From: Candidatus Odinarchaeota archaeon
GTDB lineage: Archaea; Asgardarchaeota; Odinarchaeia; Odinarchaeales; Odinarchaeaceae
Reading direction: 5' to 3'
Length of the DNA: 32,000 nucleotides
Assembly (NCBI GenBank): GCA_038826135.1
Contig: JAWBON010000005.1
Location: 1,842 to 33,841 of the forward strand
In this document: positions 1 through 32,000 of the stretch, one piece after another
Position numbering within the stretch: the first letter of the stretch is position 1
How the letters are laid out: the number at the start of each line of letters is the position of its first letter
Made by a program: the position numbers and the translations under genes
The notes under the pieces: model-generated
Database searches by the model: none
The model's input: only the letters and a program-made list of their open reading frames with translations
Told to the model about the DNA's origin: nothing

Positions 1-481
1 CTCGAATTATAGCAGCGGCGGCTAAAGGTGTCGATGCGAAAACCCCGCTGTGCATTTTCACCCCTGCCGGTATACCTAGCACAGGAATCTTCATATCAAT
101 CACATCCACTATATCAACAGCTGTCCCATCACCACCGCAGAAAACCAGCAGGTCTAAACCCTTATCTAACATAACCTGTGCGCAATTTTTAGTATCCGCA
201 GCGGTTGTCATACCACCCTCTTTAATATAGTAGACGACCTCCCCTTTGAAACCGAGCTCCTCTAGAATAAAACCGCCCATAACACCGGAGGCTGTGTAAA
301 CGTATATTTTATCTATAAGAGCTCTTAACCGTTTAAAAACCTCTCTCACCCGAAGAGGAGCCTGCGGCTTAACACCCATCTTCAAGGCTTCAGCGACTAT
401 TAACGGGTCATCCGTGCCCTTAAAACCGGAGGCCCCACCTAAACCAGCTATAGGGTTAACTATAAGACCAAGCTTAAACAA
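1..481 (-). CDS. ATP-NAD kinase-like family protein (COG3199-type), 3'-partial, runs off the window edge
   Basis: Not in the ORF track; hand-translated. TTG at 481 follows GGAGGT by 5 nt. It reads MFKLGLIVNPIAGLGGASGFKGTD...LLVFCGGDGTAVD...VLGIPAGVKMHSGVFA, with GGDGT and NPIAG motifs, and stays open to base 2. Confidence 0.85.
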   Translation of the reverse strand, partial: MFKLGLIVNPIAGLGGASGFKGTDDPLIVAEALKMGVKPQAPLRVREVFKRLRALIDKIYVYTASGVMGGFILEELGFKGEVVYYIKEGGMTTAADTKNCAQVMLDKGLDLLVFCGGDGTAVDIVDVIDMKIPVLGIPAGVKMHSGVFASTPLAAAAIIR

Positions 482-516
482 TCTAAACCTCCAATAAAAA
501 TTAGGAAAATGAAAGA

Positions 517-963
517 TCACTCGTGGCTGGCTACCTCTTGCTTCACGAACTCCATGTAACTCTTATCATTCATAAGCTTCTTAACTTCACTGTTAAGATC
601 GCTGGGTTCAATAACCATGATATAGCCTGCTCCGTAAGGCTCCTTATTTGCAAGCTCCGGGTTATTTTCCAGTTTCCGGTTAATCTCCACAATCCTACCG
701 CTCACAGGCGAATAAACTTCAGATGTAGCTTTCACTGATTCAATAGCAGCAATCTGCGAGCCGGCTTTAACCTCACTTCCTACATCCAGCGCTTCCTCAT
801 CAGCGTTTATGAACTCCACGTAAACAAGATCTTTCAAATTCCTCTGAGCGTAATCAGTTATACCCACTACAGCCTTATTATTCTCAATCTTCAACCATTC
901 ATGCGTCTTAGTATAATACAATCCTTCCTGAATAACATAGTCTCCAACCTTCAAAGAAACCAT
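517..963 (-). CDS. gcvH: Glycine cleavage system H protein (lipoyl carrier)
   Basis: YTKTHEW, VGITDYAQ, the lipoyl-Lys motif ESVKA, SPVSG and NKEPYGAGYI. Confidence 0.95.
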   Translation of the reverse strand: MVSLKVGDYVIQEGLYYTKTHEWLKIENNKAVVGITDYAQRNLKDLVYVEFINADEEALDVGSEVKAGSQIAAIESVKATSEVYSPVSGRIVEINRKLENNPELANKEPYGAGYIMVIEPSDLNSEVKKLMNDKSYMEFVKQEVASHE

Positions 964-1077
964 CTCCAGTTGTGAGTAAACTAAGTTGAATTTATCTTAT
1001 CATAATCCCCTTATTAGATTTACTTTTCCATATGAGCGGTGTTTTAAAACATTTTTTAAAATTAATCAAGGGATACT

Positions 1078-1623
1078 ATGGATACTGGAATAATACTTAA
1101 AATACTAGTTGTCGGCGATGAGGGTGTGGGTAAAACATGCTTGATTAAAAGATTCGCTGATAACATATTCCCGGATACCAGTAAACAGACAATAGGAGTA
1201 GACTTCACTGTTAAAAAAATAAGAATAGGGGACAAGCTAGTTAAACTTCAAATATGGGATTTCGGAGGCCACAGCTATTACAGGCAGATACAATACACAT
1301 TCTGCGAGGGAGCGAAAGGCGTGATACTCGCATTCGATCTATCAAATACTAGCACATTCAAAAATCTTAGCAGCTGGGCGGCCTTCCTAAAAGATGCTGT
1401 TGAAGAAGACACTCCTAAAATACTAGTAGGCACCAAAAGCGATTTAAAATGGCCCAGACCACTTATTAAAGAAATCCGGTCTTTTATTGAAAAAAACAAA
1501 TTTCAAAACTATTTTGAAACCAGCGCTAAAGAAAACATATCAGTTCAACCGCCATTCCATTATTTAGCGAAGACAATAATTAAACAGCATATTAAAACAC
1601 CGCACACACCACTGATATTTTAA
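1078..1623 (+). CDS. Rab-like/Ras-superfamily small GTPase (eukaryotic signature protein type)
   Basis: G1 GDEGVGKT, G2 TIGVDF, G3 WDFGG, G4-like TKSD and G5 ETSAK. No C-terminal prenylation Cys. Confidence 0.9.
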   Translation: MDTGIILKILVVGDEGVGKTCLIKRFADNIFPDTSKQTIGVDFTVKKIRIGDKLVKLQIWDFGGHSYYRQIQYTFCEGAKGVILAFDLSNTSTFKNLSSWAAFLKDAVEEDTPKILVGTKSDLKWPRPLIKEIRSFIEKNKFQNYFETSAKENISVQPPFHYLAKTIIKQHIKTPHTPLIF

Positions 1624-1782
1624 CCTAATATTTTAACTATTTATTTTGAGTTTTTATTCAGCTCATTAAATAAGCTTAGAATATAGATTCCGTAAAAAAA
1701 TATTTTATCTATAATAAGAGCGCTTTAGATTTTCTCTTTAGCCGCTGGTTTCGAGAAGATAAATAGGCTTCTCAATTTCAGT

Positions 1783-3111
1783 TTAAGATTCAGATATTAA
1801 AGCTGTTTTTATCTTCCACTTTTTTAAATTATTTTTAAAAGTTCTTCCAGTAATAAGACTTTCAGCCATTGAAAAAACCGATCTTCTAAAAGAACGTTTA
1901 CCTATTATTGATTTCAAGAATCTAAAAATTACAGGAATCATAGAGTTAAGCTGCTCTGTCATTTCCAAACTTATATCATAAAGTTCTTGAATAGTGAGGT
2001 TTTTCGGCTTAAAAGTAAATAGGGGAAAAGGGTCTTCTAACCAAAACTGGTTATTAAATAATCTGTTTTCAGAAACAAGTTTATCATATATTTTAGTTCC
2101 AGGATAAGGGGTAAGGTGAGTTATATTCGGTATATCAATATCAGACTCTATAATAAAATCTTTAAGCCTATTTAAACTATCTTTTGTATCGAAATCAGTG
2201 CCTATTATAAAGGAGCCCATCACACCAACACCGTAATCATGAATTTTCTTTACAATATTTTTATAGTTTGAAACCCCTTTAGACAAATTGAGCTTTTTAT
2301 TAAAAGATGATAAAATATTCGGGTCTATGGATTCAAACCCGATAAATAAGAACATACACCCACTTTCAGCTAATAATTTTAAAATTCTTTCATCATCAGC
2401 AATATTAATCGAAGCTTGACCCATCCAGTGTAAACTATACTCTTTTAACAATCCAAATAATTCCACAGCTCTTCCTACAGCTTTTCCACCTACACCGATA
2501 ATATTATCATCAACAATAAACACATTTTTTTTCTTAAGAGATTCAACCTCCTTTTTCAGATAATTTAAAGGCTTATATCTATATGTTCGCCCGTGAAACC
2601 TTGTCACAGAGCAGAAATAACAGTCTAGTGGACATCCTCTTACAGTCTCGAAACTCTCAAATTTATATTCATTTTTTATCAAATCTCTTCGAGGAATTTT
2701 AAATTTAGAGAAATCGAATAAACCTGATTTATACACTTTACGAAGCTTCCCCTCTTCCAAATCCTGTAGCAAATTCTGCCAAACTAGCTCACCGTCACCG
2801 ACTACCACAGAGTCAGCGTACCGCATCGACTCCTCTGGAAGTATTGAAGGATGATTACCACCTAAAACAACAGGGATACCTCTTTCTCTAAATTGATTAG
2901 CAATCAAGTACGCTCTTCTAATTGAATAAGTATTAGCTGTTATAGCAGCCAAATCCGCATCGTAATCAAGGCGTTGAAAATTATTATCGATAATTTTCAC
3001 CTCATAATCATCAGGTATGAAAGCCGCTAAACTAGCTAAACTAAGCGGTGGAAACAATTTCATTGCATATTCCGGAGTTGAAGGGTTAACTAAGACTATC
3101 TTTTTTACCAT
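1783..3111 (-). CDS. B12-binding domain radical SAM protein
   Basis: N-terminal cobalamin-binding-like region (PPLSLASLAA, VVLGGNHPSI, DSVVVGDGE), the CxxxCxxC motif GCPLDCYFC, VDDN, FIGFES and TPYPGT. The start is moved from 3153 to the ATG at 3111 (MVKKIVLVNP). Confidence 0.9.
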   Translation of the reverse strand: MVKKIVLVNPSTPEYAMKLFPPLSLASLAAFIPDDYEVKIIDNNFQRLDYDADLAAITANTYSIRRAYLIANQFRERGIPVVLGGNHPSILPEESMRYADSVVVGDGELVWQNLLQDLEEGKLRKVYKSGLFDFSKFKIPRRDLIKNEYKFESFETVRGCPLDCYFCSVTRFHGRTYRYKPLNYLKKEVESLKKKNVFIVDDNIIGVGGKAVGRAVELFGLLKEYSLHWMGQASINIADDERILKLLAESGCMFLFIGFESIDPNILSSFNKKLNLSKGVSNYKNIVKKIHDYGVGVMGSFIIGTDFDTKDSLNRLKDFIIESDIDIPNITHLTPYPGTKIYDKLVSENRLFNNQFWLEDPFPLFTFKPKNLTIQELYDISLEMTEQLNSMIPVIFRFLKSIIGKRSFRRSVFSMAESLITGRTFKNNLKKWKIKTALISES

Positions 3112-3295
3112 TAAACCACATTTATAAATTAATCCAATCAAAAATAAAAGCAAACTTCTAAATTAAGCATTTTAAACTATCTTTCCTCTGAAAATTTAAA
3201 CCTATTAAAAATAAGTACACATGCTAAAATTTTTAAACTATACAGTATGAGAGCGCGAGATATCAGTTAATATAAAGTTAGCTAAGCAAATTTAG

Positions 3296-3505
3296 TTAAG
3301 GCGCTTTCATGTTAGCAAACTTTTTCGAGTCTGAATGCCTTTCCCCGCCTGTAGCCCAATTACTCTTAGGAGTTTCATAAATGATGATCTCAACCGCTTC
3401 CTTAGGAATACCCACCGATTCAAAAGTTTTAGTTATACCTTCAACAATACAACGCTTACATTCATCACTCATTCCAGCCCAAACAGTGATTTGAACAACA
3501 GGCAT
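3296..3505 (-). CDS. 4-oxalocrotonate tautomerase family protein
   Basis: Starting at ATG 3505 gives Met-Pro (catalytic Pro1 after Met removal): PVVQITVWAG...IPKEAVEIIIYETPKSNWATGG. Confidence 0.9.
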   Translation of the reverse strand: MPVVQITVWAGMSDECKRCIVEGITKTFESVGIPKEAVEIIIYETPKSNWATGGERHSDSKKFANMKAP

Positions 3506-3557
3506 ATTCTCCACCGATAATATAGAGTACTTGTTAAATTATTTAAAGCATATTTAG

Positions 3558-3663
3558 TGGTGCGGGGGATGGGATTTGAACCCATGAAGCTGTCTGCGTC
3601 TATTAGACTCTACAGCATAGGATTCTGAGTCCTACCCCTTAGACCTGGCTCGGGAACCCCCGC
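3558..3663 (-). tRNA. tRNA-Leu(CAG) with encoded CCA and a probable 18-nt intron in the variable arm
   Basis: Acceptor stem GCGGGGG/CCCCCGC, discriminator A and CCA. Anticodon arm TAGGA-CTCAGAA-TCCTA (CAG at 3627-3625). T arm ATGGG-TTCAAAT-CCCAT. The variable region is 32 nt unspliced and 14 nt spliced. Confidence 0.95.
3592..3609 (-). other. Non-canonical tRNA intron in the variable arm of tRNA-Leu
   Basis: Central helix CUGU/GCAG, bulges AG^A and AC^A, inner hairpin GUCU-AAU-AGAC. Removal leaves U-GCU-GUAG-AGC-UUC, a normal leucine variable arm, and an 88-nt mature tRNA. Confidence 0.8.
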
Positions 3664-3699
3664 TTTTGTAATAATTCTCAGATACGAGTATTTTAATTT

Positions 3700-4491
3700 T
3701 TATAGAGCGCTTTTTATTATCCCGCCGTCGATTTGTATGGTTGCTCCTGTGATATAGCTTGCTCTTTCAGATGCTAAGAAGACTATTAGTTCAGCGTATT
3801 CTCTGGGGTTTCCTAGTCTACCTAGCGGGATCTGCGACTCCCAGTCTTTGAATATGTTTTCTACAGTTGTGTTTAATTTAGCAGCTTTATTTTTAGCAAG
3901 CTGGATAACCCTGTCTGTTTTAAAATAGCCGGGGCATATGTTGTTAACTGTAATATTGTATTTTCCAACCTCGTTTGCAAGTGTTTTAGCGAAGCCTATG
4001 ACCGCCAGTCTTATACTGTTTGAAAGAATTAAGCCCTCTATAGGTTGTTTAACGGAGAAAGATGTTGAATTTATTATTCTACCCCAACGCTTCTTTATCA
4101 TGTAAGGTAACACATTTTTAGAAAGCGTTATAGTACTCATAAGATTCAGCTTAACAGCTTTCATCCATTCCTCCAGTGGGAGCTCTGTGAATAAGCCTGT
4201 AGGGGGACCGCCTGCATTATTAATAAGAATGTTTATATCCCCGAGGGCTTCAGCGGTTTCCTTCACAAATTTTTCGATTTCCGCCTCAACTGTTAAATCG
4301 CATTTAAAGGCTAAAACCTCAGCTCCTGTTTCTTTTATTATAGCATCCCGTGATTTTAATAATTCGCTATTATTTCTCGCACACATTGAGACTCTAACAC
4401 CTTCTTCTGCAAAGGCTTTAGCTATCTCAAAGCCGAGACCCCTGCTTGAAGCAGCTACGATGGCTACTTTCCCTTTAAGCCCAAGATCCAT
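3700..4491 (-). CDS. Short-chain dehydrogenase/reductase, 3-oxoacyl-ACP reductase-like
   Basis: AASSRGLG nucleotide-binding motif, NNAGG, NICPGYFKT, IPLGRLG and YITGATIQIDGG. The YxxxK position is replaced by SNSIR. Confidence 0.9.
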   Translation of the reverse strand: MDLGLKGKVAIVAASSRGLGFEIAKAFAEEGVRVSMCARNNSELLKSRDAIIKETGAEVLAFKCDLTVEAEIEKFVKETAEALGDINILINNAGGPPTGLFTELPLEEWMKAVKLNLMSTITLSKNVLPYMIKKRWGRIINSTSFSVKQPIEGLILSNSIRLAVIGFAKTLANEVGKYNITVNNICPGYFKTDRVIQLAKNKAAKLNTTVENIFKDWESQIPLGRLGNPREYAELIVFLASERASYITGATIQIDGGIIKSAL

Positions 4492-4506
4492 ATAATCACC
4501 CGGCTA

Positions 4507-5355
4507 TTATTTAATTAAATTATATTTACTAATAAATTTTGATACGGTTTTAACCTGTCGCACATCATGAGTCCGGATTATATTAGCCCCTTTTAAAATT
4601 GCTAAAATTGTTGCGGCTGTTGAGCCTGTCAAAACATCTTCATCACTATCTGAGTTAACCATGGTTTTTATGAAGACTTTCCTAGACAAACCTACAAGGA
4701 TTGGTTTCCGGAGTGCTTTTAACCTGTGAATGTTTTTTAAGATTTGAATGTTCAACTCAACCGATTTACCGAAGCCGAAGCCGGGGTCGATAATTATCTT
4801 TGACTTTTCAGCTTTTGCTTCAAGAGCAATATTTATACTCTCTCGTAAAGCAGGTATTAACTGGTTAATGGAAGATATATCCCCCGGCTCACGTCTTGAA
4901 GCCATTAAAATAACATACGGCGAGTACTCTTCTATAACACGCTTCATATTTTTGTCTTTTTTAAGACCACTCACATCATTAATGATCTCAGCGCCTAGCC
5001 TTAACGCCTTCTCCGCCACCTTCGCTCTCATAGTATCCACTGATATAGGTAAGCTGGTGCAATCTCTAATATAGGGTAGAGCCTCCTCCACCCGTTTAAG
5101 CTCCTCCTCTTCTGAAACATATTTTGAGCCAGGGTAAAATGATACGGGCGCGGTTGAAGCGGCCCCTATATCAATAATATCCGCACCGTCTTCAACCAGT
5201 TTTAAAGTGTACTCGGTTAAATCCCTAGCCGTTATTTTAATAGATGGTGTGTAAAATGACTCGGGGGAGCAGTTTATAACGCCCATTACAAGGGGTTGAG
5301 TATTCTCACCGATGATTTTAGATTTGAAGAATTTCTTCACCGTCATACCTACCAT
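4507..5355 (-). CDS. folP: Dihydropteroate synthase family protein
   Basis: MGVINCSPESFY, IDIGAAS, ISVDT, INDVSG, IIDPGFGFGK, VGLSRK and IRTHDV. Confidence 0.9.
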   Translation of the reverse strand: MVGMTVKKFFKSKIIGENTQPLVMGVINCSPESFYTPSIKITARDLTEYTLKLVEDGADIIDIGAASTAPVSFYPGSKYVSEEEELKRVEEALPYIRDCTSLPISVDTMRAKVAEKALRLGAEIINDVSGLKKDKNMKRVIEEYSPYVILMASRREPGDISSINQLIPALRESINIALEAKAEKSKIIIDPGFGFGKSVELNIQILKNIHRLKALRKPILVGLSRKVFIKTMVNSDSDEDVLTGSTAATILAILKGANIIRTHDVRQVKTVSKFISKYNLIK

Positions 5356-5436
5356 CTAATAAATTATTAAAGATTAACTAAAACTTTTTAAAAAACCTAT
5401 CATAATTATTATCTTAACCAAGGGATAGGTGACATT

Positions 5437-6597
5437 ATGAGCGATAGACTTAAAATTACCCATCTTAACTCGTGGCATAAGAAATACGCTAAAATGGTTG
5501 AGTTCGCAGGCTACGAGATGCCTTTATGGTATGAGAAGGGGATTGTGGAAGAGCATTTAACAGTAAGACGCAGCGTCGGAGTTTTTGACGTAACTCATAT
5601 GGGTCGTTTTATTTTCAAAGGCGCTGACGCTGAATCTTTACTTGACTATTTGACAACGAATAATGTTAAAAATCTTAAAATAGGGGAGGGGCAGTACTCT
5701 GTTCTGTGCAATGAGAGTGGGGGTATAATAGACGATCTTATAATTTATCGCTTAGAGGAAGACTTGTTTTTCGTTGTTGTTAACTCAGCTAATAAAGTTA
5801 AAGATGAAGCCTGGTTTAGAAAACATGGGAAAGGCAGAAACGTTGATATACAGAATATATCCGATAACACACCGCAGTTCGCTGTTCAAGGACCGAAAGC
5901 GGTAGAAACTTTGAGTAAAATCTCTGATGTAAACCTTAACAGACCGTATAAATTCGGTGATATAATTGAAACAAAACTAGCAGGTTACAGCGTCTATGCT
6001 ACGCGCACAGGCTACACAGGCGAAGACGGATATGAGATTGCCCAGCTAAACACGCCGTTATCTAATCCTAAACCAGCGGTAGAGTTATGGGAGAGGATAC
6101 TAGAGGCTGGTAAAGAGTTCGATATAACACCTGTCGGCTTAGGGGCGCGTGATACACTTCGATTAGAAGCGGGTATGCCACTTCACGGTTCAGATATAAC
6201 CGAGGAGACTACACCCTTCGAGGCTAGACTTAAATTTGTGGTTAAACTGGATAAAGATGATTTCATAGGTAAAACTGCTTTAAAAAAGCAGATGGAGTTG
6301 AAGCCTTCAAAACTTAGAGTGGGTTTAATCCTTATAGATAAAGGGATACCGCGCCCACATCTTAACATATTTGCAGGCGGTAAAATAATAGGTGAAACAA
6401 CAAGCGGAGGCTACTCACCTCTTATGCCTAAAGGTTACGGTGTAGCTTTAGGATACGTTGATAGAAAATATAAGGAAGACGGGACCATTGTCCATATAGA
6501 GATTCACGGTAAAAAAAGAGCTGCAGAGGTTGTAAAACCTAGAAAAATGCTGAATAAAATAAAAGAGAAGGCTAGGCAGTTAAGCTCTAATCAATAA
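5437..6597 (+). CDS. gcvT: Glycine cleavage system T protein (aminomethyltransferase)
   Basis: FAGYEMPLWY, FDVTHMG, GGIIDDL, TRTGYTGEDGYE, GLGARDTLRLEAG and TTSGGYSP. GGTGA ribosome-binding site at 5428-5432. Confidence 0.95.
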   Translation: MSDRLKITHLNSWHKKYAKMVEFAGYEMPLWYEKGIVEEHLTVRRSVGVFDVTHMGRFIFKGADAESLLDYLTTNNVKNLKIGEGQYSVLCNESGGIIDDLIIYRLEEDLFFVVVNSANKVKDEAWFRKHGKGRNVDIQNISDNTPQFAVQGPKAVETLSKISDVNLNRPYKFGDIIETKLAGYSVYATRTGYTGEDGYEIAQLNTPLSNPKPAVELWERILEAGKEFDITPVGLGARDTLRLEAGMPLHGSDITEETTPFEARLKFVVKLDKDDFIGKTALKKQMELKPSKLRVGLILIDKGIPRPHLNIFAGGKIIGETTSGGYSPLMPKGYGVALGYVDRKYKEDGTIVHIEIHGKKRAAEVVKPRKMLNKIKEKARQLSSNQ

Positions 6598-6740
6598 ATC
6601 CACAGTTCCAACGAATTTTTAAAGCGAAAGAGACTAAAAATTCTAAAATCTTCAAAAAAAGACGAGCCTAATGAAAATATTTATTTATAGCAAATTGAAT
6701 TAATATTTACAGTTTATCTGGCTATTAGGCGGGAGACTCT

Positions 6741-7595
6741 TTGGCGAAGATACCGTTCGAGGATAACAGCCTAGAGTTTACTATGCTAATCCCATTCTAC
6801 AGTCGTGTTATAAGAACAGTTTACGCTAATTCTGATTTCAAAGACTATTCGGCGCTGGAAATTTTTACTAAGATGAAATACGATTTTGAAAAAATAAAGA
6901 ATAATTATGATGAAGCAGCTCACGTTTGCATTGAAGCCCGTACTAAAGCATTAGACTATCTCGTAAGCAAGTATATTGAAAGAAAACCGTATGCTACTAT
7001 TGTAAACATCGGGGCTGGTTTAGACACACCCTTCTTAAGGCTAGATAACGGTAAAATATTATGGTATGATTTAGACCTGCCTGATGCGATCGAGCTTAGG
7101 AGAAAATTCGTAAAAGAAACAGATAGAAACAGGTTTATATCTAAGTCGATGTTCGATTACAGCTGGTTCGATCAGATCAACTACAATCCTGAGAGAGGGA
7201 TATTATTCGTAGCGAGCGGTGTGTTAATGTATTTCGATGAAGAAAAAGTGAAGGATTTTCTTAGAAAAATAGCCGAGCGTTTTCCTGGAGGGGAGATGGT
7301 TTTCGACGCTGTGACGTCGAAGATCGCGGCGATAGTGGCGAATAGAAGAATGAAAAAATGCGGTAATAGAAAGGCAATGGTCTGTTGGTATGTTAAAAAC
7401 TCTAAGATATTCAATATATGGGATAGTAGAATTATCTTGATAAAAATAATGAACTACTTTGATAGAATTCGAAAACGGTTAATCGCATCTACACTAACTA
7501 AATTGAAACTATACATATCACAAATTATTAACGCTATGAAATACTATCATCTCAAATTCTTAGACGGAAAAGAAAATCAGGAGTCATACTTGTAA
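6741..7595 (+). CDS. Class I SAM-dependent methyltransferase (leucine carboxyl methyltransferase/TcmP-like)
   Basis: ARTKALD, VNIGAGLDT, WYDLDLPDAIELR and ASGVLMYF. Confidence 0.85.
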   Translation: MAKIPFEDNSLEFTMLIPFYSRVIRTVYANSDFKDYSALEIFTKMKYDFEKIKNNYDEAAHVCIEARTKALDYLVSKYIERKPYATIVNIGAGLDTPFLRLDNGKILWYDLDLPDAIELRRKFVKETDRNRFISKSMFDYSWFDQINYNPERGILFVASGVLMYFDEEKVKDFLRKIAERFPGGEMVFDAVTSKIAAIVANRRMKKCGNRKAMVCWYVKNSKIFNIWDSRIILIKIMNYFDRIRKRLIASTLTKLKLYISQIINAMKYYHLKFLDGKENQESYL

Positions 7596-8149
7596 AGCGT
7601 GACTCCGAACATAGAAAACCAGCTAGTAATCATTAAAGCAACAACGGTTTCAATTAAAGCCAATCCCGGTAGATTAATAAAAATCCATACCAATAAACTT
7701 ATTAAAAGCACAATTAACCCGTACACTCCAAGCCTGAAATAATTTTTTTTAACTATGAAAATTATGCTCATAACTCCACATAGAAGAATTGAGAGAGCGA
7801 ACGCTAGAAAAGCGAAAAAATAATGTATAAAACCGAAGCTGAGAGTGAACACACCGGCTAGAATATAAGAAATATTTGTAGCGAAAAATATGGCTCCAAT
7901 TATTAAATATCTTAAAACATTTTTATTATAATTGATAAAGAAGATTGAGAATAAAACCCCTAGAAAACCGCCCCCGATCAAACCGGAATTAAATATATAA
8001 CTAACTTCAGACACACCCAGTTCGCTTAGAAGACCATTATACCAGTTGAAGCTACTATGTAAAAACGCGGATATGAATATACTACCCCATATAAGTATCG
8101 AGCTGAGGGGTAGTAAGAGTGGGAAAAAACCTAAATTATTTTTACCCAT
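7577..8149 (-). CDS. DUF998-like multi-pass membrane protein
   Basis: About five hydrophobic segments, with FNWYNGLLSELG, FNSGLI, AGVFT and IHYFFA. Confidence 0.7.
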   Translation of the reverse strand: MGKNNLGFFPLLLPLSSILIWGSIFISAFLHSSFNWYNGLLSELGVSEVSYIFNSGLIGGGFLGVLFSIFFINYNKNVLRYLIIGAIFFATNISYILAGVFTLSFGFIHYFFAFLAFALSILLCGVMSIIFIVKKNYFRLGVYGLIVLLISLLVWIFINLPGLALIETVVALMITSWFSMFGVTLYKYDS

Positions 8150-8191
8150 AAAATTCCCTTAAAACTTATTACACAGCTATACGAATACAGA

Positions 8192-8482
8192 TCAGTCGCT
8201 AATAGTCTCCAAGATACTTACCGCGTTCCATATTTTTACACGCAGCCTTTAATAAGGCAGCTTTGTGCGAGCATGAAGCGGGCAGTTAGGATCTTGAGAG
8301 ACCTCATCAAGTATGGAGATAGCGTTCGAAGCTCTTACCGCCATCCCATTAACCTTACTATCGTTCAAAGCTGCAATAGATTCGCTTGCAGCCCTCCTTA
8401 TATTTCTAGGCACGGAGGTATCTTCACTAATCATAGTCAGAACCTGTATCGCCTGCTTAGCTTTCTCCTCAGCAGTGGACAT
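8192..8482 (-). CDS. UPF0147 family protein; predicted spliced CDS complement(join(8192..8235,8263..8482)), 87 aa
   Basis: Family motifs [43 protein letters not shown] lies 7 nt before ATG. The genomic frame stops at 8249, but a family-like C-terminus [13 protein letters not shown] follows in the same frame after a 27-nt insertion. Confidence 0.85.
8236..8262 (-). other. Candidate BHB/BHL-type pre-mRNA intron (27 nt) in the UPF0147 gene
   Basis: AGCUGCCUUAUUAAAGGCUGCGUGUAA. Central helix GCAC/GUGU, two AAA bulges, inner stem GCUGCCUU/AAGGCUGC and an in-frame UAA. Confidence 0.8.
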
Positions 8483-8703
8483 TTATAAAACCTCCAATAT
8501 TTTTCAAAGTAACGCTTAATATATAATATGTTATATAACAATTTTTAACTAAATAATGTATTATTGAATAGTGAATTATACGATTTAAATCTTACCAAAA
8601 GATAACAAGCGAATAATTCTGGTAAATAGCGGTTAAAGGTTGAAAACAACATATTTTTATCAAAATTAGTTTAATCTACAAATAGATTTTAGGAGAGTTA
8701 AAA

Positions 8704-9882
8704 ATGGTTGAAAATCTCAGTGAAAGCGAGATAAATAGTTTAATCCGTAAAATAAAGGAGAAAACCGCTCAAAGCCCTTTAGGGAAAATTGTAGTTATAG
8801 ATGAAGTTGACCATCTCCTAATCATACCACCTAAACCGGATATAAAAAAAGTTTATGTGGAGTTAACTAATAAATGCAATTTAAACTGTCAAATGTGTAT
8901 TAGAAGATCATGGTTAGAATCCCTAGAGGAAATGGGTTACGAAGATTATTTGAAATTATTAGACCAGTTAACCGAGTTGCCTGAGCTGAAAACAATTGTT
9001 TTCGGCGGGCTGGGGGAGCCTACAATCCATCCTAAATTCAAAAAAATAGTTGAATCTACAAGAAGCAGATTACCTGAAATTGAACTTGTTATGACCACTA
9101 ACGGAACTATGATCGATAGGTTTCAAGACCTTATAATAGATAATTTCGATTACATGATTGTTTCAATAGACGCTGTTAGCGAAGATGTTTTTAAAGGTAT
9201 AAGAGGCCCCCAGGCGGGTAAAGTTATAAATAATTTAAAAAACTTCGCCGAATACCGGAATAAAATCAGGAAGTTCACTCCATGGATATGGGTCGAGTTT
9301 GTGGCTATGAGGCAGAATATAGAAGAACTCCCTAAACTATTAGCTATAGCTAAAGACCTGCAAATCAGTAGAATAATGATATCTAATATGCTACCTTACA
9401 CACCCGATATGACAGCGGAGAGTTTATACCCCCACGCCGACCCTGAGGAAATATATAAGTGGATTCCAGTAGGCCCTGATCTTAAAAATTACATCCAGAT
9501 CAATGTAGCGGACACTCGAATTAGAACGGAGAGAAGCTGCGCGTTCATTAAAAATAAAGCAGCCGTGATCACTGTAAACGGTGATGTAACTTCCTGCTAT
9601 AATTTCGCTCACACATACCGCTCCTATATAAACGGTCATGAGAAAACCGTATACAAGTATAGCTTCGGAAACATCCACAGTGAGAAACTAAAAGACATAT
9701 GGATGAAAGAGGAGTACGTGAGATTTCGAAATAAAGTTTCAGATTTCAACTTCCCATCATGCATAGATTGCCCGACAAGAGAAGGATGCTCATACGCTAA
9801 TACTAATGAAGTGGATTGCTACGGTAACACCCCCTCCTGCGCGGAATGTTTGTGGAGCCGGGATATTGTAAGATGCCCTTAA
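8704..9882 (+). CDS. Radical SAM/SPASM protein resembling tungsten-cofactor oxidoreductase maturases
   Basis: VYVELTNKCNLNCQMC (CxxxCxxC), GGLGEPTIHP, and a Cys-rich C-terminus FPSCIDC...EGC...DCYGNTPSCAECLWSRDIVRCP. Confidence 0.8.
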   Translation: MVENLSESEINSLIRKIKEKTAQSPLGKIVVIDEVDHLLIIPPKPDIKKVYVELTNKCNLNCQMCIRRSWLESLEEMGYEDYLKLLDQLTELPELKTIVFGGLGEPTIHPKFKKIVESTRSRLPEIELVMTTNGTMIDRFQDLIIDNFDYMIVSIDAVSEDVFKGIRGPQAGKVINNLKNFAEYRNKIRKFTPWIWVEFVAMRQNIEELPKLLAIAKDLQISRIMISNMLPYTPDMTAESLYPHADPEEIYKWIPVGPDLKNYIQINVADTRIRTERSCAFIKNKAAVITVNGDVTSCYNFAHTYRSYINGHEKTVYKYSFGNIHSEKLKDIWMKEEYVRFRNKVSDFNFPSCIDCPTREGCSYANTNEVDCYGNTPSCAECLWSRDIVRCP

Positions 9883-9957
9883 ATTCCAGTAATCTACCAA
9901 TAAAACTTAAATATTACTTTTTAGAAGCTTTCGTTTAGTAAGTTATCACCCTATAAG

Positions 9958-10233
9958 GTGGCATATATGGAGGACGTGGTTAAAACCGCTCAAGAATGCT
10001 ATGATAAAGCATGCCTACTGTACGCTGCCAGAAAACTTGACGACGCTGAGAAAATGTTAAAAGACGCTTTAAAATACTATGAAACAGCTAGAAAAGGAAA
10101 AAACCAGTATAAAAAAGAGATCTCCGAAATCCTGAAATTATTAGGAGACATATACCATCTTAAAGGGGAAGAGGAGAAATCAAGAAACTATTATGAGAGA
10201 AGCCACAAAGTATGGGACTGGAATTTTCCGTAA
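9958..10233 (+). CDS. Small TPR-repeat protein
   Basis: Two TPR-like helical pairs (AEKMLKDALKYY; LLGDIYHLKGEEEKSRNYYERS). Confidence 0.7.
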   Translation: MAYMEDVVKTAQECYDKACLLYAARKLDDAEKMLKDALKYYETARKGKNQYKKEISEILKLLGDIYHLKGEEEKSRNYYERSHKVWDWNFP

Positions 10234-10363
10234 TCTACTATTTACTATTTTAAAAAATCACGAAGAGAGTTTACCTAACTATAAAGATTTTAATCAACGA
10301 AAATTAGGTGAATTAAATAATAAAAAAAAGGATTCAAGAATCCGAGAGCGAGTACGGTATTTT

Positions 10364-10768
10364 TTAGTATTCTATTTTTCGTGGAAGTTTCTTAGCTTGT
10401 TCAATCCAGCTTTTAATTTCTTTAAGAGTTGGCGGTCTCCTCACTATTTTTCTAGCCTTGTTAAGCTCTAGTATCTTATTATGAAGATTCTCAGGATCCC
10501 TTTTAGACAATTCTCCAACCGCGTCAACCCCTGCCTCTTCAAGCAGATCGGAGTATTCAGGCCCGACACCTTTAATCCGGAAAAGATCCGCGTGATTAAC
10601 CCATTCAAGAATTAAATTGTCAGCAATACCTGTCTTATTAGCAAGCTCTTTTCTACCATTTCTTGTAGCCCCTACTTTAAGCAAGGTTTCAACTGTTTTA
10701 ACACCAGCGTCACTGAGCTTTTTAGCATAGCTTGGCCCGATGCCTTCGATTTCAATTATTTTAGTCAT
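10364..10768 (-). CDS. DUF4332 family helix-hairpin-helix protein
   Basis: IIEIEGIGPSYAKKL, WVNHADLFRIKGVGPEYSDLLEEAGV and RRPPT...WIEQAK. The start is probably ATG 10768, after GGAGTGG. Confidence 0.9.
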   Translation of the reverse strand: MTKIIEIEGIGPSYAKKLSDAGVKTVETLLKVGATRNGRKELANKTGIADNLILEWVNHADLFRIKGVGPEYSDLLEEAGVDAVGELSKRDPENLHNKILELNKARKIVRRPPTLKEIKSWIEQAKKLPRKIEY

Positions 10769-10794
10769 ATAAACCACTCCATTTAAGTTTTATA

Positions 10795-10816
10795 TATATA
10801 CGTTATAACGTATATA
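10795..10816. promoter_or_regulatory. Perfect 22-bp palindrome, putative operator
   Basis: TATATACGTTATAACGTATATA, 27-48 nt upstream of the DUF4332 start codon. Confidence 0.5.
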
Positions 10817-10854
10817 CCTGTATAGTGAATATGCAAGCATCTTTTATATATGTG

Positions 10855-10887
10855 TTTCCCTAATAACAACGATGCTTTCCCTAATAA
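10855..10887. repeat. 12-bp direct repeat with 21-bp period
   Basis: TTTCCCTAATAA at 10855-10866 and 10876-10887. Confidence 0.7.
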
Positions 10888-10980
10888 GCACTTTTTCCAC
10901 CATTAAATAAAAGAAATAGTAACCGTTGAAATCAACAGAAAAAAAGAAAAATGCTTTCATGAATGGTGCCGAGGGCGGGA

Positions 10981-11011
10981 TTTTCCTCCCGACGGTGAGC
11001 ACCTTTCAGGT
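10981..11011 (-). other. tRNA-Met intron 4 at 59/60 (31 nt)
   Basis: Central helix UUCA/GGAA (3 of 4 pairs), inner stem CCUGA/UCGGG; the T stem serves as the outer helix. Removal restores the T loop UUCAAAU. Confidence 0.8.
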
Positions 11012-11025
11012 TTTGAACCCGCGAC

Positions 11026-11049
11026 TTCCGTCAGCTTGAATTTTACTGT
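11026..11049 (-). other. tRNA-Met intron 3 at 45/46 (24 nt)
   Basis: Central helix CCGG/ACGG (3 of 4 pairs), inner stem CAGU/GCUG. Removal leaves the variable loop AAGUC. Confidence 0.75.
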
Positions 11050-11057
11050 TTCCGGAT

Positions 11058-11092
11058 CTCTTATTCGTCTGACCCCTTTTTAACAGACAGAT
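11058..11092 (-). other. tRNA-Met intron 2 at canonical 37/38 (35 nt)
   Basis: Central helix CUCA/UAAG with one C.A mismatch, inner stem GUCUG/CAGAC; the anticodon stem serves as the outer helix. Confidence 0.85.
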
Positions 11093-11099
11093 TATGAGT

Positions 11100-11113
11100 C
11101 TCGCCTCTTTGAA
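11100..11113 (-). other. tRNA-Met intron 1 at 30/31 (14 nt)
   Basis: Perfect central helix CGCC/GGCG, bulges GG^U and AG^A, inner stem UC-AAA-GA. Confidence 0.85.
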
Positions 11114-11295
11114 CCGGCGCTCTAACCAGGCTGAGCCACCTCGGCGTTCAGTGTTTGAATTTTACTTTATTATGTTAATTAACTTTACGCTAAATAATTT
11201 TTTGCAGCGTGGGGGGAAATAGGTTTAACCGGTAATAGTTTGAAACAGAGGTTTTATTAAGGTTTTATAGCTCATATTTATTATTGGTGGTGTAA

Positions 11296-11940
11296 ATGGT
11301 TACTGTTAAATGGCTCGGCCACGCGTGTTTTGAGATTAAAGGGGATGTGACTGTGGTAACCGACCCGCATGACGGTGTGAGTCTGGGGATTAAGCCGCCT
11401 CAATCTAAAGCTGATATCGTGTTAATAACTCACAGCCACTATGATCACGCTGATGGTTTACCTCTTGTACGTAGAGATGACACTGTTGTTCTCAGAGAAT
11501 TCGTGGGTGAGAGGAACGTTAAAGGCGTTAATGTGAGGGGGGTTAAGACCTTCCATGATACAAGTAAGGGTGCTCAACGCGGTTTGAATGTTATATATCT
11601 TTTTGAAATGGCTGGGATGAGATTTCTTCATCTAGGGGATTTAGGGCATGTTCTAGGATCGGATATCGTGGAGTCTGTTAAACCGGTTGATGTGCTTTTT
11701 GTTCCAGTGGGGGGCACTTATACGCTAGATCATTCAGGCGCGACTAAGATCTATAATGAGATTAAACCGAGAATAACAATACCGATGCATTATAAAATAA
11801 GCGGGTTGAATCTTCCTTTAAGCTCAGTTGACACGTTTCTAGCCGGTAAAGCGGAGGCGAGACGTCTAGGAGTTAACTTCTTGGAGATTAGTAGGGAGAA
11901 GCTTCCTAAAACGAGTGAAATAATTGCTTTAACGGTATAA
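11296..11940 (+). CDS. MBL-fold metal-dependent hydrolase
   Basis: WLGHACF, DPH, ITHSHYDH, HLGDLGH, VPVGG and PMHY. Confidence 0.9.
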   Translation: MVTVKWLGHACFEIKGDVTVVTDPHDGVSLGIKPPQSKADIVLITHSHYDHADGLPLVRRDDTVVLREFVGERNVKGVNVRGVKTFHDTSKGAQRGLNVIYLFEMAGMRFLHLGDLGHVLGSDIVESVKPVDVLFVPVGGTYTLDHSGATKIYNEIKPRITIPMHYKISGLNLPLSSVDTFLAGKAEARRLGVNFLEISREKLPKTSEIIALTV

Positions 11941-12010
11941 GAGGGCTATGTGTTAAAATGGTTTAACAGGTTTGTTAAAGTTTCTGCGACACCGGGGTTA
12001 ACTGTTAAAA

Positions 12011-13147
12011 CTACCATTTTTTATTCCACATTTCTCTGGCTAGGGTTCCTGTGTATTTGAATGAGTCAATTTTATTTTTAGCTTCCTGTCTTCTTTGCTG
12101 ATGTTCTATTAGAAAATTGGTTAATTTCTCTACTAAGTAGTTTTTGCATTCCCCGCAGATTAGTTTTCCTGATAGACACATATTTTCTCTGTTCTTAATT
12201 TTAGCATCATCTTCTTCTAGAAGCGTGTTTAACCATTGAAATACAGTGCATATATTAGGATTTCCCCCTTTCTCCCTCTGCTCAACTATTGAGGGTTGAC
12301 CGCCTGTGAATGCGTATTTGATTATTTTCTTTCGAACCGTTTCAGGTTTATCAGTAAGGTATATAGCGGTCTGTTCTTTAGAGGCGCTCATTTTACCTGT
12401 AGGTCCCTCTAATCCTGGTAAAAACTTGCTATGTATCGCAGCGGTTTTAGGGTATCCTAGTTTAGGAGCTATATCTCTTTGAATACGCCAATATGGGTCT
12501 TGATCTATAGCCGCCGGGATGAGGCATTGTTTTTCTAATAGGAAGCAGGGCATGGCTTGAACAGCTGGGAAGAATATTAAACCTATATTTGCCTCATTTT
12601 TGAATCCGAAAACGGCTTTAACAGTTGATAGAGTGATTTTTTTAGCTATTTTAACAGCTAGCGGATAGAAGTTCGTGTATTCGCTATCCTGGAATATGAA
12701 TGTTAAATCAGGGTTAAACCCGCAAGCTATAATATCGCATGCGTTTTCAAAAGAGTATTTTCTAGTAGTTTCAAGCGTAAGCTCTTCTTTATAAAGGAAT
12801 TTTTCATCATCCGTTATCTGTATTATAACAGGTGCCTTAAATTTATCTTGAAGCCATTTAACAAAAAGAAACGGGATCAGGTGGCCTATATGCATATGCC
12901 CGGTTGGGCCTCTACCAGTGTACAGGAAGAAGCCGTCTCCTTTTTTATAAGCTTCTAAAACACGGGGCATATCTCTATGAGAGAAGAAGAACCCTCTTCT
13001 AAGCAAGGGATGAAGTTCACCGGTTACGCGCTCTATCTCCTTTAACAGTTCAGATGTTATTCTCTCTGTTCCAAATTCCTGTATTAATTTATCATAATCT
13101 ACGATACCTGTTACTTCCCATGGTGTAACCTGGAATTCTTGCGTCAT
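12011..13147 (-). CDS. trpS: Tryptophan--tRNA ligase (archaeal/eukaryotic type)
   Basis: VTPWEV, YTGRGPT, the HIGH motif, DQDPYWR, KMSAS and a Cys-rich GKLICGECK. Confidence 0.97.
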   Translation of the reverse strand: MTQEFQVTPWEVTGIVDYDKLIQEFGTERITSELLKEIERVTGELHPLLRRGFFFSHRDMPRVLEAYKKGDGFFLYTGRGPTGHMHIGHLIPFLFVKWLQDKFKAPVIIQITDDEKFLYKEELTLETTRKYSFENACDIIACGFNPDLTFIFQDSEYTNFYPLAVKIAKKITLSTVKAVFGFKNEANIGLIFFPAVQAMPCFLLEKQCLIPAAIDQDPYWRIQRDIAPKLGYPKTAAIHSKFLPGLEGPTGKMSASKEQTAIYLTDKPETVRKKIIKYAFTGGQPSIVEQREKGGNPNICTVFQWLNTLLEEDDAKIKNRENMCLSGKLICGECKNYLVEKLTNFLIEHQQRRQEAKNKIDSFKYTGTLAREMWNKKW

Positions 13148-13278
13148 TAAATTCCCTCTGTGTCTATATTTTTTTCAATTACTGTTAGAGAACATTATGA
13201 GTTATTCAATCAGATTAATATATTTTTACTCTATAAGGTTAAATATTTTAAAAATTCAAGATTAGTAAGCGGTGAACA

Positions 13279-14475
13279 GTGATGAAGACGCGTAGAGTGT
13301 ACTTTGCTCCTAACGGAATAGCTTTAGGCCATGCTGGTCGATGTATCCCAGCTGCTAAAAAACTTGTAAACAGAGGGGATAACGTTATTTTTTCAACGTA
13401 CGGTGACGCTGTGGAATTTATTCGCGAAGCGGGTTTTAAAGTTTTAAAAAGCCCGCCGCTTAAATTCGAGGAGAGACCTGACGGCAGCGTGGCGATGCTT
13501 GAGACGAGTTTAAAATGGCCTATTCACATTACGACCTTTCTAAGACAGGTGAGAGGCGAGCTTGTTAATATTAAAAAATTTAAGCCTGATGTTATTGTAT
13601 CAGATTCTAGACTTTCACCATTATTCGCAGGGAGACTTCTAGGCATCCCTAGATTATTATTACTCCATCAGATAAGAATGCTAATACCGCATAGAAAAGA
13701 GTTAACACAGTTTCAGGAAAAGCTGAAGCGGTTAGGTGAAGATATAATAATGTATGACACTAATATTTTCTGGAGCGCCAGCGATCGAATACTTGCCCCG
13801 GATTTCCCATTCCCGTATACGATAGCGAAGGATAATTTGAATGTTCCGGGTAAAATGCTTAGAAACGTTGAGTTTATCGGTCAAGTGATAAGTAAAAGAC
13901 CTGAAGAACTCCCTGAAAAAGAGGATATTAGAAGAAAACTAGGTTTAGATGATAGACCTTTAATTTACGCGGGTGTTGCTGGAACGATGCTTGAGAGAAC
14001 GATTCTTATAAAACTTCTGGAGGAGAATTTACCGAGACTCCCTGGTAAATACCAGGTTATATTCACTAAGGGGATTCCAAGTAAACGTGAAACCCCGGTT
14101 TATGAAGATAAAAATATTAAAATTTTTAACTGGGTTAGTGACAGATACATGATACTTAAAGCAGCTGACCTGGTTATATCGCGAGCAGGGCATAATACTA
14201 TAGCGGAGTGTTTTTACTACGGTAAACCCATGATACTTATACCAACTCCAACTCATACTGAGCATCAGGGAAACGCTAGATCCGTGCTTCAGATGGGTGT
14301 GGCTAAAGTATTACAGCAAAACGAGGTTAACTATCAAACCCTCCTTGAAAGTGTTGAATATGTTTTAAACAGTTCGCAGATAAACAGGAGAATACAGAGT
14401 ATTCAGAGAGCTGTGTCAAAATTCAACGCTGTGAACACGATCATAGAGAGAATAGACCAGTATACTAATAATTAA
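13279..14475 (+). CDS. GT-B glycosyltransferase, MurG/GT28-like
   Basis: GIALGHAGRC, PDVIVSD, DLVISRAGHNTIAEC, GKPMILIP and EHQGNA. Confidence 0.85.
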   Translation: MMKTRRVYFAPNGIALGHAGRCIPAAKKLVNRGDNVIFSTYGDAVEFIREAGFKVLKSPPLKFEERPDGSVAMLETSLKWPIHITTFLRQVRGELVNIKKFKPDVIVSDSRLSPLFAGRLLGIPRLLLLHQIRMLIPHRKELTQFQEKLKRLGEDIIMYDTNIFWSASDRILAPDFPFPYTIAKDNLNVPGKMLRNVEFIGQVISKRPEELPEKEDIRRKLGLDDRPLIYAGVAGTMLERTILIKLLEENLPRLPGKYQVIFTKGIPSKRETPVYEDKNIKIFNWVSDRYMILKAADLVISRAGHNTIAECFYYGKPMILIPTPTHTEHQGNARSVLQMGVAKVLQQNEVNYQTLLESVEYVLNSSQINRRIQSIQRAVSKFNAVNTIIERIDQYTNN

Positions 14476-14479
14476 GGCT

Positions 14480-15130
14480 TTAACTGCATGTTGAATGAGA
14501 TTTACCTTCTATTTCCCCACCGGGTACTTTCTCCGAGAATATTTGAGCTTGAAACTTATAGATTTTAGTCTTAGCATCCAGCCAGCAGTCTGCTAGTAAA
14601 CCCGCTTTCTGACAGCAGTGGGATAGGAATTCATTAGCATTCCAACCGTATTCAACAGCAACCTGGGGGAGAAGGAGCCCCGAATACATCCCAGCTTCAA
14701 CTATTAAACCATCTTTACCTACACTGATGTGATCAGGGTATTCGCGGGGAGTGTTAGCGGTTATGAGCTCAGGTTTTGTTAGAACACTTATCTCTATAAT
14801 TATTTTTTCAAGCTCTTCAAGTGTGACAGGCCCAGGCCCGTAAGGTGGATAGAACCGGTAGTCTTTGGTTGCAGCGCTAATAGCCGCCTTAATAGTTGCT
14901 TCAGTTAAAGGCAGATAAGGGTATGGGAACCCTATACACCCTCTCAGCTGCTTCTCTTTACCTTCAATATTGTAAAGTGTAACGAAGACCCCCCGTTTCT
15001 CGGTTAAAATTTTAGAGGCTGAAGAGGGGGCTTTCATCTCTTTTTTAGTATTAAGATACTCCTTTATAGCAGCCCTTGCAATTTTCATCAGGAACCGCCC
15101 ATCATCTAAAGATAACAGCAATAACATCAC
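14480..15130 (-). CDS. AMMECR1 domain protein
   Basis: RGVFVTL, the LRGCIG motif, EISVL, GKDGL, GLLLPQVA and KAGL. Confidence 0.93.
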   Translation of the reverse strand: MMLLLLSLDDGRFLMKIARAAIKEYLNTKKEMKAPSSASKILTEKRGVFVTLYNIEGKEKQLRGCIGFPYPYLPLTEATIKAAISAATKDYRFYPPYGPGPVTLEELEKIIIEISVLTKPELITANTPREYPDHISVGKDGLIVEAGMYSGLLLPQVAVEYGWNANEFLSHCCQKAGLLADCWLDAKTKIYKFQAQIFSEKVPGGEIEGKSHSTCS

Positions 15131-15210
15131 CGCTAACTGAAATATTTTATAGCTTGGATAATTATAGTTAAGATAATATGATTAAATAAAGTATTCGAAA
15201 AGGTTTCAGA

Positions 15211-15711
15211 ATGAGAGAAAAACCTTCATTCATATGTGATAGCATGCTTGGACGCTTAAGCAGATGGCTCAGAGTACTCGGCTATGATACAGTTTTCCAA
15301 AGAGACAGCAGCGATTATGATATTCTCAATTTACTTAAAGCGGAAGAGGATAGGATTTTACTAACAAGAGACAGACAGCTTTACACACGCGCCAGCTGTC
15401 AAGGAGCCGACTGTCTTCTGATACCTTACCAGAATATCATAGAACAGCTCTCGTATATTGGTAAAAAATTAGGTTTAAACCTTAAAGTTAACCCTGATAA
15501 TTCTAGATGCTCTATGTGCAATAACCCCCTTGTTAAGGTTTCAAATATAAACAGTATCCGCGGGCTTATACCGCCTCTTCTAAGGTTAAGCGGAAGAAGA
15601 TTCTGGTACTGTGTTAAATGCAATAAGGTTTTCTGGAAGGGTAGAATGTGGCCTAATATTAGTAAAATAGCTTTAGCTGCTTCGAAGACAATGCGGCGAA
15701 TGACTCTGTGA
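15211..15711 (+). CDS. Mut7-C RNase domain (PIN-fold, DUF82-type) protein
   Basis: FICDSMLGRLSRWLRVLGYD, RILLTRD, RCSMCN and CVKCNKVFWKG. Confidence 0.9.
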   Translation: MREKPSFICDSMLGRLSRWLRVLGYDTVFQRDSSDYDILNLLKAEEDRILLTRDRQLYTRASCQGADCLLIPYQNIIEQLSYIGKKLGLNLKVNPDNSRCSMCNNPLVKVSNINSIRGLIPPLLRLSGRRFWYCVKCNKVFWKGRMWPNISKIALAASKTMRRMTL

Positions 15712-15756
15712 GACAGCTAAATTTATAGTAAAATCTCCCGCGAAAATAAAAAATAA

Positions 15757-16020
15757 TTATTCTCCACCACTCATTTGAGATTTAATCTCAGCTCTTTTAA
15801 ACGCGTCTACAAACTCGCCGTAAGCGTCAACAGGCTCCATAAGCGCGTGGGATGGGATGACAAGCTCCATTTTACAGGCTCCGCATTTAACCTCCGCTAT
15901 TTTCTCAGTCTTGGAAATATCCACTTTAACCGCTTTTTTACCACACGCAGGGCATACAAATACGGCGGGTATCTTAGGTTTAGGTCTTACAACAATTTTC
16001 TTAGTTTTACGACGACCCAA
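15757..16020 (-). CDS. elf1: Transcription elongation factor Elf1 homolog
   Basis: MGRRKTKK, zinc ribbon FVCPACG...KCGAC and EPVDAYGEFVD. TTG start after GGAGG. Confidence 0.9.
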   Translation of the reverse strand: MGRRKTKKIVVRPKPKIPAVFVCPACGKKAVKVDISKTEKIAEVKCGACKMELVIPSHALMEPVDAYGEFVDAFKRAEIKSQMSGGE

Positions 16021-16300
16021 AAATATTCCTCCAACAGTTTATAACCGGTTTTATACAAGCTATAAGAGAGTTTTCATCTCCGCAAACTAGCGCATAGTAG
16101 TACACATACAGTTATTTGCCAAGTTTTATAGGATGACGCGGCTCAACCTATATTTAATAAAGGGATATTTAAAGCAAGAAATATAAAGCTAATGTTAAAT
16201 TTAACCTTACCGTTAAACTCAGTTTCAACAGTGATGTCTTAAATATGAACTCAAACGCTTACACGATTTTACAAGGTTCAGAATAATTTTATTTGAAAAA

Positions 16301-16528
16301 TTAAAGAAACCAAACCCAGCTTTTTGCAGCTATTGAAAGCTCCCCTTTAATTACCCCTTTCAAGCGGAGTTGATTAAGATACCTTGCTGGGCTGTCAGGG
16401 CATTTTAAACCCATTCTATTAATCTCAGCCTCTATCTGCGTAGTTGTTAGAGGTCGGCCAGCATTCTTTAATAATTCAATTATCTTCATAATTATAAGAT
16501 CATCACCACTCTCACCCAAGCGAGACAC
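16301..16528 (-). CDS. Small winged-helix protein of unknown function
   Basis: KIIELLKNAGRPLTTTQI...RYLNQLRLKGVIKG fits a wHTH pattern. It is divergent from the desulfurase gene. Confidence 0.6.
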   Translation of the reverse strand: MSRLGESGDDLIIMKIIELLKNAGRPLTTTQIEAEINRMGLKCPDSPARYLNQLRLKGVIKGELSIAAKSWVWFL

Positions 16529-16574
16529 CTCAAATTTAATATTTTATACCCGAATAAAAATATGAGGTTATTTA

Positions 16575-17870
16575 ATGAGCCTAAAGAAAGAATATTTATC
16601 AGTGGATGAGGTTAGAGCGGACATACCGTTAACTAAAAAATATATTTATTTTGATAACGCTGCAACAACACCTGTACCCCTCCCAGTGATTAAAAAAATG
16701 GAAGAGTATCTTATAGAATACTGCGTTAATATTGAGCGGGGAGCCTACTCAATAGCTAATCGCGTAACTGAGGAATGGGATCGCGCGAGAGAGGATGTTG
16801 CAAGAATACTGCTTAACTGCGATGCGAAGTATCTTATATTCACTCGCAATCTCACACAGGCTACGAACATCGTAGCATACGCCTTAGGGAACCCGCCTAT
16901 AACAGTTAAAAATAATAGTTTAACGGCTAAGAGACCTCTAATAGATTGGAGGAGCGGTGATGAAATAGTGACAACAATTGTTGAACACCACAGCAATATG
17001 CTACCCTGGATGCGGTTAGCCTACTATAAGAAGGCGAAGTTTAAAGTCATCAAGAACCTTCCTAAGACGGGTCTAATAACCTTGGAGGCTGTGCTAGATA
17101 ATATTTCCAGTAAAACAAAGTTTTTAGCATTTCAACACGCTTCTAATGTTTTCGGCACTGTTAACGATGTTAAATCAATAATTAAAGCTGTCAAAGACGT
17201 TAACCCTGAATGTTTAGTGTACGTAGACGGGTCTCAAGGACCCGGCCATATGCCAGTTGACGTGGAGGATATGGGATGTGACTTCTACGGTTTCTCAGGG
17301 CATAAAGGCCCTTTAGGCCCAGCTGGAACAGGCGGGTTATATGTTAGGAAGAATATAATCGAGGAGATTGAACCGATTGAAGTAGGCGGCGGGGTAATAG
17401 CGAATGTAACTGAGGATTACTATGAGCTTAGAAACGACTACCCGTCTAAAAAATTCGATGCTGGATCTCCTAATATTTTAGGATTAATAGGCTTAGGGGA
17501 GGCGGCTAGATATATTTCTAGAATAGGTTTAAAGAGAATTCACGAAGCTGAGAGAAAGTTAATATCTTATTTAATAAGCGGGCTGAGTAAAATTAACGGT
17601 GTCCAAATATACGGACCTGAGGAGCCTGAACTGAAAACAGGTGTATTAACATTTAACCTGAAAGGTTGGAGTTCACATGATTTATCACTGGCTTTAGATG
17701 AAAAATGGAGAATACTCACAAGAGCCGGACACCACTGCGCGCTGCCAGCTATAAGATGGCTGGGAATAAATGAATCCTATAGAGGGAATGTTAGAATATC
17801 ATTCCATTATTATAATACACTGGATGAAATTGATTTAGCTTTAAACGCTCTTAAACAACTTTCAACCTGA
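16575..17870 (+). CDS. Cysteine desulfurase, SufS/CsdA-like class V PLP enzyme
   Basis: YFDNAATT, EHHSNMLPW, DGSQ, the PLP-Lys motif FSGHKG and catalytic RAGHHCA. Confidence 0.92.
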   Translation: MSLKKEYLSVDEVRADIPLTKKYIYFDNAATTPVPLPVIKKMEEYLIEYCVNIERGAYSIANRVTEEWDRAREDVARILLNCDAKYLIFTRNLTQATNIVAYALGNPPITVKNNSLTAKRPLIDWRSGDEIVTTIVEHHSNMLPWMRLAYYKKAKFKVIKNLPKTGLITLEAVLDNISSKTKFLAFQHASNVFGTVNDVKSIIKAVKDVNPECLVYVDGSQGPGHMPVDVEDMGCDFYGFSGHKGPLGPAGTGGLYVRKNIIEEIEPIEVGGGVIANVTEDYYELRNDYPSKKFDAGSPNILGLIGLGEAARYISRIGLKRIHEAERKLISYLISGLSKINGVQIYGPEEPELKTGVLTFNLKGWSSHDLSLALDEKWRILTRAGHHCALPAIRWLGINESYRGNVRISFHYYNTLDEIDLALNALKQLST

Positions 17871-17881
17871 GCTGGTTGAAT

Positions 17882-19948
17882 TTACATTCTACTATTAAAA
17901 TAGTCGAGAAGTTCTTTACTCTCCTTTTCAGGTTCTACTTGACGAATATAAGTTACATTCAGCTCATTATCCTGCGAGAAATCGCTGAAAATCACTTTTC
18001 CACCGAAAACGTATGTTTTAGCTATGAGTGATTGAATACGAGTGTTAACCTCATCTTCTTTACCGGATTCGATCATACTGTGAATCTCTTCAGCGGGAAT
18101 TCCTAAAAGACCTTCAGCGGAGCCTCCAAGAAGGTTCGCTCTAATAGTACCTGTCCCGTCATCTAATGTGACGCTTAATATTACGCGATAGTTTATTTCA
18201 TTTATAGCCCCGCAGTTATCACAAAGCCCTCCTGTATCGGTTTTCACCGCTTTTTTAAAACACGCAGGGCAAGCGGGGTAAACTATGTTTTTCCCGAAAA
18301 CATACACTATTGTACCCACAACCTCAACTTTATCCTGGGGTTGTAAATCAGATATTTTCTTCCTTTGAAAGAGGGGTCTTCCAGTACTAGGCTGAACAAT
18401 GCTTGTGGCTGTTAATTCAACCCCAGCGGGGTTTACAGTGATTATTGAAGATTCGCTTAAATGTAATTCAATATTATTGTTAAGCCCTGTTTTCGTATAC
18501 CCTCCTTTAACAGATATTATATCACCGGTTTTCAAATCAGCTAAAAGCTCAGCAGATTTACCCCAGGCCACAACCCTTATACTTCCAGTTTCATCTGCAA
18601 TGAACATGCTTAAAACCTTACCAGACGAGCCGGTGGATCTTTCAAACTCTTTCAACTCGTATATTTGAGTTACTTTCCCTACTACAGCTATATTGAAGAG
18701 CTCCGTGTTAAGCTCTGATATTTTTCTAGGTTTACTCTCAGAGACAGCTGGTAAAGTTGTCTCAGGAGGGTTTAGTTCAATAAGTCCCTTAGACCCTACG
18801 TTCACACTAACCCCGAAGTCATCCACCCTTGTATAGGCATGGCTTATTTTTACTATATCACCGATCTTTAACTCCGAGATTTCATCCACTTTATCATCCC
18901 AGAAAGACACTCTAGCTGAGCCTGAATTATCGTTTATCATAATTGATTTAACCCGACCGGTCGAGCCGTCAGCTCTGTTGAATTCCTTCTCATCGTACAC
19001 GGCTGTAACCCGCCCTGTTATATCCACGTCAAAGTACCGGCCGGTGATATCCGCTATTTTAATAGGCTTAGACGGATAAATATCGGAGAAGTCTATTCCA
19101 AGATCAGGGTTAACTTCTATTTCAACACCAGCAGATGTGTGTAATTCAACCTCCCCATTCTTGTTTTCACGTGATGTAAGTTTTTTAACGTAAACAATCT
19201 GCCCTTCCTTTAAGCTTTCAAATAATGGAACACTATCACCCCATACCACGATTCTACAGGTTCCTCTAGTCCCCTGAATGATTAAACTCATAACTCTCCC
19301 TTCACTTCCATCAGCTCGTGTAAAAGTGGACTGGGGGAGAATTCGCATTACAACACCTGCAACATTTAAACTGGTTTTATCAGGTTCTAGGCTTGAGAAA
19401 TCAGTTATAATTGAAGGTGTAGAATACAAGCGTTCTAGACCGGTATCAGTCGGGTATAGTATCTCCGATCTGACGCCGATATTAAGTTCAGGTTTACCGT
19501 CCCTACCTTCTTTAACATAACCTCTTATAATTTTTATAACTTTACCGTTTCTTACAGCACCCTGCTTAATACTTGATGTTTTATCATCCCAGAAAACTAT
19601 ACGGATCTCGCCGGAGTTATCCATAATTCTACCGCTAGCAACCGCTCCCTTACGCCCACCTCCCCTATCAAACACTTTTACAGGGGTAAGATCTTTGATA
19701 ACACCGGTTATCGAAACACTGTTCATTCCAGGTATGAGATCGGAAATCCTTAATTTATGCTCGGATGGGCTTTGATCCTCGAATATATTTATCCCCAGTT
19801 CTTTAGCTATTATATAAGCCGCTCCCTCATCGGTTATTAAACCGCCTAGTTCACTCTTCTTTAATCTAATCTTATTCAGTATGTCCTCTTTAGACATCTT
19901 CACTTTCGCTCTAATCTTGTTTACAACCTCATCAACTGAGAGACTCAA
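17882..19948 (-). CDS. rpa: Replication protein A, large multi-OB-fold subunit
   Basis: Four internal OB repeats, most ending in D-x-S/T-G-x-x-R-x-x-x-W, plus a C-terminal Zn-finger OB fold (CPAC...CDNC, DDGTG). Confidence 0.93.
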   Translation of the reverse strand: MSLSVDEVVNKIRAKVKMSKEDILNKIRLKKSELGGLITDEGAAYIIAKELGINIFEDQSPSEHKLRISDLIPGMNSVSITGVIKDLTPVKVFDRGGGRKGAVASGRIMDNSGEIRIVFWDDKTSSIKQGAVRNGKVIKIIRGYVKEGRDGKPELNIGVRSEILYPTDTGLERLYSTPSIITDFSSLEPDKTSLNVAGVVMRILPQSTFTRADGSEGRVMSLIIQGTRGTCRIVVWGDSVPLFESLKEGQIVYVKKLTSRENKNGEVELHTSAGVEIEVNPDLGIDFSDIYPSKPIKIADITGRYFDVDITGRVTAVYDEKEFNRADGSTGRVKSIMINDNSGSARVSFWDDKVDEISELKIGDIVKISHAYTRVDDFGVSVNVGSKGLIELNPPETTLPAVSESKPRKISELNTELFNIAVVGKVTQIYELKEFERSTGSSGKVLSMFIADETGSIRVVAWGKSAELLADLKTGDIISVKGGYTKTGLNNNIELHLSESSIITVNPAGVELTATSIVQPSTGRPLFQRKKISDLQPQDKVEVVGTIVYVFGKNIVYPACPACFKKAVKTDTGGLCDNCGAINEINYRVILSVTLDDGTGTIRANLLGGSAEGLLGIPAEEIHSMIESGKEDEVNTRIQSLIAKTYVFGGKVIFSDFSQDNELNVTYIRQVEPEKESKELLDYFNSRM

Positions 19949-20017
19949 TTATCCAACCTCAAACCCATATAGTAGTGTATATTCGAATATTAAAAGACTT
20001 AAGGCTGCTACCCGTAA

Positions 20018-20446
20018 TCATATGTCAACTACGAATCTTAATATAACCTCTTTCTCAGACTGTTTGACCTCCATCTGAGCATATGTGGGGGCTTTAATCT
20101 CTGTTTTAAGCCTGTGTTTAGTAAAATCTATTTTTTCACCTTTTATAGACGCGGATAAACTATATTTATCTTTACCATCTTTGATTTTAACTTTAAATTC
20201 TCGGAAAAGACATTCTTCAGTGTCAACTAAAAATAGCAGTTCCCGTATATACTCAAATAAGAGAGCGTATAGATCCTCAGCCTCTATTTTAAAACGCCTA
20301 GTTAATTTAATGTCAACGTTTGAAACATCAGCCATTACATTGAACAATGCTAGACCAGCCTGTTCGAAAGCCTCATTCAAAGATGGAGCGTAAACCTCTA
20401 AATAAACATCTGCGGTATGAGGGAGTTCCCGGTAGCCTTTACTCAA
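20018..20446 (-). CDS. Archease (cofactor of the RtcB RNA ligase)
   Basis: HTADV, LNEAFEQAG, LLFEYIRELLFL, IKAPTY and a C-terminal VVDI. Confidence 0.93.
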   Translation of the reverse strand: MSKGYRELPHTADVYLEVYAPSLNEAFEQAGLALFNVMADVSNVDIKLTRRFKIEAEDLYALLFEYIRELLFLVDTEECLFREFKVKIKDGKDKYSLSASIKGEKIDFTKHRLKTEIKAPTYAQMEVKQSEKEVILRFVVDI

Positions 20447-20456
20447 GAACCTACAC

Positions 20457-20780
20457 CTATTCTACTTCACTACCAATTTCAATATCGGAAGCGGTTGTTA
20501 AAATAGAAACTTTATCCTTATTAACAGCTGCTAGAAGCATGCCATTGCTCTCAACACCGAAGATTTTAGCAGGCTTCATATTGGTTACAACAATGATGTT
20601 TTTACCAATCAACTCCTCAGGCCTATATATGTTAGCTAAACCAGCTACAAGTGTTCTAGGGGAAGATTCTCCAACATCCACGGAGAGCTTTAACAGTTTA
20701 TTCGAGCCTTTTATATTCTCAGCTGTTAAAACCTTCCCGACTTTTAATTTAATTTTCTGAAAATCTGAGTATGAGATAAT
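20457..20780 (-). CDS. tRNA-binding OB-fold protein (CsaA/Trbp111/MetRS C-terminal type), 107 aa, probable ATT start
   Basis: (M)ISYSDFQKIKLKVGKVLTAENIKGSNKLLKLSVDVG...RTLVAG...NMKPAKIFGVESNGMLLAA. The ORF-track GTG at 20681 would drop 33 conserved N-terminal residues. Confidence 0.85.
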   Translation of the reverse strand: MISYSDFQKIKLKVGKVLTAENIKGSNKLLKLSVDVGESSPRTLVAGLANIYRPEELIGKNIIVVTNMKPAKIFGVESNGMLLAAVNKDKVSILTTASDIEIGSEVE

Positions 20781-20956
20781 TTCAGATACCTCCTTTTAAC
20801 TGGTTGGTTAATAATCTAAGATAATAATTATATTATAACTATGTCGGATTTAAACGTTTTAACCGTTAAATTTTAAATGGCTTAAAAACGTTTAGAAAAA
20901 TATTTTATACCTCTAAAATACTTATATAAGGAAGAGGATGGAATAGAGGGATTTAA

Positions 20957-22174
20957 TTGAAATTCAAGTTTCTAACTCTTAAAGATGTGGCTTTAACCAA
21001 TAAAAGAGTTTTAGTAAGGGTTGATATCAACTCACCTATCGCTGATAACAATACTCTGCTTGAAACTAGTAGAATAAAAGCAATATTGCCGACACTGGAA
21101 ATGTTGAAGGATTCGAAAACAGTTTTACTAGCCCATCAAAGTCGACCGGGTAAAAAAGATTTCACAAGTTTAGCTCCTCATGCTGCTGTTCTTAAAAGCA
21201 TGATAGATAGACCTGTAAAATTTGTCGATGACATATTCGGAAGCACCGCTCAGAAAGCTATTAAAGAATTAAAGAACGGCGAGATTCTATTATTAGAAAA
21301 CGTTCGTTTTTACTCAGAGGAGGTTGCGGAGGATATACCGCCTGAAAAACAGGCGAAAACTATAATGGTTAGGGTATTAAGCCCGCTTTTCGACTTATTC
21401 GTTAACGACGCTTTCGCTGCAGCGCATAGAGCTCAACCTTCACTAATAGGTTTCACATATACTTTACCTTCAGTCGCTGGGAAGGTAATGGAGAAAGAGC
21501 TGACCGTGTTAAATAAGATATTCGACCCTGATAGACCTGCAGTTTTCATTATAGGCGGCGCTAAGATTGATACTAAACTTGAGATTCTTAAAAACATTCT
21601 GAAAAATGGAAAAGCAGATAAAATACTTTTAGGCGGACTTTTAATAAACCTCTTCCTAGAAGCTAAAGGCTACAAGATCGGAGAATTAAATAGGAAAACT
21701 ATTGACAAATTTGACCATTATCTGAAGGAGACTGAAAACATACTCAGAGAATACGAGGATAATATAGAGTTACCTACCGATGTGGCTATAGAGGAGGGGG
21801 GTAAAAGATACGAAGTCTCCTGCGATGAGCTGAATAGAGAGAATAAAATTCTAGATATAGGTTTAGATACAATCGTGAAATATTCGAATATAATAGTGAA
21901 CAGTAAAACAGTTGTAGCTAATGGTCCTCTGGGACTTTTTGAAAGAGAGGATTTTGCACTAGGTACTCGGGAGATATTAGACGCGATGACCCGCTGCAAA
22001 AATTTCACAGTTGTAGGCGGGGGTGAACTGGGAGGGTATGCTGAAATATTAGGGCTCAGCGGTAAAATAAGCCATTTAAGCACAGGGGGCGGCGCGACAT
22101 TAGCTTTACTGTCAGGTGAAGAGTTGCCTGTTATAAAAGCTCTTGAAGAGGCTGCGCGGAAATTCAAGCACTAG
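20957..22174 (+). CDS. pgk: Phosphoglycerate kinase
   Basis: RVDINSP, AHQSRPG, LLENVRF, NDAFAAAHR, GGAK and HLSTGGGA. Confidence 0.97.
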   Translation: MKFKFLTLKDVALTNKRVLVRVDINSPIADNNTLLETSRIKAILPTLEMLKDSKTVLLAHQSRPGKKDFTSLAPHAAVLKSMIDRPVKFVDDIFGSTAQKAIKELKNGEILLLENVRFYSEEVAEDIPPEKQAKTIMVRVLSPLFDLFVNDAFAAAHRAQPSLIGFTYTLPSVAGKVMEKELTVLNKIFDPDRPAVFIIGGAKIDTKLEILKNILKNGKADKILLGGLLINLFLEAKGYKIGELNRKTIDKFDHYLKETENILREYEDNIELPTDVAIEEGGKRYEVSCDELNRENKILDIGLDTIVKYSNIIVNSKTVVANGPLGLFEREDFALGTREILDAMTRCKNFTVVGGGELGGYAEILGLSGKISHLSTGGGATLALLSGEELPVIKALEEAARKFKH

Positions 22175-22268
22175 GCTGCGTAGAAAGGATAAAACTGGTA
22201 TTAAGTTTTTATATTTGAATTTTGCAAATTATCAAAGTGAATAGAACACATGCTCCAGTAAACTTAAC

Positions 22269-22395
22269 GGCTCGGTGGCTCAGCCCGGCTAGAGCAACGG
22301 ACTTGTAAGTTACTTGAAAACCGGGAGATCCGTCGGAAATAGTTGTCACCAGACCTATTGGCGAATCGGGGGTTCAAATCCCCCCCGAGCCTCCA
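22269..22395 (+). tRNA. tRNA-Thr(TGT) with two introns: 37/38 (22308-22327, 20 nt) and 46/47 (22337-22365, 29 nt); CCA encoded
   Basis: Acceptor stem GGCTCGG/CCGAGCC, U73, anticodon arm ACGGA-CTTGTAA-TCCGT after splicing. Central helices CUUG/CGGG and CGUC/GGCG, inner stems GUU/AAC and AAUAG/CUAUU. The mature product is 78 nt. Confidence 0.92.
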
Positions 22396-22405
22396 TAATA
22401 AAAAT

Positions 22406-22536
22406 GGGGCGGTAGTCTAGCTTGGTATGATTCTGGATTTGGGATCCAGAGTTCTATAGGAGAGCCCTATAAACTGGAGATCACCGGTTCAAAAGATTAG
22501 CTGCCAGCTAATCTGAAATTCCGGTCCGCCCCACCA
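22406..22536 (+). tRNA. tRNA-Pro(TGG) with two non-canonical introns: 45/46 (22452-22479, 28 nt) and 59/60 (22494-22519, 26 nt); CCA encoded
   Basis: Acceptor stem GGGGCGG/CCGCCCC and an intact anticodon arm CTGGA-TTTGGGA-TCCAG. Perfect central helices CCAG/CUGG and UUCA/UGAA, inner stems UAUAGG/CCUAUA and GAUUAGCU/AGCUAAUC. The mature product is 77 nt. It lies 10 nt downstream of tRNA-Thr. Confidence 0.93.
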
Positions 22537-22602
22537 AACATTTAAGTTAAATTCTAAAATCAACTCAATTAACTGGCTTTTATATTAGAAATAAATAGAT
22601 TT

Positions 22603-23100
22603 TCAGATGGTTTTTCTCGCCTCATAAGATCTTAGGAGTTTAATTAATTTGAGTATGTTTAACCGTTCAACTTTAAGCATGCGTGCAATACCCTCCCTGT
22701 TTGGAGCTATAATATACCTGTCAGCTACAATATCCTTAGCATAATAGATAAGAAATAACCCTAGCAATATGATGGGGAGAGTTGATAATATTATTAAATT
22801 ATAAATAGCAAGCACGCTTATTATAATAGTTAAAGATATTATCAGGGTCCTTAAAATTTTAAACTGCCATGTGAATTTTTTAAACGGCTTTGAAGATTTA
22901 ATTGTTTTAAGCAGTTTTTCAATAGTGTTTGATGTTGAATCCCAGACGCTCAGCCATAAATCCGATTTAGATAATAGAACCCTCATATTTTTGTCGAAAA
23001 TATCAAATCTTAGGAAGAGGGGTATTTTCAAATAGGCGAAGCGCTCCAAGACTGTAACAGCTTTATTAATGTAAGGTTGCCGGTTTAGTGAAGACTTCAC
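22603..23100 (-). CDS. Hypothetical membrane protein (about two TM segments)
   Basis: 165-aa ORF with a hydrophobic stretch ILRTLIISLTIIISVLAIYNLIILSTLPIILLGLFLIYY; no family recognised. Confidence 0.6.
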   Translation of the reverse strand: MKSSLNRQPYINKAVTVLERFAYLKIPLFLRFDIFDKNMRVLLSKSDLWLSVWDSTSNTIEKLLKTIKSSKPFKKFTWQFKILRTLIISLTIIISVLAIYNLIILSTLPIILLGLFLIYYAKDIVADRYIIAPNREGIARMLKVERLNILKLIKLLRSYEARKTI

Positions 23101-23196
23101 ACCCTATTAGATGAAAAAGAACGTTTTAAATATTTAGTTTTAAACAGTAAAATATTGATTAACGCTTTAAGAAATATACGGCGGAAAGTAGTGGTT

Positions 23197-24180
23197 ATGA
23201 TGGTTAATGAAAAAGAAATAGTCTGGGTGGAAAAATACCGACCGAGAACACTTGAAGAGATTATAAACCAGAGGGAGATTGTAAACCGTTTGAAAGCTTT
23301 TGTATCTAAAAAATCAATGCCCAACCTTATCTTCTCAGGACCGGCTGGAACAGGTAAAACCACATGCGCGTACGCTCTTGCAAGAGGATTATACGGTGAA
23401 GCGCTGCAGGGGAATATACTAGAACTTAACGCGAGCGATGAGCGGGGTATTGAAACTATTAGAACTAGGGTTAAAGACTTTGCTAGAAGTTCTGTTCTAG
23501 GAGATGTGCCGTTTAAACTCTTAATATTAGATGAAGCGGATAATATGACAGCTGACGCTCAGCAGGCTTTAAGAAGAACTATGGAAAGGTACAGCCGTAA
23601 TACTAGATTCATACTTGACTGTAATTACAGCAGTAAGATCATTGAACCAATCCAATCACGTTGCGCTATTTTCAGGTTTAAACCATTGTTAAAAGAGGAT
23701 CTTACAAGTTATCTGCAGATGATATGTGAAAAAGAGGGAGCGGAGATTACTCAGGATGGATTAGAGGCTATATACTATGTTTCGGAAGGTGATATGAGGA
23801 AAGCTATTAACGTACTTGAAGCCGCCGCCTCGATTAACACTAAAATAACCCCGGATGTAATATATCAGGTTACAGGTATGGCTAGACCTGAAGAGGTAAG
23901 AGATATGATAAACTTGGCCTTGAAGGGGAAGTTTTCAGAGAGCCGTTCAAAGCTCAGAGCTCTTTTAATAGATTACGGTCTTTCCGGAGATGAGATACTT
24001 AAACAGATCTTCAATGAAGTATTAAAGCTGCCTATCGAAGAGAAACTTAAGGTTCAATTAACTGAAAGTTTAGGGGCGACCGAGTATAGAATAAACCAGG
24101 GGGCTAGTGAGGATATACAGTTAACAGCTCTGTTAACAAAACTGGTTTATATAGGCAGTCAGATTAACATGTTAAAGTAA
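23197..24180 (+). CDS. rfcS: Replication factor C small subunit
   Basis: WVEKYRP, GPAGTGKT, LELNASDERG, DEAD, the SRC motif and GDMRKAIN. No intein. The start is probably ATG 23197 or 23200. Confidence 0.96.
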   Translation: MMVNEKEIVWVEKYRPRTLEEIINQREIVNRLKAFVSKKSMPNLIFSGPAGTGKTTCAYALARGLYGEALQGNILELNASDERGIETIRTRVKDFARSSVLGDVPFKLLILDEADNMTADAQQALRRTMERYSRNTRFILDCNYSSKIIEPIQSRCAIFRFKPLLKEDLTSYLQMICEKEGAEITQDGLEAIYYVSEGDMRKAINVLEAAASINTKITPDVIYQVTGMARPEEVRDMINLALKGKFSESRSKLRALLIDYGLSGDEILKQIFNEVLKLPIEEKLKVQLTESLGATEYRINQGASEDIQLTALLTKLVYIGSQINMLK

Positions 24181-24238
24181 CTGTCTTATTATATAACCCG
24201 GTAATCCCCGGGGTAAAGATATTTTGCATTCGAAAAAT

Positions 24239-25051
24239 CTATAATTTATTATTCAAGAACTCTAACATACCGTTGCTTAATCGCTGCTTCACACGGTGAA
24301 ATTTTTCAAGCCGGTCTATGTATTCTATTAATCTTTTTAAACTGTACCAGTCTATATCAAATTCGAAAGAATATTTTATATCATATAAAACTAAACCTTC
24401 AGCCGGAGCGGGTTTAAGCTTTGGATCGAAGATGTCAAACGGATCTAGTATCCTATCCACAATATCAGGCTCCATCAGACGTAGACCGATCGACTTTAAT
24501 AATGTAACTGTTTTTCTAACCATCTTCCATAAGAATGATTTAGCCTTAAACTCGTATATCACCATGTTATCAGCTAATTTCACATCGATTTTATCAATAA
24601 CACATAGGGTACACCTGGTTTTATCTGGTTTTGAAAGTTTTTTAAAATCATGCTCCCCTTCAATTTTTTTAACAACGCTTTTAATAAGCTTAAGATCCTC
24701 CCCCTGATAAGGCGAGTAGTACCTGTAAATCTTAAAAGATGCGTCCTGCCGTGGATTAAAATTTGCTGGAACCCCCGATTTAGCCCAGAAAAATAAGCCT
24801 TGGGGTAAAAGTGAATTAATTAACCGAATATTAGGAGGAGTTGACGTGTTAAATGCGAGAACTTGGCTTAACGCCGATACACCCGCATCAGTTCTACTAG
24901 CATAGGAGAAACCCGCGTCTCGGAGATTATTAATATAAGATGACTTTTTAAGCGCGGTTATAGCAGCATCCTCTATTGTAGGCACACCTGGCTGTCTTTG
25001 AAACCCATGGTATCCAGCACCATCGTAGAAGAGTTTTAAAGCGTATCTCAT
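24239..25051 (-). CDS. truA: tRNA pseudouridine(38-40) synthase
   Basis: YDGAGYHGFQRQP, catalytic ASRTDAGVSA, GEHDF, SFLWKMVRK and APAEGLVL. The start is placed at ATG 25051. Confidence 0.93.
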   Translation of the reverse strand: MRYALKLFYDGAGYHGFQRQPGVPTIEDAAITALKKSSYINNLRDAGFSYASRTDAGVSALSQVLAFNTSTPPNIRLINSLLPQGLFFWAKSGVPANFNPRQDASFKIYRYYSPYQGEDLKLIKSVVKKIEGEHDFKKLSKPDKTRCTLCVIDKIDVKLADNMVIYEFKAKSFLWKMVRKTVTLLKSIGLRLMEPDIVDRILDPFDIFDPKLKPAPAEGLVLYDIKYSFEFDIDWYSLKRLIEYIDRLEKFHRVKQRLSNGMLEFLNNKL

Positions 25052-25062
25052 GAGTTGACACG

Positions 25063-25584
25063 TTATTTTAAGTGTTTCAATATGTGGCCGCATTCTGGAA
25101 TGATCAGTTTCTCGAGAGCGAGTTGAACCGCGGCCGGTGACCCGGGTAGGCAGAATATTATCTTATCTTTTAATATCCCTGCTGTTGACCTAGTTAGCAT
25201 TGAAGACGAACTTATTTGATCATAGCTGAGTTTTCTTAAAAGCTCGCCGAAGCCGGGTATTTTCTTCTCAAATAACGGTTCCAATGTTTCAATCGTTACA
25301 TCCCTCTTTCCAAGTCCTGTTCCACCGCTAAACAGTATTACGTTAACGTTTGACGCTAACAACTGCAGTAATTGCTTGGTTATCTCTGAACGCTCATCCG
25401 GCACATAGTGGCTGGAGTGAACTGTAAAACCGTTTTTCTGTAAAATATTTTTCATCAGTGGAGTGGTTTCATCATTGATTATCTCACCGTTTATGTACTG
25501 GGTGTATCTACTATCGCTTACAATAACTATAGCAAATGATATTTTTGTAGGAGCGTCTTGCTTGTGCTGCGCTGGTATATTCAT
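25063..25584 (-). CDS. moaB: Molybdenum/tungsten cofactor biosynthesis protein MoaB (MogA family)
   Basis: VSDSR, VPDE, GGTGLGKRDVT, IPGFGE and LPGSP. Confidence 0.92.
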   Translation of the reverse strand: MNIPAQHKQDAPTKISFAIVIVSDSRYTQYINGEIINDETTPLMKNILQKNGFTVHSSHYVPDERSEITKQLLQLLASNVNVILFSGGTGLGKRDVTIETLEPLFEKKIPGFGELLRKLSYDQISSSSMLTRSTAGILKDKIIFCLPGSPAAVQLALEKLIIPECGHILKHLK

Positions 25585-25719
25585 TTAAATCGCCTTAAGA
25601 TACATTAAGAATGGTAATTATAATAATATACTTTACTCATTTATGTTTTTTGATTACTGAAATCGGAGAGTAACTATGATTTATAATCTTGGGAGTTTAA
25701 TATATTAAAATAAAGCTAT

Positions 25720-26199
25720 ATGGAGCTGGCTGAGTTGAGTGATAGTAAAATTACCATGGTGGATATTTCCGGTAAGGAGGATGTTCTCCGGGTGGCTACA
25801 GCTGTCGGGGTGATAAAGCTTAAAAAGAAAACTATTGAAGCGATTAAAAAAGGTGAGATAAAGAAAGGCGATCCTTTAGTGAATGCTAGGTATGCTGCTG
25901 TTAACGCTGTGAAACACACGTCTTCGCTTATTTTCCTAGCCCATCCTATTCCTATAACTAATGTGGATGTTAACTTTAAAATTAATGATGAAGAGAACTC
26001 TATAAGAGCGGAGGTGACTGTTAAATCAATAGGTAAAACAGGTGTTGAACTTGAAGCTTTAAACGGTGTTATGATAGGTTTATTATCGATATGGGATATG
26101 TGCAAGTATCTTGAAAAAGACGAACAGGGGCAGTATGTTGAAACAGAGATAAAAGGCGTCAAAGTGGTTAAAAAGGAGAAGCTTAAATTAAAGGTTTAA
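25720..26199 (+). CDS. moaC: Cyclic pyranopterin monophosphate synthase
   Basis: MVDISGK, KKGDPL, LIFLAHP, KTGVELEAL and IWDMCK. Confidence 0.93.
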   Translation: MELAELSDSKITMVDISGKEDVLRVATAVGVIKLKKKTIEAIKKGEIKKGDPLVNARYAAVNAVKHTSSLIFLAHPIPITNVDVNFKINDEENSIRAEVTVKSIGKTGVELEALNGVMIGLLSIWDMCKYLEKDEQGQYVETEIKGVKVVKKEKLKLKV

Positions 26200-27227
26200 T
26201 ATCTACTCTGCGTTGTCTCTTTCAATTTTTTCAGTTCAGCGCGCAGACTCTCATTTTCCTCGATTAAAAATCTATTCTGCTTCTCAAACTCGCTGAACTG
26301 GTTTTTTAAAGAGGCTAGAGCTTCATCTATATTCAAAATGGATGTTTGAAGAGCTCTTGAACGCCAAACATTCCGCTCCTCCACTAATTGACTTATACGC
26401 TCAAGATATTTTTTCTTAGTTTCTTCAAGCTGCTGAGATAATTCATTAATCTTCTCGTTTTCTATATTTTGTTTAGAAGCTTTTACGTTTTCTGATTCCT
26501 GAGTTACCCTGTCCTGAAGTTCCTTTATCTTTTGTTTTAATGCAATATTTTCAGATTTGAGTTCGGCCATCATGTTTTTATCGAATATTAAGCTGCTTTC
26601 AACCGACTCTTTTCCGAGGATTTCCTGGATCCTCTCTTGCAAACTATCGCGCTCTTCAGATAGCCTGGAGACTTCAGCTTGCATCTCAAAAATCTTTTTC
26701 TCCGAGATGTCTAACTGCTCTGTCAGCTCGGAAATCTTTTCCTCCGACTCTGAAAGACGGGTTTTAATGTTTTTCAACAGTGGAAAAATGTTTTTTTCAA
26801 ACCGTTGCAATTCAACTAAACGATTTTTTAAGAAGTGGATTTCTTCAACCATGAAGCTGTAGTCTTCGATTTTTCTAAATAATTGTATGAAATCATTTGA
26901 ATAATTTATTATTTGAGTAATTCTGTCAGAGCTTATATTATAAATTTCTTCAGCCTCAATATTTTTATCATCTATGATATTAGAGTAGTCGATAAGATTG
27001 GCTTCCATTTTTTCAAGGGAGCCTATTAATTTATCAATATCTTTAACTCCGCTTTTCTCAATATAGCTTCTAACAGTTTTACATAAAACTGCTAACTGTT
27101 TTATAGAGCTGCTTAAGAACTCTCTATATTCCTCGAAATCAATCATGAATAGTTTAGATGTCAACGTGGATAGGAGGGCTCTTAACCTCCCTATTAGAAA
27201 CTCAATAGACTGGGACATTTCAACCAC
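26196..27227 (-). CDS. Hypothetical long coiled-coil protein
   Basis: 343 aa rich in E/K/L/Q, with heptad-like repeats over roughly the C-terminal 200 residues. Confidence 0.75.
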   Translation of the reverse strand: MVEMSQSIEFLIGRLRALLSTLTSKLFMIDFEEYREFLSSSIKQLAVLCKTVRSYIEKSGVKDIDKLIGSLEKMEANLIDYSNIIDDKNIEAEEIYNISSDRITQIINYSNDFIQLFRKIEDYSFMVEEIHFLKNRLVELQRFEKNIFPLLKNIKTRLSESEEKISELTEQLDISEKKIFEMQAEVSRLSEERDSLQERIQEILGKESVESSLIFDKNMMAELKSENIALKQKIKELQDRVTQESENVKASKQNIENEKINELSQQLEETKKKYLERISQLVEERNVWRSRALQTSILNIDEALASLKNQFSEFEKQNRFLIEENESLRAELKKLKETTQSRY

Positions 27228-27422
27228 ACAGAGATTCTTAACACTTAAATAGTAGCGGCGTGGATTTTAACTTTACCATCCTGGAGTAAAAGATTCCACT
27301 TAACTATCACGGGTTAAAAACGCTTAATCTGTTTCATCAGTCTTATATGATATTCAGCTAATAGATTAAATTCGAAAAAGATTAAATACGTAATGGTACA
27401 GTTAATTTTAGGAAGTGGGGGT

Positions 27423-28820
27423 ATGGCTAGTAGACTTATGAGTAGAGAATATCAAACCGTAAGCGAGGTTGCCGGTCCTTTACTTGTGGTTGAGAAAGTT
27501 AAGGATGTAGGTTATTCAGAACTGGTTAAGATAGTGACCCCTGACGGCGAAATTAGAAAGGGGACTGTTCTAGAAGCTACAAAAGACAGGGTTATTGTAC
27601 AAGTATTCGAGGGAACCAGTGGACTGAATATAAAGAATACTAGTGTAACTTTCACAGGGGAGACTTTAAAACTCCCTGTTTCCTCGGAGATATTGGGTCG
27701 TATTTTCAGCGGTAGCGGTGAGCCTTTAGACGGAGGCCCGGGGATAATAGCTGAAGATTATTATGATATAAACGGTTCACCAATTAACCCTTATGCTAGA
27801 GAATACCCTAGAGAGTTTATTCAGACAGGTATATCTGTAATCGACGGTATGAACAGTATAAGCAGAGGGCAGAAGCTGCCGATATTCAGCGGCAACGGTT
27901 TACCGCATAATCGTATAGCTGCGCAAATAGCTCGGCAGGCTAAGGTTCTCGGAAAAGAAGAGGAGTTTGCAATTGTATTCTGCGCTATGGGTATAACTGC
28001 TGATGAAGCTGCTTATTTCAAAAATAACTTTGAGAGAAGCGGCGCTCTTGAGAGATTAACCATGTTCATTAACTTAGCTGATGACCCTGCTATTGAAAGA
28101 ATTATTACTCCGAGAATGGCTTTGACAGCTGCAGAGTATCTTGCATATGACAAGGGGCTTAATCTACTAGTTATATTAACCGATATGACTAATTATGCTG
28201 AAGCTTTAAGAGAGATATCTGCTGCTAGAGAAGAGGTACCTGGTAGACGAGGCTACCCAGGTTACATGTATACTGATCTAGCTTCTATTTACGAGAGGGC
28301 GGGGCGTATTAAGGGTAGAAAAGGATCTATAACCCAGATGCCTATATTATCAATGCCTCAAGATGATATAACACATCCAATTCCGGATCTCACAGGTTAC
28401 ATAACAGAGGGACAGTTAATAGTGGATAGAAGCCTCCACAGGAAGGGAATTTACCCTCCTATCGACCCTAGGCCGAGCCTCTCACGTTTGATGAAAGAGG
28501 GTATAGGTAAAAACATGACTAGGGAAGATCACAGAGAGGTTAGCGATCAACTATACTATGCTTATTCAACAGGATGTGATTTAAGAGATCTAGTAGCGGT
28601 TGTCGGGGAGGAGGCTTTAACAGATAGAGACAAGTTATATTTAAAATTCGCCGATGATTTCGAGAAACAGTTTATAGGTCAAGGAGAATACGAGGAAAGG
28701 AGTATTGAGCAAACCCTGGATTTAGCGTGGGAGTTATTAAGCATGTTCCCTGAATCAGAGTTGAAGAGAATAGACCCTGACACGATTAAAAAATTCAGTC
28801 CCAAGCATAGGAGAACATAA
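27423..28820 (+). CDS. atpB: A/V-type ATP synthase subunit B
   Basis: [51 protein letters not shown] and [14 protein letters not shown]. The start is likely ATG 27423 or 27438 rather than 27393. Confidence 0.97.
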
Positions 28821-28867
28821 GAATTAACAGGTTATATTTTTTATTAAATAAATGTTAACATTTATTT

Positions 28868-30445
28868 ATGGAGGAACTTCACTTAGAAGTTTACAGTATA
28901 ATACAGTCTATCGCTAAAAAATTTTATTTAAAACAACGACTTGAAATAAAAGACATATTATTATCTGACGCGATTGATAGAATAGATGGGAATAGAAAAA
29001 CAACTGGCAGGGTATATTTTGACGGGGAAATACTTCATATAAATAAGTTCGCGGTAAAACAGAGTTTATTCAAAGAGTTTTTAATAAAAGAGGTAGCTAA
29101 AACATTTCTACCTAGGATTTTATTCAATATAGAGCGGTCTAAGGATTTCTGTTATTACATCGCTTACAAGTTAACTAGAAATAAGAGTGAGTGGTTGAAA
29201 ATATGGGAGGCCGATTCACCCCCTATTTATATGAAGGATTTAGCTTACACCCCGCAATACGATCTTATTGAAATAGATAATATCACGGATGGTAGAGCTG
29301 TTAAGCTAATTTTTGATTTTTTCAGCGAGGCTGAGAAGTACAGGGATAAACTAGATCTAGAGGATTATTTACTATTTTATAACTCTATTCAGAAGGAGAT
29401 AACCCCTAGAATATCAGAGCGGGATTACAAGTTACTACTAGAAATTTGCAAGTATAATACACCTGACTTGACTACGCTTTCTAAAAATATGGGTTTAAGC
29501 GTTAAAAAAGTTAAAAGACATTATTATAAGCTTAAAAAACATTTATGGCTGAATTTTTTAGCTTTCCCGAACTGGAGTAAGATAGGTTTAGAATACGTGA
29601 TCGTTCTTGTTGACCCGGTGAATAAACAGATATTAAATGTGAAAGAGCGGCTGGTGAAACCGTATACCCGAATCATCCATCGAATCGGTGGAGGGGAGGC
29701 TTCTAAAATATTATTTATTTGCACACCGCCTTTCGGAACTATTTACGTTATTGAAAAATATCTCCGTAAACTAGAATATGATGGTTTAATTAAAAACTAT
29801 AATATAATGAAGCCGGTAAAGTTTACGCGTTCAATTAACATGAAGCTTTTAAATATTAAACGCGGGGAGTGGGAGTTGGAAAATATTGAGAAATCAAACA
29901 ATGATTATCCTGTAATATATGAAATGGACTTAGGCTACCAGCCTCACCCCCCGTTATTTGATAAAGAGGATATTAGGATATTATTCGAATTAGATACAGC
30001 GCCTGGTGTTGAGAACCCGGTTAATAGAGTTTCTAAAAAAACTAGGATACCTAGAGGACATGTTTCTAAGAGGTTTAAAAGACTTAGAGAGGATGGATTT
30101 TTTATAAGCTACCCTGTAGTCTACCCTCCTTTAATCAAATTGCCTGAGACTATATTCACTATTGTTAAAAGAGATAAAAATGAGCCTATAGAGGAGCTTA
30201 AACAAGTGTTTTTAAAATTCCCGGATAACTATATATTCGATTTAGAAGATGGGCTAGTAGCGGTTAACCATGTCTCATGGGAGATAGCGCATGCTTTTAA
30301 TATAATTACTAAACGCATTTTAGCGTTGAAAGGAATAGGGGAGTTGAAACTGTTTTTTGAACATGTGAATTATGGTAGTATGCCCAGCCCTTCGAGATTT
30401 TTCAAAGAAGGCGGCTGGATGCACCCGTCTGGATTTTGGAGTTAA
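28868..30445 (+). CDS. Multi-domain putative regulator: unknown N-terminal domain plus two Lrp/AsnC-like wHTH modules
   Basis: HTH-like segments ISERDYKLL...LSKNMGLSVKKVKRHYYKLKK and FDKEDIRIL...VSKKTRIPRGHVSKRFKRLREDG, each followed by a beta-rich ligand-binding-like region. Confidence 0.6.
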   Translation: MEELHLEVYSIIQSIAKKFYLKQRLEIKDILLSDAIDRIDGNRKTTGRVYFDGEILHINKFAVKQSLFKEFLIKEVAKTFLPRILFNIERSKDFCYYIAYKLTRNKSEWLKIWEADSPPIYMKDLAYTPQYDLIEIDNITDGRAVKLIFDFFSEAEKYRDKLDLEDYLLFYNSIQKEITPRISERDYKLLLEICKYNTPDLTTLSKNMGLSVKKVKRHYYKLKKHLWLNFLAFPNWSKIGLEYVIVLVDPVNKQILNVKERLVKPYTRIIHRIGGGEASKILFICTPPFGTIYVIEKYLRKLEYDGLIKNYNIMKPVKFTRSINMKLLNIKRGEWELENIEKSNNDYPVIYEMDLGYQPHPPLFDKEDIRILFELDTAPGVENPVNRVSKKTRIPRGHVSKRFKRLREDGFFISYPVVYPPLIKLPETIFTIVKRDKNEPIEELKQVFLKFPDNYIFDLEDGLVAVNHVSWEIAHAFNIITKRILALKGIGELKLFFEHVNYGSMPSPSRFFKEGGWMHPSGFWS

Positions 30446-30574
30446 TAGTTTAAGTTATCTCTAAGTATTTAAAATATGTTTAATTTTATAGTTAATAATT
30501 TTAATTATACTTGGATTTGTTAATTTAATAGCTGAATTTTTATAGTTTTTTCTAAACAACATTACGGTGATATT

Positions 30575-30667
30575 ATGAACCTTGAGCTTTTACAAAACAA
30601 AACATTCCAGTTTATCACCACCGCATTAACCGAAGGGTTCACCTGGCCTATAAGAGGGCCTGTGTAA
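30575..30667 (+). CDS. Possible 30-aa small ORF
   Basis: MNLELLQNKTFQFITTALTEGFTWPIRGPV*. GGTGA lies 4 nt upstream, the same geometry as gcvT. Confidence 0.25.
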   Translation: MNLELLQNKTFQFITTALTEGFTWPIRGPV

Positions 30668-30814
30668 ACCCTCCTATTTTTATAACAGTTCTTCGAATAA
30701 TTCGATAACAGTTTTTAATCATATTCCAGCAACTGTAAAATTTTACCAGAATTCAATTCCAAAATAGCATAGCAAAGTTAAAGCAATTAAAACAGCACCT
30801 ATAAATATTCAACC

Positions 30815-31378
30815 TTAAAAATTTTGGTGAAAAATTTTCTCTAAAACCGTTTTAAAACTCTCAACAACATTAAAACCCGTAACTGCAACACTCCGGATGT
30901 AAACAGTGCTCTTACAGCTTTTCAAAATAGCTCTCAAATCATCTTCTGATATAACATCCCCTAAATCATATTTATTCATACTCACCACAACCGGGATCTC
31001 TTTTTCAAGTTTATCACCGAAAAATGATATAAGCTCTTTCCAACTCCGTAGGTTTTCCTCCGCGTACTTTCTCTGGGAGTCGGCTACAAAGATTATTCCA
31101 TCAGTGTCTGCGAGAACTGTTAAACGCGTCTCAGCGTAATAATCTTGGCCAGTCGCAGACCACACTTCAACCTGAATAGTCCAATCTTTCTGGTTAATAG
31201 AAAGTGGAGCGTAATCGAAAAATAAGGTTCTTCCAGTCGATGTCTCCAGCGATTTAACATGTTGATTTGGACTAACCTTTTCAAAAAGCTTCTTTAAAGA
31301 AGTCGTCTTACCGCTCATCGCAGGCCCGTAATACACTATTTTCACATTTACACATTTATTATTCCAGTCAACTAACAT
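30815..31378 (-). CDS. MglA/Arf-like small GTPase
   Basis: VKIVYYGPAMSGKTT, TGRTLFFDY, SATGQ, DGIIFVADSQ and NKYD; these resemble MglA motifs. Confidence 0.88.
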   Translation of the reverse strand: MLVDWNNKCVNVKIVYYGPAMSGKTTSLKKLFEKVSPNQHVKSLETSTGRTLFFDYAPLSINQKDWTIQVEVWSATGQDYYAETRLTVLADTDGIIFVADSQRKYAEENLRSWKELISFFGDKLEKEIPVVVSMNKYDLGDVISEDDLRAILKSCKSTVYIRSVAVTGFNVVESFKTVLEKIFHQNF

Positions 31379-31379
31379 A

Positions 31380-32000
31380 TTACCCCCACAATCCTTCTAT
31401 AATATCGCCGAGAACAGACAGCTTACCGCTTTTAACATATTTATGAAAACTTAACCCCCACTCAGCATATATGAAGTCAAGAATCCGCGAGGCGCTTGCA
31501 CAATTATATTTGATAGAGTCCAGTAGTGTTTTCTCAGAAATAACGCCTTCTATATTAAATTCATTTATAAGATCCAGTCTTGTTAACAAGTAGAGCGCTC
31601 TTTTACAAGCGTTAACGAATAGAAATATTTGAGAGTTGAATAAGCTCTCCTTCAACCCCTCTTCTTCAGCTTCAAAATTTAGAAGAGTCGAGGAGAAGAT
31701 GGGGCTGACAGTCGAACCGCATATTTTACTTTTAAGAACCCGTTTAACCCTCTCAATGGAGGATGCGGATTCACTCTCTATCTTATTTATTAAATCTCTT
31801 TCAAATGATGTGTCGAGTGTGTTTTGATATTTAGAAGGGGTTAATTCGGAAATACTGTGAGAGTTTTTAAAAATTTTAACAGTTAAAGTTAGTTGACTGT
31901 GCTCCTCGATACGTTGTATGCATTCTTGAATATTTTTCTCCCCGTCAACTATAGACACAACCCAGCCGCGGAAGTCCGTATAACCCTCTAATATATGGTT
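31380..32000 (-). CDS. Hypothetical protein, probably 5'-partial; stop codon 1 nt before the GTPase ATG
   Basis: The frame stays open upstream of the tracked GTG at 31958 to the window edge (NHILEGYTDFRGWV...). No family recognised. Confidence 0.6.
   Translation of the reverse strand, partial: NHILEGYTDFRGWVVSIVDGEKNIQECIQRIEEHSQLTLTVKIFKNSHSISELTPSKYQNTLDTSFERDLINKIESESASSIERVKRVLKSKICGSTVSPIFSSTLLNFEAEEEGLKESLFNSQIFLFVNACKRALYLLTRLDLINEFNIEGVISEKTLLDSIKYNCASASRILDFIYAEWGLSFHKYVKSGKLSVLGDIIEGLWG

Follow-up and report, generated by a model that had tools for sequence, protein, structure and literature searches.

A gene encoding a UPF0147 family protein is found on the minus strand of the window (the whole 32,000 nt stretch of DNA that was analyzed) at positions 8482-8192, with ATG at 8482-8480 and TGA at 8194-8192. 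The source genome, of the genus Odinarchaeum (Asgard), comprises 105 contigs with a total of 1.26 Mb and is 93% complete. As called, the unspliced open reading frame comprises 77 amino acids (8482-8249) and ends at an in-frame TAA at 8251-8249; reading through this TAA leaves the frame open as far as the TGA at 8194-8192. An earlier sequence-only reading of the locus had proposed that a short tRNA-type intron interrupts the gene. The minus strand reads as quoted there, at the same coordinates, and removal of 27 nt (8262-8236), an 87-amino-acid product and a 77-amino-acid unspliced frame were all reproduced. An Asgard origin, which had been guessed there, also proved correct.

On this reading the putative exon 1 (8263..8482, minus strand) is 220 nt long and its final base is the first base of a Lys codon, which places the intron in phase 1. 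The candidate intron (8236..8262, minus strand, 27 nt) contains the TAA, and exon 2 (8192..8235, minus strand) consists of AA, 13 codons and TGA and encodes the C-terminal helix of the family. The predicted join reads CGC ACA A|AA AUA UGG, with a protein junction at HARTK| and a spliced RNA junction CGCACAA|AAAUAUGG.

Membership in UPF0147 is indicated by a PF03685 score of 104.5 bits (cut-off 23.6), in which the full profile is matched with the insert bridged, and NCBIfam NF003319 agrees (104 bits, cut-off 89). The 77-amino-acid frame matches profile positions 2-71 of 81 with 97 bits. In the read-through product the match to positions 2-81 of 81 takes up 90 residues and thus points to an insert of nine residues. 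Two solved structures of the family, PDB 2qzg and 2qsb, align through the C-terminal helix encoded by exon 2. A search of Rfam displayed no family at 8192-8482, and the 27 nt sequence is single-copy in the genome.

The insert and its flanks display a predicted secondary structure in which GCAC of exon 1 (8268-8265, minus strand) pairs with GUGU within the intron (8241-8238, minus strand) to form a 4 bp central helix. The remaining parts, all on the minus strand, are a 5′ bulge AAA at 8264-8262, with a predicted cut at 8263/8262, an inner stem of 8261-8254 with 8249-8242 (seven pairs and one U.U), a loop AUUA at 8253-8250 and a 3′ splice-site AAA at 8237-8235, with a predicted cut at 8236/8235. 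Cuts after the second bulge base of each strand take out 8262-8236, the 27 nt then consisting of the third 5′-bulge base, the 8-position inner stem, the AUUA loop, the GUGU strand and the first two 3′-bulge bases. The minimum-free-energy fold recovers the elements proposed earlier, i.e., the GCAC/GUGU helix, the stem of seven pairs plus U.U and an outer UUCAUG/UAUGGA pairing, and it adds a second outer segment in which UGCCCG (8284-8279) pairs with 8225-8219. The distal outer helix of this fold has UGCCCG. UUCAUG as its 5′ strand (8272..8284, minus strand) and UAUGGA. CG. GGUA as its 3′ strand (8219..8232, minus strand).

Two 3 nt A bulges had been described at the locus. The one on the 5′ side is a true 3 nt bulge, but on the 3′ side the cut falls within five consecutive A residues opposite CUC, which together form a 3 × 5 internal loop (CUC/AAAAA). 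The central helix has no outer helix directly next to it, and it is the distal exon-exon helix that closes the loop. The position of the 3′ site in an internal loop makes this a relaxed motif (HBh′/BHL), a form that the title of the sequence-only reading had allowed. Canonical features are seen in the central helix, in the 5′ bulge and in the inner stem h′; the BHB motif as a whole is present in the relaxed HBh′ form. In tRNA introns with the BHB motif, the 5′ strand of the central helix is exonic and the 3′ strand is intronic; the UPF0147 insert has the same topology, with H in the exon and H′ in the intron.

The folding energy is unremarkable (z = -1.46). The distal outer helix is 90.6% paired in eight sequences, mostly through invariant coding bases, and its pairing is weak evidence for structure. 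Evidence that goes beyond chance comes from the coincidence of the cut sites with an exact nine-codon alignment gap, from covariation in eight sequences and from purifying selection on exon 2.

The alignment gap is seen in 14 intron-less Asgard orthologues, which read HART[KR]IWNAVSILE with a nine-column gap exactly at the insert. The predicted join is identical to the sequence of intron-less Asgard orthologues from other families. Orthologues might have ended naturally at about 77 amino acids, in which case the intron proposal would fall; close and distant orthologues, however, carry the IWNAVSILE helix without the insert. UPF0147 was matched by the search in 365 of 400 Asgard genomes. Among the 150 matches listed, interruptions are confined to three lineages, namely this genus, a sister genus within its order and a single genome from another family; in-frame inserts could be present among the 225 UPF0147 matches beyond those listed. 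Five genomes with two UPF0147 matches were considered as split genes and rejected, as both copies are full-length paralogues.

A 27 nt insert is retained at this position in all three congeners and includes a TAA or TGA in frame. One congener is represented by the closed chromosome of Ca. Odinarchaeum yellowstonii LCB_4 (1,418,269 bp), in which UPF0147 is annotated as 77 amino acids. A protein search detected four further clusters of 74-75-amino-acid open reading frames that end in ...HARTK or ...HARTM, and the DNA behind them displays 27 or 30 nt inserts at the same codon. Altogether, eight Odinarchaeia assemblies have an insert of 27 or 30 nt at this codon, with unrelated inner sequences. 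An assembly artefact, which had been named as a possible source of error, is removed by the presence of the insert in at least eight independent assemblies. All eight inserts fold with a 4 bp helix, a 3 nt 5′ bulge and a hairpin, the inner stems having six to nine pairs and some of them a bulge of 1-2 nt. Public annotations and gene callers give 74-77-amino-acid proteins for the intron-bearing genes. The protein search also gave closely related full-length proteins of 87-89 amino acids, one of them labelled Odinarchaeia. The spliced-form protein of the intron-bearing lineages was not found in a collection of 15 billion proteins, where the nearest full-length proteins (87-89 amino acids) belong to intron-less lineages.

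In the alignment of the eight sequences, 91.5% of the cells in the structure are paired, compared with 20-46% in slid controls. Seven pairs are changed on both sides, and none of 500 shuffles reaches the covariation score, a comparison that overstates independence because the sequences are related. The central helix is 100% paired in all eight sequences and includes one C-G to U-A double change. Here a synonymous change in the exon, CGC to CGT, is matched by a change of the intron strand from GUGU to GUAU. Compensatory variation among relatives had been put forward as a check of the proposal; it is present and extends to pairs formed between exon and intron.

The register of the cuts is also constrained by these sequences. 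In two lineages, with AAU as the 5′ bulge or AUA at the 3′ site, only the 2|1 cut gives ACA AAA AUA, encoding the conserved Thr-Lys-Ile, and other registers lead to Ile or a stop. In the 12 sense codons that precede the final codon, exon 2 of the eight lineages displays 115 synonymous vs. 13 non-synonymous pairwise codon differences, the latter all at one S/T/N position, which indicates that exon 2 is translated. Conservation is lacking in the notional codons of the insert, which in one lineage include two in-frame stops. All eight in-frame introns hold an in-frame stop, at three different positions, and one TAA to TGA change keeps the stop. The retention of stops may represent selection against translation of unspliced mRNA into a protein that bears the insert; alternatively, chance in AT-rich sequence may account for it.

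The gene has a second site of interruption. In the sister genus, three genomes, with records labelled Promethearchaeota or Hodarchaeota, have a 31 nt insert that follows GAU CCA A within the invariant DPNCP motif, and one genome of another Asgard family has a 29 nt insert at the same DPN|CP point. These inserts have an AUCC/GGAU or ACCC/GGGU helix, 3 nt bulges on both strands and a 2 bp outer helix. Their stems of 9-10 bp show compensatory changes, three pairs of the second-site structure are changed on both sides in four sequences, and a synonymous GAU to GAC change of the exon in the central helix is matched in the intron. Neither 31 nor 29 is divisible by three, and the frame is restored only if the inserts are excised precisely. 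The frame-breaking inserts thus largely remove read-through as an explanation and indicate that the phenomenon recurs. In silico, the 2|1 join restores the conserved family sequence in all eight sequences with the first site and all four with the second. Both sites are in phase 1 and share a common junction, CAA|A.

Explanations other than splicing have to account for these data. The 74-77-amino-acid proteins given by gene callers and by public annotation, together with the 97 bits that the 77-amino-acid frame alone scores against PF03685, would be expected if this short form were the only real protein, or if the gene were a decaying pseudogene in which the hairpin represents an inserted element or a terminator. 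Such a truncation is very unlikely when all eight lineages keep exon 2 in frame and alter it almost exclusively by synonymous changes, when the intron is single-copy and not a repeat, and when the C-terminal helix is part of the solved structures of the family; moreover, the break in the sister genus lies earlier and would remove about 20 conserved residues. That the stop is read through or recoded, with the insert translated as a loop of 9-10 residues, is the least probable of the explanations weighed here. It draws on the inserts of the Odinarchaeum clade, whose 27 or 30 nt are multiples of three and leave exon 2 in frame. The DPN|CP inserts, on the other hand, shift the frame, and no orthologue has residues at this position. 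The stops are also variable (TAA or TGA, at three positions, two of them in frame in one lineage), and it is base pairing that is conserved and not the peptide of the insert.

Even less likely than truncation is a translational bypass, for which there is a precedent in the ribosome hop of phage T4 gene 60. Here, peptidyl-tRNA-Lys would take off from AAG at 8263-8261, pass over both hairpin and stop and resume on AAA at 8237-8235, so that an identical protein would arise with no splicing of the RNA. The take-off and landing codons both specify Lys in the window, downstream of the take-off site there are a hairpin and a stop close by, and in three relatives UGA is directly after AAG. Bypass calls for matched codons in all carriers, and the match fails at two points. 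In one relative AUG precedes UAA and there is no landing codon to match it, although Lys is recovered there by the 2|1 cut; at DPN|CP there is no matched codon pair and the frame changes. The covarying and conserved 4 bp helix with its 3 nt bulges is left unexplained by a ribosome hop, as is the same geometry in four other genes of the genome, gatA, gcvPA, a radical-SAM gene (rSAM) and kae1.

The UPF0147 insert is therefore considered very probably a genuine pre-mRNA intron of the splicing-endonuclease type with a relaxed BHB (HBh′) motif, on the strength of the sequence comparisons. Comparison with relatives indicates that the full-length protein would require cutting and rejoining of the mRNA by tRNA-splicing enzymes. 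Cleavage, ligation and the enzymes responsible we infer as follows. In the pre-mRNA, exon-1 GCAC would pair with intron GUGU to form the 4 bp central helix, flanked on the 5′ side by the 3 nt bulge and the eight-pair intron hairpin and on the 3′ side by the looser A-rich loop, which the distal exon-exon helix would close. A two-paralogue (αβ)2-like EndA would cut after the second base of each bulge, and RtcB would join the exons, the 27-mer probably being circularized. The join would restore the 87-amino-acid protein with its C-terminal helix, and unspliced mRNA would yield the 77-amino-acid truncation.

Genes for such enzymes are found in the genome. Matches to PF01974 represent two EndA paralogues. 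One is of the catalytic type with the Tyr/His/Lys pattern and is split by an assembly break between C48:1-135 and C72:2-247; the ends of these two contigs encode the same overlapping EndA peptide. The second paralogue, on contig C45 (5827-6087), has Ala aligned with the catalytic His, as judged by eye. Asgard EndA, including that of Odinarchaeota LCB_4, is reported to be an (αβ)2 enzyme with an L1 loop that confers relaxed specificity (PMC5829648). The two-paralogue EndA detected here would fit this (αβ)2 type, which accepts relaxed motifs. RtcB is present with a score of 494 bits. It is encoded in one open frame of 995 amino acids (C16:2586-5357, plus strand), in which profile positions 50 and 49 are separated by an insertion of about 1.4 kb, probably an intein.

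More such introns had been predicted to be hidden in the genome, and at least four other genes, recognized by inspection of junction peptides together with Pfam continuity, are split in the same way. In gatA, a 29 nt segment (C35:9457-9485, plus strand) lies inside the GSDTGG|.RQP amidase signature, and the Amidase profile is matched at positions 5-153 and then 156-445. The gcvPA gene is interrupted by 30 nt (C60:2456-2485, minus strand) at AYTP|.QAE, with the GDC-P profile matched at 9-99 and then 101-428; this insert is GC-rich and has a CCCC/GGGG helix and AUA bulges. The radical-SAM gene is split inside CxxxCxxC by 29 nt (C33:9419-9447, minus strand), and its downstream exon matches from position 14 of Radical_SAM. 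The kae1 gene displays a 26 nt gap with a change of frame (C27, about 11634-11659, minus strand), the TsaD profile being matched at 6-63 and then 64-264, a break that is consistent with another mini-intron. The four have the same H4-B3-hairpin-H′4-B3 layout but no mutual sequence similarity. With UPF0147 counted, at least five protein genes of the genome are split; gatA and kae1 are normally essential. The idea of a mobile element was rejected on the grounds that the UPF0147 intron is single-copy and that four verified introns have no common sequence.

Genome-wide motif scans did not display an excess of such sites. A loose BHB scan gave 105,359 motifs, of which 4946 were frame-restoring, vs. 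4902 in a relocation control, i.e., no enrichment. A scan for hairpin-type BHB motifs gave 4028 in the genome, and its 151 hits are likewise not enriched over an antisense control (161) and a relocation control (about 173). As BHB-like motifs are common by chance and the candidates are not enriched, the motif alone proves nothing. Several candidates proved to be tandem genes and were rejected: C23:14012-14037 (an aldolase end and a dehydrogenase start) and C9:7105-7126 (a pelota-like start) by eye from the junction peptides, and C88:2408-2434 (NAD kinase and PIN) and C13:18852-18884 (LplA C-terminus and radical SAM) from Pfam. Also rejected was a textbook-looking motif at C33:8081-8117 (plus strand), which is inside an intact MiaB-like open reading frame of 437 amino acids whose frame would be broken by excision. 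It has a CAGC/GCUG helix, CUA bulges and a 10 bp stem, and represents a chance resemblance or else a structure so far unexplained. The gene for cbf5 is uninterrupted in this genome, with the TruB_N match within one open frame of 331 amino acids.

A close known counterpart of the UPF0147 intron is the pre-mRNA intron of cbf5 in Crenarchaeota (Desulfurococcales and Sulfolobales; Watanabe 2002; Yoshinari 2006; Yokobori 2009, PMC2738675). The cbf5 introns are 16-44 bp, mostly with relaxed BHB motifs, and the cut falls after the second bulge residue, before the third; splicing has been confirmed by cDNA and is attributed to a hetero-oligomeric (αβ)2 endonuclease of relaxed specificity (PMC2738675). 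In the literature searched, crenarchaeal cbf5 provides the only experimentally confirmed BHB introns in archaeal coding sequences (PMC2738675, PMC7714728). Like the cbf5 intron, that of UPF0147 is short, is situated in coding sequence, has a relaxed BHB and is predicted here to follow the 2|3 cut rule, and it shows patchy gain and loss among relatives. It differs in the gene and in the phylum, Asgard (Odinarchaeia), and in having two separate insertion sites within one 87-codon gene in different lineages. In addition, at least five protein genes of the genome are split, UPF0147 among them, and its splicing is predicted from sequence.

In Haloferax volcanii, HVO_1309 has a BHB intron in its 5′-UTR and is an mRNA substrate of the splicing endonuclease (PMC7714728). 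An mRNA substrate is predicted for UPF0147 as well; the HVO_1309 intron, however, is in an untranslated leader, in a euryarchaeon with an α′2-type enzyme, whereas the UPF0147 intron interrupts codons. Eukaryotic HAC1/XBP1 mRNA carries a short non-spliceosomal intron, the ends of which are joined by tRNA ligase (RtcB in metazoa) and the removal of which alters the C-terminus of the protein. Removal of the UPF0147 intron would similarly change the C-terminus of a protein without a spliceosome, but HAC1/XBP1 is cut by Ire1 at twin stem-loops and not by tRNA endonuclease at a BHB. A literature search, which was not exhaustive, detected no paper on mRNA BHB introns in Asgard or on introns in UPF0147.

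UPF0147 thus represents a well-supported comparative case in a gene different from cbf5 and in Asgard, the lineage nearest eukaryotes. That Odinarchaeia, and probably other Asgard lineages, keep a population of endonuclease-spliced coding micro-introns that are gained recurrently, with a stop retained in those that are in frame, appears on balance somewhat favored. If so, the closest prokaryotic relatives of eukaryotes would routinely depend on protein-catalyzed splicing of mRNA, and a stop within in-frame introns would mean that unspliced mRNA cannot give an insert-bearing protein. Gene calls in Asgard MAGs probably contain similar genes wrongly listed as truncated, frameshifted or split, which would distort estimates of completeness and of pseudogenes. 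The introns also offer a tractable system for how mRNA splicing coexists with coupled transcription-translation and how such introns arise.

Archaeal tRNA introns with BHB, HBh′ and BHL motifs were reportedly described by Marck and Grosjean in 2003. The UPF0147 intron resembles these in motif geometry and presumably in the enzymes used. On the other hand, its host RNA is an mRNA, with no tRNA body to aid recognition, and excision must restore the frame. The tRNA genes of this genome are intron-rich too, and those of Asgard are unusually so (PMC11291895; bioRxiv 10.64898/2026.10.13.758758). With its default settings ARAGORN gave no tRNA for the window, where Rfam detects two intron-bearing tRNA genes. 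One, at 3561-3663 (minus strand), is 103 nt long and scores 51 bits. The other, at 22269-22392 (plus strand), scores 46.7 bits; its length of 124 nt leaves about 50 nt of intron, and the intron option of ARAGORN reads it as Thr-UGU with a 45 nt intron.

Follow-up and report, generated by a model that had tools for sequence, protein, structure and literature searches.

A predicted elongator tRNA-Met gene interrupted by four introns in Odinarchaeum

Introduction

A maximum of three introns per archaeal tRNA gene is stated in the tRNAscan-SE 2.0 paper (PMC8450103), and likewise in a 2015 review. The original prediction for the locus described here had given the same figure, which does stand in PMC8450103 but has been superseded by two later reports. 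Valentin-Alvarado et al. 2024 (PMC11291895, Supplementary Data 4) listed four-intron tRNA genes in Freyarchaeia and Atabeyarchaeia, including Arg(TCT) and Ile2(CAT) of Freya with four introns each by tRNAscan-SE and by curation, and an October 2026 preprint (10.64898/2026.10.13.758758) described as many as five intervening sequences within a single Asgard tRNA gene. The count of four is given in a supplementary table only and that of five in the preprint only. The tRNA introns of Odinarchaeia are absent from the text of both papers: the preprint does not name the class, and the 2024 paper refers to it for replication and taxonomy only. A gene with four introns is thus within what has been described, contrary to the original prediction.

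The four- and five-intron genes of Freyarchaeia, Atabeyarchaeia, and Jordiarchaeia come from the same phylum as the Odinarchaeum gene and share with it short introns of the bulge-helix-bulge (BHB) type at non-canonical positions, in equal or higher number; however, they encode different tRNAs and belong to other classes. In the Thermoproteales (Pyrobaculum, Thermofilum, and Caldivirga), as far as Sugahara et al. 2008 is summarized in PMC8450103 and PMC4390854, protein-spliced BHB introns occur at 37/38, 45/46, and 59/60, as here, and the multi-intron tRNAs require the broad-specificity (alpha-beta)2 EndA, as would be needed here. Unlike Odinarchaeum, they belong to another phylum, and the maximum given for them in PMC8450103 is three introns per gene. 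The nuclear tRNA genes of Cyanidioschyzon merolae (PMC3728597) also carry several BHB-type introns per gene, and stepwise intron removal from these red-alga multi-intron tRNAs was shown by RT-PCR in the same study, which makes them a model for ordered splicing here. They differ in that the organism is a eukaryote, the number of introns reaches three, and some of the genes are also permuted (PMC3728597).

Results

Structure of the gene and its predicted product

The tRNA-Met(CAU) gene of this Odinarchaeum, a hot-spring Asgard archaeon of the Odinarchaeia, is 182 nt in length and was located by a spliced-cloverleaf parse at positions 11145 to 10964 (minus strand) of the window, which here means the whole 32,000-nt stretch of DNA that was analyzed. 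Removal of 14, 35, 24, and 31 nt at gene offsets 32, 53, 96, and 134, corresponding to sites 30/31, 37/38, 45/46, and 59/60 in tRNA numbering, left five exons of 32, 7, 8, 14, and 17 nt that together form a 78-mer. ARAGORN identified the spliced 78-mer as tRNA-Met(CAT) with a perfect cloverleaf, comprising 7/4/5/5-bp stems, U8, the GG of the D-loop, U33, a TTCAAAT T loop, A73, and CCA. Because the cloverleaf is possible only without all four inserts, none of the four can be retained.

The features of the locus, all on the minus strand, are as follows from 5' to 3'. An AT-rich stretch between positions 11189 and 11146, of which the ~44 nt are near-identical in four Odinarchaeum species, is a putative promoter. 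Exon 1 (11114-11145, 32 nt; tRNA positions 1-30) covers the 5' strand of the acceptor stem, the D arm, and bases 1-4 of the anticodon stem, and is identical in five genomes. Intron 1 (11100-11113, 14 nt, site 30/31) has a canonical hBHBh' motif and is followed by exon 2 (11093-11099, 7 nt, ACTCATA; positions 31-37), which includes the anticodon CAT and is the same in all orthologues. Intron 2 (11058-11092, 35 nt) lies at the canonical 37/38 site, and its placement at 38/39 gives the same product. Exon 3 (11050-11057, 8 nt, ATCCGGAA; positions 38-45) was delimited by the cloverleaf parse and by comparison of orthologues. Intron 3 (11026-11049, 24 nt, site 45/46) lies in the variable region and has an HBh' motif of relaxed form; exon 4 (11012-11025, 14 nt; positions 46-59), delimited in the same two ways, contains the end of the variable region, the 5' strand of the T stem, and most of the T loop. 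Intron 4 (10981-11011, 31 nt, site 59/60) is inserted in the T loop and uses the T stem as its outer helix. Exon 5 (10964-10980, 17 nt), assigned by the parse, comprises position 60, the 3' strands of the T and acceptor stems, A73, and an encoded CCA, a feature found in 27 of the 29 Rfam-detected tRNA genes of this genome. A T-rich tract 3' of the gene (10935-10963), judged from its letters, is a putative terminator whose sequence differs between species.

The original prediction had anticipated that standard finders would overlook this gene, which holds for both ARAGORN and Rfam/Infernal. No tRNA was reported by ARAGORN in the unspliced 32,000-nt window, and the Rfam tRNA model gave no match at the locus, either at the gathering threshold or at E<=10, while matching two other tRNAs of the window. 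A depth-first cloverleaf search of our own was also applied, in which GC-rich acceptor pairs followed by CCA were collected and candidate introns (10-150 nt each, at most six per parse) were evaluated in all combinations; the candidates had to pass a loose BHB filter and an encoded CCA was required. In the window, this search returned the same four-intron parse with a score of 22.6, and unrelated spurious parses scored 15 or less. The predicted conversion of a 182-nt gene into a 78-nt elongator tRNA-Met, with introns of these lengths at these positions, was thus reproduced by ARAGORN on the spliced 78-mer and by our search, which gave the same parse.

Four real tRNA genes were recovered by this search in the window, namely Thr(TGT), Pro(TGG), Leu(CAG), and the tRNA-Met. 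The tRNA-Pro(TGG) gene (window 22406-22536, plus strand) contains introns of 28 nt at 45/46 and 26 nt at 59/60, as the earlier reading of the window had it, and is seen by neither Rfam nor ARAGORN. It starts 10 nt beyond the tRNA-Thr(TGT) gene (22269-22395), which has two introns. In the tRNA-Leu(CAG) gene (window 3558-3663, minus strand), 14 nt are inserted where the long variable arm begins, and Rfam aligns the full 30 nt there as one insertion.

Two other arrangements were considered for the tRNA-Met locus and rejected. A split or permuted gene of the Nanoarchaeum or Caldivirga type does not fit, as the five exons follow one another in tRNA order on a single strand over 182 nt. A C/D-box guide RNA within an intron was looked for by eye; box C is absent and the introns are too short.

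Splice motifs

The motifs were evaluated with the published BHB geometry, in which the four exon bases 5' of the 5' bulge are set against the four intron bases 5' of the 3' bulge. Central helices with three or four pairs, as predicted earlier, were obtained at every junction, with 4/4 pairs for intron 1 and 3/4 for each of introns 2-4. Intron 1 forms a canonical hBHBh' motif with the central helix CGCC/GGCG (4/4 pairs), a 3-bp outer helix GAG/CUC, and a 2-bp inner helix UC/GA. Across nine orthologues, the CGCC/GGCG helix has 4/4 pairs in eight and 3/4 in the remaining one (L009), the outer helix is always 3 bp long, the inner helix has 1-2 bp, and the loop is AAA, UAA, UAG, or AGAU depending on the species.

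The central helix of intron 2 is CUCA/UAAG with 3/4 pairs; in other lineages it is UGAG with 4/4. Its inner stem is 8-10 bp long in three species of the same genus and shows a compensatory change from G:C to A:U between species; in the genome studied here it is interrupted by a C.A mismatch at the second position, with seven of the eight positions paired. Intron 3 has the central helix CCGG/ACGG (3/4 pairs) and an inner stem CAG/CUG of 3-4 bp, lacks an outer helix, and has a loop that differs in both length and sequence between species. The central helix of intron 4 is UUCA/GGAA (3/4 pairs), with the 5-bp T stem as outer helix. Its inner stem CCUG/CGGG reaches 5 bp in three sister species, where the intron is 30 nt; in the present genome, one additional A puts this stem out of register.

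Introns 2-4 are therefore relaxed forms, with 3/4 central pairs, 3-nt bulges, and flanking helices, and they are significant against shuffles only jointly. At least three pairs in all four central helices were reached in 5 of 20000 intron shuffles when the registers were fixed and in ~1% of shuffles when equivalent registers were permitted. A composite score including the inner helices was matched in 0-2 of 20000 shuffles. The relaxed motif class is frequent by chance when boundaries are free (preprint 10.64898/2026.10.13.758758). Relaxed motifs of this kind are weak evidence when taken alone, and the argument for the four introns rests on the comparison of species.

Whole-precursor MFE folds at 37 and 75 C reproduced the acceptor and T stems as well as the hairpins within the introns; for introns 1, 2, and 4, the short central helix was absent. 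Helices of 3-4 bp between bulges seldom appear in MFE structures, and these folds were therefore taken as uninformative.

Isotype and search for a second elongator gene

The pair G1:C72 together with A73 and the anticodon CAU is of the elongator type. The initiator tRNA-Met, whose first pair is A1:U72 and whose anticodon stem is GGGG/CCCC, is encoded by a separate gene on another contig (G000:C25:7153-7378, G000 being the genome studied here).

The anticodon by itself does not separate tRNA-Met from tRNA-Ile2, in which CAU is modified to agmatidine and reads AUA, so the possibility that the gene encodes the latter had to be weighed. Searches for TiaS (PF08489) gave no match in five Odinarchaeales genomes, namely the present one and four relatives that include a single-contig genome, whereas all four archaeal control genomes were positive. 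A tRNA-Ile(UAU) gene, whose product would be able to read AUA, is present in this genome. In addition, the Atabeyarchaeia orthologues are typed Met and not Ile2 by tRNAscan-SE in the table of PMC11291895, and an assignment to Ile2 would leave the genome without any elongator tRNA-Met. An Ile2 identity is highly improbable on these grounds. As TiaS was not found and tRNA-Ile(UAU) is present, the gene was assigned to Met.

A second elongator CAT gene was not found in this genome among the 29 Rfam matches, nor by our genome-wide search, anchor scans, or blastn-short. The genome-wide search covered all contig strands except two, applied a CCA and motif filter, and misparses some genes that have a long variable arm or lack CCA. 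Anticodon-arm matches by blastn-short on contigs C9 and C42 were discarded, the surroundings not being tRNA. Likewise, no second elongator CAT gene appeared in 30/32 Rfam tRNA matches of a single-contig genome of the same genus. In answer to a check proposed with the prediction, the gene is apparently the sole elongator tRNA-Met(CAU) gene of the genome, as far as can be judged from an assembly of 105 contigs that is 93% complete.

Conservation in related genomes

A DNA search over 40 related genomes was performed for the tRNA-Met gene. Full-length orthologues were found in three other species of the genus with 88-91% identity, and the more distant matches were partial. In the alignment of the four Odinarchaeum species, none of the 78 exon columns was variable, compared with 30 of the 106 intron columns (Fisher p = 1.3e-8), and indels were restricted to the intron loops. 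The ~44 nt upstream of the gene are conserved, and conservation ends directly after CCA. In the sister family (genome G005), inserts are present at the same four places; the intron sequences are mostly unlike those of Odinarchaeum, and the mature tRNA differs at 1 of 78 positions. The fourth insert of G005 is placed at 60/61, and no canonical motif could be drawn for it.

These data bear on the possibility that the locus is a decaying, non-functional tRNA-Met pseudogene with junk inserts and that the elongator tRNA-Met comes from another gene. Such a reading would agree with the blindness of the standard finders to the gene and with the motifs of introns 2 and 4, which are somewhat weaker in this genome than in the sister species. 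However, the exons are free of substitutions over four species and changed at a single position in the sister family, in contrast to the diverging introns; the stretch 5' of the gene is likewise conserved, and no other elongator CAT gene was found by the searches of this genome or among the Rfam matches of the single-contig congener. A pseudogene is scarcely credible in view of this, and even less probable than an Ile2 gene; a functional elongator tRNA-Met gene remains the preferred reading.

The exact placement of the introns was considered separately. The mature sequence by itself leaves two sites open to intron 2 (37/38 and 38/39), those from 41/42 through 45/46 to intron 3, and those from 56/57 through 59/60 to intron 4. 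A real gene whose inserts differ in number or placement from those given above, for example because one insert is removed by another route or because boundaries are shifted within repeated bases, would accommodate this ambiguity of 1-4 nt at three of the four junctions, as well as the relaxed form of three motifs and the fourth insert of the sister family at 60/61 without a canonical motif. Nevertheless, every shift inside the repeats leads to an identical mature tRNA, and the cloverleaf needs all four inserts gone. Furthermore, the four species share one mature sequence only with the registers of the original prediction, as is seen, for example, where intron 3 of one species ends in G. A different number or placement is very unlikely, if slightly less so than the two readings discussed above. 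The motifs and the species comparison favour the registers at 30/31, 37/38, 45/46, and 59/60, at which the four introns are placed here.

In other Asgard genomes, the orthologous gene carries two or three introns, at 30/31, 37/38, and 59/60, and the 45/46 intron occurs in Odinarchaeales only, among the orthologues compared. The Asgard orthologues of tRNA-Met thus form a series of two, three, and four introns. The matches in G017, G027, and G040 correspond in their coordinates to the tRNA-Met rows for Atabeyarchaeia-1, Atabeyarchaeia-2, and Freyarchaeia (PMC11291895, Supplementary Data 4). For both Atabeyarchaeia, the match starts equal the published coordinates of tRNA-Met(CAT) (810394-810565 in Atabeya-1), and our parses agree with the published tRNAscan-SE coordinates of genes typed Met; for Atabeya-1, the tRNAscan-SE introns in the published table are the same as those derived here. 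Like the Odinarchaeum gene, these orthologues have introns at 30/31 and 37/38, and that of Atabeya-1 additionally at 59/60. Intron 1 has the central helix CGCC/GGCG in Atabeya-1, as in Odinarchaeum, and GACG with 3/4 pairs in Atabeya-2, and an ATC...GGGGTCAG motif in intron 2 is common to the tRNA-Met genes of Atabeyarchaeia and Odinarchaeum. Unlike the Odinarchaeum gene, however, the Atabeyarchaeia genes have only two or three introns and lack the one at 45/46. On this comparison of orthologous genes, the introns at 30/31, 37/38, and 59/60 are common to other Asgard classes, and the 45/46 intron is a gain of the Odinarchaeales lineage.

Within the loop of intron 2 (window 11058-11092, minus strand; orthologues L005, L007, and L009), a GGGGTCAG(A/G)T motif is kept in Odinarchaeales and Atabeyarchaeia, and the remainder of the intron is unlike. 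The Met introns were also set against those that occupy equivalent sites in other tRNA genes of the genome; no similarity was found past the motif-constrained ends, and there is therefore no sign of intron copying.

Splicing enzymes and predicted order of splicing

Two EndA paralogues are encoded in each Odinarchaeales genome examined. The alpha-like paralogue aligns end to end with chain 3p1z_B (E = 1e-43), with Tyr, His, and Lys kept as judged by eye; we take this PDB chain to be the catalytic subunit of Aeropyrum pernix EndA. The second paralogue is beta-like, lacks the catalytic His, and resembles structural subunits. RtcB is also encoded in the genome. Kaneta et al. 2018, who included Odinarchaeota LCB_4 among the four Asgard genomes analyzed, reported that Asgard archaea have an (alpha-beta)2 EndA carrying specificity loop L1, and the predicted Odinarchaeales EndA pair matches this enzyme in its subunit composition.

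In the present assembly, the catalytic EndA gene is split over two contig ends (G000:C72:2-247, plus strand, and G000:C48:1-135, minus strand) and is intact in the congeners G001 and G002. The RtcB gene (G000:C16:2586-5357, plus strand) is a single open frame of 995 aa in which the Pfam model aligns over positions 1-50 and then over 49-426 about 1.4 kb further on; the interruption looks like an intein-sized insert.

Taken together, the locus is very probably a functional Odinarchaeum elongator tRNA-Met(CAU) gene, the ~182-nt precursor of which would lose four introns by the action of EndA and have its exons joined by RtcB. After transcription of a precursor of ~182 nt, a two-subunit alpha/beta EndA of the broad-specificity crenarchaeal/Asgard kind would remove the four short introns by cutting within both bulges of the BHB motif at every junction, and RtcB would ligate the five exons. 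We infer both that splicing takes place and its order. The outer helix of intron 1 occupies bases 32-34, which the central helix of intron 2 requires, and the outer helix of intron 2 is the anticodon stem, which forms only after intron 1 has been removed; both full motifs therefore cannot coexist. Since the full motifs of introns 1 and 2 are mutually exclusive, processing is probably stepwise.

Other interrupted tRNA genes of the genome

A rough inventory gave ~40 tRNA genes with some 60-65 introns in total, or ~1.6 per gene. The initiator tRNA-Met gene (G000:C25:7153-7378, plus strand; L060/L064) is 226 nt long and contains four inserts, with approximate boundaries: ~41 nt in the D loop, 17 nt at 37/38, ~26 nt in the variable region, and ~71 nt in the 3' acceptor strand, the last with a CCCCGC repeat at its flanks. 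The sister-family gene (G004 and G005) is 265 nt long and has a fifth insert of 31 nt in the T loop. The exon blocks of the initiator gene are conserved in six genomes.

The tRNA-Ile(UAU) gene (G000:C68:~3101-3250, minus strand; L061) has about three introns, located in the D loop, at 37/38, and in the variable region, and an unusual TCCGAAT T loop. Its presence, given that no TiaS match was obtained, suggests that AUA is decoded by a UAU anticodon in Odinarchaeum. In the tRNA-Trp(CCA) gene (G000:C7:~10219-10390, minus strand), an insert of ~65-95 nt after the anticodon loop contains ATGAAGA and CTGA boxes by eye, and in this respect it recalls the tRNA-Trp introns of other archaea that contain a C/D-box guide RNA. 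Three introns were found in Gln(CTG) (G000:C28:1819-1981, plus strand), and three or four in a Leu gene of 182 nt (G000:C75:2840-3021, plus strand). Leu(TAA) has three or four introns in the rough inventory, and a Leu(TAA) gene at G000:C3:~3560-3680 (minus strand) is without an encoded CCA. No tRNA genes for Asn, His, Gly(GCC/CCC), and Arg(CCG) turned up in this 93%-complete assembly.

Discussion

Four introns per gene are already recorded in other Asgard archaea, and the Odinarchaeum tRNA-Met adds another such gene. It is possible, although we put this forward only tentatively and would rate it somewhat below an even chance, that Odinarchaeia constitute a further intron-rich Asgard lineage with ~1.6 introns per gene, in which the initiator and the elongator tRNA-Met would each need four splicings, and the initiator five in the sister family. 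Every AUG codon would in that case depend on EndA and RtcB. On the same tentative view, the tRNA-Met introns at 30/31, 37/38, and 59/60, with the conserved GGGGUCAG motif of intron 2, would be old features passed down across Asgard classes and not the result of repeated gain.

If the gene functions as proposed, an essential tRNA of Odinarchaeum is left unannotated by routine annotation. The gene extends the phenotype of heavily interrupted tRNA genes known from Atabey-, Freyr-, and Jordiarchaeia to a thermophilic class with small genomes. Moreover, the orthologues with two, three, and four introns are useful material to date the gain of introns and to test whether splicing is ordered.
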